Below are positions 1 through 60,915 of a stretch of 60,915 bases of DNA, in pieces. Under the pieces are notes generated by a model. It saw only the letters and a program-made list of their open reading frames with translations, was not told where the DNA came from and ran no database searches. How positions within the stretch are numbered: the first letter of the stretch is position 1; every line of letters begins with the position of its first letter. The DNA is from Chloroflexia bacterium (GTDB lineage Bacteria > Chloroflexota > Chloroflexia > QHBQ01). A program made the position numbers and the translations under genes. Where the stretch lies: NCBI GenBank assembly GCA_038230695.1, contig JBBRMT010000002.1:1-60915 (forward strand). The letters are read 5' to 3'.

Positions 1-647
1 AAAGCACGGCAACCAGTCTGCGTGGGGAGGAGTTTACCCTGGGCCAGAGCGCCACGCTAGGCCGTGTGGGGGAGAATGAGATTACCCTGCCTGACCGCGA
101 GGTGTCGCGCCACCATGCGCGAATTACCCGTAGCGGCAAGCAATACCAGATCGAGGATCTGGGCAGTCTGAATGGAACATTCATCAACAGTGAGCGGTTG
201 GAGCCGAACCAGCCACTGCTATTGAGCAGCGGTAGCGAGATTAGGCTGGGGCCAACCGCCCGTCTGCTATTCACCGAGGTAGGTGCGACTGTGCCAGCTA
301 CAGAGGCGATGCGCGAGATGCTGATCAACGCGCCAGCCAAAGTGGGGGGCCAGACGAGCCTGCGGTTGGATGAGGCGCGGCGTGAGGTCTGGTTGAACGG
401 CAGTCTAGTCGCGCCGCCATTGTCGCCGGTGCAGTTCAGCCTGCTGCAGCTGCTGGCAAGCGCCCCTGGCCGAGTGTTCACCCGCGACGATATTGCCAAA
501 GAGCTATGGTCGCACTACGAACGTGAGGGGGTGAGCGACGAGGCGATTGACGCAGTGGTAAAGCGGGTACGTGAACGCCTGGCCCTGCTGGAGCCGCAGC
601 TGCAAATTATCGTTACGGTGCGGGCGCATGGGTTCAGGCTGGCGTGA
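1..647 (+). CDS. FHA domain + OmpR/PhoB-type winged-helix DNA-binding protein; the 5' end runs off the window
   Basis: The frame stays open upstream of the listed GTG (66) back to nt 3 (..LRGEEFTLGQSATLGRVGENEITL..). FHA core: GR..ITLPDREVSRHHARI..YQIEDLGSLNGTFIN. The C-terminal PLSPVQFSLLQLLASAPGRVFTRDDIAKELW...VTVRAHGFRL is trans_reg_C-like. Confidence 0.8.
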   Translation, partial: STATSLRGEEFTLGQSATLGRVGENEITLPDREVSRHHARITRSGKQYQIEDLGSLNGTFINSERLEPNQPLLLSSGSEIRLGPTARLLFTEVGATVPATEAMREMLINAPAKVGGQTSLRLDEARREVWLNGSLVAPPLSPVQFSLLQLLASAPGRVFTRDDIAKELWSHYEREGVSDEAIDAVVKRVRERLALLEPQLQIIVTVRAHGFRLA

Positions 648-2034
648 TCTCATCAGGCAACACCTTACCGGGGTTGAGCAAGTTGTATGGGTCGAGGGTG
701 CGCTTGAGGGTACGCATAAGGTCGAGTGCGGCAGCGCCTACCCCGGCTTCGAGATAAGGCCGCTTCAGGCTGCCAACCCCGTGTTCGCCAGAGATCATCC
801 CCCCAAGCTCCAACGCAGCACGGACGATCTGGCTCTCGGCAAGTTTGGCGGCAGCAAGTTGGTCAGGGTCATTAGCATCGAACAGGATGCAGGGATGCAC
901 ATTGCCGTCTCCGGCATGACCGGCCACCGCAATTTTCACGCCAGTGGCGGCAGCGATTTGCTCCACCCGTGCCACCATCTGGGGGATGGTCGAGCGCGGC
1001 ACCACCACATCTTCGACATATAGGTTAGGGGCGGCGGCCACCATGGAGTTGTAGACGTTGCGCCGCGCCAGCCACAGCCTGGCACGTTCCACCTCGTCAG
1101 TGGCAATCTCCACCTGCTGCCCACCGTGCGCCTCGCAGGCTGCCTGCACCCGCCGCAACTCATCCAGCACAGCACCCACCTCGCCGCCATCCTGCTCCAC
1201 CAGCATCATTGCGCCCGCGTTCTGGGGCAGGCCGAGGTGCAGCAAGTTTTCGATCGCGACCAGGGTGGCATGATCCATCAGTTCGATGGTGCAGGGTAGA
1301 ATGCCACTGTGCAACACAGCAGTGACCGCATTGGATGCCGCATCGAGGCTGGTGAACAGGGCGGTTAGCGTGGCTCGCACCGGCGGTTTGGGCAGCAGCC
1401 GTAGCGTCACTTCGGTGATAATGCCCAACGTGCCTTCCGCACCGATGAACAGGTGCATCAGGGCATAGCCAGAAGCCTGCTTGTGTGCCTTGCCACCCAG
1501 CTGCAACACCTGCCCATCGGCCAACGCCACGGTCATGCCCAGCACGTAGCTACGGGTCATACCATACTTCAACGCTCGTGGCCCGCCTGCGTTGACTGCA
1601 ACGTTGCCACCGATGCTGCACCAACTAAGGCTGGCGGGATCGGGCGGATAGAACAGCCCTTGCGCCTCGACCGCCGCTTGCAAATCGCCAGTTACCACTC
1701 CAGCCTGGGCCGTGACGGTCATTGCCGGAGCATCAATCTCGACGATGCGATTGAGGCGGGCGAGGCTGAGAACCAATCCGCCAATGGAGACTGCCCCACC
1801 CGCCAACCCGCTGCCCGCTCCTCGCGTCACTATCGGCAAGCCGAACTTTCCCGCCAGCTTCACCACTGCGGCAACCTCATCGGTATTCGCTGGTTCGACC
1901 ACAATTGCGGGCAAGGCGAAGCCGTCGCTGGCATCGTGGCCCCACTGCACCAGATCGTCGCAATGGACATACTCCGCGCCAATTGCAATGCTTAGTGCTA
2001 CGGTAAGGTTGTTCATGGTAACATCATCAAGCAT
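634..2034 (-). CDS. FAD-linked oxidase (GlcD / D-lactate dehydrogenase family)
   Basis: 466 aa. FAD_binding_4-like PIVTRGAGSGLAGGAV and the C-terminal GGMISGEHGVGSLKRPYL motif typical of glycolate oxidase subunit D-like enzymes. Confidence 0.85.
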   Translation of the reverse strand: MLDDVTMNNLTVALSIAIGAEYVHCDDLVQWGHDASDGFALPAIVVEPANTDEVAAVVKLAGKFGLPIVTRGAGSGLAGGAVSIGGLVLSLARLNRIVEIDAPAMTVTAQAGVVTGDLQAAVEAQGLFYPPDPASLSWCSIGGNVAVNAGGPRALKYGMTRSYVLGMTVALADGQVLQLGGKAHKQASGYALMHLFIGAEGTLGIITEVTLRLLPKPPVRATLTALFTSLDAASNAVTAVLHSGILPCTIELMDHATLVAIENLLHLGLPQNAGAMMLVEQDGGEVGAVLDELRRVQAACEAHGGQQVEIATDEVERARLWLARRNVYNSMVAAAPNLYVEDVVVPRSTIPQMVARVEQIAAATGVKIAVAGHAGDGNVHPCILFDANDPDQLAAAKLAESQIVRAALELGGMISGEHGVGSLKRPYLEAGVGAAALDLMRTLKRTLDPYNLLNPGKVLPDEITPA

Positions 2035-2140
2035 AATAACTCGCCTCTAGTGGTTGAAAGAAACTGCTGCATTGATTATAACACAAGTTTCTACATCCAA
2101 CAGCGCAGCGGGTGCGCGTCACGTTTTTGCATATCCAACC

Positions 2141-2164
2141 AGGGCGGACGCAATCCGCCCCTAC
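2141..2164. repeat. Family A hairpin repeat (inverted copy)
   Basis: agggcggacgcaatccgcccctac is the reverse complement of the 30554 copy. Confidence 0.85.
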
Positions 2165-2292
2165 GCCACACATACGTTGCAAGAATGTGACGCACACCTC
2201 AGCGCAGCGGGCAACTTGACGCAGCCACTAAAGGGGGCTACAATTATAATCGCGCCCGCAAGGTGTACCGCTCACTTTTGAAAAAGGAGTCA

Positions 2293-5094
<2,802 letters not shown>

Positions 5095-5259
5095 GGAAAT
5101 TTGCGGAATGGTGGGCTTTGGCCTGCCCTTCCGCTTGAGGGCAACGTCTATGGTATAACACCCATTCGCTTGTGATGCGGTAAAACCAGCATTGTTGGCG
5201 CTGCACCAGTGCGGGCCACCGCCCGCCCCTACGATTTATCCATCACCCGCTGAAGATGG

Positions 5260-5265
5260 TATAAT
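5260..5265 (+). promoter_or_regulatory. TATAAT box 6 nt upstream of the mscS-family ATG (leaderless-type)
   Basis: ggTATAATatccctATG, with no SD. Confidence 0.4.
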
Positions 5266-5271
5266 ATCCCT

Positions 5272-6027
5272 ATGCTTCCTCTTAATCCTGACCAGACAAA
5301 CTTCCTGCTTAATATTGTACGAGCAGTGCTGCTCTTGGCAGTGGTGCTGCTACTGGCCCGCTTCAGCAAGGGATTGCTGCTGCGGCTGGCGAAGCGCGGT
5401 CGCATCAGTGTCAACGTGGCCGCGTTGCTTGGCAACCTGGTGACAATCGGCGTGGTGCTGCTGGGCGCAGTCTTCATCCTGCCCATCTTCGGGGTGGAGT
5501 GGAATGGCTTGCTCACCCTGGTTGGTGCAATTGGCATCGCCATCTCGTTTGCCCTTCAGGACGTGCTACGCAACTTCGTTTCCGGCATCTATATGTTGAT
5601 CGAGCGTCCATTCAAGATTGGCGATGTGATCACTGTAAAGGAAGTTACTGGCACGGTGCAGAGCATCGAGCTACGCACCACTCTGCTGCGTACCGAGGAA
5701 GGCACCCAGGTGATTGTCCCCAACGCCACGGTCTTCACCGAGGTTGTCACCAACCAGAGCGCCTACAATCTGCAACGTCAGGTGGTGGAAATCAGCACCA
5801 CTACGCAAACGCTGGAGCAGATGGTCGGCAAGGTGAACACCGTGCTAAATCGCTTTGACGAGGTAGCCACCAACCCCTCACCGGAGACGAACGTGGTCAG
5901 CATCGAAGGAGTGCGGATGCAGTTGCGGGTGGTATACTGGATCCGACCAGGGAGTAATGTCGCCTCGCAAATTGCCGTGGCTCTGCGCGGCGAGTCCCCC
6001 ACTATTGAGATTAAGCTGCCCTCATGA
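5272..6027 (+). CDS. Mechanosensitive ion channel, MscS family
   Basis: N-terminal TM helices followed by ALQDVLRNFVSGIYMLIERPFKIGDVITV..VTGTVQSIELRTTLLRTEEGTQVIVPNA, the MscS beta-domain signature. Confidence 0.85.
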   Translation: MLPLNPDQTNFLLNIVRAVLLLAVVLLLARFSKGLLLRLAKRGRISVNVAALLGNLVTIGVVLLGAVFILPIFGVEWNGLLTLVGAIGIAISFALQDVLRNFVSGIYMLIERPFKIGDVITVKEVTGTVQSIELRTTLLRTEEGTQVIVPNATVFTEVVTNQSAYNLQRQVVEISTTTQTLEQMVGKVNTVLNRFDEVATNPSPETNVVSIEGVRMQLRVVYWIRPGSNVASQIAVALRGESPTIEIKLPS

Positions 6028-6620
6028 GTAAGTTGGGCATTATCGGCGGCACCTTCGACCCGCCCCACTACGCGCACCTGGCAATTGCCGAGGAGGCGAG
6101 GGTGCGGCTAGGGTTGGACTACGTGCTGTTCGCCCCCGCCTACGGCAATCCGCTCAAGCAAGGGAGACAGAGCGCCGCGCCCGAACACCGCCTCCGCATG
6201 GTTGAACTTGCAATTGCCGACAACCCCCACTTCGCTGTAACCACCCTTGACTTGCAACCAGGGCCATCATATACCGTCCACCTGCTGCAACGGCTCAAGG
6301 TCGAGTATCCCGCTGCCGAGCTATACTTCATCATCGGCTACGATGCGCTGCGACGGCTGCCCGACTGGTATCAGGCCGCAGAAGTGCTGGAACTGGCATA
6401 CATGATGGCCTCACCTCGCCCAGGCAACAAGCTGGACATTGACGCGCTGGTAGCTCGCTTGCCCACTGCCCGTGAACGGGTGCTACTGCTCGAAGATGGT
6501 CCGCTGCTCGACATCTCCGCTACTGCGCTGCGCGAACGAGTCGGGGCAGGCTTGCCAATTCGCTATCAAACGCCCGATGTTGTGGTCGAATATATCAAAC
6601 AGCAACATCTGTATCGGTAG
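6024..6620 (+). CDS. nadD: Nicotinate-nucleotide adenylyltransferase
   Basis: LGIIGGTFDPPHYAHL (the (H/T)xxH nucleotidyltransferase motif), about 198 aa, with a 4-nt ATGA overlap with the upstream gene. Confidence 0.9.
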   Translation: MSKLGIIGGTFDPPHYAHLAIAEEARVRLGLDYVLFAPAYGNPLKQGRQSAAPEHRLRMVELAIADNPHFAVTTLDLQPGPSYTVHLLQRLKVEYPAAELYFIIGYDALRRLPDWYQAAEVLELAYMMASPRPGNKLDIDALVARLPTARERVLLLEDGPLLDISATALRERVGAGLPIRYQTPDVVVEYIKQQHLYR

Positions 6621-7088
6621 TTATACTTTAGCTCAATCCCACCATTGTCAAAAATGTGCTACAATAAGTATCAGCCAGCGAAGGTAACTGGCAAACTAGC
6701 GGGCTATGTAGCCCGATTAGCGGTGTTGACGTGTGGCCTGGGTACGAAAGCAAAGGAGGTTCGGTTAAGTCGTAACCATCCTCAACATCTTCGTCGCCAT
6801 ACTCGTCTTCGGCGGCCTGCTACTGGTACTCAGGGATGGCTTGCGCGGTCGTCCGGTGATAGGCAAGATACCTTCGTCACCCCCGCCGCCAGCATACACT
6901 ACGGTGGGTATATAAATTAGAGGTGCGAAGCAGGCGGGTCGCATATTTCAGCCTGGGGCGAACGATGATTCGCCCCATCTTTGTGCTTACCTCAACTTGC
7001 CATCAAGAAGATGTTTGGGTGTGGGAGCGTTCCCACAGATGTGCTATAATAGCTCCGAACCCAATCAACGCATAGGAGGGCAGCTATA

Positions 7089-8453
7089 ATGAAGCGGGGA
7101 AGATGGCTACAACTGGCAAGTTTGGTCGCAGTTCTGATTGTCGTTGGCATAATCGCGCTTGTCTGGAAGCCAGGCCAGAGTGCGCCTACGTCACAACAGA
7201 GCAACACCGCATCGCAAACTGGGGGTGCGCCTACCGCATCCGCGAATGGAGGAGCAACTGTGCTTGTAGCAAGCAAATACCCATACAACCAGCCGACCAA
7301 CATCAAGTTCCCGCAGGCGGATATTGATACCGCCTGGCACGAGTGGAAGGCGGCCATGATCACCGCGCAGAACGCAGGAGCCGCGCCGCGCCTGCGAGTG
7401 ATGGGCGGCGTTGATATGCAATCCACCACCTCCGAGGGCCAGGGCTATGGCATGATGTTCGCCTCAGTCCTGGATGACCAGGCCACGCTCGATGGACTGT
7501 GGCTGTTCACTGCTGATTATCTGGACAAGCATGGGCTGATGGATTGGCACATAGCTGCCGACCGCACCCGCGCAGGTACTGGCGGTGCGACCGATGCTGA
7601 TGAGGATATTGCGATGGCCCTGGTCAACGCCTGCACCAAGGTGCGACAAGGCGTATGGCCTGCCAGCCCCAACCATATTGATTATTGCAGCGCGGCAAGC
7701 AGCATGATTAAGGCAATATATAACTACGAAGTGGACACACCGGGCTAAAGCAACAACGGTGGGCTGGACAACAACCCCGGCTACGAGCTAATGCCCGGCG
7801 ACCAGTGGAGCATCAGCGCCGATTATCCCCAGGGCATCGTCAACCTATCCTATTTCGCGCCCGCCTACTACAAGGTGTTCGGTAAGTTTACCAACGATGC
7901 AGCCAACTGGGATAATGTGATCAAGCGCAACTACGAACTTGCCAGCGTGGTACAGAGCAAGGCGGGCAACTGCGCCCATCTGGTATCCAACTGGAACACC
8001 TATGCGGGCGACCCGCAAAAGGTAAGCTGGCAGGCCGATAGCTACATGAACTTCGGCTGGGATGGCGCACGCTTCGCCTGGCGGGTTGCGGTAGACCACG
8101 CCTGGTTCAAAGATGCGCGGGCGCAGACCATCATGAACGAGATCGGTAGCTTCTTCGCCAGCGTGGGGGTGGACAGCATCAAAGCTGAATACAAAATGGA
8201 TGGCACCAGCCCCAACACCTACGCCGCACCATTCTTCAACGCCAACGCCGCAAGCGCCATCTGGGCGGCCACCAGCCTCAGTGGCGTAAAGTGCGGTCAG
8301 GCCGACGGCACGGTGAAGAGTACCCCGCAGCAAGCTTTCGATGCGGTGGTAGCCAGCAAGGATACCAGCGCTAGTCCTTACTACAACAACGCCTGGCGGC
8401 TGTTCGCCATGCTACTGATGTCGGGCAACTTTCCTAACTTCAACCAGCAGTGA
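7089..8453 (+). pseudogene. Glycoside hydrolase family 8 (endoglucanase/chitosanase-like) interrupted by one in-frame TAA at 7746-7748
   Basis: ORFs 7089-7748 and 7791-8453 are in the same frame, separated only by TAA. TSEGQGYGMMFA and ATDADEDIAMALVNA match the GH8 signature. An N-terminal signal/TM segment is present and GGAGGG lies upstream of the ATG. Confidence 0.8.
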
Positions 8454-8564
8454 AGCGGCTACTCCGCCTCACCCAACCCCAACGCCATGAGAATTGTAAT
8501 GAATCTAGTATTGCGTACTTGGACACGCGCCCCGCTTCTAAAATGTACTTGAAGAGGCTAACTT

Positions 8565-9404
8565 ATGAAGAGTCAGCCAGAGAGGGGCCAGAATCTTAGC
8601 CTTATATTCGCTAGCCTTGCGGTTGCTCTTATCCTGGCCGTTTTGTTTGCTTGTGATCAGAATAGCCAACTAGCTGACTCCTCCCATACGGCAACCTCTT
8701 TCAATCTGGCAGCAACCCCTGCTGCTAGCGAGATCGATCCTACACCCACCCTGGATGCTAATTGTATGATATACGTTCAAGATCCACCAGATGGGGATCA
8801 TGCGCTTGGTGACGCGGAAATTAAGCGCCACCTGGATTGCCTTGCTACTAAAGTTGCTCTAACCCATGCCCCAACCTGGACACCTGGAGCGCCGCTAACC
8901 GTCATACCTCAGCCTTCGCCAACTCTCCAAATGGACTCCCTAATGCCTTGCGATCATGTCGGTGGTTATACTTACGTTCTTTACACATGTTGGAGAACAA
9001 CTGTGGGCGGGCAGGTGGTAAGCATTGCTTCAGGTGTGGAGTCAGACGGGGATCCCAATCAAGGGGTGATCCTCATTTACGATGCCCCGAACTTCATGTT
9101 CTCCAAGACCGATCCAGATGTCTATCTTACGCCCATAAAAGTAGGCGCGGTCGAGATTACATCGGTGACAGGCACTCAGTTTATGCTTGCACAAGCGGAC
9201 CCTAATCAGATTGGCCCACTGCTATCCGGTGGTGCAACCGTCGTATTCGATATTGCCACAAGGCAGTTTTTGTCCGCACAATGCGGTCAAAATAGTTCTT
9301 CTTGTACCCCAGTTCCAATTGGTACAACCACTCCAGTCAGCACTCCCCAGCCGACCGAGGTAGCGACACCGCCCGTGATGCAGACGACAACTACTGGCCC
9401 TTAA
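8565..9404 (+). CDS. Hypothetical lipoprotein
   Basis: The signal peptide ends in the lipobox-like LFAC. The tail is Thr/Pro-rich. The DNA looks more AT-rich than its neighbours. Confidence 0.6.
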   Translation: MKSQPERGQNLSLIFASLAVALILAVLFACDQNSQLADSSHTATSFNLAATPAASEIDPTPTLDANCMIYVQDPPDGDHALGDAEIKRHLDCLATKVALTHAPTWTPGAPLTVIPQPSPTLQMDSLMPCDHVGGYTYVLYTCWRTTVGGQVVSIASGVESDGDPNQGVILIYDAPNFMFSKTDPDVYLTPIKVGAVEITSVTGTQFMLAQADPNQIGPLLSGGATVVFDIATRQFLSAQCGQNSSSCTPVPIGTTTPVSTPQPTEVATPPVMQTTTTGP

Positions 9405-9415
9405 TCTGATTTTAT

Positions 9416-9886
9416 TCAGCTGTTCGTTGGCAGCAGCCCTTGCAGTTTGCCGCAGAAATACTGCCAGCCCTCGACATGGCTGGCGCGGTCCTTCTGGTCG
9501 CGCTCCGACTCGTTGTAGGGGCCGTGAATAATGGTGATGCGGCAGCCGCCATCGGTTCGGTCGTGCAGCGTGATTTCTACCTCACGGGTGGGCGTGTCCG
9601 GCTCGTGATCCCACTTCCAGGTGAAGGCCACGCTGCGCCCTGGCTCGAAGTCGGTGAAGTGGCCGCGAAGGTGCCAGTCTGGCTCAGGCCAGGTGAGATG
9701 GTAAGCCCCACCATTGCGCGGCTCTACCTCCGCCACTGGCGGCCACCACTGGGTCAGCAACTCCGGCTTGGTCCAGTAGTCGAACATCGCCGCCGGACTG
9801 AAGGCGGCGAAGTCGCCAGTCATAATCAGCGCATCGCGATCGGTCTTCAATTCGATCAGCGGCGCTGGTGCGAGGGTTTCGTCCAT
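9416..9886 (-). CDS. SRPBCC / AHSA1-family protein
   Basis: 156 aa. FDYWTKPELLTQWWPP and the beta-rich remainder are typical of Aha1-like SRPBCC proteins. Confidence 0.75.
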   Translation of the reverse strand: MDETLAPAPLIELKTDRDALIMTGDFAAFSPAAMFDYWTKPELLTQWWPPVAEVEPRNGGAYHLTWPEPDWHLRGHFTDFEPGRSVAFTWKWDHEPDTPTREVEITLHDRTDGGCRITIIHGPYNESERDQKDRASHVEGWQYFCGKLQGLLPTNS

Positions 9887-9902
9887 AGTGGCGGCTTCCT
9901 TT

Positions 9903-10508
9903 CTACTTTGGTCGCTTCATCTCGAATATCTCGTGTGTAGTGGAGTAGCTATCGCCCGCCATGCGTCCGATCGCGTCCAGCGTATGGGGGTTGACCCGCC
10001 CATTGTCGTACAAATCTTCGCGGATGCGGAACTGCACGATTTCGCCAATCACAATGCCCACCTGCTTAGGCGCGTTGCCAACCGTTACCACCTGGTGCAG
10101 AACGCACTCCAGGCTGGTCGGCGACTCGGCTACTCGCGGGGGCTTCACCTTGAGGCTGGGTACGGGGGTGAGGCCGGAGAGGTCGAACTCATCAATATCC
10201 GCCGCGTATTCGCCAGAGGTGAGGTTCATCCGTTCGCCCAGTTCATAGCTAACCGAGTTGACCACGAACTCGCCGGTATCAATGATATTGCGTAGGCTAT
10301 CCTTCGGTTCGCCATCACGGTAGATCATCGAGATGCAGAGCATCGGCGGATTCGAGCCAACCCCGGTGAAGAAGCTGAACGGCGCGAGGTTAAGCGTTCC
10401 GTCGCGGCTGATGGTGGAGACGAAAGCGATGGCACGGGGGACGATGATGCCAATCATCAGTCGGTAAGCATCGCGGGCGGGTAGGTCGCGGGCATCAAGG
10501 TCAATCAC
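9903..10508 (-). CDS. Flavin reductase-like FMN-binding protein
   Basis: AYRLMIGIIVPRAIAFVSTISRDGTLNLAPFSFF is the split-barrel flavin reductase motif. The GTG start overlaps the TGA of the upstream gene. Confidence 0.8.
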   Translation of the reverse strand: MIDLDARDLPARDAYRLMIGIIVPRAIAFVSTISRDGTLNLAPFSFFTGVGSNPPMLCISMIYRDGEPKDSLRNIIDTGEFVVNSVSYELGERMNLTSGEYAADIDEFDLSGLTPVPSLKVKPPRVAESPTSLECVLHQVVTVGNAPKQVGIVIGEIVQFRIREDLYDNGRVNPHTLDAIGRMAGDSYSTTHEIFEMKRPK

Positions 10509-11020
10509 GCGCTTCCCTCCTGTACGTCAGGCGCAGGTATGTTCGTATCACCAGCAGCGGCAGGTTCATCGCTAATATCGTGAGTGACGCGTTCGCGGGC
10601 CTGCTGCAACTGGTCGAGGCCCATCTGGTTGCGGTTGACGTAGCGGCCCGCCAGCGAGAAGCCCGCCACGATGATGATCACCGCCAGCGCCCAACCCACC
10701 AGGCAACCGAGCGCCAGCCGATTGAAGAACAGGCCAATCATGCCGAAGATAAAGAACACCAGCAACCCCAGGCCCACCGAGGTGAAGGTTAGATTGGCGC
10801 AACCGCCTGCCTGAACCTGCTCCGCCCGCACGATCTGCTCGTTCAACTCCTGTACCTGATCGAGATAAGGGGTAAGAGTAAGTGTGCCGCCCTGCTTGTT
10901 GACACTATACTCGCTGCCGCAGCGGGTGCAGACCACGAACTTGATGTTGGTCGGCACCTCCAGGCGGCGTTCGCAGGTTGGGCAACGCATCCTTACTACT
11001 TCGGTATTTTCCATGCTCAT
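10505..11020 (-). CDS. Zinc-ribbon membrane protein, hypothetical
   Basis: CPTC..(17)..CTRC zinc ribbon followed by two TM helices. The start is set at MSMENTE (ATG 7 nt after GGGAG) rather than the listed 11083. Confidence 0.6.
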   Translation of the reverse strand: MSMENTEVVRMRCPTCERRLEVPTNIKFVVCTRCGSEYSVNKQGGTLTLTPYLDQVQELNEQIVRAEQVQAGGCANLTFTSVGLGLLVFFIFGMIGLFFNRLALGCLVGWALAVIIIVAGFSLAGRYVNRNQMGLDQLQQARERVTHDISDEPAAAGDTNIPAPDVQEGSA

Positions 11021-11199
11021 AAGTGGCTCCCAACGCATTACGGCACGGCCAAATAGCCGTGCCGTGCTTACATTATACCACATATGGCGGGATTTTCCAG
11101 GCAGCTTAATTGGGGATGAGCGTCAGTATCTTGCATAACCTACCAGGGCAGACGTTATTCACCATTGAAAGCTGCTGTGACAAGAAAGTAATACGCACC

Positions 11200-11517
11200 C
11201 TATGTTACCTGGCTGACTAAAGGGTTGCCTAGCATAATCAACTCAGCAAGGGTGAGGAATGGCAGCACGAGCAATAGGGCGAGGAGGCCGAGATAAAGCA
11301 GGTTGCCATCGTTATACTGCTGCTTGGCCTTTACTTCAGCCAACCTTTCATTAAGCTCGTCAAGCTCCCGCTTTAGGCTCTTTCTGCTCGACACCAATGC
11401 CAGCAGCAGCAGCCCAATTAACCCGAACGGAATTGCACACACGCAGAACCCCATATCGAAGACTGCCATTGTCATCTCTCCTATAGCCTTCAAACCTTCT
11501 GCTATTCTCTGCCACAA
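11200..11517 (-). CDS. Small membrane protein, hypothetical
   Basis: Two hydrophobic helices flank a charged coiled segment. No recognisable family. Confidence 0.45.
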   Translation of the reverse strand: MWQRIAEGLKAIGEMTMAVFDMGFCVCAIPFGLIGLLLLALVSSRKSLKRELDELNERLAEVKAKQQYNDGNLLYLGLLALLLVLPFLTLAELIMLGNPLVSQVT

Positions 11518-11700
11518 CGCTCTATTACGACAACCACATTCTCATAGATAGAGCTAGTACAGCAATACTAATATAATGCCACAACTCTGCTGCTTTGTCA
11601 ATACAGTTATCCACCAACTTGAAATATATCCTTGCTGGCATTTGGTCGCTTTAGAGGGTTGGTCTACTTTATGATTGATGTTGATTTAATAGGTTCAATG

Positions 11701-13071
11701 CTATGAAGCGCTGGAGAGCATTGCCACACTTCCGCGCAACGCCTCGGCAGCCGCCACTCGGCGCGGCAGCTCAAGCTGGCGATAGAGCCTGGTGGCCCGC
11801 TCCAACGCATCATCTGCCTTAGCATAATTGGCAGGGTCAGGGTCGCTATGGGCGCGGTTCATTAGCATTGCGGCATAATCCTCCAGCGTAGCCGCCATTT
11901 CATACGGGGTCAGGTTGGCGGGGTCGTTGATCAAGAGTTGGAACTGTGTGGCTGCCTCATCCCACTGGCCCAGCGCGGTGTACAGCAATGCCAACGCCTG
12001 ACTGATCAGGGTGTCCTCTTCGCCCTCTTCAACCAGGTGCGGCCAATTATCCTTCAGCCACTGCAAGTGGCGGCGGATATAAGTTTGCTCCTTGCGGGTG
12101 ATGTAATATACTGCCATTTGCAAGGCAAACTCACTTTTCCACAAGGGGTCACTGAGGTAGGAGTTGAGGCTACGAATTGCCTGGATATACCAGGCATCGG
12201 GGTCACTAGCGCTACGCACCAGGTCAATCAGATTGCTGGCAACCGCCCCTTCAGACACGCGATCGCCAGTATGCTGCACAAGCTCGTATGCCTCGTGCAG
12301 GTAGGTCTCCGCCAGGGTAAGGTCGCCAAACTTGGCATAAGCCCCGGCTGCCTCAGCGGTTACGCGGCAGCGGGCCTCAAGATTGGTAACCTGCCCACGT
12401 AGAGCCAGCGCCCGATCAGCATAGTCGAGCGCCAGGCTGTAAGGGCCGTAATAGCGGTGCAACCAGATCAACGGGCGATAAGCCGCCGCCAGATCGTTAG
12501 GGTCGCCGCTGCGCTCGGCATAAGTCAGCCCAAGTTTGTAGAAAGCGGTGGCCGCCTCGATCTCGTTGCGTAGTATGTAGATGTTGCCAATATTGCTGGT
12601 CACCCTGGTGGTCACGTTGTATGCGCCAATCGCCAGCGCCACTTCCATGCTGCGCTGATAGTAGGCAATCGCATCATCCATCTGCGCCTCATAATAGACT
12701 ACATTGCCCAGCTTATTTAGCACATCGGCGAACAAAGCCCGCCCGCCAGTTCGTTGCTCCAGGTTATTTTGCGCTAGAAGCAACTCGGCTTTTGCCTCAC
12801 GCACCATGCCTTTGCTATAGTAAATACAGCCCTGCAGCCAGAAGGCGCGTGCATTAAATAGATACTTCTCGCGCTCTTCGCTAGTCAACGCCAGTATCTC
12901 ATTGTCGGCCTGGGTCACGTTCGCAGCAGCCTGCTCAAAATTCGAGCGATTGATGTCCGCTTCAGCGCGGTCGAGGTAGAGCTTCGCCCGTGGCGCACGC
13001 AGCGACTCGCCGCAGCTTATACAAATAAGTGCGGCCTCGCGGTTTCGCGTGTTACAGTTGAAGCATATCAT
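11701..13071 (-). CDS. TPR-repeat protein with N-terminal zinc ribbon
   Basis: MICFNCNTRNREAALICISCG, then repeated A..Y/F...G TPR-like helices along 456 aa. Confidence 0.75.
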   Translation of the reverse strand: MICFNCNTRNREAALICISCGESLRAPRAKLYLDRAEADINRSNFEQAAANVTQADNEILALTSEEREKYLFNARAFWLQGCIYYSKGMVREAKAELLLAQNNLEQRTGGRALFADVLNKLGNVVYYEAQMDDAIAYYQRSMEVALAIGAYNVTTRVTSNIGNIYILRNEIEAATAFYKLGLTYAERSGDPNDLAAAYRPLIWLHRYYGPYSLALDYADRALALRGQVTNLEARCRVTAEAAGAYAKFGDLTLAETYLHEAYELVQHTGDRVSEGAVASNLIDLVRSASDPDAWYIQAIRSLNSYLSDPLWKSEFALQMAVYYITRKEQTYIRRHLQWLKDNWPHLVEEGEEDTLISQALALLYTALGQWDEAATQFQLLINDPANLTPYEMAATLEDYAAMLMNRAHSDPDPANYAKADDALERATRLYRQLELPRRVAAAEALRGSVAMLSSAS

Positions 13072-13203
13072 CAGATGGGCAATCCGTAAGATCTTGAAGG
13101 ATTACAGCAAGGTGGGTAAGCGGGAGTGATGATAGGGAGCTAATAAGGATGAGGGCTTGCTGAACCCTGGGCAATTACTATTAGGCTAATATTATAACAC
13201 AGA

Positions 13204-13410
13204 TTATCGCGAACCGTTTGCTAGTAGTTGCTGCTTGCAACGAGCATACTTAAGCGCTTCTGATGCCCTCTCTGCCTCATGCCTGAATTGATGTAGGGTT
13301 ATTGCGTTTAGTCGCGCTTCAATAGCAGCATGGCGGTGGGCTGGCTGCAGCAAGCAAATCCGGGTTTCGTCATCATTTTTATACTGGCATCGAAGACAAA
13401 TCATCACCAC
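13204..13410 (-). CDS. Small ORF resembling the zinc-ribbon N-terminus of the neighbouring TPR protein (possible remnant)
   Basis: MICLRCQYKNDDETRIC parallels MICFNCNTRNREAALIC of 11701-13071, but the second Cys pair is missing. Confidence 0.25.
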   Translation of the reverse strand: MVMICLRCQYKNDDETRICLLQPAHRHAAIEARLNAITLHQFRHEAERASEALKYARCKQQLLANGSR

Positions 13411-13656
13411 TTCGTTACATATTTGTTTATTGGGGAAATATCTGACACCAAAGTACCACCTGCACTATATCAAAAGCAATGCAAGATTGCAAGTGGGCAG
13501 CGTATCTGCAAGAATGAATCCACCAACCTCGCTGGTAGCCGATTGGCCTATATGCTAATTTGCTGGTATAATAACATAGGCAACCAACCCATAGAGTGAT
13601 ATTATATTTACCCATACCGTCTAATATGATCTTATCGGAAGGAAGGAATAACCTAA

Positions 13657-14049
13657 ATGTTTGAATTTGACGACAACCCGCGTCCCCGCCGCCAGGTAGA
13701 GGATGATATTGCCGACGATCGGGCGATGCGCGGAGCGGAGCGGCTGAAGCAGATCGCCGTTTATTACTACCCACACCAGCTGATTCCTCTCGATGAACAA
13801 CTATCGAAGATCAACAGCAAGACTCGCGCATACGATGGACTGAAAATCAATCGTAGCACCTACCTGCGGGTATGCGGCGAGGTGATGATGGAGCTAATGA
13901 ACGACCCCGACTTCGCTAAATCGCTGCTAGAGCGGCTATACGAGGAGAAGGAACTGGCCCAACGCCTAAGGGATAAGTTGCACGACCTACTCGGCCTGCA
14001 GAAAGCCTACAAGGACGGGCAGCTTGTGCCAAAGTTGGGCGACCTATAA
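13657..14049 (+). CDS. Hypothetical protein
   Basis: 130-aa ORF with protein-like charged/helical composition in an AT-rich stretch. No family recognised. Confidence 0.5.
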   Translation: MFEFDDNPRPRRQVEDDIADDRAMRGAERLKQIAVYYYPHQLIPLDEQLSKINSKTRAYDGLKINRSTYLRVCGEVMMELMNDPDFAKSLLERLYEEKELAQRLRDKLHDLLGLQKAYKDGQLVPKLGDL

Positions 14050-14190
14050 TCCTGCTCTTGATTCTTGCGGGCTAGCCCTGCTAGCCAATCAAACAAGGCC
14101 TGGCAGTAATAGCGAACCCATCAAAGTACCAGCCCATAATGCTTATTGCTGTCACCCTTTGACTTATTGCTCATCACCCTTTATTGCCAC

Positions 14191-14224
14191 CAACATACCA
14201 ATATGCTGTTATATTGGTATGTTG
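14191..14224. repeat. Perfect 14-bp-stem hairpin
   Basis: caacataccaatat-gctgtt-atattggtatgttg, immediately followed by TGgTATAAT (14223-14231). Confidence 0.8.
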
Positions 14225-14343
14225 GTATAATGTTAGGCTAATAGCAGACTCGGCATGACTTTGGTATATGACTACGTAACTTCTGATTTTCTATCTAGCC
14301 CATAGCTCACCCTCCGGAGATTTCCATTCAACCCCACTCAAGC

Positions 14344-14385
14344 AAATCAAAATGCGGCTCTGCCTGTTGATGGGCAGAGCCGCAT
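14344..14385 (-). terminator. Rho-independent terminator of the membrane-paralog cluster
   Basis: A 14-bp stem, aatgcggctctgcc (14351-14364) with ggcagagccgcatt (14372-14385), followed on the minus strand by ttttgatttg. Confidence 0.7.
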
Positions 14386-14896
14386 TTACGTTGCGCTGCT
14401 GCGCTTGTCGCGGCCCACGATCAGCATCAAATCCCACACGCTGGTAACCGCGAGGCCAAGCTGGATAAGGAACAAACCCGCCAGCCAGTACAACCAGCTA
14501 TAATCACCATCCACCACCGGCAAAACCAACGGGATGACCAGGGCGTAGCCAAGGCCGGGCAGGATGAAGCGAAGGATGATGCGCCCGCTGCCGAGGGTAC
14601 GATCCTTAGTACGGTAAGCAATCAATCCCTGCACGATCACGCGGCCCACGCTGATCAGGTTAGTGAGGATAAGTAGCCAGCCCCAGAGTGGCGGAGTTGG
14701 CGCAGGCAGTAGGTAGATGAACGCAATCAGCAGCAGAAAGAGAAAGCTGACAAAGGTATTGACCGCTAGCGCCCGCAAGTCGCGGTGGCGCGGATTGGTA
14801 ATAGTATCAAGGTTGATCGAGAGAGCGAGAAAAAGCAGCCAGTGTCACCGCCGCCGTGCCGAACGGAATGTAGAAGTTCGCCCACGTGCCAATCAC
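14386..14896 (-). pseudogene. Membrane protein, paralog of the next two genes, frameshifted at an A5 run (14830-14834)
   Basis: An upstream frame from GTG 14896 reads VIGTWANFYIPFGTAAVTLAA. After the T5 run (minus strand) the frame of ORF 14386-14778 continues LLFLALSINLDTITN..LRALAVNTF. Both halves align with WHDFY..AAATLVGLLFIA.SLN of the paralogs. Removing one T restores a single ORF. Confidence 0.7.
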
Positions 14897-14927
14897 TAAG
14901 CGAACTGCGCGACCTGCTCACTGCTCA

Positions 14928-15587
14928 TCAGCTGTGTTCCTGGGCTGCTGATGTAACTGGCGCGGGTTCAGCTTTCTCCTGCTCACCCTCAGTTGGCACC
15001 ACCAGCGCGGCGATCTTGCTGTCGCCCTTGTTCTGCCCTACGCCGATCAGCCAATCCCACGCATATGATGTGGCTGTCCCCAGCAGCACGATAAACACCA
15101 CTGCCAGCGAGTACAAAGAACTTGAATCGCTATCGGTTAGCTGCTGGCTGGCGTATATAATAAAGATATAGGCAAACGAGGGCAGGATGAAGCGGCGGAG
15201 CATGGTAAGAAGGCTGATGTGATGCCCCTTGCCTCCCCAGGCGATGTAAGCCTGATGCAATACGTGAACCGCCCCCATCAGCGAGATGCCCAACACCGTG
15301 CCTTTAACTGTTCCCACATTATCATTGGGGAAAAGCAGGAACAGTGCGTAGACCAGCACCAGCAGGAAGCTGATGAAAGTGTTGCTGGCAACTGCCCGCA
15401 GTGGCGCTTGTGTCCGATTGGTGATAAGCTCGGCATTAAGGGAGATAGCGATGAACAGCAAACCTACTAGCGTCGCCGCCGCGCCACCCAGCACGATGTA
15501 GAAATCATGCCAGAGGTTGAGCTGCTGGCTGAAGGTCAATGCCGTAGTTGTCGTCTGAGTAATTGTCGAGGAAATTGTCCCGCTCAT
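14928..15587 (-). CDS. Multi-pass membrane protein, family unknown (paralog 2 of 3)
   Basis: WHDFYIVLGGAAATLVGLLFIAISLNAELI and a C-terminal WDWLIGVG segment are shared with 15631-16188. Confidence 0.7.
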   Translation of the reverse strand: MSGTISSTITQTTTTALTFSQQLNLWHDFYIVLGGAAATLVGLLFIAISLNAELITNRTQAPLRAVASNTFISFLLVLVYALFLLFPNDNVGTVKGTVLGISLMGAVHVLHQAYIAWGGKGHHISLLTMLRRFILPSFAYIFIIYASQQLTDSDSSSLYSLAVVFIVLLGTATSYAWDWLIGVGQNKGDSKIAALVVPTEGEQEKAEPAPVTSAAQEHS

Positions 15588-15630
15588 CGTCTGTGTTCCT
15601 TAGCTCCTGTCACCAGCCTGGGTCAGCAGG

Positions 15631-16188
15631 CTACAACCTGGTAGCATTGCCTTCACGCTTATCACGACCTACTGCCAGCAGCAACTCCCATGCGGTAATC
15701 AAGGCAGTAATCAACAAGGTGATGAAGATTCCTACCAGCCAGTACAGCGCGTCAAGATAACCGATCAGAGCCAGAATACCAATGACGACGACAGAAGCGT
15801 AGCCAATGCTGGTAATGATGAAGCGCCAGAATAGCTGACGGGCGATGTAAGCAGAACCCTGATTGGCAGTTGACTTGTAAGCTGGGTTGCGAACAGTAGT
15901 TTGAGCTTGCCGTAGAATGTTTAGCAATCCGACTGCCGCAGTGATTATGAGCGAGATGCCAATCGAAGTACCCTGCCCAGGAATAAGGAACAGGAATGCG
16001 TAAATTAGCAAGAAGACGAAGCTGGTCAGCGTGCCAGACGCTAGCACGCGCAGGTGGTTGCTCTTATCGCTAATAACATCAATGTTGAGGGACACAGCGA
16101 TGAACAGCAACCCAACCAGGGTTGCTGCGGCAGCAGCAAGGCCAAGATAGAAATCGTGCCAGCTATTTATAAGCGTTATGGCATCCAT
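15631..16188 (-). CDS. Multi-pass membrane protein, family unknown (paralog 3 of 3)
   Basis: WHDFYLGLAAAAATLVGLLFIAVSLNIDVI ... AWELLLAVGRDKR, with the same architecture as the two downstream genes. Confidence 0.7.
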   Translation of the reverse strand: MDAITLINSWHDFYLGLAAAAATLVGLLFIAVSLNIDVISDKSNHLRVLASGTLTSFVFLLIYAFLFLIPGQGTSIGISLIITAAVGLLNILRQAQTTVRNPAYKSTANQGSAYIARQLFWRFIITSIGYASVVVIGILALIGYLDALYWLVGIFITLLITALITAWELLLAVGRDKREGNATRL

Positions 16189-16233
16189 TTATTACTCCTC
16201 GTTCTCTCCGCGCCTCATCGCCCCGCCCCTTGC

Positions 16234-19110
16234 TTATTCCTGCTCGAAGCTGCCAGCAATGCTCAACACGTAATTATCGGCGCTGAGATTGCGCTGCAAC
16301 GCCGTCTCGATGTCCGCGACCGTCAGGTTACTAACCTGCTCGATGTAGCGGCGCACATAATCGTCGCCCAGCTCGTAAAGTTCGATATCCAGCAGCAGGC
16401 GGCCAATGCCCGCTCCGGTTTCCAGTTGCAACGGCAGGCTGCCGGTGATGTAGCTCTTGGTGTTGCTCAGTTCCTCTTCACTAACCGGACGGGTGGTGAG
16501 GATATTGTTCATCTCCTCCAGGATACCGGCGATGGCCTTATCCACGTTAACCGGGTTGACCCCGGCTCGCACCACAAACGCGCCCTGACCGAAGCCACCT
16601 TCCAGGCTGCTAATACAGTAATAGGCCAACCCCTGTCGGTCGCGCACGTTCTCGCCCAGCCGCCCGTAAAGGCCCAGCCGCCCCAGGATGTAGTTGCCCA
16701 ACGACAGTGGGATGTAGTCGGGGTGCTTGCGGGGGATGCTGGGGAAGCCAAGCAGAATGTCGGCCTGGGTCTTGCCCGCCACCTCGCTGACTGCCTTCTG
16801 TGCGCCCCTGAGAGGCTCAACATCGGGAACTGTGTTCTGTGGCCTGTCTACAGTCGAATCCGACGCGCTCCAGCCTCCTAGCGCCTTCTGTAGCTCCGTA
16901 AGCGCATCCCCTGGCTCAATGTCGCCCACAACGACGATTGTGGTGGTGTCGGGGCGATAATAGTCGCGGTAGAATGCCAGCATATCATCGCGGCTGATCT
17001 GGCTGACTGTCTCAATGTAACCTGAGCTGCTGTAGTGGTAGGGGTGATTGGCGGGATAAGCTAGCTCATTGAACTTGCGCCCCGCCACGCTGCCGGTATC
17101 ATTCTCCCGCTCCTTCAAGCCGGTGAGCAGGTTGCCACGCACCTTCTCGATCTCCTCAGCCGGGAAGGTTGCAGATGTGAGCATCTCGGCAATTAGCCCG
17201 ACCAGGGTGGAAAAATCCTCGCGTAGCGACTTGCCGCCTACCTCGGCCATGTGCCGCCCGCTGCCCGCCCCCACGCTGAAGGCCAGGTCGTCGGTAAGCT
17301 CGTTAATCTCGGAGAAGCTGTGCGATTTGGTGCCACGACGCAGCATGGTAGCAACAAAGCTGGCAAGCCCGGCTTGCCGTGGCTGCTCGTATATAGAACC
17401 AGCGCGGAAGTTGGCAATCACGCTTACGCTGGGTACATCGTGTTTAGGGTACACTATTACCACGATGCCATTGGGCAGCACGCGGCGGGTGATATGCTCG
17501 GCGTTCAGCCGCGCCAACGCCTGGTCTTTTGAGGAGGTCTGAGATTTGAGGTTTGAGGTTTGAGTTGCAGGTGCTGGTTCAGCCGACAGGTCCATAGGTG
17601 CAGGCGGTTGCCCGCCCTGATGTGGGTCATCGCTATCAGGCGATTGGTAGAAGGCGTAGCCACGATGCGGATCGCGGTGGTTGGTGAGGTCAATGTCGGG
17701 GTCACTGCTGAAGTGCCGATGCCCGGCAGCAGCAGCGGCCTCCGCCTGGGCCATGCGTAGACGATCCTCAGCGGTCATTGGCCGGGGGCGGAACTCGCCA
17801 ATGGTGCGGTTGCTATTACGCAGGTATTTCTGCGCCACCCTCTGCACATCGGCCACCGTAACCGCTTCAAGATCGCTGAGATAATGGTCAAGCGCCTCAA
17901 AGCTGGATACAATGCCGAAGATGCCCAGCCAGTAGCCGCCATTGGTGACGCTCTCTGCGCTGTAGACGAACTGGGCCTTGGTCTGTTTGATCGCCCGCTT
18001 TAGCTCATCCTCGCTAACCGGATTGTTCACCACCTCGGCAATCACTGCGTCCATGGCCTGCTCGATCTGGGTTAGGCTGACTCCATCGCGGGCCATCGCG
18101 CTGAAGCTGAACAGACCGGGGTCAAGATTGAAGGTGAAGCCGCCTCCCGCTGAGACGGCAAGCTGGGTGTCCACTAGCGCCTTGTAGATACGCGCCGAGC
18201 GGCCAAACGAAGCGCCGCCGCCCATGCCCACCGCCGATGCGCCGCTGAGTACCGATTCGAGGATAGTGAGCGCAGCGGCATCGGGGTCGCTGGCCGCACA
18301 GGCATGATAGGCGGCCATCCAGAAGGCGGCCTGGCCGGGGCGCTCCACGATAACGCGACGTTCGCCTTCCTGCTCCGGCTCACTGCCGCGCACCGGCGGC
18401 GGCTCCGCGCCACGCGGGATGCTGCCGAAGTATTGGTTAACCTGCTGCTGCAAGGTAGCAGTGTCAAAGTCGCCCACCACCACGATGAAGGCATTGTTCG
18501 GCGCATAGTAAGTTCTATAATAGTTATAAAGGTCATCACGGTTGATTGCCCGTAGGTCGCTCTTCCAGCCAATAGTGTCGTGGTGGTAGGGATGAACCTT
18601 ATATGCTGCCGCCCTGACCTCCTCATCAAGCCACGACATGGGGCTATTCTCGCCCCCCTCACGCTCACTTATAATCACGCTGCGCTCACTGGCAACATCC
18701 TCCGGGTCAACCCGGGCGTTGACCATCCGATCGCTCTCAATCTGCAAGGAAAACTCATAACGGTCCGAGGGCAGGGTCTCGTAGTAGGTAGTGAAATCAA
18801 GCCAGGTGAAACCGTTGAGAGTGCCGCCATTCTGACTGACGATGCGATGCACATCGCCAGTTCGCAGCTTCTCGGTGCCTTTGAACAGCATATGCTCCAC
18901 CCAATGGGAGATGCCGGTGATGCCGTCAACCTCGTTGCGGCTGCCCACCCGATACCAGATCCAGAATGTAACAACGGGTGCAGCGTGACTCTCCTTGCTA
19001 ACAATGGTGAGGCCATTGTCCAGGGTGGTGACATTGACCCCTGCCATCAAGCCTTCGCTGGGGAGTGCGGGGTGCTGGGTGCTGGATGCTGAGTTATTTT
19101 GCTCGGACAT
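16234..19110 (-). CDS. M16 (pitrilysin/insulinase) family zinc peptidase, two M16 units fused
   Basis: HxxEH zinc motif GISHWVEHMLFKGT in the first unit, and a second M16-like half after a low-complexity linker (..PAPATQTSNLKSQTSS..). 958 aa. Confidence 0.85.
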   Translation of the reverse strand: MSEQNNSASSTQHPALPSEGLMAGVNVTTLDNGLTIVSKESHAAPVVTFWIWYRVGSRNEVDGITGISHWVEHMLFKGTEKLRTGDVHRIVSQNGGTLNGFTWLDFTTYYETLPSDRYEFSLQIESDRMVNARVDPEDVASERSVIISEREGGENSPMSWLDEEVRAAAYKVHPYHHDTIGWKSDLRAINRDDLYNYYRTYYAPNNAFIVVVGDFDTATLQQQVNQYFGSIPRGAEPPPVRGSEPEQEGERRVIVERPGQAAFWMAAYHACAASDPDAAALTILESVLSGASAVGMGGGASFGRSARIYKALVDTQLAVSAGGGFTFNLDPGLFSFSAMARDGVSLTQIEQAMDAVIAEVVNNPVSEDELKRAIKQTKAQFVYSAESVTNGGYWLGIFGIVSSFEALDHYLSDLEAVTVADVQRVAQKYLRNSNRTIGEFRPRPMTAEDRLRMAQAEAAAAAGHRHFSSDPDIDLTNHRDPHRGYAFYQSPDSDDPHQGGQPPAPMDLSAEPAPATQTSNLKSQTSSKDQALARLNAEHITRRVLPNGIVVIVYPKHDVPSVSVIANFRAGSIYEQPRQAGLASFVATMLRRGTKSHSFSEINELTDDLAFSVGAGSGRHMAEVGGKSLREDFSTLVGLIAEMLTSATFPAEEIEKVRGNLLTGLKERENDTGSVAGRKFNELAYPANHPYHYSSSGYIETVSQISRDDMLAFYRDYYRPDTTTIVVVGDIEPGDALTELQKALGGWSASDSTVDRPQNTVPDVEPLRGAQKAVSEVAGKTQADILLGFPSIPRKHPDYIPLSLGNYILGRLGLYGRLGENVRDRQGLAYYCISSLEGGFGQGAFVVRAGVNPVNVDKAIAGILEEMNNILTTRPVSEEELSNTKSYITGSLPLQLETGAGIGRLLLDIELYELGDDYVRRYIEQVSNLTVADIETALQRNLSADNYVLSIAGSFEQE
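17538..17570. repeat. Period-7 tandem repeat inside the M16 peptidase linker
   Basis: tctgagatttgaggtttgaggtttgagttgcag, translated on the minus strand as ..TQTSNLKSQTS.. Confidence 0.8.
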
Positions 19111-19221
19111 TTATTGTATTCCTCTCTTATGAGTGTGTTCAGTGCAGTTGTGTGGCGCTATGATAACATATCAGTGGAGTAGGAGCAAGGAAAGAAGAAG
19201 CGCAACATTGTATATCCAGCC

Positions 19222-19246
19222 AGGGCGAACAACGGTTCGCCCCTAC
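19222..19246. repeat. Family A hairpin repeat, variant GCGAACAACGGTTCGCCCCTAC
   Basis: The same 22 nt recur at 31625-31646. Related copies are at 6953-6978, 38004-38028, 31697-31721, 46160-46180, 49022-49042, 49087-49108 and 58210-58232. Confidence 0.85.
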
Positions 19247-19299
19247 CGAGCAATAGCTCTGCAAAAACGTGTTGTGCGCTTGAGCGGGCTATAATGCAT

Positions 19300-19319
19300 T
19301 CAGGAACACGTGTTCCTAA
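19300..19319. promoter_or_regulatory. 20-nt repeat copy 1 containing the 16-bp perfect palindrome AGGAACACGTGTTCCT
   Basis: tcaggaacacgtgttcctaa, identical to 19368-19387. Confidence 0.6.
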
Positions 19320-19335
19320 CGTTCGTCATTGCCGA

Positions 19336-19368
19336 CTTTCAACCTTCAACTTTTCACATTCAACTTCT
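19336..19368. repeat. Period-7 tandem repeat (TTCAAC-type)
   Basis: ctttcaaccttcaacttttcacattcaacttct, flanked by the two AGGAACACGTGTTCCT palindromes. Confidence 0.8.
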
Positions 19369-19387
19369 CAGGAACACGTGTTCCTAA
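19368..19387. promoter_or_regulatory. 20-nt repeat copy 2 containing AGGAACACGTGTTCCT
   Basis: Identical to copy 1. It overlaps the stop codon of the hydrolase gene (19384-19386). Confidence 0.6.
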
Positions 19388-20256
19388 ATGCTCTCCCTAT
19401 CACGGACAAAGCGGTTTAGCCAACTTTCCACCTGGGCTTCAGCTTCAGGTAGATGCTGGCGGATAGTATGGTCGTCATTCTCGAAGATAAGCAGGCGATA
19501 TGGGTGGCCGCACTTCTGCAATGCGCTGGCAAGGAGCAGTGACTGCTCTGCCTCTATCTGTTGATCGGCTGCGCCGTGCATGATAAGGAGTGGGCTGGTA
19601 GAGGGGAATTGGTTAACGTGATTGATAGGGCTGAGTATGCGTTGCTGGGTGGGGTTGGGTTCGCTACCTCCGCGCAGAAATCGGCTGTAAGGAACGCCAG
19701 AGGCAGACAAGGCGGCGTAGTGAGAAGGAATATCGGCAATCGTGCCAGCAACGGCGGCAGCGTGGATGCGGTCAGTGCGGGACAAGGCCAACATGGCATT
19801 GATGCTGCCACGACTCCAGCCGTAGATACCGATGCGGGTTGCATCTGCAGCAGGCCATTCGTCGAGGATAGGAATAAGGTTCAGCACGTCGTGGATGTCG
19901 CCGTCGCCCCACTCCTCGCGGCCCTCGCTGCCACCATTGCCACGATACTGTGAGGCGACCACGGCATAGCCCCAGGCGGCGTAACGGGCAAGGTAGAGAT
20001 AGAGGTAAGCGTTGGTCAAGGCTCCCATTTCACCACTGCCACCGCGACAGAAGATAAGGCTGGGGTACGGGCCAGGACCGGGCGGTTTGAGCAAAAACCC
20101 ATTCACCCGCAGCCCGTCGCTGGGATAGGTAATCGCCTCGACTTCTACCTCTTGCACCGCAAGCATCGCAGCCGTGCCGCGTGCTTCACCCCAGGTGTAG
20201 GCGGCGACACGCGGCACGGCTGCTTGCATGATAACTGGCTGACGAGAGAGTATCAT
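19384..20256 (-). CDS. Alpha/beta hydrolase (S9 prolyl oligopeptidase / dienelactone hydrolase-like)
   Basis: Nucleophile elbow GWSRGS, then LLIMHGAADQQ and DDHTI, consistent with a Ser-Asp-His triad. Confidence 0.75.
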   Translation of the reverse strand: MILSRQPVIMQAAVPRVAAYTWGEARGTAAMLAVQEVEVEAITYPSDGLRVNGFLLKPPGPGPYPSLIFCRGGSGEMGALTNAYLYLYLARYAAWGYAVVASQYRGNGGSEGREEWGDGDIHDVLNLIPILDEWPAADATRIGIYGWSRGSINAMLALSRTDRIHAAAVAGTIADIPSHYAALSASGVPYSRFLRGGSEPNPTQQRILSPINHVNQFPSTSPLLIMHGAADQQIEAEQSLLLASALQKCGHPYRLLIFENDDHTIRQHLPEAEAQVESWLNRFVRDRESI

Positions 20257-20363
20257 AATTTTGAGTTTTGAATTGTGAATTGTGAATTATGATTTGGGGC
20301 TATGGCGTTGAATTAAGCATATTCATGCTTAATTCAACATTCAACATTCACAATTCAAAATTG
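20257..20363. repeat. Composite inverted repeat built from heptamer arrays around a perfect hairpin
   Basis: The left arm ttttgagttttgaattgtgaattgtgaatt and the right arm aattcaacattcaacattcacaattcaaaa are near reverse complements. Confidence 0.8.
20307..20338. terminator. Perfect 14-bp-stem hairpin between two minus-strand genes
   Basis: gttgaattaagcat-attc-atgcttaattcaac, 26 nt downstream of the PIG-L gene stop. It is embedded in a larger heptamer-based inverted repeat (20257-20363). Confidence 0.55.
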
Positions 20364-21257
20364 CTACAGTTCGTGGCTCCACTCATCCGGCCCATTGGTA
20401 GGAGTGATGCTGCCATCAAGGTTGACGCGGGAGTAGGTCTCATAGCGCATCACCTGGGCAATCATATCAGCGGTGATGTAGCGCATAGGGAAGTCGGCGG
20501 CTAGCTGGCTAGCGTGGCACTGGATGGCGGCATATTTCTGCTGGGCGTAATCGCCGATGTCAATAGCAGTGGTAATTTGCTCGTCCGGCACGCCGAACTC
20601 GGCTCCTTCTGGCGCAGCATTGCCCCCTGGTCGGAACTGCTCTGCGTTCTCGCTAAGGAAGCCAACGCGGGGCAGGCCCATCGCCACTGCCTGCGTCAGA
20701 CCCTGAATCCAGGTGGTGCGACCAATGGCTGAGTAGTACAGCTTATCAGCATGGTGAGGCTGAATGTCGGTGTTCAACTGTTCAGCATAGGGTTCCGGGT
20801 CGGCAGCAACTATCCACGCCTGAGTGGTCGCCTTATGGACGGTTACATGGTCAGGGTGGCCGTATGCGCCCTCTGGCCCAAAAGTGAGGATTACATCGGG
20901 CTTATACTGGCGAATTGCCAGCGTTACCTTGCCCACCAGATCGTCAAAGTCAGCGTTGGCAACCTGGCCGTCAATGTAGTCGAGGAAGACCACGTCCGTC
21001 GCGCCAATTGCCGCCGCAGCGCAGCGCAATTCACCCTCGCGGGCCTGACCGAGCGTCTCCGGCGTGGCATTGCTGAGGTCGCTAATCTCCCCAACCTCCC
21101 CGCGTGTGGCGGAGACCAGGACTACCTTCATGCCGCTGGCTGCGTACTTCGCCATCGTGCCAGCGCAGCCGAAGGTTTCATCGTCGGGGTGGGCAAAGAC
21201 GGCCATTAGAGTGCCAAGGTTGGGGGTTTGAGGTTGGAGCAGGTTATTATCTGTCAT
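20364..21257 (-). CDS. PIG-L/LmbE family N-acetylglucosaminyl deacetylase
   Basis: AHPDDETFGCAGTMAK and GHPDHV zinc-binding motifs of the LmbE/MshB/BshB family. Confidence 0.85.
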   Translation of the reverse strand: MTDNNLLQPQTPNLGTLMAVFAHPDDETFGCAGTMAKYAASGMKVVLVSATRGEVGEISDLSNATPETLGQAREGELRCAAAAIGATDVVFLDYIDGQVANADFDDLVGKVTLAIRQYKPDVILTFGPEGAYGHPDHVTVHKATTQAWIVAADPEPYAEQLNTDIQPHHADKLYYSAIGRTTWIQGLTQAVAMGLPRVGFLSENAEQFRPGGNAAPEGAEFGVPDEQITTAIDIGDYAQQKYAAIQCHASQLAADFPMRYITADMIAQVMRYETYSRVNLDGSITPTNGPDEWSHEL

Positions 21258-21344
21258 GATTGTTATCCTTTGCGATTATAATTACAGCACCAAATCTTTA
21301 TTGTGGCAGCAGATTAATTATAACATATTCTTTATCATATTGAC

Positions 21345-22268
21345 CTAGCCGCGCTGCTGGCGGAAGCCAACGCTCGCGTATAGGGCCAACGCCTTTTCAT
21401 TCTTGCCTTCCACGCCCAACTCGACGATCGGCACGTACTGGCGCAGCCAGTTTACTCCCATAAGCAACAGGGCGCGACCGAGGCCGCGATGACGGTAAGG
21501 GGGCAGCGTACCCAGAGAATGAATATCGCCAACTATCTCACCCTCGACCGGTTCTGAGCCAACCGAGGCAACGCAGATACCAGCAAGGTTATCACCGCTG
21601 AAGGCAAGCAGCACGCCTTCGGGTTTGAACGCAGGACGCTCGTTCCAGCCGCGCACCCGCTCCGCCGTGGTTGGTTCGTAGCCATAGTGTTCGGCAAACG
21701 AGCCATTGATCGCAGCGACGACTAGCAGCTCATCCTGGCCGGGTTGGTAGCTACGCACGCTGAAGCCGGATGGCAGTGGGGGTTGCTCTACTAGTTGGGC
21801 GGCGGGCAGACGCATCCCCCAGAAGTAACGCTCCTGCACAAAGCCACGCCGCACAAGGTAGTCAATCAAAAGGGTGGAATTGAGGTGGGGATTGAGGCGG
21901 AAGGCGGTAGCACCACTAATCCTTGCTCGCCCCATAATCTTGATATAGAGAGTGCGTCCTACACCGTGGATACGATAATCAGGGTGAACGTTCAGTTCGC
22001 CCCAAGCGGTGTGGCCCTCGTCGCGCTTGCTGAAGTCGGCATTGCCAATCACTGCGCCTACGCTGCCGTCAGCGTTACGCAGTTGGGCTACATACCAGGT
22101 GGTGTGTCGCATCTGGGGCTGATGAAACTGGCGGGTCAATTCTGCCACGCTATTGCCATGATAGCGTGGCTCCCGCGCTTCCAGGTTGTTGATGAAGTCG
22201 GCCAGAGCGGGCAAGTCGGTCTCGGTCACAGGCTTGATGACGTAATCAAACTCAGGTGTGGGTGGCAT
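21345..22268 (-). CDS. Tandem-GNAT acetyltransferase (MshD-like architecture)
   Basis: Two GNAT halves. The first has HPDYRIHGVGRTLY. The second has LGTLPPYRHRGLGRALLL...GKNEKALALYASVGF, preceded by FAEHYGYEP, as in mycothiol synthase-type proteins. Confidence 0.7.
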   Translation of the reverse strand: MPPTPEFDYVIKPVTETDLPALADFINNLEAREPRYHGNSVAELTRQFHQPQMRHTTWYVAQLRNADGSVGAVIGNADFSKRDEGHTAWGELNVHPDYRIHGVGRTLYIKIMGRARISGATAFRLNPHLNSTLLIDYLVRRGFVQERYFWGMRLPAAQLVEQPPLPSGFSVRSYQPGQDELLVVAAINGSFAEHYGYEPTTAERVRGWNERPAFKPEGVLLAFSGDNLAGICVASVGSEPVEGEIVGDIHSLGTLPPYRHRGLGRALLLMGVNWLRQYVPIVELGVEGKNEKALALYASVGFRQQRG

Positions 22269-22386
22269 ATATCTCCCTCCTCGTGGGCTAGTTGGCGAAA
22301 CAGCGCCATTCTAGCATAAGAGTGAGGAAACACGCATCCAACAAAGGGCGTAGATAGGTTTGCTAAGGTTGATATAGAGTGAACAG

Positions 22387-22893
22387 TTATCCGAATAGCC
22401 GTCTAAAGAATGTGAGGTAAAGAAAGAATATGACGGTAGGCGCCTGAAACAGCAAGGCGATGATAGCAACTCGCCGAGCAAAGCGAGGACTATCTGACTG
22501 ATTCTGGTAGGCAAGGGCTAGCCAGCTAAAGATAAGCCCAGGTAGGGTGGTAAAAATAGAGCCAAGAGACATGATACCCAGGCCAAATGCGGCCCCCAAC
22601 CTTCCAAGCCCTTCGACGTTTGGGTTTGTAGTCAAGGAGATATAAGCCGGTATAGTTTGATATGCAAGCAGGAGGGAGAGGACACCTGCAATCAGGCCAA
22701 TCATCGCAGATATGTCAGGCAAGTTACTGCGTTGCTCGACAGGCGACTGGGTAGCTGGGTCAAGGCTGCTCTGCGGCGCATCAGTTACGAGTGGTGAAGT
22801 TGGCTGCAGCGCAACATCCTCATCGCCATAACGTTCAACCAGATTAGGTGACGATTGTTCGAGCTTGACCAGTTCTGTCTTTGGTTCGTCCAC
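22387..22893 (-). CDS. Hypothetical membrane protein
   Basis: Acidic/Pro-rich N-terminus followed by 3-4 TM helices, directly downstream of the ExeA-like ATPase. Confidence 0.55.
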   Translation of the reverse strand: MDEPKTELVKLEQSSPNLVERYGDEDVALQPTSPLVTDAPQSSLDPATQSPVEQRSNLPDISAMIGLIAGVLSLLLAYQTIPAYISLTTNPNVEGLGRLGAAFGLGIMSLGSIFTTLPGLIFSWLALAYQNQSDSPRFARRVAIIALLFQAPTVIFFLYLTFFRRLFG

Positions 22894-22903
22894 CCAGTTG
22901 CTC

Positions 22904-23776
22904 CTACGCCTGATTTAGCTCACGGTACTGCTGGGTAAGGTTGTTGACCACATAGTTTACCACTTCGGCATCTATGCGGCGGCGGTCGAGGCGAGGAGCG
23001 ACATCGAAGCAGAGCGAACAGATGTTGACGATACTGCGGGGAACGCCACCAGAGTGACGGGTGATTAGCTCGATAGCCTCATCGGTGAACAGTTCAACAT
23101 TGTTGGCTAGCCCTGCGGTGTGCAGGCGATGATTGATTAGCTCCTTGACTTCGGCAGCAGTTTGCAGCGGCTCCAAGTTCCAGGTGAGGCGCACACGGCT
23201 ACCCAGATTGCGCTTCTTGGCAACCTTCTCCTGCAGTTCAAGCTGGCCGAAAACCACGATCTGCAGGATACGATGGTCATCTAGCGAGTAATTCAAGAAT
23301 ATGCGGAGGCGTTCGAGCGCGTCGTAGGATAGGCACTGGCCCTCGTCAACCAGCAGCAACGGCACCTTGCCTTCGCGGGCAGCCTTCTGCAAGAACAGGA
23401 TGAACTCGTTGGATAGCTCGCTGCGGGTGCTGCCCAGCGGTTTCTGCCCGAAGGCACGTAGCATCTCACGGGTAAACTCGGCATCGGTGGGCTGAGTGGG
23501 GTCGAGTACCTCGGCGACGATCAGGTTACTGAACAGGTCATTACCCATCACCCGACGGCGCAGCACGCTCAAAAGGCTGCTCTTGCCCAGGCCGATGTCG
23601 CCATAGACGATGGTCAGGCCACGCCCCCAGAGGATATGCTGGGTGAGCAGGTTCAGCACTTCCTTATACTGGTGGCCCTGGAAGAAGAAGCGGGCCGAGT
23701 CTTCGGGGTTGAAGGGGTCTTCCTTCAGCGAAGGGTGGAAGTAGGCCATTGCCAGCTTCTGATACTGACTTACCAT
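22904..23776 (-). CDS. ExeA/GspA-like AAA ATPase
   Basis: Walker A GDIGLGKSSLL, Walker B LLLVDEGQCL, FGQLELQEK...RVRLTWNLEPL and GGVPRSIVNIC follow the ExeA pattern throughout. Confidence 0.8.
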   Translation of the reverse strand: MVSQYQKLAMAYFHPSLKEDPFNPEDSARFFFQGHQYKEVLNLLTQHILWGRGLTIVYGDIGLGKSSLLSVLRRRVMGNDLFSNLIVAEVLDPTQPTDAEFTREMLRAFGQKPLGSTRSELSNEFILFLQKAAREGKVPLLLVDEGQCLSYDALERLRIFLNYSLDDHRILQIVVFGQLELQEKVAKKRNLGSRVRLTWNLEPLQTAAEVKELINHRLHTAGLANNVELFTDEAIELITRHSGGVPRSIVNICSLCFDVAPRLDRRRIDAEVVNYVVNNLTQQYRELNQA

Positions 23777-23789
23777 GAGCGTTGCTCCT

Positions 23790-23828
23790 CAGATTGCTGA
23801 TTGCAGATTATGGATTGCAGATTGAAGG
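23790..23828. repeat. Period-7 tandem repeat (GATTGCA-type, 5 units)
   Basis: cagattgctgattgcagattatggattgcagattgaagg, just upstream of the ExeA-like gene start. Confidence 0.85.
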
Positions 23829-24128
23829 CTCGTTGACCGTTGAAATCGGTGCTGCAAGCTGATATAATTGGGTTACGCTTACATTGATGTCAATATTACA
23901 TCAAAACAGCGGTGCTGTCAATAGGGTTGACAGCGATGTTGCTGCTAATAGCAGGCGAGTATGTTAGTACGCTAACATACAATCAGAGTAGCAGCGATTT
24001 GACAACATCGCAGTTTGGGTTATAATATGTTCTACAGCAGCCCGCATGGCGCTGGCGCGGCTTTTGCACCTCAAAATAGGGCTGACGAACCCACCCCAAC
24101 CCCTACGGGCGGTAGGGGAACACAACGG

Positions 24129-24470
24129 ATGAGGACCATGGTAATTGCAAACGGCAAAGTGACAAGCTATACAAGCGGTGAGGCGCTGGCGATGCTGGCC
24201 GACATGGGCTACATCACCACGCCGCGCGTGATCCGCAACATCGAGCAGGAGCTAGGGCTGCCGATCAGCCGTGACCCCCAGCGCCAGCGCGTGTATACGC
24301 CGGAGGATGTGGAGCAACTCGCAGCCATTCTTGCGCTGCAAGAGGCGGGGTTGCGGCTTACTACCATCCACCGCATCCTGATTGAGCGCGACGTAGACGT
24401 GATCAGCTTCCACCGCGACCGGCTGCGGCACGCGCTCAGTATCCTTGAGCAGTTGAAAGTTACAAGTTGA
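24129..24470 (+). CDS. MerR-family HTH protein
   Basis: YTSGEALAMLADMGYITTPRVIRNIEQELGLPISRD..QRVYTPEDVEQLAAILALQEAGLRLTTI. The start is moved to ATG 24129 because the listed N-terminus is translated from a repeat hairpin. The last 5 codons and the stop come from a heptamer repeat. Confidence 0.65.
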   Translation: MRTMVIANGKVTSYTSGEALAMLADMGYITTPRVIRNIEQELGLPISRDPQRQRVYTPEDVEQLAAILALQEAGLRLTTIHRILIERDVDVISFHRDRLRHALSILEQLKVTS

Positions 24471-24485
24471 AAGTTGAAAGCGAAT
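24451..24485. repeat. Period-7 tandem repeat (AGTTGAA/AGTTACA, 5 units)
   Basis: agttgaaagttacaagttgaaagttgaaagcgaat. It supplies the last codons and the TGA of the MerR-like ORF. Confidence 0.85.
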
Positions 24486-24551
24486 GCCAAAATGTGGGCG
24501 GCGGAGCATGGCTAGAGCCAGTTATCTTGCCTGGTAAGCGCATCCGACCAC

Positions 24552-25520
24552 TTGCACTTGGTACATTCAAATTTCAAATCCCCGGAGGGGAAAGTGATTA
24601 ACTGGCTACAGGAGAAGGTGACGCAAACGCGGCCAGCGCCGATGGTGATGGCGGCGGGCGAACCGAAGCAGGCGAAGGCGGCGAACAAAGGGGCAGCGGA
24701 TGCTGCGCCCATCCCTGCGCCCAGGCTAGCGAAGCAGAAGCGGGCCGCCGATGGTGGCACGCGGATTATCGCTATCGCCAACCAGAAGGGCGGCGTGGGC
24801 AAGACCACCACCACCGTCAACCTGGGCGCGGAACTGGCGACCATGGGGCGGCGGGTGCTGATTATTGACCTCGACCCCCAGGCAGCAGCCACCTACTCGC
24901 TGGGCCACGACCCAGAGGGTATCACCAAAACCATCTACAACGCCTTCGTCAAGAAGGACGCGACCATGCGCGAGGTGATCCTGCCAACCAGTGTAGAGAA
25001 CCTTTCGATTGCCCCCGCCAATCTGGATCTGGCTGGTGCGGAACTCGACCTGATTCACAACTATACTCGTGAGCGGGTGCTGAAGGACGCGCTAGCGCCA
25101 ATAGCGGCGGATTATGATTACATCCTGATTGACTGTCCGCCCAGCCTGACCTTGCTGACGGTCAACGCCTTCGTCGCCAGCACCGAGGTGTTGATCCCGC
25201 TACAGACCCATTTGCTCAGTCTGCGCGGAGTAACGCGATTGCTTGAGACGATCAAAGAGATTAGCTCGCTGAATCCAACCCTGAAGGTGACGGGCATCCT
25301 GCCTACCATGTACGATGGGCGCAGCAACTTGAACCGCGAGATTCTGGCGACGATTAGCCAGGTGTATAGTGGACGAGTGTTCAAGAGCGTGATTCGCTAC
25401 GGAGTGGCCGCCGCCGAAGCGCCGGGGCAGGGCGTGCCGGTGCGTCTATATGCGCGGAGCAGCCCGGTGGCAAAGTGCTACGAGGCGTTGGCTAAGGAGA
25501 TTATTGCTGATGAGCGTTAA
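24552..25520 (+). CDS. parA: ParA/Soj partition ATPase
   Basis: IIAIANQKGGVGKTTTTVNLGAELA...VLIIDLDPQ is a deviant Walker A. The start is uncertain: GTG 24594 after GGAGGGG, or ATG 24642. Confidence 0.9.
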   Translation: MHLVHSNFKSPEGKVINWLQEKVTQTRPAPMVMAAGEPKQAKAANKGAADAAPIPAPRLAKQKRAADGGTRIIAIANQKGGVGKTTTTVNLGAELATMGRRVLIIDLDPQAAATYSLGHDPEGITKTIYNAFVKKDATMREVILPTSVENLSIAPANLDLAGAELDLIHNYTRERVLKDALAPIAADYDYILIDCPPSLTLLTVNAFVASTEVLIPLQTHLLSLRGVTRLLETIKEISSLNPTLKVTGILPTMYDGRSNLNREILATISQVYSGRVFKSVIRYGVAAAEAPGQGVPVRLYARSSPVAKCYEALAKEIIADER

Positions 25521-25583
25521 CCTGTATACCCTCCCCAACCCCTCCCGGCGGGAGGGGAAGGATAGTCGAGGAGCTAATCGCCG

Positions 25584-26567
25584 ATGAGCGCTGATCGAAG
25601 CAGTGGCAAGCCACGCAAGAGTCTGGTGCCGCAGAGTACCTGGCAGCGGTTGGCAGAAGCCAGCCCTGACGAGGGTACGCGCCCGCTGACCGGGGCCAAG
25701 CTGATCGAGACCAGCCGCGTAGTTGCCGATCCCAATCAGCCGCGCAAATATTTCGAGGCGGGCGGCATGGCCGAGCTGATCGCCAGCGTGCGCGAGCGAG
25801 GTATCCTACAGCCAATTACCGTGCAGCGGCAGGAAGATGGCAACTTCCGCATCATCACCGGCGAACGACGCTGGCGGGCGGCAAGCGCGTTGGAGATGCC
25901 CTACGTGCCAGCCCTGGTGGTGGAACTGAGCGACAACGAGGCCAGGCTCGATCGGGTAGTGGAGAACCGCCAGCGGCGCGGCTTGCGTGATTATGAGATG
26001 GCGGTGGCGCTACGCGAGATCAAGCGCGACCTGGGCCACGACAATCCGGGCATGAGCAGCAATGAGCTTGACGAATTGACCGGCAAGCAACTGGGCATGA
26101 GCGGGCGCAGCGTGCGTAACTTCCTGGCAATGATGAACGTGCCGCAGGAGATCCGCGACGAACTGGGCGAGGACTTCAGCGAACTGGCGACGCGCGGCAT
26201 ATCGCTACTACGAGACCACCCGGAGAAGCGCGATGCACTGGTGAAGGCGATCAAGAAACACGACCTGAGCGGGCGGCAGACGGTGGAACTGGCGCGGCTG
26301 CTGAACGACAAGCCGGGGATTAGCATGAACGATGCAATTGCCCAGGTGCAGAACGAGCCGTCGCGTCGCGCCGCGTTCGGAGGACGCAAATCATACATCG
26401 AGCTGGCAACCCGCATTAGCCAGGCGAATCGGCTGGTGGAGAATGGCGCGTTGGCGGCGGCCTCCGACCAGGAGCGCGATGACCTGCTGCGCCTCCTGCA
26501 ACCGCTAATCGAATTGCAACAGCAGATTGTGGCGGGCGATACGCGGCTAGGGCGGCGGAAGAAGTGA
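25584..26567 (+). CDS. parB: ParB/Spo0J partition protein
   Basis: PNQPRKYFE..L.ELIASVRERGILQPITV...IITGERRWRAA..L..VPALVVELSDNEA..VENRQR (ParB N-domain boxes), followed by an HTH region. Confidence 0.9.
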   Translation: MSADRSSGKPRKSLVPQSTWQRLAEASPDEGTRPLTGAKLIETSRVVADPNQPRKYFEAGGMAELIASVRERGILQPITVQRQEDGNFRIITGERRWRAASALEMPYVPALVVELSDNEARLDRVVENRQRRGLRDYEMAVALREIKRDLGHDNPGMSSNELDELTGKQLGMSGRSVRNFLAMMNVPQEIRDELGEDFSELATRGISLLRDHPEKRDALVKAIKKHDLSGRQTVELARLLNDKPGISMNDAIAQVQNEPSRRAAFGGRKSYIELATRISQANRLVENGALAAASDQERDDLLRLLQPLIELQQQIVAGDTRLGRRKK

Positions 26568-26609
26568 TTAGCGGTTGGTGATTAGGGATTAGGCATGAAT
26601 GGAGCAACC

Positions 26610-26784
26610 GGGGTCATCATGACCCCACTTGCCAACCAACCAGGGTCATGATGAATACAACGGAAAAGGAAACTGTACTCATAACAAGTATGGTTGGGGT
26701 AGCCGGTCAGGAACGAATGGCAACGGGTGTCATGATGACACTGCTTGGCTAGACAACAACCAGTGTCGTGATGACACTGCTTGG
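26610..26784. repeat. Four copies of a 15-17 bp palindrome G(G/T)GTCAT-S-ATGAC(C/A)C between parB and the next gene
   Basis: ggggtcatcatgacccc (26610-26626), gggtcatgatgaa (half-site degenerate, 26643-26655), gtgtcatgatgacac (26727-26741) and gtgtcgtgatgacac (26763-26777). Copies 3 and 4 share the flank ctgcttgg. Confidence 0.75.
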
Positions 26785-27692
26785 ATGAGAAACTACGAAA
26801 CGGGGTGCGCTACATGGACGGCGATGAGGGCAAGCTAGAGGTAATCACGCCGCTGACCGAGAAGGTTGTTGACTTCTACGGCGATCATATACCGGTGGCT
26901 CAGGCAAATGGCGATGAGCTATACGTGCCGTTGCGCCCGCTGGTAGATGCGATTGGGCTTGATCGGGGTAGCCAGCAGAAGCGCATCCAACGCGACAAAG
27001 TGATGGCGAAGCGGTCACGGCTGGTGGCGATGCGCGGGGCCGATGGCCGAGTGCGCGATCAGCTTTGCCTGCCGCTGGATCTGCTGCCCGGCTGGCTGTT
27101 CGGCATAGATACCAGCCGGGTACGGCCTGAGATTCAGGATAAACTCGACCTCTATCGGGAGCAGGCTTTCCGCGTGCTGTGGGGTGCGTTCAAGGGCGAG
27201 ATTATACCCTATGCCGCTGCCCCAGCGACGAGCGGACTGACAATGGCGCAGCAGACATTGGAGATGATCACCGCGATGCAGCATCTCGCCCAGCAGCAGG
27301 TGGAGATGGAGCGACGCGTGACGAACGTGGAGGGTCGCCAGGAAGTGATGGCGACCTATATGCGCGGCTTCATCGAGGATACCCGCAAACGGCTGCAAGA
27401 TTCGGAGCAGCGGGTGAGCGGGCTGGAACTGCGGCTGGATGCGGGCGCGACTATTAGCGAGGCGCAGGCGGCGGAGATTGCCCTGGCGGTGAAGAACGTG
27501 GGCAACGCGCTGGAGCAACACGGCGGCAGCGGCGGCTACGCCAAAGTTTATTCTGAGATGTACCGTCGCTATCGGGTTAGCTCTTATAAGAACCTTTCGC
27601 GGGCGAAGTACGATGAGGTGCTGGCCTGGTTGAGCCGCTGGTACGATGAGATTAGCGTAGCGAAGCTGGAGTCGAGCGGGGCAATCCAATGA
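26781..27692 (+). CDS. Phage antirepressor N-terminal (P22_AR_N-like) domain protein
   Basis: VVDFYGDHIPVAQANGDELYVPLRPLVDAIGLDRGSQQKRIQRD...LCLPLDLLPGWLFGIDTSRVRPEIQDKLDLYREQAFRVLW matches the P22 Ant N-domain pattern. The start is TTG 26781 or ATG 26814. Confidence 0.7.
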   Translation: MDEKLRNGVRYMDGDEGKLEVITPLTEKVVDFYGDHIPVAQANGDELYVPLRPLVDAIGLDRGSQQKRIQRDKVMAKRSRLVAMRGADGRVRDQLCLPLDLLPGWLFGIDTSRVRPEIQDKLDLYREQAFRVLWGAFKGEIIPYAAAPATSGLTMAQQTLEMITAMQHLAQQQVEMERRVTNVEGRQEVMATYMRGFIEDTRKRLQDSEQRVSGLELRLDAGATISEAQAAEIALAVKNVGNALEQHGGSGGYAKVYSEMYRRYRVSSYKNLSRAKYDEVLAWLSRWYDEISVAKLESSGAIQ

Positions 27693-28549
27693 CGAGGCGG
27701 CACGAACAGCCAGAACCAACCAGCCCCGGCGCGATAGTTGACGTGGGGCGAATGGGCGAACAGCTCGAGCGGGCGGGCGAGACCGCGCTGGCCGCCATCT
27801 GGTATGAGCGGGCGGGGCGACAGGCTCAGGCAGCCTGGCAGGCTGATGCGGCGATTGACTATTACCAGCGGGCGCTGGCTTTGCTGCCGTCGGGTGATGA
27901 CTATGCGGCGCGGCGCATGGATATACAGGAGGGCTTGGCCGAGATGCTGTTCGCCCAGTCGCGGCTGGATGAGGCGATTGCTGCATATCATGAGATGCTG
28001 AAGGCGGCAGAAGTAGCGGGCGATCGCCAGGACCGCGCCCACGCCTTGAACGGACTGGCAATGGCGATGTGCGAGGCGGTCCGGCATCATGCGGCTTTGA
28101 CGCACGCGACCGAGGCGGAGGAGTTGGCGCGAGCAGCAGGGTCGCAACACGAGGTGGCCGCCGCGATGCAGCGTCAGGGCTTGATCCAGCTAGGTAGGGG
28201 CGACAAGCAGGCGGCGCGGCAGTTGGCAGAGCAGGCGTTGTTGTTCAATAGCGCGTTGTCGGCGTGGAATGAGGCAGGCCATTGCTTCAACCTGCTGGCG
28301 CGGGCAGAAGATGACGATGACGGGGCTACGCAGCTTGCCAACAATGCGCTGATCGCCTACCGCAAGGCGGGCAACCGCTGGGGGATTATGATGATGCTAT
28401 GTTACCTGAGTGAAAGGCAGCGGGCAGCAGGGGTGAGCCAACCAGATAGCGATGATGAGGCTTTGCGTATCGCCCACCAGATTGGCAATCTAAAGGTGGT
28501 GCAGATGATTAGTGGAGAGCAGACAATGGGGAATAAAGAGATGACATAG
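27689..28549 (+). CDS. TPR-repeat protein
   Basis: Repeated A..Y/W...A...G helices. ATGA overlap with the previous gene. Confidence 0.7.
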   Translation: MTRRHEQPEPTSPGAIVDVGRMGEQLERAGETALAAIWYERAGRQAQAAWQADAAIDYYQRALALLPSGDDYAARRMDIQEGLAEMLFAQSRLDEAIAAYHEMLKAAEVAGDRQDRAHALNGLAMAMCEAVRHHAALTHATEAEELARAAGSQHEVAAAMQRQGLIQLGRGDKQAARQLAEQALLFNSALSAWNEAGHCFNLLARAEDDDDGATQLANNALIAYRKAGNRWGIMMMLCYLSERQRAAGVSQPDSDDEALRIAHQIGNLKVVQMISGEQTMGNKEMT

Positions 28550-28811
28550 CGACCTGTCGAGGGGTAGAAAAAAGCGAGGAACGGGGGCCATCCATTCCTC
28601 GCCTTACTGACAATTTAGCCTTGAGCAGAAGAACGAACTTCCGGGCTGTGAGAGGGCATGAAAGTTCGAGCTTCGTCCGCTTCCTGAAAGCCATTGCTGG
28701 CTATCGGGCTGGAGTCCTGTTTGCCGCAGGTCTCTCTTATGTCTATATGATACTCTATGTCTGGCGACTTGTCAAGAGGTTTGGCTAATCACTTTCCATA
28801 ACAAAGGCAGT

Positions 28812-28838
28812 GAAAAGTTGAAAGTTGAAAGTAAGAAC
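28812..28838. repeat. Period-7 tandem repeat (AAGTTGA-type)
   Basis: gaaaagttgaaagttgaaagtaagaac. Confidence 0.8.
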
Positions 28839-28871
28839 CAAAAGTGAGCTTGGTTGCAAAGTCGGCGGGCT

Positions 28872-28909
28872 AACTCAAAACTCAAAACTCAGCACTCAAA
28901 ACTTCAAGG
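28872..28909. repeat. Period-7 tandem repeat (AACTCAA-type, 5 units)
   Basis: aactcaaaactcaaaactcagcactcaaaacttcaagg. Confidence 0.85.
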
Positions 28910-28928
28910 GGAAGGGAGGTGATACAGG

Positions 28929-30536
28929 TTGACGACACGGGTAGCGATTGAAACAGCGGTAGAGCAGGGAGAGACAACGGAGCAGGTGGCGGAGCAACGC
29001 AGCCCGGTGGTACATGGGCTGGGCGAATTGTCGCTGGCGCTGGTACGCGATTGGGCTCCGCTGCTCAAGCCCGCTGGGGTTGGCCTGCTCACCACCATCC
29101 ATGCGTGGGAGGAGCAGAACCCGCGTAGCCCCTTCTATGGCTGGATGCACCTGGCGCAAGAAACGCTGGCCGCCTATCTGGATATGGGGCGCACCAGCAT
29201 CATCCGCTATCGTAACCTGCTGGATACCTGCGGGCTGATCGAGCAACGCGAGGTTAGCTACCACCGCCCAGGGATGAAGCTGCATCAGACGGTGCTGCGG
29301 GTCAGTCGCGCCGAGGTGCAACCGTCGCTGCGGTTGCTTGAATACCTCATCTTCGAGGCCGAGGACTGGACCCGCAAGCACACCGCCTGGCTGATGACCA
29401 ACTTCCAGCCACCCAGGGACGACAGCGAACTGGGGCGGCTGATTGCCACGATGCGGAGGGCATACAAAGTGAGCGTTGGTGGCAGCGGTCTCGCGGTGAT
29501 CACCGATGGTGAGCGGCTGACGGCAGCGGGCAGCTTTGCCGCTCGCTTGTTGCAGCGCGAACTGGGCAACCAGCCAACCTTGCTGCTCGACGAAGTTGAA
29601 AGTGGGCGGGGAGTTGCAAGTTACAAGTTGCAAGTTACAACTGGTATGGCTGGCGAGAGCGTTGTTTCACCAGTGAACAATGGTAGACGAGAGATGGCGG
29701 TTGAACCATCGGCTACTTTCCCCATTGATGAAAGCAGTGTTTCACGAGTGAACAATGGTTCTGCCAGCGGTGTTTCAGCAGGAGTCGTTGGTAGGCAGGG
29801 CATTGTTTCACCAGGAGTCGCAAATAACGCTAACGTTTCTTTGGCTATTAACGTAAAGGATTCTAATAACGTTAACGTTGGCGGAGAGAGCGACTTTGCA
29901 ATTGCCACGCAGGGAGCCAGGCGGATTGCCGACGAGGGCAGCGTGCAGTGGCATATCGCCTGTCTGCAGCGGATGGGACGTACCCTATACGAGCAAGCGA
30001 TTGCCGCCACCGAGCGGGTGGTAGTCAGCGGCAAGCTGCGCGGTAAGAGCGGTGGCTACTTCACGCGCACTGCGATGGCCCTGGCGCAGCAGCAGGGCAT
30101 TGCGCTGAAGCAGGGCGGTGAAGCTGGCAGTTACAAGCTGAAAGTTGATAGTGGCAACAGCGTTGGTTCACCATTGAACAATGGTGTAAGCGCATCGCCA
30201 GCGACCTATCAGCCGAGCGATGTTTCACCATTGAACAATGGTGAGCAGGCAAACAGCGGCACGCCAACCCGAAGCTACACTCTGCCTGGGATGGCGGCGC
30301 GGCAGGCTTGGCAAGCCGCGTTGGCCGAGCTTGAGGCCCGCTTGAGCGGCCCAGCCTGGTTCGGTTGGCTGCGCCATGCCCACCTGCTGGAGCTTGAGGG
30401 TGACAAGGCGGTGGTCGGTACGCCCAGCGGTGGTCTAGCCGAGGTTATGACCCGCCGCCACGCCGCCGAGGTAGTCGAGGTGATGAGCGCGGTGCTGGGG
30501 CGGGCAGTAAGCGTGGAGTTTGTGACCCGCTGGTGA
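28929..30536 (+). CDS. Putative replication-initiator-like protein (N-terminal wHTH-like region, C-terminal DnaA-N-terminal-like domain) with repeat-encoded linkers
   Basis: The C-terminus WQAALAELEARLSGPAWFGWLRHAHLLELEGDKAVVGTPSGGLAEVMTRRHAAEVVEVMSAVLGRAVSVEF follows the DnaA_N pattern. A ..GGYFTRTAMALAQQQGI motif is common in phage/plasmid replication proteins. The two linkers are translated from DNA repeats (VSPVNNG, VSRVNNG, GSPLNNG, VSPLNNG). Confidence 0.55.
   Translation: MTTRVAIETAVEQGETTEQVAEQRSPVVHGLGELSLALVRDWAPLLKPAGVGLLTTIHAWEEQNPRSPFYGWMHLAQETLAAYLDMGRTSIIRYRNLLDTCGLIEQREVSYHRPGMKLHQTVLRVSRAEVQPSLRLLEYLIFEAEDWTRKHTAWLMTNFQPPRDDSELGRLIATMRRAYKVSVGGSGLAVITDGERLTAAGSFAARLLQRELGNQPTLLLDEVESGRGVASYKLQVTTGMAGESVVSPVNNGRREMAVEPSATFPIDESSVSRVNNGSASGVSAGVVGRQGIVSPGVANNANVSLAINVKDSNNVNVGGESDFAIATQGARRIADEGSVQWHIACLQRMGRTLYEQAIAATERVVVSGKLRGKSGGYFTRTAMALAQQQGIALKQGGEAGSYKLKVDSGNSVGSPLNNGVSASPATYQPSDVSPLNNGEQANSGTPTRSYTLPGMAARQAWQAALAELEARLSGPAWFGWLRHAHLLELEGDKAVVGTPSGGLAEVMTRRHAAEVVEVMSAVLGRAVSVEFVTRW
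29612..29640. repeat. Period-7 tandem repeat inside the Rep-like ORF
   Basis: agttgcaagttacaagttgcaagttacaa (translated VASYKLQVTT). A second block, cagttacaagctgaaagttgatagtgg, lies at 30128-30154. Confidence 0.85.
29661..29825 (+). repeat. parS-like/iteron-like repeats 1-4 (inside the Rep-like ORF)
   Basis: tgtttcaccagtgaacaatggt (29663), tgtttcacgagtgaacaatggt (29738), and degenerate tgtttcagcaggagtcgttggt (29771) and tgtttcaccaggagtcgcaaat (29804). Confidence 0.8.
30162..30242 (+). repeat. parS-like/iteron-like repeats 5-6 (inside the Rep-like ORF)
   Basis: tggttcaccattgaacaatggt (30164) and tgtttcaccattgaacaatggt (30221). Confidence 0.8.
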
Positions 30537-30553
30537 GGCAGTTCTGAGTTTTT

Positions 30554-30577
30554 GTAGGGGCGGATTGCGTCCGCCCT
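30554..30577. repeat. GC-rich hairpin repeat, family A (GTAGGGGCGGATTGCGTCCGCCC)
   Basis: Near-identical copies lie at 30637-30658 and, inverted, at 2141-2164. Confidence 0.85.
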
Positions 30578-30596
30578 GAGTTTTGAGTTGGAAAGC

Positions 30597-30834
30597 GGTG
30601 TTTCAACAATGATCACTGGTTGGATAACCGATTATTGTAGGGGCGGATTGCGTCCGCCTGCGTGGTGATAAAAAGGCAGTGTTTCAGCAGTGAACAATGG
30701 TTGTGTGACCACGCACTGTATAATCGCATGGCATACGCCCTGCTGCCGTTGTTATCACAGCAGTGTTTCACTGGTGAACAATGGTGAGAGGTAGGTTTGA
30801 GACAGAAAAGCGATGTTTCACTGATAAACAGTGG
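30597..30834 (+). repeat. parS-like/iteron-like repeats 7-10 (intergenic, downstream of the Rep-like gene)
   Basis: tgtttcaacaatgatcactggt (30599), tgtttcagcagtgaacaatggt (30679), tgtttcactggtgaacaatggt (30763), tgtttcactgataaacagtgga (30813). A possible inverted partial copy, atggtgaaac, lies at 30861. Confidence 0.8.
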
Positions 30835-30886
30835 AAATTGGTTGCGCTACATATAGCATTATGGTGAAACTTGTGATACAATAGCT

Positions 30887-31168
30887 CTAATCAAATCGCA
30901 GCCATTTGGCCGTCAACCAGGCCAGCAGCATGATCACCAGCAACGCGACAAGGGCGGCATAATCAATGCCGACGAAGCCTAGCGGCGGCAGCGGTTTGAA
31001 CATGAAGCGAAACGGTAGGGTAAGCGGATTGCTGGCGGCAAGCAGCAAGCCGACAATTGGTGAGGATGGGTACACGCCAACGCCCAGGAAGATGAGGCGG
31101 GCGACCAGTAGCATGATGAGGATGGCGAAGATTGCCTGTACAACACGGGCAGCAAACGGCTTGTTCAT
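30887..31168 (-). CDS. YggT-family small membrane protein
   Basis: MNKPFAARVVQAIFAILIMLLVARLI...P.GGIDYAALVALLVIMLL. The start is at ATG 31168. Confidence 0.65.
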   Translation of the reverse strand: MNKPFAARVVQAIFAILIMLLVARLIFLGVGVYPSSPIVGLLLAASNPLTLPFRFMFKPLPPLGFVGIDYAALVALLVIMLLAWLTAKWLRFD

Positions 31169-31174
31169 GCTGGG

Positions 31175-31180
31175 ATTATA
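31175..31180 (-). promoter_or_regulatory. TATAAT box 6 nt upstream of the yggT-family ATG (leaderless-type)
   Basis: The minus strand reads gtTATAATcccagcATG. Confidence 0.4.
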
Positions 31181-31332
31181 ACATAGACTGTCGGGTAAGG
31201 AGGCTTTATCGAACAGCAATCACCGCATTGCGGGAAACACCACAGCGGAATATAAACCTTTATCTGGCGTAAAACAGCGCGTCCTTCGACGAAAGTCGGG
31301 GCCAGGGGACGCAGCTTAGGAGCGCAGCAGGA

Positions 31333-31527
31333 ATGACCCTGGAGGTGAGAGTCTGGGTGTCAAGTATCCGCGACGGCTGGCAGGTAGACCGAGCGCGGCG
31401 GCCTCGCCAAACTATGGCGGGCGAACAGTTGCTGGAACAGCATGAGGAGCAATGGTTGCTATTCTACATCCTTGCCCAGCAGATGAACCAGCGTCGAGCG
31501 AACGACAAGATTAAAGCCCAAAGATAA
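31333..31527 (+). CDS. Possible small protein (start uncertain: 31333, 31357 or 31414)
   Basis: GGAGG at 31341-31345 and an ORF ending at TAA 31525-31527, followed by a clean hairpin + T-tract terminator. No family recognised. Confidence 0.3.
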   Translation: MTLEVRVWVSSIRDGWQVDRARRPRQTMAGEQLLEQHEEQWLLFYILAQQMNQRRANDKIKAQR

Positions 31528-31541
31528 ATGGTGATAGCACG

Positions 31542-31586
31542 AACCGACCCCATGCACCTATGATGCGTAGGGTCGGTTTGATTTTA
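31542..31586 (+). terminator. Rho-independent terminator
   Basis: aaccgaccc (31542-31550) pairs with gggtcggtt (31570-31578), then tgatttta. Confidence 0.65.
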
Positions 31587-31763
31587 TACCAAATATGTTT
31601 GGTGGCACAGTTATTAGGCCCAGAGCGAACAACGGTTCGCCCCTACAGCTATGCTGCTTAACCTAACCCAAATGATATTAGGGTTGTTTCCCACTCGTAG
31701 TGGCGGGCAGCGGTCCGCCCTGGTGCAGCGCCAACAATGCGGATATAGACGCTGGCTTTTGTA

Positions 31764-32444
31764 TTAAAGCGCGGTAGCCACCTTCAGCTCCTCAAGTTGG
31801 CTACGGGTGCGGATGCCAAGCGCGGGTATGGCGAGCAACTCCAGGGCGGGTGAAGGATTTTTATGCCGCTTGCGTATGGCTTGTGTAGCGGCGGTGATTG
31901 TCCAGCGCGGGTAAGGATGCTCAAGCAGAGTAACTTGCTGGCCCGCCTCGACGTAGCCCTCTTGCAGCACGCGCAGATACCAGCCGGTGCGACCGCTTTT
32001 CTCAACCAGCTTGGTCAGCGTGGGTATCCCCCAGCGGTGGCCGATGTTGCTGCACGGTCCGCGTGGTTGGGTGATCTGGATGCGGGCATCGCCAATGGCG
32101 TAGATGTCGCCAATGCACACGGTTTGTTCATTCTGGCCGCTAATGGTATAGTTCTCGCCAAACGCGCCATAGGGCAGGTTGATAGCTAGCTCGGCGTTCC
32201 AGGTGGTGTAGTGGTCAGCAGAGTAGGCCAGCAGCGCCTGATCGGGACCGCCGTGATAATGCTTGTCGGCTTGCCCATCGCCCACCAGGTTATCGAAAGC
32301 CAGCCAGATCGGGCCAGCGACCGCAGTCTTGATATAGCCGGTACGCCAGATGTGCGCTCCCTTGTCGTCCTCTTCCTCGATTTGCTGCGGCATCCCCACC
32401 TGGATTGAACGCAAAATGGAATTAAGCGTCTGCGGTGCGTCCAT
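31764..32444 (-). CDS. MOSC domain protein (YiiM-like)
   Basis: GENYTISGQNEQTVCIGDIYAIGDARIQITQPRGPCSNIG is the MOSC beta-barrel with the conserved Cys. Confidence 0.85.
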   Translation of the reverse strand: MDAPQTLNSILRSIQVGMPQQIEEEDDKGAHIWRTGYIKTAVAGPIWLAFDNLVGDGQADKHYHGGPDQALLAYSADHYTTWNAELAINLPYGAFGENYTISGQNEQTVCIGDIYAIGDARIQITQPRGPCSNIGHRWGIPTLTKLVEKSGRTGWYLRVLQEGYVEAGQQVTLLEHPYPRWTITAATQAIRKRHKNPSPALELLAIPALGIRTRSQLEELKVATAL

Positions 32445-32696
32445 TTAGTATTTCCTCGGCACCATAAAGGCGCGGATAATGCTGCCAATGACCATGCCGA
32501 CGATGAAAGCCACCAGCATAAATAGCAAGCTGGGCGCGTTGCCAATTAGCAGCAGGGCGATGATGCCCAGCACGGCCAACGCCCCCAGCATCATCTGGCT
32601 GTTGACGAACCTGCCCCGCATCGCCGCCATGCCCAGTAGCATATAACCGGCGTATACGCCGAGTGCTGCGGCGATGATGTTCAGAACCCAGTCCAT
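32445..32696 (-). CDS. Small membrane protein
   Basis: Three hydrophobic helices. The start is set at MDWVLNII (ATG 32696) to avoid overlapping bcp. The stop abuts the MOSC gene start. Confidence 0.5.
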   Translation of the reverse strand: MDWVLNIIAAALGVYAGYMLLGMAAMRGRFVNSQMMLGALAVLGIIALLLIGNAPSLLFMLVAFIVGMVIGSIIRAFMVPRKY

Positions 32697-32700
32697 ATGC

Positions 32701-33183
32701 TTATGTCCTTTCGGGTTGGGCTTGCAACTCCTTGATGATACGCAGCGCCTCGCCAACGTGCAGGTCGAACTTCATCTGCGAGTTGAAGATGTGACGAACC
32801 ATGCCGCCGCGGTCAATCACGTAGGTGACCCGCCCGCTGATGAAACCGAGCGTGGTTGGCACGCCATAGAGCTTGCGTACCTTGCCGCCAGTGTCACTTA
32901 GCAGGGTGTAGGGCAGGCGGTTCTTGGCGGCAAAACCCTCATGCGACTGCACCGAGTCGCTGCTGATGCCGATCACTTCCGCGCCCGCTTCCTTGAACAC
33001 TTCGTAATTGTCGCGGAAGCTGCAGGCTTCGGCAGTGCAGCCCGCTGAATTATCCTTCGGGTAGAAGAATAGCACCACCGCCTTGTCGCCAAGCAAATCC
33101 TTGAGCCTGATATTGCCGCTTTGCGACGGCAGGGTAAAATCGGGGGCGGGGTCGCCAACTTTCAGGGTATTCGATGTTGCCAT
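32701..33183 (-). CDS. bcp: Thiol peroxidase, Bcp-type peroxiredoxin
   Basis: FFYPKDNSAGCTAEACSFRD..EVIGISSDS is the peroxiredoxin PxxxTxxC-type active site region. Confidence 0.9.
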   Translation of the reverse strand: MATSNTLKVGDPAPDFTLPSQSGNIRLKDLLGDKAVVLFFYPKDNSAGCTAEACSFRDNYEVFKEAGAEVIGISSDSVQSHEGFAAKNRLPYTLLSDTGGKVRKLYGVPTTLGFISGRVTYVIDRGGMVRHIFNSQMKFDLHVGEALRIIKELQAQPERT

Positions 33184-33276
33184 AGATAATCTCCTTGATG
33201 AATGGGCAAAATTTGTGCAAACTTAGTTGCTCTATTGTACCAAATAGTGGAGCGGGATCACCAATGTGGCAGGCGA

Positions 33277-33456
33277 CTACATCCACTTGTCATCGCGACC
33301 TGCGACGATGGGCTGGTAGATGGGGCTGCTGGCGACCGACCAGCCGGGCGCATGATAGGGGGCGCAGCGGGGATTGTGGCGCAGCAGGTGGCGCTGATGC
33401 TTGAGGTGGGATTTGCGGTTGGCGCGGCTAGCTGGCCGCTTCTGACTCTTAGGCAT
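33277..33456 (-). CDS. Possible 59-aa basic protein (below the ORF-track cutoff)
   Basis: ATG (33456) lies 10 nt after GGAGG. The translation is MPKSQKRPASRANRKSHLKHQRHLLRHNPRCAPYHAPGW... No family recognised. Confidence 0.25.
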   Translation of the reverse strand: MPKSQKRPASRANRKSHLKHQRHLLRHNPRCAPYHAPGWSVASSPIYQPIVAGRDDKWM

Positions 33457-33598
33457 ATCTATCGTTCGCCTCCGTGTAGGTTATTGACGCTAATACCCAA
33501 TTATATTTGGGGCAATTGGCAGCGTCAAGGGACACGAGGTGTATTCTGTTGACAGCAGATAGGTAGGCCCACTCCCCAGCCTCCCCCTTCAGGGATGG

Positions 33599-34201
33599 TT
33601 AGATACTAAGGGCTGAGTAGATCTCGCCGAGGAATAGGCTGGGGACGGTTGCCAGCAGGCGAGTGGTGGCGAAGCCCTGCGCCCGCGCCAGCTTCTCCCA
33701 GGTAGGGTAGGAGAGTGGGTGCGGCACCCACATATTGCCGTGGTAAGCGTTGTATTCGACCAGCACGAAGCGTCCGCCGGGGCGGAGATAGCGGCGCAGC
33801 AATTGCAGCACGGGCGCTTTGTCGCGCTGGAAGTGCAGCGAGTTCGCCATCACGAGGCCATCGAGGGGTGGTAGGTCGCACGGGTGGGTGAAGTCGGCGG
33901 CAAGGTAGTGGACGGTGGTAGCGGGGAAGCGTTCCTGCATCGCCCGTTCCTGTTCGCGCAAAGCGGCGCGATCCCTGTCCACCGAGTATATCTCACCGCC
34001 CTCACCCAGCAAGTCGGCAAGGGCAAGGGTGAACGCGCCGCTGCCGGAACCGAAGTCGGCCCAGAGTTTGCCCGCGCCCATCACGCCGTCGCGGAGTAGA
34101 TTTACGTGGTCATTATGGTTCATAGGCAAAAAGCAAGCGAGGCGCAACCATTCTGGCTGAACCCCGCGTGCTAGAGAGAAAGGAAAGGGTGAAGACTTCA
34201 T
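33599..34201 (-). CDS. Class I SAM-dependent methyltransferase
   Basis: Motif I DFGSGSGAFTLALA, post-I acidic residue ..IYSVDRD, and LRPGGRFVLVEY. The true start may be MNHNDH (34123). Confidence 0.8.
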   Translation of the reverse strand: MKSSPFPFSLARGVQPEWLRLACFLPMNHNDHVNLLRDGVMGAGKLWADFGSGSGAFTLALADLLGEGGEIYSVDRDRAALREQERAMQERFPATTVHYLAADFTHPCDLPPLDGLVMANSLHFQRDKAPVLQLLRRYLRPGGRFVLVEYNAYHGNMWVPHPLSYPTWEKLARAQGFATTRLLATVPSLFLGEIYSALSI

Positions 34202-34249
34202 CTTCCCTTATTATACGCCACCAGCATGAGGGTGGATTTATCTTCCCGT

Positions 34250-35125
34250 TCAATTTTCACTAAAAGCCGCTGCTGGTGCGTTCAGGGCATTGCGGAATGG
34301 CGCGACCACCGGCTCCAGGCTGGGGTCGAGTTCGAGCGCATGGGTCAATAGCGGGGTGGCTTCGGGATAGCGGCCCATCATGCAGAGGATGACCCCGGCA
34401 CCGGCAACTGCCTGGGCATTGGTGGGGTCGAGCGCGGCGGCACGGGTGAAGTCGGCGAGGGCGGCATCGTAGTTGCCAAGCTGCCCATGCAGGCGGGCGC
34501 GGTTGGTGTAGGTGTAGGCGTGGGCGGGGTCGAGAGCCAGTGCGTGATTGTAGTCGGCTAGCGCCTTGTCGTTGTCGCCGAGCAGGGCGTAGCAGGAAGC
34601 GCGGTTGTTGTAGGTATCGGCATCGTCCATACCGTGGTTGATGGCGAGGGTGAAGTCAGCAGCGGCCTTGTCGTAATGACCGGCCTCGGTTTGGGCCAGG
34701 GCGCGGGCGTAGTAGGGGGTGGGATCATTGGGAGCAAGCGCGAGGTAGGCATCGAAGTCGGCCAGGGCGAGGTCGTACTTGCCACTCTGCATATAGGCTA
34801 CCCCGCGATTGTTGTATGCCTTGATGAAGGTGGGGTCGAGGATGAGCGCCTGATTGTAGTCCACGATTGCCATGCTCAACTGGCCCTTATCGGCGCGGAT
34901 GATACCGCGATAGACGTAGGCATCGGGCGAGTTTGGCTGCAACTCGATTATGCGGTTAAAGTCGGCCATCGCCTTGTCCAGTTCGCCAAGCTCGTAGTAT
35001 GCATCGCCACGTTCAGCCAGCGCCTCGATGCTGCTGGGCGAACCCTCCAGCCGATCGTTGGCCTCAGCTAGCTGCTGCTCGTATAGCTCATGCTCGTCTA
35101 TGGGGTTCTCGGTTTCGTCGCTCAT
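34250..35125 (-). CDS. TPR-repeat protein
   Basis: At least 6 canonical TPRs (A..DFN.AI.L.P..A.AY.NRG). Confidence 0.85.
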   Translation of the reverse strand: MSDETENPIDEHELYEQQLAEANDRLEGSPSSIEALAERGDAYYELGELDKAMADFNRIIELQPNSPDAYVYRGIIRADKGQLSMAIVDYNQALILDPTFIKAYNNRGVAYMQSGKYDLALADFDAYLALAPNDPTPYYARALAQTEAGHYDKAAADFTLAINHGMDDADTYNNRASCYALLGDNDKALADYNHALALDPAHAYTYTNRARLHGQLGNYDAALADFTRAAALDPTNAQAVAGAGVILCMMGRYPEATPLLTHALELDPSLEPVVAPFRNALNAPAAAFSEN

Positions 35126-35341
35126 AGGGCAATTATACCAAATCGGATTGCAGATTGTAGGGCAACGCCGCGCTCCCTACTCAGCATACTGCTACGCAAG
35201 TTGGCACATTGTCATTGACAAAAAGCAGTGTTGCGCTTGACCGATCGGAGCTACGCTCCCAGCCCTCGGTAACTCGGCGAGCGACGGCTTATACCACGTC
35301 ACTACCAGCGCTTCACCATATGTGGATAAGGATAAGGCGGC

Positions 35342-35372
35342 AACCTTCTACCTTCTACCTTCTTCGTTCACC
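35342..35372. repeat. Period-7 tandem repeat (CCTTCTA-type)
   Basis: aaccttctaccttctaccttcttcgttcacc, abutting the GH5 stop codon. Confidence 0.8.
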
Positions 35373-37141
35373 TATGGGCAGTGATGCTGGGCGAAGTAGC
35401 TGTTGCCCAGCAGGCTGAGTTCCACCTTGTAGGGGTCGGGGTTATCAGGATGGTACTCGAAGCGCTCGCGCTCGAAGTATTGCACCAGATAGGGCTTGCC
35501 GTCGCTGGCCTGCTCGATGTGCGGTTCGCTGATCGGGTAGCCAAACAGGAAGATGCCGTAGTGGTTATTCCAGAACTGATAGAACGGCCCGCTGAGGGTG
35601 TGTTGCGTCTCGGCGAAGTAGTGCAGGGTTGGGTCGGCGGCGAGGGCAGCGGTGGACGGCGGCGCTGCCATGGGGAAGTTGCGTCCAGCCGCAGCCAGAC
35701 TGCCGAGCGGGGTTAGCTTGACTATGTAGAGCAATTGCTGGGCTTTGCCCAGGCTGTTCCAGTTGGCTACCTGATTCTTAGCCTCCTCATGGATCTCCAG
35801 CCGCGCCCGCTCGAAGTATTGCACGATGTGTGGCTTGCCGTCGGATAGGGTTTCGATGCGGGCAGGCGCAATAGGGTAGCCGAACACGTCTACACCGCCG
35901 AAGCGCCGCCAGTAATCGTGGAAGTAAAGCCATATATATTGATTAGTTTGAGGGAAGTACACCGGCTGGTCGAAGGGATAGCCACTACTGGCAACCGGAC
36001 GGAAATCGAGCGGAGTGGTGGTGAGCGTTAGGTTAGTGTCGGTGGCGCTTGGCAACGGTGGGGCGGCGATTTGCTGGAAAACGGCCAGCGCGGGTTTGGC
36101 CGCGCCGTCGCGCCGCATCAGGCCATAATGATCGTTGGGGTCATCTACCCCAGCATGGCGCGACTGCCCAGGGATGTAATCCCACATTGTCCAGCCGAAT
36201 ACGCCCGCCACATCGGTGCTATGCACTGCGTCGGCGGCGGCCTGGTAGACGCGAGTCTGGGCTGCCTCATCATAGTCGAGGCTGATTGCATCGCAGGTAG
36301 GGCCGGTGGGCCAGCCGGTTTCTTGCAGCAGGATCGGCTTGCTGCTCTGCTGACGCACAGCGCGGATTTGCGGAGCCATGTTGATCGCGTCGTAGCTATG
36401 CAGGCTGAGGAAATCGGCGAAGTCGGCCACGCGGCTGCCATCAGCAGCGGGTACAAACAGGTCGGCGTAGTTCGCCATGCCCACAGTGACGGGGTGGTGA
36501 GGGTCAAGCTGATGCACATAGTTCGCCATGCGGTGCAGCCAATCCACCGCGGCGGCCTGCTTGCCTGCCTTCCAGGTGGCATAATTGTCCGGCTCGTTGT
36601 GCAAATCCCAGGCGAAGATGCGGTCATCGTTGGCGAACGGGGTAATCAGGGTACGCAAGTAGGTAAAGTCGTGAGCCTCCTCGACTGAGCCAGCGGCAGC
36701 GTTGCCATCATAGAAGTCGAACAGAGTGAGGTTGAGCTTGATGTTGTGCTTGCCCGCTACCTGCACCATTTGTTGCAAATTGGCGAGGCGATTAGGGTCA
36801 ACCGTGCCGTCTGCCGCGCTCCAGTCGTAGCCGGGGCCGTAGGGGATGAGAACCCGAATGACGTTCACACCCCAACCTTGCAGCGTCGCCATGTCCTTGT
36901 CGGCACTCGGCCCCTGCCACAGGTCGAACATCCGCGACCAGGGGTTCAGTTGTGGGTAGTAGTTGACTCCCTTGAGCAGCACGGTCTGCCCATTGTAGGT
37001 GAAGTGCGTGCCGCTGATGCTAACGAAGCTGCTTGCCGCCCGCACCGGCGTGCAATCTGAATGCAGCAAGGTAAGCACGAGCAGGGCAGCAAGATATTGC
37101 ACTCGGCGCAATCTGGTAACAGACATGATGTTGGCCTCCAA
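35372..37141 (-). CDS. Secreted glycoside hydrolase family 5 with two C-terminal LGFP-like repeats
   Basis: Signal peptide. Acid/base WDLHNEPD and nucleophile LLQETGWP. The C-terminal duplicates are FGYPI...SDGKP.VQYFERARLE.H. Confidence 0.8.
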   Translation of the reverse strand: MEANIMSVTRLRRVQYLAALLVLTLLHSDCTPVRAASSFVSISGTHFTYNGQTVLLKGVNYYPQLNPWSRMFDLWQGPSADKDMATLQGWGVNVIRVLIPYGPGYDWSAADGTVDPNRLANLQQMVQVAGKHNIKLNLTLFDFYDGNAAAGSVEEAHDFTYLRTLITPFANDDRIFAWDLHNEPDNYATWKAGKQAAAVDWLHRMANYVHQLDPHHPVTVGMANYADLFVPAADGSRVADFADFLSLHSYDAINMAPQIRAVRQQSSKPILLQETGWPTGPTCDAISLDYDEAAQTRVYQAAADAVHSTDVAGVFGWTMWDYIPGQSRHAGVDDPNDHYGLMRRDGAAKPALAVFQQIAAPPLPSATDTNLTLTTTPLDFRPVASSGYPFDQPVYFPQTNQYIWLYFHDYWRRFGGVDVFGYPIAPARIETLSDGKPHIVQYFERARLEIHEEAKNQVANWNSLGKAQQLLYIVKLTPLGSLAAAGRNFPMAAPPSTAALAADPTLHYFAETQHTLSGPFYQFWNNHYGIFLFGYPISEPHIEQASDGKPYLVQYFERERFEYHPDNPDPYKVELSLLGNSYFAQHHCP

Positions 37142-37174
37142 TTAGGTTCCCAATTTTGGTAGCGGATGTAAAAA

Positions 37175-37543
37175 TCATCCCTCTGATTTAACGTCTGGTG
37201 GGGCGGGAGGGTTGCGCCGCTGTCGGCGTGCGCCGCCGGGCCAGATGTAGTTGAAAAATATCAGAACGAAGCTCCAAATACTTAGCCACTGCCCTATAGT
37301 GTACGCGCTGATAACGAATTGGTCATCAGCATTGGCATACGGCAAGACATACTGTACTAGTGTCAGCAACTCGCCTACTACCATCGTGATCAAAGCCAGA
37401 ATGCCAATTATTGTACGCCGGGGTTTCAATGAGCGCAGCATCGCAAATCCAGCCAGCACGATGAATGTCATCGCAATGAAAAGCGAAACATATCTTGCTC
37501 TATATAGGAGGATGCGAGAGATACTCCATTGTGTGAAGCCCAA
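37175..37543 (-). CDS. Hypothetical membrane protein (possibly the distal part of a frameshifted gene)
   Basis: Three TM helices and a basic tail. The TTG start overlaps ORF 37468-37791 by 76 nt in another frame. Confidence 0.4.
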   Translation of the reverse strand: MGFTQWSISRILLYRARYVSLFIAMTFIVLAGFAMLRSLKPRRTIIGILALITMVVGELLTLVQYVLPYANADDQFVISAYTIGQWLSIWSFVLIFFNYIWPGGARRQRRNPPAPPDVKSEG

Positions 37544-37791
37544 TACAGCAAATCAATAAACTGCAGGCCATCGCGCAGCGCTCCGAGTCCTAGCACTGCC
37601 GATACTACTGCGATGAACCCGTATTCTGCATAGCGGCTGCGTTCTCGGGCTACGCCCATTCCTACCAGCCACAGTATGATGGGAACAATGTTTCCCCATA
37701 TGCTGGGTAGGTAATGGTTGAGGATGAAATTAGAGTAGAAGAGCCAAATACAGTATACAGCGACAAGGGTGATATGCACCGCTTGACCCAT
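37468..37791 (-). CDS. Hypothetical membrane protein (possibly the middle part of a frameshifted gene)
   Basis: Three TM helices, overlapped at both ends by ORFs in the other two frames. Confidence 0.4.
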   Translation of the reverse strand: MGQAVHITLVAVYCIWLFYSNFILNHYLPSIWGNIVPIILWLVGMGVARERSRYAEYGFIAVVSAVLGLGALRDGLQFIDLLYWASHNGVSLASSYIEQDMFRFSLR

Positions 37792-38075
37792 TTCAACGCA
37801 TGGTCGTCCGCAGGAGTAGCAGGTTGTGCGCTGGGTGTGGGAGTAGGATCGGGGAGCGGTGATATCGCCGCCGAGCCAACGTAGTCAACGATGGGCGTGC
37901 CGCTGTCCGGTGGGTGGTGCAGGGCGGGTTGGGGGTGTGGGTTGGTTGCCATATGTGCTGCGCTCCTTATAGTTGGTTGCGCTGGGCATTGATACCTTTC
38001 ACCAGGGCGCACAGCCATGCGCCCCTACGTCCGTTTTATCCGCTGCTCCGCTGTCACAATCCGTTAGCTCGACCC

Positions 38076-38654
38076 TTATCTGCTGTCTAGCACTGCCAAC
38101 GCCTCCGTGCCGCCTTCGGTGATGAAGCCGCCTGCGGTGCGGCTAGGTAGGATGGCGGCGATGGAGTAGGGCTGTAGGGCGCGGATGGCTTCGAGGTGGG
38201 GTTGGGGACTAGTTAGTTTGCTATCGGCATCAATAGTGAACATATCGCCACAGCACAATACGCCGTCATGCTGCTGATAGAGCAGCAACGGTTGGCCCGC
38301 GATGCGGAGCAGTAGCAAGTCTTCGGCAAGCTGCTCCTCACCATCTGCACCCTGGCTGGCGATAAGCTCACAGTCGAACTCGTACTGCCACAGTTCAGCA
38401 TCCTTGCCGCCATCGAGCGGTAGCAACGTGTCAATCCCACCCAGAGCATCGAGTGCCTCGGCTAGCTCCTCGTCGTAGGCGGGGCAGCCAACCAGCAGGT
38501 TCTTGCCCGCCGCGCTGGTGATGAAGTAGCAGTAGCGACGATCACCACCCATTCTGCCCTGAGCGATGGCGTAGACATCGGGTGGCAGGGCGAAGCTCAT
38601 CTGCGCCGCGTGCAGTAGTAGCTGGCTCTCTCTGCTTAGTTCATCGCCGAGCAT
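38076..38654 (-). CDS. Hypothetical protein
   Basis: 192-aa acidic ORF with normal composition. No motif recognised. Confidence 0.55.
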   Translation of the reverse strand: MLGDELSRESQLLLHAAQMSFALPPDVYAIAQGRMGGDRRYCYFITSAAGKNLLVGCPAYDEELAEALDALGGIDTLLPLDGGKDAELWQYEFDCELIASQGADGEEQLAEDLLLLRIAGQPLLLYQQHDGVLCCGDMFTIDADSKLTSPQPHLEAIRALQPYSIAAILPSRTAGGFITEGGTEALAVLDSR

Positions 38655-38732
38655 AACTATCCCTTACGATAATAACTTGTCCGAACGAACCTGTATTGTG
38701 CAGAAACTTGCAACTCACCTGTTGCCATGCCC

Positions 38733-39062
38733 CTATCGAATGATCTGTATGATCTTCCGTATCACTTCGTTCAACTTAGTTGCACTTATAGTTCCGACAC
38801 TACGTTCGATAAGCTCTGAGTCGGCAGTGAACAGACGATTCGGACGTATGTAGCTATCTCGCTGCAAACTCCCACTGGTGAAATTGTTGCTGGTAAGCGG
38901 GATTGAGTAGCCATCGGTATGAGGCTGACTGGTAATCATACAGAGGATAACATCGGGGCCAATAAGGTTGGCGACGACAAGTGCAGGGCGCAACTTGCTA
39001 TCGCTAAGGTCGGAGAATGGAAAAGGGGTAAGAACTACTTGACCTTTTGCAAATGCGCCCAT
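38733..39062 (-). CDS. PemK/MazF-family type II toxin
   Basis: KGQVVLTPFPFSDLSDSKLRPALVVAN...RPNRLFT.. is typical of MazF/PemK. Confidence 0.8.
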   Translation of the reverse strand: MGAFAKGQVVLTPFPFSDLSDSKLRPALVVANLIGPDVILCMITSQPHTDGYSIPLTSNNFTSGSLQRDSYIRPNRLFTADSELIERSVGTISATKLNEVIRKIIQIIR

Positions 39063-39265
39063 GCCTCATCCTCTTCTGGGGTATCCCATTCACGGCGCAG
39101 CACTGCTTCTGAAGCCAGCATGGTTTGGAAGGCCTCGGACATAAGAGGGCGGTCACTGAGGTAGGAGACAAAATCCAGCACTACCTCTAGCTTCTCGGCG
39201 GGCAGTACGCGCAATCGTTGTTCGATTTGCTCCAGCGTTGCCGCCTCTGGCGTTTGAACTTGCAT
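39035..39265 (-). CDS. Cognate antitoxin (DUF2281-like)
   Basis: 76 aa, LPAEKLEVVLDFVSYL. It overlaps the toxin start by 28 nt. Confidence 0.6.
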   Translation of the reverse strand: MQVQTPEAATLEQIEQRLRVLPAEKLEVVLDFVSYLSDRPLMSEAFQTMLASEAVLRREWDTPEEDEAWAHLQKVK

Positions 39266-39342
39266 ATTAGCTCTCCTTTGCGCTTCTCATCATATTATAC
39301 TCGTCAGATCAGAAACCGGCAAGAGGTAATGGCGATGCGCTG

Positions 39343-40878
39343 CTAGGAAACAGAATCGTGGCCTTTGTTCGCCCGCTGCAAAAGGAATAGCGCAGGCAGT
39401 AGCCCGATCAGGCAGATGATCGCCGCGCCCAGGAACATCTCCGTATACATCTGCAAGGTCGCCAGTTTGACTGCATCGGGGTACTTGGGGTCGTCGAAAC
39501 CGGGTGCGTTCTTGAGCAGATAGGCAAGGCGGGTTAGCTCCACTGCGCCAAGGGTGGGCAGGCCGAGCGTCATGCCCAGCAAGCGGGAGAATGTCACTGT
39601 CGCGCTGGCGAAGGCGGCCTGAGTCGCGGGCAGCGCGTTGATGGCGCTGGCGGAGAGCGGGGCAATCAGCAGCCCAAAGCCGAAGCCGACTGCCCCTACA
39701 TCGAGGGTTAGCCAAAATTGGTTGCTCACAATGTCAACCTGCCAGCCGCTCATCAACCAGAAGCCGAGCGCGGCGAACAACAGCCCAGCCACCGCGATCA
39801 CGCGATATCCCAGCCGCTCGGCTAGCCAGCCGCCCAGGAATGCGCCGACCGGGATGAAAGCAGTCATACGTAGTAGCACCAACCCTGCTTGCACATCGTC
39901 GAAGCCCAGCACGGTTTGGCCGAAGATGGGGATGTTGACCATAGCGGTGATCAGAGCGACACCAACCAAAAAGTTCGCCAGGCAGGCGCTGATAAAGCCG
40001 CGCCCTGCATCCCGCAAGTCGAACAGCGGTTGCGCCCCCAGCTTCTGCACCGTGACGAACAGGGCGAGGCAGATGATTGCGCCTATCAGCATCGGTAGGA
40101 ACAGGTCGGTGGCGAATAGTTTGGGGTTTACCGGATCGTCGGTCTTCTGCGATAGGGCGAGGGTAAGCAGCAGCAACCCGCCACTGAGCAGCAGGCCGCC
40201 TAGCCAGTCTACCTTCAGGCCACGTTCGCCGCCGTGTCCCTTCAGCATGAAGGCGACGAGGGCGACTGCGACCAGGCCGAGCGGCACGTTGATGAAGAAC
40301 ACCCACTGCCATGACAACTGGCTGATGATGCCCGCGCCATAAATCGGTCCCAGTACCCCGCCACCCTCGGCCACCGCGCCGATTACGCCAATGGCGAAGG
40401 TGCGCCGTTGCGCGGGAAACAGGTCGCGGGTCATAGCCATCCCGATCGGCAGAATCGCCCCCCCGCCTAGAGCCTGCACCGCCCGCCAGCCGTACAGCCA
40501 CGGCAGGCCAGTATCCAGGCCGAATACGCCGCTGCCAGTAAGCCCACAACCAACCGAACCGAGCAGGAACAGCAGCAGGCAGGCAAGGTATGTGCGCTTG
40601 CGGCCAAACACATCGGCGACCCGCCCCAGCAGCGGCATGGCGACAGTGTAGCCGAGCAGATAGCTGGTCACAATCCAGCCCGCCTGGTCCACATGGTTGA
40701 GCGGGATAAACTGGCTGCTGATTATTTGCGGCAGGATGGTGACGATGACCGTTTGATCCAGCGCGGCGAGGAAGATGCCGGTGCAGATGACCGCCAGCAC
40801 TAGCATGGGGCGACCGACCGGGGCGAACACCTCGGCGGTTGGTTGCGATTCGATATTAGTCGCTACAATGTTTGCCAT
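39343..40878 (-). CDS. MFS transporter, DHA2 (14-TMS, EmrB/QacA/P55-like)
   Basis: LDQTVIVTILPQI, GRVADVFGRKR (MFS motif A). 511 aa with about 14 hydrophobic segments. Confidence 0.85.
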   Translation of the reverse strand: MANIVATNIESQPTAEVFAPVGRPMLVLAVICTGIFLAALDQTVIVTILPQIISSQFIPLNHVDQAGWIVTSYLLGYTVAMPLLGRVADVFGRKRTYLACLLLFLLGSVGCGLTGSGVFGLDTGLPWLYGWRAVQALGGGAILPIGMAMTRDLFPAQRRTFAIGVIGAVAEGGGVLGPIYGAGIISQLSWQWVFFINVPLGLVAVALVAFMLKGHGGERGLKVDWLGGLLLSGGLLLLTLALSQKTDDPVNPKLFATDLFLPMLIGAIICLALFVTVQKLGAQPLFDLRDAGRGFISACLANFLVGVALITAMVNIPIFGQTVLGFDDVQAGLVLLRMTAFIPVGAFLGGWLAERLGYRVIAVAGLLFAALGFWLMSGWQVDIVSNQFWLTLDVGAVGFGFGLLIAPLSASAINALPATQAAFASATVTFSRLLGMTLGLPTLGAVELTRLAYLLKNAPGFDDPKYPDAVKLATLQMYTEMFLGAAIICLIGLLPALFLLQRANKGHDSVS

Positions 40879-40884
40879 ATTAAA

Positions 40885-41628
40885 TTACTTCTTGCAAATG
40901 TCGCTGGCGGGTGGCAGGGTGACGGTGACGGGCTTGTTGAAGTCGCTGAAGTGGATGTCGTAGGTAGCGTTGGTGGCATCGCCGCGACTGATTGCGCCGG
41001 AGAGCAGCACGCGATGGAGTTGCTGGTCGGCAACTCCCACCCACATATCAACCTTGACCGTATTGGTCTCGGTTGCCTCTGGCGAGAGGGCGGCAAGCTG
41101 CTGCGCGTTGATTATGCCGGTCAGGTGGTGGGCCTGCACCCCGTCCATCTGCTCCACGCCACTCTTGTTCAGGCCCGATATGTGGGCCATGATGTCGGTA
41201 GCGGCCTTGTCGGGCGCAAGAGATAGGCCATCGAAGGGCTGCCAGCAGCCAATCACCGCGATGTATTGCTGGGTGCCTTTGCCCGCATAGCTTGCCGTTA
41301 CAGTGGCCCCGGCATAGACGGCGTTCACTTTGGCCGATACCTGGTTGGGTTTGGCGAAGTCGCCCTCGCCGCCCAGGATGTAGAACGCGCTGCCTGCCGC
41401 CGTCTGCCCTTTCACGTCAATCTTGAAGTGGAAGGAGGTAGAGGCATTGGTCGAACTGATCGCCTGGCTCAACACCGTAGGCGCGTCGAGGCCGGTATCA
41501 CCGCCCCCACTGCCAGGCTGTGCGCTGCCGCAACTCGCCAGCAGCAGTATAAAGCCAAACATGAAAATAGGCAAAATTGCCAGCCGCACGATTGCCCTTC
41601 GTTGGCTGGTTTGGGTCTGAATAGTCAA
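40885..41628 (-). CDS. LppX/LprAFG-family lipoprotein (LprG-like)
   Basis: Lipobox LLLASCGS and a beta-rich body resembling the LprG family. The likely TTG start (41628) is 6 nt after AAGGAGGGA. The listed ORF extends to 41709. Confidence 0.6.
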   Translation of the reverse strand: MTIQTQTSQRRAIVRLAILPIFMFGFILLLASCGSAQPGSGGGDTGLDAPTVLSQAISSTNASTSFHFKIDVKGQTAAGSAFYILGGEGDFAKPNQVSAKVNAVYAGATVTASYAGKGTQQYIAVIGCWQPFDGLSLAPDKAATDIMAHISGLNKSGVEQMDGVQAHHLTGIINAQQLAALSPEATETNTVKVDMWVGVADQQLHRVLLSGAISRGDATNATYDIHFSDFNKPVTVTLPPASDICKK

Positions 41629-41732
41629 AGTAAGCTCCCTCCTTTGCAACAAACAAGCTGCAACTAGCACAAGTGGGCAGCACGCACCGCGTGCGTACTG
41701 CCCACTCATGTTTCAACATCTATGCCAACAAC

Positions 41733-43949
41733 CTACTTTTCGATGTCCACGAACAGCACTGAGTGCTGCAAGCCGTTGGCGTTGTCTTCGGTGATGCCCA
41801 TGCTGCGGAACGGCACCAGGAAGGGCTTGATATCCTTGTCGTAGGATGCGCTCAGGGATGCGCCCATGTTACTCGCCATCTTCTCGACCGCCTCGCGGAT
41901 GGCCTGGATGTTGACGTACATGACCGCACTGTTGTTGGTGATTGCATTCGTCATTGCGCCTTTGTAGTTGGCGCTATCGGTCACGCCACCCTTGCCGGAG
42001 GCGATTGCCTGCATCGTCGCGGTGTTGCTGGTAATGAAGAAGTAGTCGCCGACGATGCCGTAATAGACCGCGCTGCCCATGCTGCCGAACTTGAATATCT
42101 TGCTGCCTGCGACTTGCTGTTCGGTCACGGTGGGGGCATACTGGTCGGTGGGACTGGCGAGCTTGTTCTTGATTGCCGTGTTGATCTTCTGGATGCCGGC
42201 AGTGGCCTGGGCCTTGCTGTCCTTGACGTTGAGGACGAAGCCGCCCTGGGCTGGCGTGCTGGCATCTGCACCGGGCTGGATGTACATCCCCCACTCGCCA
42301 CCCATCCAACTCAACACATCGCTATCTAGGTCGAGGCCGGTGGCCTGCTTGAACTGCTGCTTTAGCTGGGTGGTGTTCATGCTGCCCATGTTCATGCTGC
42401 TAAAGTAGTTCATCTTGTCCAGGTAGGTCAGGCCATTGTTGATCAGATCCTTGAGGTTGGCGCTGGCGACGAAAGCCCAGGTGTCGGCGGGCATCAGCTT
42501 GACGATGCTGCGGTCGCTGATCAGCGGCATTGCGGAGGTAAGTGCGGCGGCGCTATCGCTAACGTTGCCAGCAGAATCAATCTGTACGCCGTTAGTCCGC
42601 GCTGTTACGCCGACAACCGAAACGCTGTTGCTGTTCTTCATCTGGTCGTAGATGCTCTTGCTCGAATTGAGGCTGCTCATTGACGGGCTATCCTTGGCCG
42701 CCTCGGTAAGCGCGGCGCTGACCGTGCCAGCAAACTTCGCGCTATCCATGTACAGGGTCATGCTGCGCTCGGTGGGTAGCTTGGTGAGGGCGGTGGTATA
42801 CTGCGCATTGCTGCTGAGGGATTTGCTGCCATCCTTGTAAGCGTCTATCACCGACTTGAGGCTGTCCTTGTTGCTGCTGAGGATGCCTTCCTTGCCGATA
42901 AGTACGCCATAGAAGGTGCTGGCGGAGCCGGTGGTGGTATCCAGATTGATCTTGTAGATGTCGCTGCCGTTGTAGGTCTCATCCTTGGTCAGGCTACCCT
43001 TGTTCTGATCGTTGGTCTTCTGCTGCAGCCGAGCGATGATGCTGTTGGGGTCTAGCGGGTTGACATCGAGTTCCACGACGGCAACCAGATGGTCCTCCAC
43101 CAGGTTGAAGGCTTCGCAGGTGGCCTGCTGGCTGTTCGCGCCGTTGTTGCTGGGGGCGGGGGGAAGAGACGAACCCGGCTTTGTTGTCGCTGGGCCGCCG
43201 AGCGTCATGGTATTCATAGTCGCGTCGCCCATCATGCCGCCGCTGCTGATTGCGTCCTTGACTACCTTCTGTACCTCAGCATCGCTGGGTTGCAGATAGG
43301 CAAGGGTGACATTGCCGCTGAGGAAGCCGCCGATATTGCTGATGATGCTGCCGCCGCTGCTGGCGCTGTTGGCTGTCTGGCTGCATTGGCCGACAAAGTT
43401 GGAGAGCATCATCGGGGCGAGGCCCGCCTGTGCGCCCAGCTGGTTGAGCTTGTCCTGCACGCCCGGCTGGCTGGTGAAGGCATCGTGGATCTTGGTCCAG
43501 TTAGCCTGCTGATCCTGGCCGGGGGTGGCGTTATAGCTTACGTAGGCCATGGTGGTGTTGGGCAACAACTTATCGTAGGCCACGCCTGCGATTAGCGGTT
43601 TGCCCACATTCTGCCAGAGGAAGTAGCCGCCGACCGCAAGCGCGGCAATCACAACAATCGCCACAATAAACGGCAGCGGGCCGCGCCCTTTGCGAACCGG
43701 CGCTACGGGTGGGGTTGGCGGTGCGCCATAGCCCTGCTGCGGATAGCGGGCAAACTCGTCGGGCGTGGCATACTGTGGTGGCGGTGGGGGCGGATAAGCC
43801 TGCGGCGGTGGTGGCGGGTAGCTGCCCTGCGGCGCATAAGCCTGCGGCGGATACTGCGGCTGAGGCTGATAGTTCTGTGGCGGGTAGCCTTGCCCCTGGT
43901 TGGGGTCAGGGTTGGCCGGATAGCCGCCGTTGCCGTAATCGTTAGACAT
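41733..43949 (-). CDS. Membrane-anchored protein with a Pro/Gln/Tyr-rich N-terminus and a large extracytoplasmic domain (DUF3352-like?)
   Basis: The start is set at MSNDYGNGGYPANP (ATG 43949). One TM helix (FIVAIVVIAALAVGGYFLW), then about 600 aa of Ser/Thr/Asn-rich domain. Confidence 0.6.
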   Translation of the reverse strand: MSNDYGNGGYPANPDPNQGQGYPPQNYQPQPQYPPQAYAPQGSYPPPPPQAYPPPPPPQYATPDEFARYPQQGYGAPPTPPVAPVRKGRGPLPFIVAIVVIAALAVGGYFLWQNVGKPLIAGVAYDKLLPNTTMAYVSYNATPGQDQQANWTKIHDAFTSQPGVQDKLNQLGAQAGLAPMMLSNFVGQCSQTANSASSGGSIISNIGGFLSGNVTLAYLQPSDAEVQKVVKDAISSGGMMGDATMNTMTLGGPATTKPGSSLPPAPSNNGANSQQATCEAFNLVEDHLVAVVELDVNPLDPNSIIARLQQKTNDQNKGSLTKDETYNGSDIYKINLDTTTGSASTFYGVLIGKEGILSSNKDSLKSVIDAYKDGSKSLSSNAQYTTALTKLPTERSMTLYMDSAKFAGTVSAALTEAAKDSPSMSSLNSSKSIYDQMKNSNSVSVVGVTARTNGVQIDSAGNVSDSAAALTSAMPLISDRSIVKLMPADTWAFVASANLKDLINNGLTYLDKMNYFSSMNMGSMNTTQLKQQFKQATGLDLDSDVLSWMGGEWGMYIQPGADASTPAQGGFVLNVKDSKAQATAGIQKINTAIKNKLASPTDQYAPTVTEQQVAGSKIFKFGSMGSAVYYGIVGDYFFITSNTATMQAIASGKGGVTDSANYKGAMTNAITNNSAVMYVNIQAIREAVEKMASNMGASLSASYDKDIKPFLVPFRSMGITEDNANGLQHSVLFVDIEK

Positions 43950-44230
43950 GGTGGAACAGTCCCCTTTCTTTCTCGATCCGCTTGAGCGCGTTAGTAGTTC
44001 TGCTAGATGGCGGATCTCTGCTGAAGTAACTGCCATGGTAAGCGCAAACAAAGCCTGCTTACAACTTCTAAATGTAATACGAATCCACAGCCTTGTTTGT
44101 TGCAATTAGTATACCACAATATGACGAAACTGCCGATACAGATCGGCTCATCTTTTATCAGCAAAGAGGTTAAGAATTGTTACACCACGCAATCGTGGGC
44201 GGCGCTGAAAAGTGCAGCGCCACGCAATAA

Positions 44231-44259
44231 TTGACAATGCCATTACCCTGTGTTATTAT
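44231..44259 (+). promoter_or_regulatory. Sigma70-like promoter of the fab cluster
   Basis: TTGACA (44231-44236), a 17-nt spacer, then TATTAT (44254-44259), 64 nt upstream of the fabG ATG. Confidence 0.55.
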
Positions 44260-44322
44260 TTGCCCCGCTGCTAGAAGTTACCATAGATGCTGTGTCCAAG
44301 CCACAAGAGGAGGGCGGATTTT

Positions 44323-45117
44323 ATGGCAGGTGAACTAGAGGGACGGGTAGCGCTGGTAACTGGCGCATCGCGGGGTATTGGGCGGGCAACCGCGATACGG
44401 CTGGCGGAGATGGGCGCGGTGGTGGCAATCAACTATAACGCCAGTGTTGGCCCTGCTGAAGAGGTGGTCGGCCAGATTGCAGCGGCAGGTGGCAACGCAG
44501 TAACCTTCGCCGCCGATGTGGCCGATCCTAAAGCAGTCGAAGGGCTGATAGCCGCCGTTATAGCCAGGTTTGGCAAGCTCGACATTCTGGTTAACAATGC
44601 GGGTCTCGTGCGCGACAATATTATGATGCGGATGAGCCTGGATGAGTGGGATGCAGTGTTCAACACCAACCTACGCAGTATGTTCGTCGCCAGCCAGGCC
44701 GCCTTGCGCGGGATGATGCGTAACCGCTGGGGGCGGATCATCAATCTAACCTCGGTAGTGGCTCTCAGCGGCAATTCAGGGCAGGCCAATTACTCCGCCG
44801 CTAAAGCTGGAGTCATTGGTCTAAGCAAATCGCTGGCCCGCGAATACGCCAGCCGCAGCATCACGGTCAACGCGGTAGCCCCTGGCTATATTGACACCGA
44901 CATCGTGGCGGCCATCCCCGAAAACCTGCGTGGGGAGATGATCAAGCAGATCCCGCTGGGGCGCATCGGCAAGCCGGAAGAGGTCGCCGACGCGATTGGC
45001 TTCCTCGCCTCGGAGCGGGCCGCCTATATCACCGGCCAGGTACTCAGCGTCAATGGCGGGATGTATATGTTACCCCCACCCCAACCCTCTCCCAGAGGGA
45101 GAGGGGGTTTATTTTGA
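44323..45117 (+). CDS. fabG: 3-oxoacyl-ACP reductase with a repeat-derived C-terminal extension
   Basis: VALVTGASRGIG, NNAG, YSAAKAG and VNGGMYM motifs. The ORF continues LPPPQPSPRGRGGLF through a hairpin repeat before the stop. ATG 44323 follows AGAGGAGGG. Confidence 0.9.
   Translation: MAGELEGRVALVTGASRGIGRATAIRLAEMGAVVAINYNASVGPAEEVVGQIAAAGGNAVTFAADVADPKAVEGLIAAVIARFGKLDILVNNAGLVRDNIMMRMSLDEWDAVFNTNLRSMFVASQAALRGMMRNRWGRIINLTSVVALSGNSGQANYSAAKAGVIGLSKSLAREYASRSITVNAVAPGYIDTDIVAAIPENLRGEMIKQIPLGRIGKPEEVADAIGFLASERAAYITGQVLSVNGGMYMLPPPQPSPRGRGGLF
45073..45107. repeat. GC-rich hairpin repeat, family B (CCCACCCC..CCCTCTCCC-N4-GGGAGAGGGG)
   Basis: Sibling copies are at 24088-24119, 25528-25560, 53915-53948, 60438-60472, 58374-58405 (inverted), and a partial copy at 33568-33597. 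Confidence 0.85.
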
Positions 45118-45176
45118 AACAAAACCAGCGATTACCTCATCCAAAGCAGCAGGAGGCAGAGGACGGAGAATGTATC

Positions 45177-46130
45177 ATGATAGACGTAAACTACTTGCGT
45201 GATAAATGGGCGTTTGTCTTCCCCGGCCAGGGTTCGCAATATGTGGGCATGGGCAAGCTGCTGTACGAGAGTTCACCCGCCGCTCGCAAGGTGTTCGAGC
45301 AGGCCGATGCCGTGCTAGGCTTTCCCCTGAGCAAACTGTGCTTCGAGGGTCCTGCCGACGAGTTGCAGGATACCATCAACGCCCAGCCCGCCATCCTTAC
45401 AGTTAGCATTGCCGCATTGGAGGCGCTTAAGGAGAAGTGGGGCAAGCTGGGCGCGATGATTGCGCCACGCTTCGTGGCCGGTCATAGCCTGGGCGAATAC
45501 ACTGCGCTGGTGGCTGCGGGTGCGCTAACCTTCGAGGACACCCTGCTGCTGGTGCGCGAACGCGGGCGGCTGATGAAGGAAGCTGACCAGACTGCCCCCG
45601 GCGGGATGGCAGCGGTGATCGGGCTGCAGCGTGAGGAAGTGGAGCAAGTTTGCGAGGAGGCCCAGGAGTTGGGTGTGGTAGTTTGCGCCAACGCCAACAG
45701 CCCGGTGCAGAACGTGATTAGCGGCGAGGAGGTTGCGCTAACCCGCGCTATGGAGCTTGCCCGTCAGCGGGGAGCGAAGCGGGTTTCACGGCTGGCGATT
45801 AGCATCGCCTCCCACTCGCCCTTGATGCAGCAGGCGGGCGACCAGCTTGCTCGGCTAATCGAAAACCTGCACCTTAGCGACCCAAAAGTGCCGATTATCG
45901 GCAACTTGAGCGGTCAGGCGTTGACTACCGCCGACGAGATTAAGCGCGAACTGATGGTTCATCTGGTCGGCTCGGTGCAGTGGACCCGCTCAGTGCGCCG
46001 CATGGTGGATGACGGCATCAGTAACTTTATGGAGATTGGCCCCGGCTCGACTCTGAGCGGCCTGATTAAGCGCATCAGCGAAGATGCAGAGACCTCCAGC
46101 TTCGCGGATGGTGATGTTGCCAAGGTGTAG
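45177..46130 (+). CDS. fabD: Malonyl-CoA:ACP transacylase
   Basis: FVFPGQGSQYVGMG, GHSLGEYTALV, and NSPVQNVISG. Confidence 0.9.
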   Translation: MIDVNYLRDKWAFVFPGQGSQYVGMGKLLYESSPAARKVFEQADAVLGFPLSKLCFEGPADELQDTINAQPAILTVSIAALEALKEKWGKLGAMIAPRFVAGHSLGEYTALVAAGALTFEDTLLLVRERGRLMKEADQTAPGGMAAVIGLQREEVEQVCEEAQELGVVVCANANSPVQNVISGEEVALTRAMELARQRGAKRVSRLAISIASHSPLMQQAGDQLARLIENLHLSDPKVPIIGNLSGQALTTADEIKRELMVHLVGSVQWTRSVRRMVDDGISNFMEIGPGSTLSGLIKRISEDAETSSFADGDVAKV

Positions 46131-46166
46131 AAGGTAGAATATAGAATGGGTAAGGCGATGTAGGGG
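46124..46166. repeat. Period-7 degenerate tandem repeat (GGTAGAA-type) running into a GTAGGGGCG hairpin
   Basis: ggtgtagaaggtagaatatagaatgggtaaggcgatgtagggg. It includes the fabD stop. Confidence 0.7.
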
Positions 46167-46210
46167 CGGGATTTATCCCGATTCGGTGAAGCTAGCAAGG
46201 AGATTTCACG

Positions 46211-47455
46211 GTGAGCAGAAGAGTGGTAGTGACGGGCATGGCGGCGATTACCTGCCTCGGCAACAATCTGCAAGAGACCTGGGCGGGGCTTAAGGCGGGG
46301 CGTAGCGGTATCGCCACCATCCAGAGCTTCGACTCCGCCGAGTTCAACCCCAACTTCGCCGGTGAGGTCAAGGGCTTCGACCCCGAAGCGACTGGCTACA
46401 TAGATGCCAAAGAGGCGAAGCAACTCGACCGCTACGTTACCTTCGCGATCACCGTGGCCGAGGACGCGCTGGCCGACTCTGGCCTGCAAATAACCGATGA
46501 TAACCGTGACAACATTGCGGTGATATTTGGTAGCGGCACGGGTGGCACTTCCACTCTGCTTGCCCAGCAGGCGGTGATGAATGAACGCGGCGCACGGCGG
46601 GTCAGCCCTTTCCTGATCGCCAATATGTTGCCGGACACTGGCAGCGGCTACATCGCCATCAAGCTAGGCGCACGCGGCCCCAACATGGCGGTGGTCTCCG
46701 CCTGCGCTACTGGCGGCCACAATGTCGGCGAGGCGTGGGAGACGATCCGGCGCGGCGATGCCGATGTGGCGGTCACGGGCAGCGCCGAGTACGTACTGAT
46801 GCCGCTCACCCTGGCTGGATTCATCTCGATGCGGGCGCTTGCCAACAACCCCGACCCCACCCGCGCCAGCCGCCCATTCGACAAGAACCGCAACGGATTT
46901 GTTATTGCCGAGGGTGCGGCCTGCCTGATTCTTGAGGAACTGGAACACGCGCAGGCCCGTGGCGCACATATCTACGCCGAGATGATCGGCTACGGTAGCA
47001 CCAACGATGCTTATCACATTGCCTCGCCCGACGACATGGGCGCAGGCGCGGCCCGCTGCATGAAGATGGCAATTCGCAAAGCGGGTATTGCCCCCGAAGA
47101 TGTAGACTATATCAACGCGCATGGAACCGCCACCCAGCTTAACGATCGGGTGGAGACGATTGCCACCAAGACGGTGTTCGGCGACCACGCCTACAAGCTG
47201 GCAATCAGCAGCATCAAGTCTATGATCGGCCACGCCATGGGCGCGGCGGGCAGCATAGAAGCGGTTGCCAGTGTGATGACCATCGTAGACCAGACGCTAC
47301 CCCCCACCATCAATTACGAAACCCCCGACCCCGACTGCGACCTCGATTACGTGCCAAACGTGGCCCGACCCGCCAAAGTAGACGTGGTGCTGTCCAACTC
47401 CATCGGCCTCGGTGGACATAATTCCTCGATTATCTTCCGCCGCTATCAGCCTTAA
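46211..47455 (+). CDS. fabF: Beta-ketoacyl-ACP synthase II
   Basis: RRVVVTGMA, active-site ACATG, NAHGTATQLND, and SIKSMIGHAMGAAG (Cys-His-His triad context). Confidence 0.9.
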   Translation: MSRRVVVTGMAAITCLGNNLQETWAGLKAGRSGIATIQSFDSAEFNPNFAGEVKGFDPEATGYIDAKEAKQLDRYVTFAITVAEDALADSGLQITDDNRDNIAVIFGSGTGGTSTLLAQQAVMNERGARRVSPFLIANMLPDTGSGYIAIKLGARGPNMAVVSACATGGHNVGEAWETIRRGDADVAVTGSAEYVLMPLTLAGFISMRALANNPDPTRASRPFDKNRNGFVIAEGAACLILEELEHAQARGAHIYAEMIGYGSTNDAYHIASPDDMGAGAARCMKMAIRKAGIAPEDVDYINAHGTATQLNDRVETIATKTVFGDHAYKLAISSIKSMIGHAMGAAGSIEAVASVMTIVDQTLPPTINYETPDPDCDLDYVPNVARPAKVDVVLSNSIGLGGHNSSIIFRRYQP

Positions 47456-47492
47456 CCCCTTTGTTCTACTACCGCACAGGCGCGAAATGGGG

Positions 47493-47498
47493 TATAAT
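47493..47498 (+). promoter_or_regulatory. TATAAT box 6 nt upstream of ATG 47505 (leaderless-type arrangement)
   Basis: ggTATAATtatgtcATG, with no Shine-Dalgarno between the box and the ATG. Confidence 0.4.
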
Positions 47499-47504
47499 TA
47501 TGTC

Positions 47505-49025
47505 ATGTCCACCCCCACGCCTGAAGCGCAGATCGTCTTTTACCCGATTAGCGGGCCATTTTCATTGCCCGTGTTGTCGGTCAGCGCAGTAAGCGAATAT
47601 AGCGACATAGAGGTGGCAGTCAGCTATAGCGGGCCGCCCATATCGCTTGTCTATCTCTATGTTGGTGGCGCTTACTTCGATGGCCCGTTTGATCTGCAGG
47701 CTAATCCTCTACCCTTTCGCTTCCGGTACAATGTGGACGATTACGTTGGCGTGCTACGTTGGGAGTTGCGTCAGCAGGCGACCCCAATCGCTGCCGCCGA
47801 GCTTGCGGTGCAGCCGCGCAAGCTGAGTAACGCCGATGTTGCCTTCATCAAGGAGCGGCGCATACCTACGTTGCTGGCCCAGCTAGCCGCCCGCAACGCC
47901 ATCCGCTTGCGCTATGATGACGACTGCGAGCGTCTCTACCATTTCTACAGCCTCGATTACAGCATAGAGCGGCTGCTGCACTTCAGCGCCCGCTTGCTCG
48001 ACTCGACCGCTGGCGTGGCTTCGATCGCCGAGCGCATCTACAATCGCCTTGCCTACCACAGCGAAGCCGAGCAGTTGCACGCAGTTGGCGACATTCGCGG
48101 CGCGGTGCGTTGGGCAGCTACTACAACCCGTTGGGCCAACCGTCCCGCTGATGTGGGTCTCGCTCACGAGTGCCGCCGCGAGATAAAAGACTACGCCACC
48201 ACGCTGAACCTGATCCTGGTGACGCTGCACCGCAACCTGGCCCAACAACTTCACGCCCTCGCCCACCAGCTTGCCCGGCGCGACCCTCTAAGCCCAATTA
48301 TTGCTAAGATGCAAACATACGCCCATCGCCACGATGTCTGGCTGGAGCGTAGGCTACTTGCCGCGCTTGCTACATTGCCGCCACGCCCCATATCCCTGCA
48401 AGCGGCGGCCCGCGAACTGAGCTACAATACCAACCCTGCCTACCGCGAACTGCTGCGCCTTTGGCGCGACTTTCACACCCGCTATGTCAGCCTCGACCCC
48501 GCCGCCCATCTCTCCGGCCTGCAACCGATGCACAAGATCTACGAACTATGGTGCGTGTGCGAGGTGGCTGCGGCGCTGGGCTTGCGCGAGACCGCTAGCG
48601 GCTTCGGGCGTGGCGCAATCTTTGCGGGCCGCTATCAAGGCCAACCGACTACCTTGTACTACGACCAGCCAACCACCGCTGGCTGGCTGTCCAGCAGGCG
48701 CGGTGTGAATATTCGCCCCGACATCCTGCTGGAAGTGGGCGGCAGGCGGCTGCTGCTAGATGCCAAGTACCGCCTTGGTGACGAACGCGCCCGCACCGAT
48801 GACCTGCTCAAGATGCTTGCCTATATGAACGATCTGCGCGTGCCGGTTGGTGGTATCATCTATCCAGGTAGCGGTTCACTGGTAGCCCAGCCCGACCCAG
48901 CCAGCAATCAGGTGGCCTACGAACTGCCCCTCCGCCCCAACCTCGACGACCCTGCCGCCCTGACAACCACCCTGCGTGGCTGGCTTGATCAGATGATTGC
49001 GGCGGCGTTATGCAATCCGACGTAG
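47505..49025 (+). CDS. McrC-like PD-(D/E)xK nuclease of the DUF2357/DUF524 type
   Basis: C-terminal KIYELWCVCEV ... RPDILLEVGGRRLLLDAKYR ... DLLKMLAYMNDL...GGIIYPGSG (D ... D-A-K nuclease core at 48720-48767). The N-terminal ~380 aa is helical and unassigned. Confidence 0.7.
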   Translation: MSTPTPEAQIVFYPISGPFSLPVLSVSAVSEYSDIEVAVSYSGPPISLVYLYVGGAYFDGPFDLQANPLPFRFRYNVDDYVGVLRWELRQQATPIAAAELAVQPRKLSNADVAFIKERRIPTLLAQLAARNAIRLRYDDDCERLYHFYSLDYSIERLLHFSARLLDSTAGVASIAERIYNRLAYHSEAEQLHAVGDIRGAVRWAATTTRWANRPADVGLAHECRREIKDYATTLNLILVTLHRNLAQQLHALAHQLARRDPLSPIIAKMQTYAHRHDVWLERRLLAALATLPPRPISLQAAARELSYNTNPAYRELLRLWRDFHTRYVSLDPAAHLSGLQPMHKIYELWCVCEVAAALGLRETASGFGRGAIFAGRYQGQPTTLYYDQPTTAGWLSSRRGVNIRPDILLEVGGRRLLLDAKYRLGDERARTDDLLKMLAYMNDLRVPVGGIIYPGSGSLVAQPDPASNQVAYELPLRPNLDDPAALTTTLRGWLDQMIAAALCNPT

Positions 49026-49126
49026 GGGCGGGGGCTGCCCACTCAGGTGCAGCGCATCAATGCTCATCGTAAACATCAATGCCGACGTAGGGCGGGTGTT
49101 TCTCGCCCAATCTGGAGGTGACTATC

Positions 49127-51664
49127 ATGGCCGAAGCAACCGAGATACAACTGACCGAGCCGCAGCAGGAGCGACTGCGGGCGCTCTATCGCGCTTATCA
49201 GCAGGATCGCGCGTTTGTGGCCCGCTGGCAGGAGCTTGACGCAAAGCGCCAGGCGAGCATTCCGCAAATCCTGGGGATTATAAACGACTTTGTCGGTGGC
49301 AAAACAGACTTGAAACGGTTTGTTAAAGAAAGCCAGCAGTATAGCGTGAACAATAAGCAATGGGGATTTGCCCAGTACGGCCAAATGCAGTTGAACATTA
49401 TGAGCAACACCGCTGCTAAAGATGCTGAAGCAGCAACCCAGCTAACTCGCCTCCTTCGCTCGTCGTTGATCGTTCCCTCCTCGAAAGAAGAAAGCGCGGA
49501 GAAGATTAAGAAGCTAGCCAGCTTCCTGTCAAACCTTTATCAGAACTATAAGCCGAAAGCTGCTCACGACTCGTCTGTACCGCTTATCCTGAGCTACTTT
49601 TGGGGGATGCAGGACCAAGAAGAGTTTCCTGTATATTATAACCACGATGCGGCAGCCTATCGTCGGCTCGGACTAACAGAGCTAGCTGGCGGCCCAGGTG
49701 ATCGCTATACTGGCTATGATAGCCTTGTGACAAGGCTGCGCCATCTTTTGGATGCCAGCACCTGGGAGCTAGAGCATTTCGCTTTCTGGCTCTCCAAACA
49801 GCCCTTCCTTGGCTTCCCCACTGAAACCTTTGCCCGCCTCGTCGTTAATGCCGCATTCAACGCCGATTTTATCAGCGGGCGTGGCTATGCCGATGCCTCG
49901 CACGAAGATGAGGCTGAGGCTAACGCGAAGTTCGCCATAGACCGGCTCAAGGAGTTGGGCGGGCCGTTGCGGCAAGAGCTTGGCTACGAGACTTACGAGC
50001 TTGAACTAACCATCAAGCCGAGCGAACCCCGCGCCACCCACGGCGAACCGATGCGCTGGCGGCAGGAGGCTTGGCTGTCGGTTTGGCAGCCACAGAAGCA
50101 GAGTCGGGTGGCAGCGGCGGCCAGCCCGCAGCTACAGGTGCGGGTCAGCGGCGACGGCCTCTACGCAGGCTACTACTCCGGGCAGTCTGCTGCCTTCGCA
50201 CCAGCGGGACAGTGGCAGGCGGGGGTGGTGCGCGATGCGCTAGATGCTGCGTTGCGGCTGCCGGGGGTTGCCATCTATGCGCTGCGGCGCGGCGAGAACC
50301 CCACGCCAATCAGCCCCGACGAGGCCGCCAACCTCGACGGCGATGCCGCCTTCCTGGTTGGCCTGCGCTGGCCGCCCGAAGATCCAATAGTTGGCCTACC
50401 CCATGTGGTTGGCGCATTGGCCGAGACGCTGCGCGCCCTCTACCCCCTATACCAGACCGCGTTGGCAGCATACTCCCGCGCCGCTGCATTGGTGCCGCTG
50501 GCCGAGGTAGAGCAGGCCGAGGACCAGTTTGACGCGCTCTACAGCGAGACCGCGATTGGCGAACCTGCCGCCGATTATATGGTTGCCGCACTGCTGGATG
50601 ATGAGGCAATTGCCGAGGATCTAGCGGATGCCGAAGACGAGGATGGAGGCGCGGAGTTTGTGCCGCCCAACTTCGACGACATTCTTGCCGAGGTGAATCA
50701 GACGCTGGCGATTGACGAAGCCACCATTCGCGCCGTCATCACCCACCTGTATGCCGGGCGACACGTGCTGCTCTACGGTCCGCCTGGGGTGGGTAAGACG
50801 CGCCTAGCCCGCATCCTGGCGGCCACCATTTGCGGCAAGGACAACTACAGCATCAGCACCGCCAACCCGGAGTGGAGTGCGTATGAGGTAGTGGGCGGAC
50901 TGCGCCCGCGCATCGCCGCGTCTGGGTTGGCCTACGAGTATGCTGCTGGCGTGGTCAGCCGCGCCGTGGAACACTGTTGGTTGGGGCTGAAGCGTTATGG
51001 CCGACCCCACTATCTAATCATTGATGAGTTCAATCGCGCCAACCTGGACCGCGCCTTTGGCGAACTGTTCACCGCGCTGGAATATCCCGATGTGCCACTG
51101 CTATCAAAGGAGCGCGGCGCAAACGTGGACTTGCGTATCCCGCCCGCTTTCCGCATAATTGGCACGCTCAACTCAGACGACCGCAACACGCTCTACGATA
51201 TCGGTTTTGCCCTGCGCCGCCGCTTTGCGCTGGTGGAGGTGGGCATCCCGCCGCTGGCGCAGGAACGGGCCAAGCTGCCAGCAGCGGTGCAGGAGGCGCT
51301 GCGCCGCCGCGCCGCCAGCGCGGAAATTGCGCTCGATGAGGCGAATAACTTTGCCGACGCGCATCTGCAGTCGGCGCTTGACCCGCTGCTAGCCTTCATC
51401 GGGGTGGTGCGTAGTGTTCGACCGATTGGCACCGCGCTGCTGATAGACGCGCTGGCCTTCGTCGCCGCCGCGCATCTCAATGGCACCTATGCTGACCCCA
51501 TTGCTGCGCTGCAAGATGCGATTATCGCCACTATCCTGCCCCAGCTTGAGCGCAACCCCATCGCGATCGCTACCGCGATTGACCGTGCCGCCGAGTACAA
51601 CTTGTCTAGTGTGCTTAATGCCTTGCGCCGAATGCAAGAGGCCGACACAGCGGCGATGATATGA
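49127..51664 (+). CDS. McrB-family AAA+ GTPase with a ~550-aa unassigned N-terminal region
   Basis: Walker A GPPGVGKT (50777-50800), LIIDEFNRANLDRAFGELFTALE (51014-), GTLNSDDR with the NxxD motif (51170-51181), and FALRRRFALVEV. ATG 49127 is 9 nt after GGAGG. Confidence 0.8.
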   Translation: MAEATEIQLTEPQQERLRALYRAYQQDRAFVARWQELDAKRQASIPQILGIINDFVGGKTDLKRFVKESQQYSVNNKQWGFAQYGQMQLNIMSNTAAKDAEAATQLTRLLRSSLIVPSSKEESAEKIKKLASFLSNLYQNYKPKAAHDSSVPLILSYFWGMQDQEEFPVYYNHDAAAYRRLGLTELAGGPGDRYTGYDSLVTRLRHLLDASTWELEHFAFWLSKQPFLGFPTETFARLVVNAAFNADFISGRGYADASHEDEAEANAKFAIDRLKELGGPLRQELGYETYELELTIKPSEPRATHGEPMRWRQEAWLSVWQPQKQSRVAAAASPQLQVRVSGDGLYAGYYSGQSAAFAPAGQWQAGVVRDALDAALRLPGVAIYALRRGENPTPISPDEAANLDGDAAFLVGLRWPPEDPIVGLPHVVGALAETLRALYPLYQTALAAYSRAAALVPLAEVEQAEDQFDALYSETAIGEPAADYMVAALLDDEAIAEDLADAEDEDGGAEFVPPNFDDILAEVNQTLAIDEATIRAVITHLYAGRHVLLYGPPGVGKTRLARILAATICGKDNYSISTANPEWSAYEVVGGLRPRIAASGLAYEYAAGVVSRAVEHCWLGLKRYGRPHYLIIDEFNRANLDRAFGELFTALEYPDVPLLSKERGANVDLRIPPAFRIIGTLNSDDRNTLYDIGFALRRRFALVEVGIPPLAQERAKLPAAVQEALRRRAASAEIALDEANNFADAHLQSALDPLLAFIGVVRSVRPIGTALLIDALAFVAAAHLNGTYADPIAALQDAIIATILPQLERNPIAIATAIDRAAEYNLSSVLNALRRMQEADTAAMI

Positions 51665-51779
51665 GGGAAGCTGGAACATAGATATTAGGAAGGTTGCGGT
51701 TATGGGCATCATTTGTTATACTTAAAGGTACGCAAAAGGGTACGGTTTTATGTTACAAGATAGAAAGGAGCGTTAGGTT

Positions 51780-52136
51780 ATGTTCTCACTTACATCAGAC
51801 TTCATCACCTCGAAGCAGGTACGCCAGAATCTGGCCGAGACGCTGGATCGGGTGGAGGAGGGTAAGCCCATCGTGATCACCCGCGCTGGTTTGCCCGCCG
51901 CCGTGTTGGTTAGCGTCGAACAGTATGAGCAACTGCAGCGAGCTTGGGAGGCACAATATCACATTATGATGGCCGATGCTGCCCAGGAGCGGGCCAACCG
52001 AGGCGAGGTGATCAGCGGCGAAGCATTCATCGCCGAACTTAAAGCCAACTTTGGCGGCAACATTGATTTCGAGACTGCAGATCTCTCCGAGTACGTAGAT
52101 ATGGATAACTCCGCTCTTGCCGAGGAGGGAGCATAG
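51780..52136 (+). CDS. Phd/YefM-family antitoxin
   Basis: ITSKQVRQNLAETLDRVEEGKPIVITRAGLPAAVLVSVEQYEQL. Confidence 0.75.
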   Translation: MFSLTSDFITSKQVRQNLAETLDRVEEGKPIVITRAGLPAAVLVSVEQYEQLQRAWEAQYHIMMADAAQERANRGEVISGEAFIAELKANFGGNIDFETADLSEYVDMDNSALAEEGA

Positions 52137-52138
52137 CT

Positions 52139-52495
52139 TTGGCAAAGCTGCTGATCGATCCTCTGGTGCGTATTGAAGCAAATGAAGTAGTCAGCTACTA
52201 TCGCAGCAAAGAGGGGGATGAGTTTGCTGAACACCTCAGCGTGGCGCTTCAGGCAGTCACCTTTGTGATAGGGAAAAATCCCGAAGGCGGCTTGCCTATC
52301 AGCGGCCTACCCTTGGGCTATCGTCGGAAACGCACAGGCAAGCACTTTCCACCGTATGTCTTCAGCTACCGCTACGATCGGGAGAAGGACGAGGCTCTTG
52401 TCTACCTGCTACGACACACTGCTCAACGGCCTTACGCACCTTCCACTCATCGCCGCAAGGCAAACGAAGCCCAACGTCGCGTTGATGAAGGCTGA
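52139..52495 (+). CDS. ParE/RelE-family toxin
   Basis: 118 aa, starting 3 nt after the antitoxin stop. EANEVVSYY........H.....A...I..NP..G and ..YVFSYRYD...DEALVYLLRHTAQRP are ParE-like. Confidence 0.65.
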   Translation: MAKLLIDPLVRIEANEVVSYYRSKEGDEFAEHLSVALQAVTFVIGKNPEGGLPISGLPLGYRRKRTGKHFPPYVFSYRYDREKDEALVYLLRHTAQRPYAPSTHRRKANEAQRRVDEG

Positions 52496-52597
52496 ACATT
52501 TGCGATGCCCGTGCAGATGTGCTACAATAGCATCTGCCCCGATTGGGCGATCGCAATATTAAACCTGGCTATAACTTGAATCGCAGGAGGGAGTCAA

Positions 52598-53860
52598 ATG
52601 GACCACCGTAACCACAGCAAGATCCGCGTCGTCGTCACCGGGCAGGGGCTACTCAGCCCGATTGGTAACACCATCGAGGAATACTGGCAGAACCTTACCA
52701 ACGGCGTGTCTGGCATTGGCCGCATCACCCAGTTCGACCCCGATGGCATGGCGGTGCAGATTGCGGGCGAGGTCAAGGGCTTTGAGCCGGGCGATTATAT
52801 GGACGAGAAGGCGGCGCGGCGAATGTCGCGCTTCGGTCAGTTCGCGGTAGCAGCGGCCCGTATGGCGTTGGACGATGCCCGCTTCACCATCACCGAGGAC
52901 AACGCCTCCAGCGTAGCGGTGGTGGTCGGCACCGGCGGTGGTGGCATTGGCGATGTCGCCGACGGCGGTATCAACCTGAAGGAACGCGGGCCGCGCAGTA
53001 TCAGCCCCTTCTTCCTGCCCAGCTTCATCGCCAACATGGGCGCGTGCCAGGTTTCCATCCAGTGCGGCGCACGCGGCCCGGTGCTGACCAATGTGGCCGC
53101 CTGCGCCACGGGAATACTCAGCTTTGGCGACGCGCTGCGCCTGCTGCGGGCTGGCGAGGCCGATGTCGCTATCTGCGGCAGCGCGGAGAGCGCCATCCAC
53201 CCGCTGTCGTTCGCATCGTTGAACAATATGGGTGCGTTGTGCAAGACGCGCAACGACGACCCCACCCACGCCAGCCGCCCCTTCGACAAGAACCGTGAGG
53301 GCTTCGTCTACTCCGAGGGTGCGGGGATAATGATTTTGGAGACACTGGAACACGCGATGGCCCGTGATGCCCGCATCATCGCCGAACTGGTTGGCGCGGC
53401 GGCCACCGGCGATGCTTATCACATCAGCGCCCCCGCTCCCAATGGGGTTGGCGCAAGCAACGCGATGAGCCGCGCCCTTATCAATGCGGGACTAACTCCG
53501 CAAGATGTGGATTATGTGGTCGCGCACGGCACTGGCACGCAGCTAAACGATGTTAGCGAGACGGCGGCGATCAAGACCAGCTTCGGCGAACACGCCTACA
53601 AGCTGATGATTAGTTCGCCCAAGAGTATGGTGGGCCACCTGCTGGGGGCAGCCGGGGCGATGAGCGGCGCGGCGGCGGTGATGTCCATCCGCGACGGCAT
53701 TGTGCCGCCCACTACCAACCTCGATACCCCCGACCCAGAGTGCGACCTCGACTATGTGCCAAACGTTAAGCGCGAGACGCAGGTGCGGGTGGCAATGGCG
53801 AACGGTTTCGGCTTCGGTGGGCAGAACGGCGTGGCAATATTCAAGGCGTTCGAGGCGTGA
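52598..53860 (+). CDS. Beta-ketoacyl-ACP synthase II paralog
   Basis: IRVVVTGQG, ACATG, AHGTGTQLND, and SPKSMVGHLLGAAG. GGAGGGAG lies upstream, with TACAAT at about 52525. Confidence 0.9.
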   Translation: MDHRNHSKIRVVVTGQGLLSPIGNTIEEYWQNLTNGVSGIGRITQFDPDGMAVQIAGEVKGFEPGDYMDEKAARRMSRFGQFAVAAARMALDDARFTITEDNASSVAVVVGTGGGGIGDVADGGINLKERGPRSISPFFLPSFIANMGACQVSIQCGARGPVLTNVAACATGILSFGDALRLLRAGEADVAICGSAESAIHPLSFASLNNMGALCKTRNDDPTHASRPFDKNREGFVYSEGAGIMILETLEHAMARDARIIAELVGAAATGDAYHISAPAPNGVGASNAMSRALINAGLTPQDVDYVVAHGTGTQLNDVSETAAIKTSFGEHAYKLMISSPKSMVGHLLGAAGAMSGAAAVMSIRDGIVPPTTNLDTPDPECDLDYVPNVKRETQVRVAMANGFGFGGQNGVAIFKAFEA

Positions 53861-53892
53861 GGTATGAGGTACGAGGAAATGGTAACTTGTAA
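53851..53892. repeat. Period-7 degenerate tandem repeat (TGAGGTA-type)
   Basis: cgaggcgtgaggtatgaggtacgaggaaatggtaacttgtaa. It includes the stop of the second fabF. Confidence 0.7.
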
Positions 53893-53963
53893 ACCAAGTT
53901 TTGATCGCAGTGTAGACCCACCCCTAGCCCCTCCCAGCGGGAGGGGAGAACATCACAACCTTT

Positions 53964-53995
53964 ATCTGCAATCTGCAATCTGCAATCTGCAATGG
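53964..53995. repeat. Heptanucleotide tandem repeat (ATCTGCA x4)
   Basis: atctgcaatctgcaatctgcaatctgcaatgg. The last unit contains the ATG of the GNAT-Sir2 ORF. Confidence 0.9.
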
Positions 53996-55599
53996 AGATA
54001 AACTTCGCCAGCGACGCGGAACTCGCCGAAGCCTACTGGCGCAACATGGTGGCGATGTGGCGCACCGACCAGCACAGCGAGGATGCGCGGGGCGCATTCG
54101 CGGTTGTTGACGATGGCGTATTCCTGCGTATCTACAGCCACCTGCCCCAGTTCTGGCGGCACCAGGCGTTGCTGGTCAACGACACGTTGAGAGAATCGGA
54201 GTACATCACCGCGGTGGCTGCGCTAGTGGCCGATTTTCAGGGGCGTAGCGCCCCGCTGGGTGTGGCGGTTGGCCCCGGTGGGGAGCCGCGAGCGAACAAT
54301 GCGTTGGCGTTGCAAGGCTTTCGCCGCCGCAGCCTGGGCCTGGCGATGGGCCGCGACCTCGACCCCGCCGACTTGCCCACCAACCCCACGCCGCCAGGTT
54401 TGGTGGTAAGCCGCACCAGCGAATATATCGAACTGGCCGTCGCCCGCGCCATTATCAGCGAGGTGTTCGATACGCCGCTGCTGATACGCAACTATCTGGT
54501 TGACGATCTTCCTTATGCCCCCTATATTGCAGAATTGGACGGTGTGGCTGTCGCCGCCGCGACCATGGTGCCGAGCGATGGCATTGCTGGTATCTACAGC
54601 GTTGCCACCCTGCCGCCCTATCGTGGGCGCGGCATTGCCACCGCGATGCTGGATAAGATCATAACCGACGCGACCACGATGGGCCTGCGCGTCGCCGTCC
54701 TCGGCTGCTTCCCGCTGATGGTGCGCCATTATCAGCGCAGCGGCTTTCGCGTGGTCGGCACCCCGGTTGGCTACCTGATGGAAGTGTTACGCCTCATGTT
54801 CGACCCTGCCGATGATTGCACCCTGATAGACGTGATAGAGCGGCTGGCCGCAATGGTTAAGGCTGCCCGCCGCGTAGTAATGCTCACCGGCGCGGGAATA
54901 AGCACAGAATCGGGCATCCCTGACTTTCGCAGCCCAGGTGGGCTGTGGGATACCTACCGCCCCATTCACTATGTTGACTATATGCGTAAACCAGCGGTGC
55001 GCTCTGAGTTTTGGAGCCGCAGCCATGTCACTGTCCCCCTTTTTGCCAATGCCCAGCCCAATGCCGCTCACTATGCCGTTGCCGCAATGCAGCAAGCGGG
55101 CCAGATTGACGCGCTAATCACTCAGAACGTGGATGGTTTGCATCAGCGGGCTGGCTCACCCGATGTGCTGGAGCTACACGGCAGTTACCTGTGGGTGCGC
55201 TGCACCATCTGCTCGATGCGCTGCACCCGCATAGAGGTCCATCAGCGCATGGCGTTGCTTAACTCGGCAGCAGAAATTGCCGCTGGCACCCCCGCTGTAC
55301 CGAACTGCACGGCCTGTGGTGGCCTGCTCAAGCCCGATGTGGTTTTCTTCGGCGAGAATGTGCCTGCCGATATTACCAATGCAGCAATCAGCATTGCCCA
55401 GTCTGCCGATTTGTTCCTGGTAGTCGGATCGTCGCTGGCGGTTTACTCCGGTTATCGCCTGCCGCTACGGGCAATTGAAGCTGGAGCGCACCTGGCGCTG
55501 GTTAATCTCGGCCCCACCCGCATTGATAACCGCGCCGATCTGCTGCTACGCTGCCGCGCAGGCGTGGCCCTTCCCCTAGTGGCGGCGCGGGTTTGCTGA
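53992..55599 (+). CDS. GNAT acetyltransferase - Sir2 (sirtuin) NAD-dependent deacetylase fusion
   Basis: aa 1-260: GNAT motif A VATLPPYRGRGIATAML. aa ~285-535: LTGAGISTESGIPDFRSPGGLWD, ITQNVDGLHQRAG, ELHGS (His codon 55177-55179), CTIC..CTACGG zinc ribbon, KPDVVFFGE, and VVGSSL. There is no stop between the halves. Confidence 0.85.
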   Translation: MEINFASDAELAEAYWRNMVAMWRTDQHSEDARGAFAVVDDGVFLRIYSHLPQFWRHQALLVNDTLRESEYITAVAALVADFQGRSAPLGVAVGPGGEPRANNALALQGFRRRSLGLAMGRDLDPADLPTNPTPPGLVVSRTSEYIELAVARAIISEVFDTPLLIRNYLVDDLPYAPYIAELDGVAVAAATMVPSDGIAGIYSVATLPPYRGRGIATAMLDKIITDATTMGLRVAVLGCFPLMVRHYQRSGFRVVGTPVGYLMEVLRLMFDPADDCTLIDVIERLAAMVKAARRVVMLTGAGISTESGIPDFRSPGGLWDTYRPIHYVDYMRKPAVRSEFWSRSHVTVPLFANAQPNAAHYAVAAMQQAGQIDALITQNVDGLHQRAGSPDVLELHGSYLWVRCTICSMRCTRIEVHQRMALLNSAAEIAAGTPAVPNCTACGGLLKPDVVFFGENVPADITNAAISIAQSADLFLVVGSSLAVYSGYRLPLRAIEAGAHLALVNLGPTRIDNRADLLLRCRAGVALPLVAARVC

Positions 55600-55675
55600 C
55601 TTGACATTTTCTTCATCTTGGGCTATGATAGTAACAGTGGTGGCGATGAATCTACGATGCTGAGGGAGTAGTAGG

Positions 55676-56101
55676 ATGATGATTGAAGATAACCGTAAAG
55701 TAGCAAGGGACTTCTTCGCGGCGCTCAATGCTCATGACCTTGATGCAATGGACCGTCTTCGCACCTCCGAGTTCCAGAGCGATGCCACACCTGGTAGGAT
55801 GGACATCGAGCGCAATCGCCGTTATATTGAGAATCTGATCAGCGGCTTCCCCGACCTGTGCTTCAAGATTAACCTGACGGTGGCCCAGGGCGATTATGTG
55901 GTAGTGGATTGGGCGGCGGAGGGGACGCATCAAGGAGCGTTTCACACCCCATCGGGAGCCTCGATCGCGCCAACCGGACGGACGGCAAAGATGGTGGGCA
56001 GCCACACCTTTGAGCTAAAGGACGGCAAGATCACCCATAGTTGGTTCTTCACTGATACGGCTAGTTTGTTGGCACAGTTGGGGTTGATGCCTCCGATATA
56101 G
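55676..56101 (+). CDS. SnoaL-like / ester cyclase (NTF2 fold)
   Basis: IEDNRKVARDFFAALNAHDLDAMD...GDYVVVDWAAEGTHQGAF...G.THSWFFTD is the predicted-ester-cyclase pattern. Confidence 0.7.
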   Translation: MMIEDNRKVARDFFAALNAHDLDAMDRLRTSEFQSDATPGRMDIERNRRYIENLISGFPDLCFKINLTVAQGDYVVVDWAAEGTHQGAFHTPSGASIAPTGRTAKMVGSHTFELKDGKITHSWFFTDTASLLAQLGLMPPI

Positions 56102-56131
56102 CACACGCACTGCGGTTGGAGTTGAGCAAAC

Positions 56132-56563
56132 ATGACAAGCATCATCGAGGATAACGTCAAGGTTGTAGAGACATTCTTTGCCGCCCTTAATGACCATGAC
56201 CTGAACCGCATGGATCAGTTGCGTGCCACCAGCTTCGAGGGCGGCACCATTGCTGGAACGATGAACGCCGAGCGCATCCATCGCTATAACGAGACGCTGA
56301 TCACTGGCTTCCCCGACCTTCACCTCGATATAAACCTGACTGTCGCCGAGGGTGACTATGTGGTGGCGAATTGGACGCTTACTGGTACACATACCGGTAT
56401 GTTTCGCACCCCTTCCCGCGTTGCCATCCCCCCCAGCGGCAGGTCAGCAACGATGGTAGGTAGCCATACCTTCGAGATTAAAAATGGTCGGATAGTGCGC
56501 GATTGGTTCTACACCGACATGGTCAGCCTGCTCTCCCAGATGGGTTTGATGCCACCGATGTAG
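56132..56563 (+). CDS. SnoaL-like / ester cyclase, tandem paralog
   Basis: Collinear with 55676-56101 (IEDNVKVVETFFAALNDHDLNRMD...GDYVVANWTLTGTHTGMF). Confidence 0.7.
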   Translation: MTSIIEDNVKVVETFFAALNDHDLNRMDQLRATSFEGGTIAGTMNAERIHRYNETLITGFPDLHLDINLTVAEGDYVVANWTLTGTHTGMFRTPSRVAIPPSGRSATMVGSHTFEIKNGRIVRDWFYTDMVSLLSQMGLMPPM

Positions 56564-58193
56564 GTTCTTCAACACGCTGTCCCCCTTGCATATTTTCTCT
56601 TGTTGCACTTACCCACCCAATCCCATGCCTGGTTTCCGGTTCGCTAAGTGCCTGCAACTCTCTGTCCAATTCGCCGATTAGTTCGCGCTGCACTGCGTTT
56701 GAGATTGTCCCTCGTGCCAGCAGGGTGCGTAGGGTGTTCTTCTCGACCTGCAGCAACTGGCGGCGGGCGGCTAGCTGCTCCTGAGCCAGCAAATCTTCGT
56801 TGATCGCTTGCAGCAAGTGAATCTTCAGCCGCAGCTCGCGCTCTCTTGCGTCGTACTCCTCGACCAATCGTGCTACCACCTCGCGGCTAACCTGGCCCTG
56901 CTCCAGCATCCTTTGCAACTGCCGTCGCGCCGCAGTTACACTCTGCAACAATCCATAAGCCCGCTCGTATTCAAGCTGCTGTTTGCCTGTTGGTGTTGCC
57001 AGCCCCAGACGGCGCAGGATGGGGAGGATGGTCAGTCCCTGGCCCAGCAATGAGAAGAGGATGACCCCGAAGGTCATATTTAGCAGTTGCTGGTACATCG
57101 CAGTTGAGACTAGTGTAGTAGGGATACTCAGCACCATCGCCAGGGCCAACGCCCCGCGCAAACCACCCCAGGTAATTATCACCAGCCAGCGGCCAGGCAA
57201 AGGCTGGCCGATGCGCTTCAGCAGTAGCCAGTTCAACCCGCCAATCACCAATCCCCGCGCCAGCAGAGTGCCGACCGCCGCAACCACAATTGGTACGGAG
57301 TACCGGAGCAGCACGCCTATATCCGCCTGCAAGCCAATCAGAATGAAGATGAGCGAGTTGGCAATGAAGCCGAGCAGATCCCAGGTGTAATTGACCGCCA
57401 CGCGGGTAGAGGGCGACATCCCGTGGGCCTTGCCGAAGTTGCCCACCACCAGCCCGGCGGCGACTACCGCAGTTACGCCGCTTACGTGCAGCCCTTCGCT
57501 GATTAGATAGGTGCCATAGGCCAGCACCAGAGTAATGACCGTCTCCACCAGATGGTCGTCAATGCGGGCGAGAAACAGTGAACAGAGCAGGCCGAGCAGC
57601 CCACCCACTACTAGCCCGCCGATGGTTAGCAACGCGAACTGGGCGACCCCCTGCGCCAGGTTAAACGTGCCGCTGCCCAGCATCCCCAGGATGATACTGA
57701 AGGCGACCAGGCTTGTGCCATCGTTGAACAGGCTCTCGCCCTCGACAATCGCCGTCAGGCGAGGCGCAGTTCCCAGTTGGCGGAAGGTTGCCAGCACCGC
57801 AATCGGGTCGGTGGCAGCGACTATTGCGCCAAACAGGAAGGCAACCGCCCAGTCTAGCCCCAGCATATAATGCACAGCCAGCCCCACCAGACCCATAGTC
57901 AGCAGCACGCCAAACACTGCCAGCACGGTGACGGTGCGGATGTCGTCACGCAGGCGGCTGAAATCGAGGTTGTATGCGCCCTCGAACAGCAGCGCGGGTA
58001 GGAAGATGAACAGGATCAGGTCACTGGTGAGCGGCACGGATAGTCCGCTAGTAAATGAGTCGGGCAGCAGCGCGATCGCCAGGCCGGTAAGCACCAGCGC
58101 GATGGTGTAGGGTAGGCGGATGTACTTGGTGGCAATCGCCACTGCGCTGATAACGAGCATCAGCCAGAGAGCATGGGTCAACGCATCGCTCAT
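56523..58193 (-). CDS. Na+/H+ (cation:proton) antiporter, CPA1/NhaP type, with a C-terminal cytoplasmic domain
   Basis: LPYTIALVLTGLAI, ATDPIAV, SLFNDGTS, GGLRGA, and about 12 TM segments. Confidence 0.85.
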   Translation of the reverse strand: MSDALTHALWLMLVISAVAIATKYIRLPYTIALVLTGLAIALLPDSFTSGLSVPLTSDLILFIFLPALLFEGAYNLDFSRLRDDIRTVTVLAVFGVLLTMGLVGLAVHYMLGLDWAVAFLFGAIVAATDPIAVLATFRQLGTAPRLTAIVEGESLFNDGTSLVAFSIILGMLGSGTFNLAQGVAQFALLTIGGLVVGGLLGLLCSLFLARIDDHLVETVITLVLAYGTYLISEGLHVSGVTAVVAAGLVVGNFGKAHGMSPSTRVAVNYTWDLLGFIANSLIFILIGLQADIGVLLRYSVPIVVAAVGTLLARGLVIGGLNWLLLKRIGQPLPGRWLVIITWGGLRGALALAMVLSIPTTLVSTAMYQQLLNMTFGVILFSLLGQGLTILPILRRLGLATPTGKQQLEYERAYGLLQSVTAARRQLQRMLEQGQVSREVVARLVEEYDARERELRLKIHLLQAINEDLLAQEQLAARRQLLQVEKNTLRTLLARGTISNAVQRELIGELDRELQALSEPETRHGIGWVSATRENMQGGQRVEEPTSVASNPSGRAG

Positions 58194-58469
58194 CTTTTTT
58201 CCTCTCGTTGGGCGAGTGCAACCCGCCCCTACAACATCAACTCTGATTCAGCCAGCGGCATCTATGCCCCTGCTGCTCCTTCACCTACTTGCAACTTCTG
58301 ATTATAACGCAACTGCGCGTTATATACAACGTCAGTGCAATGTGGTAGGATATAGCGGTAGCAGGCGACAAAAGCCCTCTTCCACTGGAAGAGGGTTGGT
58401 GAGGGAGAATCTCGAAGCGCGTCCATGCTTATCAGTAGTTACATGGCGATTAACCTGAAGGAGAACAAA

Positions 58470-58748
58470 ATGTTTAGGATACCGAAGTTGCTGGCGGGCA
58501 TGGTTGCTGCGATTGTCGGCAGCGTAATCGGCGACCTGCTATATGCCCAGCGTGATGCCGAGCATCCCCAGGGTGAGGTGATCGCCGCGCTGACCCCGGC
58601 GCAGATAGTTCCCTGCTTCATGATCGTCGTCCTAGCAGGTCGCGTGACTAAGGGCAACCTGCGGGCGATGCTCGGCAGCGGGCTGCTGGCTGGCATCGGC
58701 ACCAGCCTGGCTTATGGCGCGGAGGCGAAGGCGGGGATGAAGAAATAG
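58470..58748 (+). CDS. Small membrane protein
   Basis: ATG 58470 is 7 nt after GAAGGAG. Contains Gly-rich TM helices. Confidence 0.5.
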   Translation: MFRIPKLLAGMVAAIVGSVIGDLLYAQRDAEHPQGEVIAALTPAQIVPCFMIVVLAGRVTKGNLRAMLGSGLLAGIGTSLAYGAEAKAGMKK

Positions 58749-59453
58749 CTAGCCAATGTCCAATCCTGCACGGTCTGCGATAGCCTGCAGAGTGGCCTGC
58801 TCCTTGCGCGTATCAGCGCTCATCTCGCCGAAATCGTACAGCGCATCGCGTAGCACACCGCCGACTATGTTGGAGTCAATCTGCCCGTTGCGTAGCGACT
58901 GGATCGCCTTATTCAACAGGGTGCGTACCTGATTGCGCTCCTCGTTACTGATGTCCTGGCGGTCGAACAGGCTGTTGCTGAGTTGCAGCAACGCTGCGGA
59001 CATCGCTCTTGCTTGAGGAGCGACAGCAGCTGCGTTGCCTGCTGCATAGCTTTGATTGATGCCACTGCCAACCGCAACATTACCTTGATTGTTGCTGATG
59101 TCGCCAGCGCGGATGTTGGTCTGGCTGCCGCTACCGCTGTTCACCCCACCCTGCACCCCACCGTAATTGTGTACGCCTCCCTGCACCCCACCATAATCAT
59201 TGATGCCGCCGCTGCCAGTGCTAACGTTGCGGTTGCCGATAAACTGGTCGCGGCCTGAGTTGAACTGGCTGCCGGTCACGTTGTTCTGCGTGCCGGTCAC
59301 GTTGTTCTGCGTACCCTCGATGTTGTTGGTCGCGCTATTGTCATTGAAGTCGCCTCCGAAAGAAGCCTTGCCCGGCACATTGACCTGGCCGAAGCCGCCG
59401 CTGATGCCACCTTGCTGTCCCGCGTTGTCCTTGTTACCTTGATCCTCGCTCAT
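58749..59453 (-). CDS. Gly/Asn-rich repeat protein, hypothetical
   Basis: Repeats TQNNVTGTQNNVTGSQFN and YGGVQGGVHNYGGVQGGVN, with a helical C-terminal domain. Confidence 0.55.
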   Translation of the reverse strand: MSEDQGNKDNAGQQGGISGGFGQVNVPGKASFGGDFNDNSATNNIEGTQNNVTGTQNNVTGSQFNSGRDQFIGNRNVSTGSGGINDYGGVQGGVHNYGGVQGGVNSGSGSQTNIRAGDISNNQGNVAVGSGINQSYAAGNAAAVAPQARAMSAALLQLSNSLFDRQDISNEERNQVRTLLNKAIQSLRNGQIDSNIVGGVLRDALYDFGEMSADTRKEQATLQAIADRAGLDIG

Positions 59454-59698
59454 CTCAAGTCTCCTCGTCTTTGGCTGACAAAATTAGATGCCTTACAGCT
59501 CTCATGTGAGAGCGTACATCAATCACTTTCGCTTGTCAAGGGGCAGAAGGAAATATGATTGTCGCAAGCAGTTGATTTAGTAAGGTTATGGTAAGGAGGG
59601 ACAAAAAACAGCTTATCCTGTAAAAAGTTTGACTCAGGGTTGCAGATTATGGTAAAATATACAAAGGTACAAGCAGTGAACGGAAGGGAAGGTGTGGG

Positions 59699-60427
59699 TT
59701 GATCGAGAGCGACGAAGAGCATGGTACGCGACGGCGCGGTGGCGATGTGGCCCTGGCGGGACACGACTCGGCGCGACTGGCGATGCTGCGGCTGATCCAG
59801 CGCAAGGGCGAAGCCACGGTCAAGGAGCTGGAGCAGGAGCTAGGCCGCACTACCACCGCCGTGCGCGAACAACTGACCGCCCTGCAGGCCGACGGTTATA
59901 TCATTGCCACGCGGGTGAAGGTCAAAGGTGAGCTAGGCCGCCCCTACTTCGTCTACGCGCTGACCGACAAGGGTCAGGAACTATTCCCCAAAGAGTATGG
60001 CGACCTGACCAATCTGCTGCTCGAAGAGATACTCGAACTCGATGGCCGCGACAAGCTCGATCTGCTCTTGCAGCGGGTTAGCGATCGCGCTGCCGCCAAG
60101 TATGCCGCCGGCATTGACAGCGCCCAGCATCTACTCGACCGCCTGAACAACCTCGCCGCGCTACTTAGCGACAAGGGGATGCCCATCGAAGTGCAGCAGC
60201 GCGGTAGTGTGATGATGATCCACTCCGCATCCTGCCCATACTTTGCGGTTGCCCAGCGTCACCGCGAGATTTGCGACATGGAACAGCGGATGCTCGGTCA
60301 GGCGCTTGGCTCGTCGGTGCAACTGACAGGCTGTGTGCTAGATGGCAACCACGGTTGCGATTTTGTGGTGGGCAGGCCAGTGGAGTTGCTGCAACCAGGT
60401 CAGGCCATTCAACCAAAGAATGATTGA
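59699..60427 (+). CDS. SufR-like HTH regulator with a C-terminal Cys cluster
   Basis: wHTH (RLAMLRLIQRKGEATVKELEQELGRTTTAVREQLTALQADGYI), C-terminal C-x12-C-x19-C-x7-C, and a position immediately upstream of sufC. Confidence 0.6.
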   Translation: MIESDEEHGTRRRGGDVALAGHDSARLAMLRLIQRKGEATVKELEQELGRTTTAVREQLTALQADGYIIATRVKVKGELGRPYFVYALTDKGQELFPKEYGDLTNLLLEEILELDGRDKLDLLLQRVSDRAAAKYAAGIDSAQHLLDRLNNLAALLSDKGMPIEVQQRGSVMMIHSASCPYFAVAQRHREICDMEQRMLGQALGSSVQLTGCVLDGNHGCDFVVGRPVELLQPGQAIQPKND

Positions 60428-60510
60428 GGTGGGATACGGACCCACCCCCAGCCCTTCCCGGTGGGAGGGGAGATGGCAAGTCTGCAAATATAAAGGAGTG
60501 TAAGCGCATA

Positions 60511-60915
60511 ATGCTTAACGGAGAACTGGTAATCGAAGACCTTCATGTATCTATAGAAGGCAAGGAAATCCTGCGCGGCATCAATCTGACCATCAAGCAG
60601 GGCGAAGTCCACGCGCTGATGGGGCCGAACGGTAGCGGAAAGTCTACCCTGGCTTACGCGCTGGCGGGCCACCCCAAGTACATAATTACCAAGGGCAAAG
60701 TGACGTTCAAAGGCGAAAACGTACTCACCATGTCGGCGGACAAGCGGGCGCGGCTGGGGCTGTTCCTCGCCTTCCAGTATCCCAGCGCTGTGCCAGGGGT
60801 CAGTGTCGCCAACTTCCTGCGGAGCGCGGTGCGGGCCAAGATCAAGGGTTCCTCGATCAGCGGTGGCGGCAACGGCACGGTTGGCGCGGTAGTCAATGCA
60901 GAGGGCGAAGCGGTT
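60511..60915 (+). CDS. sufC: Fe-S cluster assembly ATPase SufC (3' end off the window)
   Basis: LVIEDLHVSIEGKEILRGINLTIKQGEVHALMGPNGSGKSTLAYALAGHPKY. AAAGGAG lies upstream of ATG 60511. Confidence 0.9.
   Translation, partial: MLNGELVIEDLHVSIEGKEILRGINLTIKQGEVHALMGPNGSGKSTLAYALAGHPKYIITKGKVTFKGENVLTMSADKRARLGLFLAFQYPSAVPGVSVANFLRSAVRAKIKGSSISGGGNGTVGAVVNAEGEAV

Follow-up and report, generated by a model that had tools for sequence, protein, structure and literature searches.

Iteron-like repeats within and after repX, a putative initiator gene linked to parAB in a Chloroflexia bacterium

The origin of bacteriophage lambda lies inside the O gene, in the DNA for an interdomain linker, and consists of several direct copies of a dyad-symmetric site, with one dimer binding to each and an AT-rich region directly behind them; the C-terminal domain of O recruits the helicase complex. 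In plasmid P1 an extra iteron cluster located outside the minimal origin, incA, acts in copy control, and sopC of plasmid F is an array of direct repeats, each containing a dyad. In plasmid pSK41 the N-terminal DNA-binding domain of Rep binds direct 'Rep boxes' placed centrally in its own gene; the central domain encoded by this ori is a dispensable linker, and a counter-transcribed RNA controls rep expression (PMC5703833). The repABC cassettes, found on megaplasmids and secondary chromosomes, have the order parA-like gene, parB-like gene, antisense RNA gene and initiator gene, with oriV inside the last of these beside an A+T-rich stretch (PMC3155836). Chromosome 2 of Vibrio, a housekeeping replicon, is maintained by an iteron origin of plasmid type that has a ParAB system to itself (RctB, parAB2) (PMC6090056).

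A single member of the Chloroheliales is in culture, and its genome comprises two chromosomes, a chromid and two plasmids (PMC10972752); no literature was found on how Chloroflexota maintain multipartite genomes. The locus described here lies in a window of 60,915 nucleotides (contig JBBRMT010000002.1 of a Chloroflexia assembly, GCA_038230695.1), which was analysed at its full length and compared with orthologous loci, named by their identifiers (L001, L002 and so on). It contains a gene, repX, with repeats inside and after it, which are probably iterons bound by RepX dimers in an origin embedded in its own initiator gene, on a replicon that carries housekeeping genes.

The RepX protein and its family

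The putative initiator gene repX (28929-30536, + strand) encodes 535 aa; its TTG start and the GGAGG Shine-Dalgarno sequence in front of it are conserved in L001. In the AlphaFold2 model the protein is composed of a winged helix (around aa 35-215), a disordered linker 1 (aa 196-319), a four-helix domain (aa 320-390), a disordered linker 2 (aa 396-447) and a C-terminal domain similar to DnaA domain I (aa 450-535). The two segments that bear the repeats are both predicted disordered linkers.

The initial annotation had proposed that the ORF ends in a DnaA-N-terminal-like domain, and structural and profile matches agree on this. Foldseek aligns the C-terminal domain with DnaA domain I (4tps_B) at E 2.3e-5, TM 0.90 and rmsd 1.1 A, and the family profile matches DnaA domain I in the PDB at 1.3e-6 and also retrieves genuine DnaA; the single RepX sequence reaches 12.7 bits against Pfam DnaA_N, below the cutoff of 24.6. 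As modelled, the domain has the DnaA domain I fold (alpha-alpha-beta-beta-alpha-beta, KH-like), and RepX is an example of this module being reused outside DnaA. P0027, a distant match through the same domain, carries HTH_36 and DnaA_N; RepX scores 16 bits against HTH_36 (PF13730), for which the cutoff is 25 (E = 0.01).

The N-terminal winged helix gives weak matches to Rep, RctB, RTP and MarR, nothing significant among the known Rep families and no match to Pfam RepA_N even at E up to 10. Membership of RepX in RepA_N was rejected for lack of that domain, and the protein may still act like a RepA_N initiator. The middle domain finds nothing in the PDB better than E = 1.8, and the possibility that it is DnaD-like was discarded, the model being good (pLDDT 85) yet without a structural match. 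The whole protein has no Pfam, NCBIfam or PHROG match, and tblastn finds none in 72,556 plasmids or 50,697 phages. An exhaustive HMMER search retrieved about 16 members at E < 1e-30, all of them hypothetical proteins from Chloroflexia/Chloroheliales MAGs, to which a second, word-based search and a metagenome scan added almost none. RepX is most likely a previously undescribed initiator protein of Chloroflexota. One contig, JBPCPV010000015.1, carries the RepX module at 62-84 kb. Metagenome assemblies break at the repX gene because of its repeats.

Repeats, AT-rich block and upstream RNA

Repeated 22-mers had been reported inside and just after repX, and they are real, non-random and located where the initial annotation placed them: with up to two mismatches, TGTTTCACNNGTGAACA has 7 matches in the window where 0.03 are expected, a number not reached in any of 100 shuffles. 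Strong copies start at 29663, 29738, 30164, 30221, 30680 and 30764, two weaker ones (2 mismatches) at 30599 and 30814, and those at 29771 and 29804 keep the left half only (TGTTTCAsCAGGAGTC), a variant which is itself conserved in L001 and L002. The length of 22 was an underestimate: 39 copies taken from six loci yield a 27-mer consensus, AGCRnTGTTTCAsCAGTGAACAATGsT, which contains a dyad. All copies are on the + strand, 8-10 of them within 1.2 kb, in the window as in five orthologous loci. There are none elsewhere in the 60.9 kb of the window and none on its - strand, and in a related MAG (GCA_025355955.1) the exact pattern occurs at one locus only, repX. An inverted partial copy suggested at 30861 matches over about 10 nt; it is probably due to chance because it is not conserved in L001.

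The copies, irregularly spaced at 33-84 bp, form three clusters, located in the DNA for the two RepX linkers and in the 350 bp after the repX stop. Candidate iteron cluster 1 (29651-29825, +) lies within the coding DNA of linker 1 and includes the full copies 29663-29683 and 29738-29758 and both left-half variants; its orthologue is found at the same position in L001, L002, L022, L023 and L024. Candidate cluster 2 (30152-30242, +), within that of linker 2, has copies at 30164-30184 and 30221-30241, 57 bp apart, and this spacing is kept in L001, L002, L023 and L024. Candidate cluster 3 (30587-30835, +) is non-coding and contains the copies at 30680 and 30764 and the degenerate ones at 30599 and 30814; two downstream copies each are present in L001 (where the frame contains TGA), L024 and L023 (where the annotated ORF reads through).

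Two other kinds of repeat are found nearby. The hairpins that had been seen interleaved with the 22-mers are there, as exact REP-like copies of GTAGGGGCGGATTGCGTCCGCC at 30554-30575 and 30637-30658 (+) among those of cluster 3; since a third exact copy is present at 2143 on the - strand, they are a dispersed element rather than part of the repeat unit. They are absent at the orthologous position in L001 and probably do not belong to the origin. Besides, Tandem Repeats Finder detects a heptamer block (AGTTGCA/AGTTACA) at 29612-29640 (+), 5' of cluster 1, and similar blocks at 30128-30154, 30575-30595, 28814-28832 and 28872-28903. The heptamer blocks on which a composite heptamer and 22-mer unit had been proposed are real, and the composite holds only locally because such arrays are a genome-wide intergenic type, common in many intergenic regions of the window, and because the block before cluster 1, present in the window, L001 and L007, is missing in L002 and L005.

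Directly after cluster 1 there is an AT-rich block (29816-29881, +), a candidate DNA-unwinding element made of (T)AACGTT/TAACGCT repeats translated as NANVS..NVK..NNVNV. It is the lowest-GC 60 bp of the gene, with 33% GC against 60% for the gene, and the GC minimum of repX falls at this same position in 6 of 6 loci examined. The AACGTT motif is kept at synonymous sites in every family member examined, and valine is encoded by GTT or GTA in 23 of 29 codons inside the block against 67 of 236 outside (Fisher p = 1.5e-7). This block together with the iterons could mark such origins in MAGs.

The repeat sequence is specific to the lineage and changes together with the RepX recognition helix, a co-variation that rests on one phylogenetic split between two classes. 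In class A the helix GRT[ST]I[IV]RY[RC] goes with TGTTTCA..TGAACAATG, and in class B the helix SQD[ST]IARY[ST] goes with TCCGCA-N4-GCGGA, a repeat unrelated to that of class A and found at the corresponding place in the linker. The class B repeat takes the place of cluster 1 in L005, L007 and L025, with 8-9 copies in the first two and 6 in the third. This points indirectly to cognate binding between RepX and its repeat, and the family would then be an example of iteron specificity being replaced within one protein family.

Upstream of repX, and pointing away from it, a counter-transcribed small RNA gene (28568-28775, -) is predicted. Its promoter, TTGACA-17-TATCAT (28775-28747), has 11 of 12 matches in a promoter scan, and its transcript of about 173 nt would run from around 28740 to 28568, where a strong terminator hairpin precedes a T run. 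The gene is about 99% identical to that of L001, against about 88% for the flanking coding DNA. Promoter and terminator are present in every locus whose upstream region was examined (window, L001, L002, L005, L007 and L025), with compensatory changes in the terminator stem between loci; Rfam gives no match even at E up to 10.

The partition operon and other readings of the repeats

An unlikely reading makes RepX a sequence-specific DNA-binding regulator or a DnaA-interacting factor, with no origin here, and the repeats operator or titration sites serving autoregulation or the modulation of DnaA or helicase through the domain-I-like module. A winged helix and co-varying repeats indicate a probable protein-site pair, not replication as such; DnaA domain I is a protein-interaction hub (PMC5448010); and a large housekeeping replicon may have an ordinary oriC elsewhere. 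The cumulative GC-skew minimum lies away from the repeats, at about 14.5-18.5 kb, some 12 kb to their left, in a window whose 60 kb are too short to decide the matter. The AT-rich islet at 13.1-14.3 kb, near that minimum, was rejected as oriC because it has only a small ORF and promoter-like sequences and no box array. A DnaA-box cluster or oriC at the repX locus was likewise rejected: 8 near-consensus boxes occur in the window against 8.3 expected, none of them near repX. What a regulator hardly explains is the preservation at synonymous sites of an AT-rich block beside its operator; moreover, none of the ten sites in the window is at the repX promoter, and being tightly linked to parAB and to an antisense RNA is the mark of a classic replicon cassette (PMC3155836, PMC5703833).

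This linkage is found throughout the family: the gene order AAA_22, MerR-like, ParA, ParB, RepX is constant in the RepX relatives, the first gene being divergently transcribed, and parAB accompanies repX in every case, as its immediate neighbour in L005, L007 and L025. The AAA_22 P-loop ATPase gene (22904-23776, -; Pfam AAA_22, TIGR03015-like below cutoff) adjoins a small membrane-like ORF (22387-22893) and is conserved with the module wherever a locus extends far enough upstream (L001, L002, L004-L007 and L025). The par operon begins with a MerR-like gene (24015-24470, +; Pfam MerR_1), a position occupied by a gene in all loci. It is followed by parA (24552-25520, +), for a ParA/Soj-type ATPase with an N-terminal extension (Pfam AAA_31, CbiA, ParA) whose best NCBIfam match is plasmid partition RepA, below its cutoff, and by parB (25584-26567, +), for a member of the ParB/Spo0J superfamily with Pfam ParB_N, a GERRxRA motif and, in PDB alignments, a divergent helix-turn-helix (GMSGRSVRNFLAMM).

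That the repeats are a clustered, divergent parS-like centromere for this ParB, encoded 3-4 kb upstream, with RepX merely the host gene, is a rather improbable explanation. The likeness to Spo0J-type ParB-parS systems consists of the left arm TGTTTCAC, which is a canonical parS half-site, and of the ParB_N/GERRxRA protein encoded nearby and constantly linked to repX. Direct-repeat arrays in which each unit has a dyad also resemble sopC of F. Also in favour of this explanation, the canonical 16-bp parS, TGTTNCACGTGAAACA, has no match in the window at up to 3 mismatches, and therefore ParB must bind another site; in repABC, parS can sit just past the repC stop codon (PMC3155836). The repeat itself departs from parS in having 2 bp inserted at the dyad, a right arm that is shortened and a central C that varies: only 23 of 39 copies have the last C of TGTTTCAC (that of 'CAC'), L002 has TGTGCCAC, and it is the right arm, not a half of parS, that forms the conserved core. 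The protein departs as well. ParB reads parS through K171, R173, N178, G201 and R204 (Caulobacter numbering), R173 being invariant (PMC7383237), and aligned with Spo0J, Noc and H. pylori ParB the present one has GMSGRSVRNF where the canonical sequence is GKSRxxxANx, so that it has M in place of K171 and G in place of R173 and keeps only N178 of these three. Its recognition helix, SGR[ST]VRNF[LM]AM, and the helix-turn-helix as a whole differ hardly at all between class A and class B loci, where the repeats share no sequence and change with RepX. On these grounds the divergent parS offered as one option at first is disfavoured.

The conserved helix-turn-helix is better matched by a palindromic region upstream of the par operon that is conserved in all lineages. 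This region (23866-24030), between the AAA_22 gene and merR, is a candidate operator or true centromere and contains, in order, the 16-bp near-palindrome TTACATTGATGTCAA, TGTCAA-N5-TTGACA, ATGTTAGTACGCTAACAT and a promoter, TTGACA-17-TATAAT. It was recovered by alignment, with a mean column identity of 73% over loci of both classes, and is also present in L025; an automatic search for a palindrome with 7-bp arms common to all loci found none.

Selection acts on the repeat DNA, inside and outside the ORF, and not on the peptide, because copies persist beyond the stop codon (those of L001 in a frame with a TGA), one L007 copy is out of frame, codons are fixed (the serine of the repeat is invariably encoded by TCA in the window and L001, a codon that accounts for 5-9% in the rest of the gene) and the core GTGAACAATG is retained down to 42% protein identity. 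It is very unlikely that the functional unit is instead the linker peptide V-S-x-V-N-N-[GA] (E-S-A-x-x-G in class B), with the DNA repeat as a by-product, or that the repeat is locally amplified or dispersed and selfish: the four full in-ORF copies do share one frame, reading V/G-S-P/R-V/L-N-N-G as first noted, the motif recurs in all class A proteins and the linkers also tolerate genome-wide heptamers, but the same non-coding and out-of-frame copies and fixed codons, the conservation of bases flanking the peptide core (AGCR and sT) and the confinement of the repeat to this locus, in the window and in the relative's MAG, speak against both.

The proposed origin and known systems

The reading of the repeats as iterons of an origin served by RepX, one of the two options first put forward, is supported indirectly by the joint change of helix and repeat, the conserved AT-rich block and the selection at DNA level. 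Judging from this architecture and from the domain folds, the origin would consist of iteron cluster 1 and the AACGTT block after it, both in linker 1 DNA. The winged helix of RepX would bind the iterons, the bound protein would melt the AT-rich block, and the domain-I-like C-terminal domain would stand in for DnaA here by recruiting the replicative helicase or the loader of that helicase. The clusters in linker 2 and past the stop may be copy-control sites acting by titration or handcuffing, like incA of P1; the counter-transcribed RNA would limit repX expression; and partition of the replicon by ParA and ParB would rely on another conserved site, maybe the 16-bp palindrome upstream of their operon.

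The locus had been described as the maintenance centre of a chromid, plasmid or plasmid-prophage remnant. The findings support a maintenance centre; the remnant variant is not supported because module and flanks stay in synteny down to 42% protein identity, and the module sits among housekeeping genes on contigs of up to 225 kb. A wider proposal, advanced tentatively, is that the module provides a domesticated second chromosome or large chromid of Chloroheliales and related Chloroflexia with its initiator and with an origin independent of DnaA. RepX would then be a new initiator class, a site-specific winged helix fused to a DnaA-domain-I/DciA-like helicase-recruiting module, with the origin in its own disordered linkers and an iteron specificity swapped wholesale between sublineages under a constant partition system. 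The locus is a concrete, testable candidate for a non-DnaA origin, an initiator, a copy-control RNA and a partition system in Chloroflexota, and a natural example of a DNA-level function imposed on the disordered linkers of a protein.

The RepA_N system of pSK41 is similar in having sites inside the initiator gene, in linker-coding DNA, and a counter-transcribed RNA, binding and control being predicted here, and RepX has a weak structural match to the Rep-DNA complex 5kbj. It differs in that RepX has no RepA_N Pfam match, repX has two repeat-bearing linkers and a third cluster past the stop, each site has dyad symmetry, and the C-terminal module is DnaA-domain-I-like, whereas that of pSK41 is a DnaG-interacting domain; unlike staphylococcal RepA_N replicons, the present one belongs to Chloroflexota and is large, with housekeeping genes. 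With lambda O it would share an origin in the linker DNA of the initiator gene, with dyad direct repeats followed by an AT-rich region. However, RepX resembles Phage_rep_O neither in sequence nor by profile, the context is not that of a phage, and the four tightly packed 19-mers of lambda contrast with copies 33-84 bp apart in three clusters, a spacing that also departs from the tight arrays of about 22 bp of classic iteron plasmids.

The layout parA-parB-antisense RNA-rep, with a proposed origin within rep, recalls repABC, as does the ParA match to partition RepA. The locus is not a member of that group, to which its gene order and antisense RNA are analogous only: RepX is unrelated to RepC and matches neither that family nor any other in Pfam, iteron arrays have not been described for repC origins, the RepX module is led by a MerR-like gene with a linked AAA_22 ATPase, its RNA is about 170-190 nt instead of about 55 nt, and it is found in another phylum than the alphaproteobacterial cassettes. 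Finally, RepX is not homologous to RctB or P1 RepA, its origin would lie inside the gene, and no DnaA boxes or Dam-site logic are detected at the locus; with Vibrio chromosome 2 and P1 it has in common a weak structural match to RctB domain 1 and, as proposed here, an iteron origin with its own ParAB and extra iteron clusters on a housekeeping replicon.

The repeat unit and selection on its DNA

The repeat copies reported in and just after repX (28929-30536, + strand), the gene of the 535-aa putative initiator RepX, lie where they had been placed. When the window was scanned with TGTTTCACNNGTGAACA allowing up to two mismatches, seven matches were obtained, all of them on the + strand between 29663 and 30830 (shuffle mean 0.03); a looser pattern added the copy at 30599 and gave no convincing copy outside the repX locus in the 60.9 kb. 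The genome-wide check of uniqueness was run in the MAG of a relative (GCA_025355955.1), in which the exact pattern occurs at repX only.

Extension of the repeat revealed a unit longer than the one first described. The 39 copies pooled from six related loci give the 27-mer consensus AGCRnTGTTTCAsCAGTGAACAATGsT, which contains two overlapping dyads, the inner one TTCAC-NN-GTGAA and the outer one AGCAnTGTT / AACAnTGCT, an arrangement suggesting that the 27-mer may be bound by a dimer. At 29771 and 29804 the copies correspond to a left-half variant (TGTTTCAsCAGGAGTC), which is itself kept in relatives. On the other hand, the inverted partial copy described at 30861 is regarded as a chance match, since it has no conserved counterpart in the closest relative. 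The 27-mer is present in all the members of class A (the window and the related loci L001, L002, L022, L023 and L024), whereas in class B (loci L005, L007 and L025, and proteins P0007-P0014) the same place in linker 1 is occupied by six to nine copies of an unrelated dyad-symmetric sequence, (GAG)TCCGCA-N4-GCGGA, which encodes the peptide E-S-A-x-x-G.

It is as DNA that the repeat is under selection. Copies are found beyond the stop codon of repX in the window (four), L001 (two) and L024 (two), those of L001 being in a TGA-containing frame; in L023 the downstream copies are read through by the annotated ORF, past the normal stop codon, and one class B copy of L007 is out of frame. Besides, in the window and in L001 the Ser codon within the repeats is always TCA, which accounts for 5-9% of the Ser codons in the rest of the gene. 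The core GTGAACAATG is kept in L002 at 42% overall protein identity, and AGCR and sT, which lie beyond the peptide core, are conserved in the pooled copies.

Other repeats were found in the same DNA. The GTAGGGGCGGATTGCGTCCGCC hairpin has three exact copies (30554-30575, 30637-30658 and, on the - strand, 2143-2164). Hairpins of a similar type, 'GTAGGGGC...', are found between genes in L001, L005 and L007, and the hairpin seems to be a REP-like element dispersed through these genomes. The initial annotation had described a composite unit of 22-mer and heptamers; the heptamer arrays are indeed present, but their association with the repeat is only local and does not define it, because STRR-like heptamer tandem arrays of varying units are common in the intergenic regions of the window (e.g. 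at 17534, 20257, 20331, 23790, 24451, 28814, 28872 and 53964). The arrays inside repX (29612 and 30128) are translated within the linkers, as are those of L007/P0009 (unit CGGATTG), and therefore the repX linkers behave like non-coding DNA toward heptamer repeats. Elsewhere in the window, a 21-bp tandem repeat (59259-59327; 2-2.7 copies, up to 100% match) lies in an ORF (58749-59453, - strand) without a match in Pfam.

RepX and its gene neighbourhood

No match to RepX was found in Pfam, NCBIfam or PHROG, and tblastn searches of PLSDB plasmids and GenBank phages returned zero matches. The AlphaFold2 model, built with ten homologues as input, predicts a winged-helix N-terminal domain (about aa 35-215), a disordered linker 1 (aa 196-319), a confident four-helix middle domain (aa 320-390), a disordered linker 2 (aa 396-447) and a C-terminal domain of alpha-alpha-beta-beta-alpha-beta order (aa 450-535); both repeat clusters within the ORF coincide exactly with the two linkers. 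The C-terminus had been called DnaA-N-like, and this is confirmed by its superposition on DnaA domain I (4tps_B; E 2.3e-5, TM 0.90, rmsd 1.1 A), by the match of the family profile to DnaA domain I in the PDB (1.3e-6) and by an exhaustive profile search, which brings up genuine DnaA and HTH_36+DnaA_N proteins. Further structural matches of this domain are DciA and the H. pylori DnaA domains I-II. Matches of the N-terminal domain are weak, both to winged-helix structures (MarR, RTP, RctB domain 1 and a Rep-DNA complex) and to HTH_36 (E = 0.01). Modelled alone (pLDDT 85), the middle domain matches nothing in the PDB, and its assignment as DnaD-like was rejected for this reason.

The putative initiator RepX is an undescribed domain combination limited to one Chloroflexota lineage. 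Only about 16 relatives were found among 1.8 billion representative proteins, all annotated as 'hypothetical protein' and all from Chloroflexia/Chloroheliales MAGs. Many database copies (P0162, P0170-P0175, P0182-P0184, L022, L023 and L024) end at about 264-268 aa or lie on 2-4 kb contigs, so metagenome assemblies often break at or near repX. P0159 and P0165 are encoded on contigs of 111-129 kb.

The gene neighbourhood is kept wherever sufficient sequence upstream is available (L001, L002, L004, L005, L006, L007 and L025). One strand carries a small ORF and an AAA_22 ATPase, and the other a MerR-like gene, parA, parB, at times a few variable genes (those of the window encode a P22-antirepressor-like protein and a TPR protein) and then repX. 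The proposal that this locus is the maintenance centre of a replicon is supported, but not its origin as a recent prophage or plasmid remnant: synteny of the flanks is partly kept even where RepX identity falls to 42%, the window contains housekeeping genes (aconitase, fabG/fabD/fabF and others) and the module of a class B genome occupies 62-84 kb of a 224.7-kb contig (JBPCPV010000015.1), at a distance of 10 kb from smc and rsfS. The module is thus a stable feature of a large replicon. The genome of the sole cultured member of the Chloroheliales comprises two chromosomes together with a chromid and two plasmids (PMC10972752).

Directly upstream of repX, on the opposite strand and transcribed away from it, there is a small RNA gene (28568-28775, - strand; RNA of about 173 nt, from about 28740 to 28568), which is present in every upstream region examined (the window, L001, L002, L005, L007 and L025). 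At these six loci it has a near-consensus sigma-70 promoter (TTGACA-17-TATCAT or TATGAT) and, 170-190 nt past it, a strong intrinsic terminator whose stem shows compensatory changes from locus to locus. The RNA stretch of the window is about 99% identical to that of L001, the neighbouring coding DNA about 88%, and no Rfam family matches it. In an internal hairpin the loop GCCCUCUCA(C/U)AGCC is kept, and the stem differs between the window and L002. This RNA may control repX. In L025 (class B, 224.7-kb contig), an extra iteron copy lies out of frame at the extreme 5' end of the annotated repX (10078-10092), which points to possible autoregulation or to a wrongly annotated start codon.

Candidate partners of the repeats

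Two non-exclusive readings had been left side by side, the repeats being sites of RepX at a replication origin, or a divergent centromere for the ParB encoded upstream (25584-26567). The former is now favoured and appears fairly probable. In RepX the predicted recognition helix reads GRT[ST]I[IV]RY[RC] for class A members and SQD[ST]IARY[ST] for those of class B, so that it co-varies with the repeats; this points to RepX as their binder and is suggestive rather than proof, because the co-variation reflects a single phylogenetic split. The recognition helix of ParB, however, is nearly equal in both classes (SGRSVRNFLAMM vs SGRTVRNFMAML) in spite of their unrelated repeats. ParBs that bind parS have K171 and an invariant R173 (PMC7383237), positions at which this ParB has M and G. 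Moreover, the arm of the class A unit that recalls parS is the less conserved one (the C of CAC is found in 23/39 copies, and L002 has TGTGCCAC there), and a parS-type centromere is consequently improbable.

A better candidate target for the conserved ParB, or for the MerR-like helix-turn-helix, is the AAA_22-merR intergenic region (23866-24030 in the window), whose about 150 bp are conserved in all family loci of both iteron classes. Within it lies a near-palindrome of 16 bp, which reads TTGACATTGATGTCAA in L005 and TTACATTGATGTCAA in the window, where it is followed by TGTCAA-N5-TTGACA and ATGTTAGTACGCTAACAT; the par-operon promoter is also there, and the region is a candidate for an operator or for the true centromere. 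At 26611-26777, in the gap that separates parB from the P22-antirepressor-like gene, a 15-bp palindrome (GTGTCATGATGACAC / GGGTCATGATGACCC) is present three to four times. Among the loci compared, its exact core GTCATGATGAC is found elsewhere only in L001, which has the antirepressor-like gene too, and these copies probably serve as operators for the antirepressor/TPR pair inserted there.

Origin-like anatomy and known origins

The lowest-GC 60 bp of repX is located directly 3' of iteron cluster 1, the one in the DNA of linker 1, in 6/6 loci examined. This AT-rich block (29816-29881 in the window) consists of (T)AACGTT repeats translated as N-V-N-V, and its GC content against that of the gene is 33% and 60% in the window, 28% and 61% in L002, 43% and 70% in L005, 40% and 66% in L007, and 42% and 67% in L025. 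Val codons are GTT or GTA in 23/29 cases within the block and in 67/236 elsewhere in the genes (Fisher p = 1.5e-7). The locus lacks a cluster of DnaA boxes. GC skew, which had been suggested as a check for an origin here, reaches its cumulative minimum about 12 kb away from the repeats, at 14.5-18.5 kb, a result that is mildly against the origin model or uninformative at the scale of a 60-kb window. Near this minimum there is a low-GC islet (13100-14300, about 50%) with a 130-aa ORF (13657-14049), a 21-bp tandem repeat at 14142-14182 and sequences resembling strong promoters, and without a DnaA-box array. In the proposed mechanism, RepX would bind the iterons, the AT-rich DNA would be unwound, a helicase would be recruited and the origin would fire at the repX locus.

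In phage lambda, ori-lambda lies in gene O, where iterons followed by an AT-rich stretch are contained in the DNA for the interdomain linker of the initiator. The layout of repX is the same. The RepA_N origin of pSK41 likewise has iterons and then an AT-rich stretch in the linker-coding DNA of its initiator (PMC5703833), and in repABC plasmids oriV is within repC and adjoins an A+T-rich stretch (PMC3155836). In class B the RNA gene fills the gap between parB and repX, which is the place of the counter-transcribed RNA of repABC (PMC3155836). By analogy, the repX system would work like the lambda O, RepA_N and repABC origins, yet it is a member of none of these families.

What the first reader, a model, noticed from the sequence alone, without database searches (positions are those of the whole stretch)
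47505..51664. McrBC-like nuclease/GTPase pair with reversed gene order and a large unassigned N-terminal module
Seen in sequence: the first ORF (about 506 aa from ATG 47505) ends in a PD-(D/E)xK core (RPDILLEVGGRRLLLDAKYR, 48720-48767). That core is preceded by KIYELWCVCEV and followed by LKMLAYMNDL..GGIIYPG. This is the layout of DUF2357/DUF524-type McrC-like nucleases. The second ORF (845 aa from ATG 49127) carries the McrB hallmarks: GPPGVGKT, IIDEFNRANLDRAFGELF, GTLNSDDR (NxxD GTP-specificity motif) and ALRRRF. These motifs occupy only aa ~554-730. The preceding ~550 aa, which in McrB-family proteins normally forms the target-recognition module, contains nothing I can assign. It ends in an acidic linker (EDLADAEDEDGGAEF). 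The order nuclease then GTPase is the reverse of E. coli mcrB-mcrC. The ~100-bp spacer between the genes holds two GTAGGG(G)CG hairpin repeats (49022-49042, 49087-49108). By inference this is a type IV-like, modification-dependent or other nucleic-acid-sensing defence pair with a new sensor domain.
Basis: partly seen in the sequence, partly recalled or inferred. Interest (0 to 1): 0.75.

Follow-up and report, generated by a model that had tools for sequence, protein, structure and literature searches.

The report
McrBC-type restriction pair, swappable sensor
This is a divergent McrBC-type DNA restriction gene pair from a Chloroflexia bacterium; its motor protein carries an uncatalogued sensor-like domain, also found on other restriction nucleases, whose core differs sharply between close relatives.

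Summary
Two co-directional ORFs (47505-49025, 506 aa; 49127-51664, 845 aa) carry the motifs described.

- **ORF2** has a McrB-type AAA+ GTPase core of the NxxD clade. Its best PDB and NCBIfam matches are E. coli and Thermococcus McrB.
- **ORF1** is a divergent McrC. It has a PD-DxK triad (D406/D419/K421), its predicted fold matches McrC best, and one homologue weakly hits PF10117. It is not a demonstrable DUF2357/DUF524 member.
- **The "unassigned" 550 aa** split into two domains absent from Pfam, NCBIfam and the PDB.
  - Domain A (aa ~10-225) is widespread, with at least 284 clusters at 50% identity. It is fused to McrB GTPases and to FokI-like, Mrr and GmrSD/HNH nucleases. That is the fusion pattern of a restriction specificity module.
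  - Domain B (aa 227-470) was seen only after domain A or at the N-terminus, mostly upstream of McrB-type AAA+ cores.
- **Domain A core (aa 41-205)** is a low-GC cassette. It is 34-48% identical between relatives whose flanks are 85-95% identical.
- **Context:** the pair sits at a fixed chromosomal site after fabF in Chloroflexia, not in a defence island. Several relatives keep the nuclease alone.

Verdict: a new variant of a known kind, of moderate interest.

The parts
47493..47498 (+). TATAAT hexamer 6 nt upstream of the nuclease ATG. It is a candidate -10 box of a leaderless transcript; there is no Shine-Dalgarno sequence.
   Evidence: Read directly. The arrangement TATAAT, 5-6 nt, ATG is conserved in L005, L001 and L012 while the surrounding upstream DNA differs. 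The sigma-70 scan found no matching -35 hexamer.
47505..49025 (+). McrC-like nuclease gene (506 aa).
   Evidence: ORF. Nine homologues, with D406, D419 and K421 invariant. AlphaFold2 model with pLDDT 74. The best Foldseek matches in the PDB are McrC chains 6ut7_G, 6hz4_M, 7vsr_M and 6ut6_G, with probability 1.0.
47526..47813 (+). N-terminal Ig-like beta-sandwich of the nuclease (aa 8-103).
   Evidence: Eight strands with pLDDT about 80-89. Secondary Foldseek hits are Ig-like domains.
47829..48575 (+). Helical middle region of the nuclease (aa 109-357). It sits in the position of the McrC N-terminal (DUF2357-type) helical bundle.
   Evidence: Foldseek alignments to McrC span 300-470 columns. 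It is the most conserved part of the protein between the window and L005 (83% identity).
48615..49013 (+). PD-(D/E)xK nuclease domain (aa 371-503). Catalytic residues are D406 (48720-48722), D419 (48759-48761) and K421 (48765-48767).
   Evidence: Invariant columns. hhalign to E. coli McrC aligns RPDILLEVGGRRLLLDAKY..GGIIYP with TDITIRSSEKILIVDAKY..GGLLIYP. Weak PDDEXK_7 hit.
49026..49126 (+). Intergenic spacer. It holds two GACGTAGGG(G)CGG(G) repeats (49019-49031 and 49084-49096), a GGGCG/CGCCC stem (49090-49108) and the GGAGG ribosome-binding site (49114-49118).
   Evidence: Folding is not above chance. No Rfam match.
49127..51664 (+). McrB-like GTPase gene (845 aa), with architecture A-B-linker-AAA+.
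49154..49801 (+). Domain A (aa ~10-225). It is predicted to be all-helical, belongs to an uncurated family, and is the putative target-recognition module.
   Evidence: 284 clusters at E<=1e-3 in the exhaustive search. No Pfam, NCBIfam or PDB match and no similarity to the E. coli McrB N-terminus. Fused to McrB-type AAA+, FokI_cleav_dom, Mrr_cat and GmrSD_N+HNH.
49247..49741 (+). Hypervariable low-GC cassette inside domain A (aa 41-205).
   Evidence: 34-48% identity to relatives against 85-95% in the flanks, in three allele types. For the whole of domain A (aa 1-226), dS is 1.69 against 0.47 in domain B. Over aa 41-205, GC/GC3 is 0.50/0.56 against about 0.63/0.73, with the same dip in L019 and L020.
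49805..50536 (+). Domain B (aa 227-470). It is predicted alpha/beta and is highly conserved. In the proteins seen here it follows domain A or lies at the N-terminus, mostly upstream of a McrB-type AAA+ core.
   Evidence: 95% identity to L019 with dN/dS 0.048. Found in about 18 A-B-AAA+ representatives and in the A-less GTPase of the L001 clade. No Pfam or PDB match, and not similar to E. coli McrB.
50537..50668 (+). Variable acidic linker (aa 471-514).
   Evidence: 64% identity to L019. pLDDT below 35.
50669..51661 (+). McrB-type AAA+ GTPase core and C-terminal helical lid (aa 515-845). Motifs: Walker A 50777-50800, Walker B D633/E634 at 51023-51028, NxxD N682-D685 at 51170-51181, RRRF 51215-51226.
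   Evidence: AAA_5 4.4e-19. NCBIfam McrB model 2.1e-15. PDB 6hz4/6ut6 at 1.6e-16 and 6ut3 at 4.8e-14, with motif-by-motif alignment.

Best explanation
The two genes encode a McrBC-type, GTP-dependent restriction complex with the genes in the order C then B.

Shown:
- ORF2 has a complete McrB-type AAA+ GTPase core of the NxxD clade.
- ORF1 has the McrC fold with an intact PD-DxK site.
- Both genes are under purifying selection.
- They sit 101 nt apart on the same strand. ORF2 has its own ribosome-binding site. ORF1 is preceded by a conserved TATAAT that would give a leaderless mRNA.

Inferred from the established E. coli and Thermococcus McrBC mechanism:
- The GTPase forms GTP-bound hexamers.
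- The N-terminal part of the McrC-like protein inserts into the ring and stimulates GTP hydrolysis.
- Translocating complexes bring the PD-DxK domains onto DNA, which is then cut.

Inferred for target choice:
- The N-terminal module of the GTPase chooses the target.
- Domain A is the specificity reader. It is a portable module attached in other organisms to FokI-like, Mrr, GmrSD/HNH and McrB effectors.
- Its core (aa 41-205) has been replaced between close relatives by low-GC alleles, as happens with specificity domains of restriction systems.
- The highly conserved domain B is a constant adaptor or general nucleic-acid-binding part.
- The most likely target is foreign DNA carrying a base modification or another feature absent from host DNA. 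No methyltransferase is encoded next to the pair.
For: McrB core:
- AAA_5 4.4e-19.
- NCBIfam McrB model 2.1e-15 over profile positions 172-355.
- The best PDB sequence hits are E. coli McrB (1.6e-16) and T. gammatolerans McrB (4.8e-14), with Walker A, Walker B, NxxD-R and RRRF aligned.
- All these motifs are invariant in 5 homologues.

McrC:
- The top four Foldseek hits are McrC chains, E 1.6e-6 to 8e-5, probability 1.0.
- The catalytic core aligns with E. coli McrC.
- D406, D419 and K421 are invariant.
- Homologue P0014 carries a weak PF10117 hit.
- The nuclease profile built here detects the McrC genes downstream of related McrB genes in more than 25 metagenome loci.

Domain A as a specificity module:
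- At least 284 clusters.
- Fusions to McrB-type AAA+ (at least 36 of 149 representatives), FokI_cleav_dom (4e-8), Mrr_cat (1e-28 to 1e-31; PADLOC mREase_IV 1e-42 to 1e-46) and GmrSD_N+HNH.
- A-B-McrB genes are followed by canonical PF10117 McrC (5.5e-44 and 6.3e-56), or preceded by HsdM-HsdS.

Cassette behaviour:
- Identity drops to 34-48% between flanks that are 85-95% identical, in three allele types.
- dS for domain A (aa 1-226) is 1.69, against 0.47 in domain B.
- GC3 over aa 41-205 is 0.40-0.56, against 0.72-0.76 elsewhere.

Selection and gene content:
- dN/dS is 0.05-0.31 per domain.
- Both genes evolve faster than neighbouring housekeeping genes: GTPase 82% and nuclease 74% identity, against fabF and fabF2 at 95-96%.
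- The GTPase is present in some close relatives and absent in others. This is typical of defence genes.
Against: - No biochemical or phenotypic data exist for any member.
- The GTPase structure prediction failed (pLDDT 46.5), so the folds of domains A and B are unknown and DNA binding is not shown.
- The locus is not in a defence island. Neighbours are fab genes, a GNAT-Sir2 protein, transporters and a toxin-antitoxin pair. The position after fabF is conserved down to 51% protein identity, which looks like vertical inheritance.
- Relatives L005/L006 and L008 keep an intact nuclease without the GTPase. Seven more distant Chloroflexia loci have the nuclease alone among unrelated genes. Canonical McrC is inactive without McrB.
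- The L001 and L012 clade GTPases lack domain A altogether, so domain A is not essential to the pair.
- The window nuclease itself does not reach any Pfam McrC threshold.
Confidence: 0.62

Rival explanations
1. Domesticated McrBC. The pair, or at least the nuclease, has been recruited to a host function such as DNA repair, chromosome maintenance or cell-cycle control, rather than defence against foreign DNA. A precedent is the McrB-family protein PcdA in Staphylococcus aureus cell division.
For: - The chromosomal position directly after fabF is conserved across lineages with 51-74% nuclease identity.
- No methyltransferases, integrases or known defence genes lie within about 10 kb, apart from toxin-antitoxin modules.
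- The nuclease family is confined to Chloroflexia in 185,579 species genomes (10 loci), and it is often solo among housekeeping genes.
- The precedent was found in the paper search (PMC10602043; only title and abstract were read).
Against: - The nuclease catalytic triad and all GTPase motifs are intact.
- Both genes evolve several times faster than their neighbours.
- The GTPase is gained or lost between genomes whose fabF is 95% identical.
- The sensor cassette is replaced by foreign low-GC alleles. This fits an arms race and not a fixed housekeeping ligand.
- Wider A-B-McrB relatives sit with Type I R-M genes and canonical McrC.
Confidence: 0.13
2. The nuclease is an autonomous enzyme and the GTPase is an optional accessory. 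The McrC-like protein, with its extra Ig-like domain, recognises and cuts its target alone. Where present, the GTPase only adds a second, sensor-guided mode.
For: - Intact full-length nuclease genes with conserved D/D/K occur without any McrB-like gene within the fetched flanks (up to 10 kb each side) in L005/L006, L008, L007 and L013-L018.
- The nuclease has its own conserved promoter-like TATAAT.
- It has an N-terminal Ig-like domain that the shorter E. coli McrC (348 aa) has no room for.
Against: - These are metagenome-assembled genomes, so a partner GTPase could be encoded elsewhere.
- In the characterised systems McrC neither binds DNA nor cuts without McrB (established knowledge; PMC6344862 abstract).
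- The helical region that corresponds to the McrB-activating part of McrC is the best conserved part of the protein (83% identity).
Confidence: 0.15
3. The system senses something other than modified DNA. Candidates are RNA, as proposed for CoCoNuT McrBC relatives, or a phage protein. Domain A would then be a ligand or protein sensor that licenses the nuclease.
For: - Domain A is predicted all-helical in a low-confidence model.
- It resembles none of the known DNA-modification readers in Pfam, such as DUF3578/ADAM, EVE/YTH/PUA, SRA or winged helix.
- Cassette-type diversification is also typical of protein-sensing immune receptors.
Against: - The GTPase has the NxxD motif of DNA-targeting McrB, not the NxD of CoCoNuTs (PMC11090510).
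- There are no HEPN, cold-shock-domain or other RNA-linked domains.
- All fusion partners of domain A are DNA endonuclease modules of restriction enzymes.
- The McrC-like nuclease is catalytically intact.
Confidence: 0.1

Closest known systems
EcoKMcrBC (E. coli K-12 McrB/McrC) and Thermococcus gammatolerans McrBC
   Same: - Two-gene system made of an AAA+ GTPase with Walker A, Walker B, NxxD-R and RRRF motifs, plus a partner with a helical N-terminal part and a C-terminal PD-DxK nuclease.
- They are the best sequence matches for ORF2 and the best fold matches for ORF1.
- No cognate methyltransferase is present.
   Different: - The gene order is C then B, with a 101-nt spacer. In E. coli the order is B then C and the stop and start codons overlap by one base.
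- The GTPase N-terminus is domains A and B (about 470 aa), not DUF3578/ADAM or YTH-like.
- The nuclease is 506 aa, with an extra Ig-like domain, against 348 aa in E. coli.
- It scores below all curated McrB and McrC family cut-offs.
Uncharacterised A-B-McrB plus PF10117 McrC systems in metagenomes (L023, L024, L025; proteins P0017, P0018, P0058, P0082 and others)
   Same: The GTPase has the same A-B-AAA+ architecture. These are McrBC loci, and one lies next to Type I R-M hsdM-hsdS.
   Different: - They have the B then C order, with a canonical McrC that passes the Pfam threshold (5.5e-44 and 6.3e-56).
- Some carry a further reader-like insert between domain B and the AAA+ core. The middle part of P0018 matches the N-terminal part of PADLOC PDC-S02.
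- They share only 23-32% overall identity with the window protein family.
Single-chain restriction nucleases carrying domain A (A + FokI-like cleavage domain, A + Mrr_cat, A + GmrSD_N/HNH)
   Same: They share the N-terminal domain A with the window GTPase (E 1e-8 to 1e-22). They have the 'reader plus effector' build of Type IV or modification-dependent enzymes. The screening logic is described in PMC6765204.
   Different: The effector is a fused nuclease, not a GTPase plus a separate McrC. They have no domain B.
CoCoNuT (coiled-coil nuclease tandem) McrBC relatives
   Same: They are McrB-like GTPases with a long helical N-terminal extension. Some of their McrC homologues have Ig-like domains (PMC11090510).
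   Different: - CoCoNuT GTPases have NxD; this one has NxxD (N682-S-D-D685).
- CoCoNuT McrC homologues often lack an active nuclease; here it is intact.
- There are no cold-shock-domain, HEPN, Hsp70-like or helicase partners.

Membership tests
McrB-type AAA+ GTPase (COG1401 / AAA_5 McrB clade) | Walker A GxxGxGK[ST] and Walker B hhhhDE | tested here: met
   GPPGVGKT at aa 551-558 and LIIDEF at aa 630-635. Both are invariant in 5 homologues and align with E. coli McrB.
McrB-type AAA+ GTPase (COG1401 / AAA_5 McrB clade) | NxxD signature motif followed by R, and the downstream arginine cluster | tested here: met
   IIGTLNSDDRN aligns with IIGLMNTADRS, and ALRRRF aligns with ALRRRF of E. coli McrB. 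N682, D685, R686 and R697-699 are invariant.
McrB-type AAA+ GTPase (COG1401 / AAA_5 McrB clade) | Significant match to curated McrB or AAA_5 models | tested here: met
   AAA_5 scores 69.3 bits against a cut-off of 22. The NCBIfam McrB equivalog model is the best hit (2.1e-15), but at 56 bits against a cut-off of 637. ORF2 is a family member, not an equivalog of EcoKMcrB.
McrB-type AAA+ GTPase (COG1401 / AAA_5 McrB clade) | GTP-specific hydrolysis, hexamer formation and stimulation by McrC | not testable with these tools
   This needs biochemistry.
McrC (PF10117 McrBC / DUF2357 + PD-(D/E)xK) | C-terminal PD-(D/E)xK catalytic triad of the McrC type (D...D-x-K) | tested here: met
   D406, D419 and K421 are invariant in 9 homologues. 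hhalign aligns them with the TD...DAK core of E. coli McrC.
McrC (PF10117 McrBC / DUF2357 + PD-(D/E)xK) | Match to curated McrC models (PF10117, PF09823/DUF2357) | tested here: not met
   The window protein has no hit at E<=1. Only the 35%-identical homologue P0014 has a weak PF10117 hit.
McrC (PF10117 McrBC / DUF2357 + PD-(D/E)xK) | Overall McrC fold (N-terminal part, helical bundle and nuclease) | tested here: met
   The top four Foldseek hits are McrC chains from two organisms, over 300-470 aligned columns with probability 1.0. TM-scores are low (0.26-0.41) because of domain placement and the extra Ig-like domain. The model has pLDDT 74.
McrC (PF10117 McrBC / DUF2357 + PD-(D/E)xK) | Encoded next to a McrB GTPase in one operon | tested here: inconclusive
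   Met in the window, in the L001-L004 and L011 clade and in L012. Not met in L005/L006, L008, L007 or L013-L018.
   15.8 bits against a cut-off of 22.1, E 0.016, over aa 372-430 only.
CoCoNuT systems | NxD variant of the GTPase signature | tested here: not met
   The motif is N-S-D-D, which is NxxD. The definition comes from PMC11090510.
CoCoNuT systems | Extensive coiled coil in the GTPase N-terminus, and RNA-linked accessory domains | tested here: inconclusive
   No dedicated coiled-coil predictor was available. The low-confidence model shows one long helix at aa 11-56. No cold-shock-domain, HEPN or Hsp70-like domains occur in the pair or its neighbours.
[quoted passage not shown] | A specificity domain that binds modified DNA | not testable with these tools
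   Only indirect evidence exists: the fusion pattern of domain A and its cassette-like variation.
[quoted passage not shown] | No cognate methyltransferase in the locus | tested here: met
   No methyltransferase lies within about 10 kb in the window, or in L001, L019 and L020.

The most novel reading that the evidence does not exclude
Domain A is a previously undescribed family of nucleic-acid (probably DNA-modification) reader domains. It is traded as a module among McrB GTPases and FokI-like, Mrr and GmrSD/HNH nucleases in bacteria and archaea.

In this Chloroflexia lineage its core is exchanged as a low-GC cassette inside a chromosomally fixed McrC-McrB locus. This would retarget a vertically inherited restriction system without moving the system itself.

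A bolder add-on is that the Chloroflexia-specific McrC-like nuclease can work without a McrB partner.
Probability: 0.4. Interest if true: 0.65.

Novelty: new variant of a known kind. Interest (0 to 1): 0.48.

Why it matters
McrBC systems are abundant and well catalogued. A further McrBC-like pair is therefore not surprising in itself.

What this locus adds is a concrete, testable candidate for a new reader domain:
- It is a roughly 200-aa helical module.
- It is absent from Pfam, NCBIfam, PADLOC and the PDB.
- It is attached to four different classes of restriction effectors.
- It behaves here like an exchangeable specificity cassette.

New readers of modified DNA have practical value as epigenetic tools. 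They also show which phage DNA modifications exist in poorly studied phyla such as Chloroflexota.

The locus also offers natural experiments on how far McrC depends on McrB and on which N-terminal part sets specificity. Relatives exist with the nuclease alone, with B-AAA+ and with A-B-AAA+.

Tried and rejected
- **GTPase structure.** AlphaFold2 on the full GTPase with its 5-sequence alignment gave pLDDT 46.5.
- **Word-index search.** The search with domain A alone returned nothing. The exhaustive search had found 284 clusters, so this is a sensitivity limit and not evidence of absence.
- **PDB profile searches.** Domains A and B gave only chance-level hits: Pin1-type isomerase at 0.029 and a glycosidase at 0.16.
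- **Pfam scans.** Scanning every member of the A and B alignments gave no shared family.
- **DUF3578/ADAM idea.** I suspected domain B might be a divergent DUF3578/ADAM-like domain. hhalign against E. coli McrB gave probability 0.04, so this was rejected.
- **Metagenome scans with A3 and A4.** The full-length alignment A6 worked but returned mostly generic McrB loci.
- **Spacer hairpins.** They were considered as a terminator, attenuator, structured RNA or dispersed repeat. The evidence does not support any of these: no T-run terminator, no Rfam hit, folding z-score 0.27, and the 13-mer is not enriched in the window.
- **Phage origin of domain A.** No match was found in 50,697 phage records.
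- **Missing domain A in the L001 clade.** No separate gene near the pair encodes it.

Full report
**1. Observation**

The window has two co-directional ORFs on the + strand. The first runs from ATG 47505 to the stop at 49025 (506 aa). The second runs from ATG 49127 to 51664 (845 aa).

- RPDILLEVGGRRLLLDAKYR is aa 404-423 of ORF1. D406 is at 48720-48722, D419 at 48759-48761 and K421 at 48765-48767.
- In ORF2, GPPGVGKT is aa 551-558, IIDEFNRANLDRAFGELF is aa 631-648, GTLNSDDR is aa 679-686 and ALRRRF is aa 695-700.
- The acidic linker is aa 497-511.

The 101-nt spacer holds two GACGTAGGG(G)CGG(G) copies, and a GGGCG/CGCCC stem lies directly before a GGAGG ribosome-binding site. The spacer is conserved in the closest relative (L019), and the stem is kept in L020. 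It is not more stable than shuffled sequence (z = 0.27). It has no Rfam match and is not terminator-like.

**2. The GTPase core**

ORF2 matches AAA_5 at 4.4e-19. Its best NCBIfam hit is the McrB model at 2.1e-15, far below the equivalog cut-off. Its best PDB sequence hits are E. coli McrB (6hz4, 6ut6 and 7vsr, about 2e-16) and Thermococcus gammatolerans McrB (6ut3, 4.8e-14).

Walker A, Walker B, the NxxD-R signature and the RRRF arginines align residue for residue. All are invariant in the five family members found.

The signature is NxxD (N-S-D-D). This places the protein with DNA-targeting McrB proteins, not with the NxD CoCoNuT branch defined in PMC11090510.

**3. The nuclease**

ORF1 reaches no curated threshold. 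It has only a sub-threshold PDDEXK_7 hit (15.8 against 22.1 bits), nothing in PADLOC or NCBIfam, and no PDB sequence match.

Nine homologues were found. D406, D419 and K421 are invariant, and one 35%-identical member carries a weak PF10117 (McrBC) hit.

An AlphaFold2 model (pLDDT 74) shows three parts:
- an Ig-like beta-sandwich, aa 8-103;
- a helical region, aa 109-357;
- a PD-DxK domain, aa 371-503.

Its four best Foldseek matches in the PDB are McrC chains of T. gammatolerans and E. coli. E-values run from 1.6e-6 to 8e-5, probability is 1.0, and 300-470 columns are aligned. A profile of the family aligns its catalytic core with that of E. coli McrC.

ORF1 is therefore a divergent McrC homologue with an added N-terminal Ig-like domain.

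**4. The "unassigned" N-terminus of the GTPase**

An exhaustive HMMER search with aa 1-515 found 284 representative clusters at E<=1e-3. Local dissection splits the region into two domains.

*Domain A (aa ~10-225).*
- It is present in 148 of the 149 listed representatives.
- It has no match in Pfam, NCBIfam or PADLOC, or in the PDB by profile. It shows no similarity to the DUF3578/ADAM domain of E. coli McrB.
- Its fusion partners are informative:
  - McrB-type AAA+ cores, in at least 36 representatives;
  - a family of about 29 clusters of 415-470 aa whose tails match the FokI cleavage domain (4e-8);
  - Mrr_cat nucleases (1e-28 to 1e-31; PADLOC mREase_IV 1e-42 to 1e-46);
  - a GmrSD_N+HNH protein;
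  - a further PD-(D/E)xK group that matches a PADLOC Type II REase model.
- It also occurs in a haloarchaeal plasmid, as an A-AAA+ gene followed by a McrC-like ORF.
- It was not found in 50,697 phage records.
- A portable N-terminal module on several unrelated restriction effectors is the hallmark of specificity (reader) domains of Type IV and modification-dependent enzymes. This principle is used in PMC6765204. It is an inference, not a demonstration.

*Domain B (aa 227-470).*
- It is shared by about 18 representatives, and always follows domain A.
- It also has no match in Pfam or the PDB, and none to E. coli McrB.

*A-B-McrB genes in metagenomes.*
- In two fetched loci the gene is followed by a canonical McrC (PF10117, 5.5e-44 and 6.3e-56).
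- In a third it is preceded by hsdM-hsdS.
- The A-B-McrB architecture therefore belongs to bona fide McrBC systems with the usual B then C order.

**5. Cassette behaviour of domain A**

Within the window's own family (68-82% overall identity), aa 1-40 and aa 206-845 are 75-95% identical. By contrast, aa 41-205 drop to 34-48%. Three allele types exist: the window, P0002/P0003, and P0004/P0005.

Comparison with L019, whose fabF2 is 96% identical:

| Region | Identity | dS | dN/dS |
|---|---|---|---|
| Domain A (aa 1-226) | 59% | 1.69 | 0.20 |
| Domain B (aa 227-470) | 95% | 0.47 | 0.05 |
| AAA+ core (aa 515-845) | 92% | 0.65 | 0.08 |

The cassette (aa 41-205) has GC/GC3 of 0.50/0.56, against about 0.63/0.73 for the rest of the gene. 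The same dip occurs in the L019 and L020 alleles.

The simplest reading is repeated replacement of the domain A core by recombination with lower-GC donors. This is the behaviour of restriction specificity determinants.

**6. Genomic setting and distribution**

The family is rare and confined to Chloroflexia.
- There are five GTPase and nine nuclease clusters among 5.8 billion proteins.
- Ten loci were found in 185,579 species genomes, all Chloroflexia or Chloroflexota metagenome-assembled genomes.

The gene order in the window and its relatives is as follows.

| Locus | Gene order |
|---|---|
| Window | fabG-fabD-fabF-nuclease-GTPase-PhdYefM-partner-fabF2-GNAT/Sir2 |
| L019, L020 | Same downstream synteny as the window |
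| L001-L004, L011, L012 (about 51% identity) | fabG-fabF-120 aa-nuclease-GTPase; the GTPase starts at domain B and lacks domain A |
| L005/L006 (fabF 95% identical) | fabF-(another toxin-antitoxin pair)-nuclease-nuoG, with no GTPase |
| L008 | No GTPase |
| L007, L013-L018 (35-40% identity) | Nuclease alone among unrelated housekeeping genes; no McrB-like ORF in the fetched flanks (up to 10 kb each side) |

Other neighbours in the window are housekeeping genes. The pair is therefore not in a defence island and looks vertically inherited. It nevertheless evolves faster than its neighbours, and its content varies between close relatives.

**7. Expression signals**

A TATAAT hexamer (47493-47498) lies 6 nt before the nuclease ATG, and there is no Shine-Dalgarno sequence. 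The same TATAAT, 5-6 nt, ATG arrangement is kept in L005, L001 and L012, although the rest of the upstream DNA differs. This suggests a leaderless transcript and supports ATG 47505 as the true start. The consensus scan found no -35 partner. The GTPase gene has a canonical GGAGG eight nucleotides before its ATG.

**8. Mechanism proposed**

By analogy with EcoKMcrBC and the Thermococcus enzyme, the ORF2 protein forms GTP-bound hexamers. The ORF1 protein engages the ring and stimulates hydrolysis, and its PD-DxK domain cuts DNA after translocation.

Target choice is assigned to the N-terminal module.

The enzymatic identities of both proteins are shown by sequence and fold. Complex formation, GTP dependence, DNA as the target and the role of domain A are inferred.

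**9. Rivals**

- **Domestication for a host function.** It is supported by the fixed position, the Chloroflexia restriction and the solo nucleases. It is weakened by fast evolution, presence/absence variation and cassette exchange.
- **An autonomous nuclease with an optional GTPase.** It is supported by the solo loci.
- **A non-DNA or protein sensor.** It is not excluded because the fold of domain A is unknown. It is disfavoured by the NxxD clade and by the exclusively DNA-nuclease partners of domain A.

**10. Verdict**

The pair is a divergent McrBC-type system and a new variant of a known kind.

The truly new element is not the pair itself. It is the uncurated, widely distributed domain A and its cassette-like replacement.
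- McrBC diversity, including variable N-terminal specificity modules, is already well documented (PMC11090510).
- The A-B-McrB architecture recurs elsewhere.
- No defence-island context supports the locus.

Noticed in passing
window 47493-47507; L005 about 4285-4300; L001 about 9995-10010: A TATAAT hexamer lies 5-6 nt before the nuclease ATG, with no Shine-Dalgarno sequence. It is conserved in orthologous loci whose other upstream DNA differs. It is probably the -10 box of a leaderless mRNA.
   Followed up: partly
window 51780-52136 and 52139-52495: A PhdYefM antitoxin (5.5e-16) and a 118-aa partner with no Pfam match lie directly downstream of the GTPase gene. The pair is conserved in L019 (93% and 90% identity) and partly in L020. 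L005 instead has a DUF4258 gene plus a 99-aa gene on the opposite strand, between fabF and the nuclease.
   Followed up: partly
window 46211-47455 and 52598-53860: Two fabF (ketoacyl-ACP synthase II) paralogues, about 49% identical, flank the nuclease-GTPase-TA block. Relatives that lack the GTPase (L005) go from the nuclease straight into nuoG instead.
   Followed up: partly
window 53992-55599: A 535-aa fusion of a GNAT acetyltransferase domain (aa about 170-255) and a Sir2 deacetylase domain (aa 300-486). It is conserved in L019 (91% identity).
   Followed up: no
L001 11452-11605 (also L002-L004): The nuclease ORF of the 51%-identical clade runs about 150 nt past the end of homology as a Pro/Ser/Thr/Ala-rich tail. 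It overlaps the start of the GTPase gene, which there begins at domain B and lacks domain A.
   Followed up: partly
L007, L013-L018: Solo McrC-like nuclease genes (35-40% identical) occur in other Chloroflexia metagenome-assembled genomes, among unrelated housekeeping genes such as LPG synthase, valS, protoglobin and an amino-acid kinase. No McrB-like ORF lies in the fetched flanks (up to 10 kb each side; less in L007, L014, L015 and L017).
   Followed up: partly
protein P0018 aa 451-582 (representative library): A long A-B-x-AAA+ relative carries, between domain B and the AAA+ core, a segment that matches the N-terminal (non-nuclease) part of the PADLOC candidate system PDC-S02. This suggests stacked reader modules.
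   Followed up: no
L103 (Natronosalvus halobius plasmid NZ_CP099998.1, record 164638-167588): A haloarchaeal A-AAA+ gene annotated as 'AAA family ATPase' has an annotated start that lies 108 nt inside the domain A match. It is followed by a 447-aa hypothetical protein with a weak match to the nuclease profile.
   Followed up: partly
window 41733-44105 (- strand): A 790-aa DUF3352 protein has a Pro/Gln/Tyr-rich low-complexity N-terminus followed by a transmembrane-like segment. It is unrelated to the finding.
   Followed up: no
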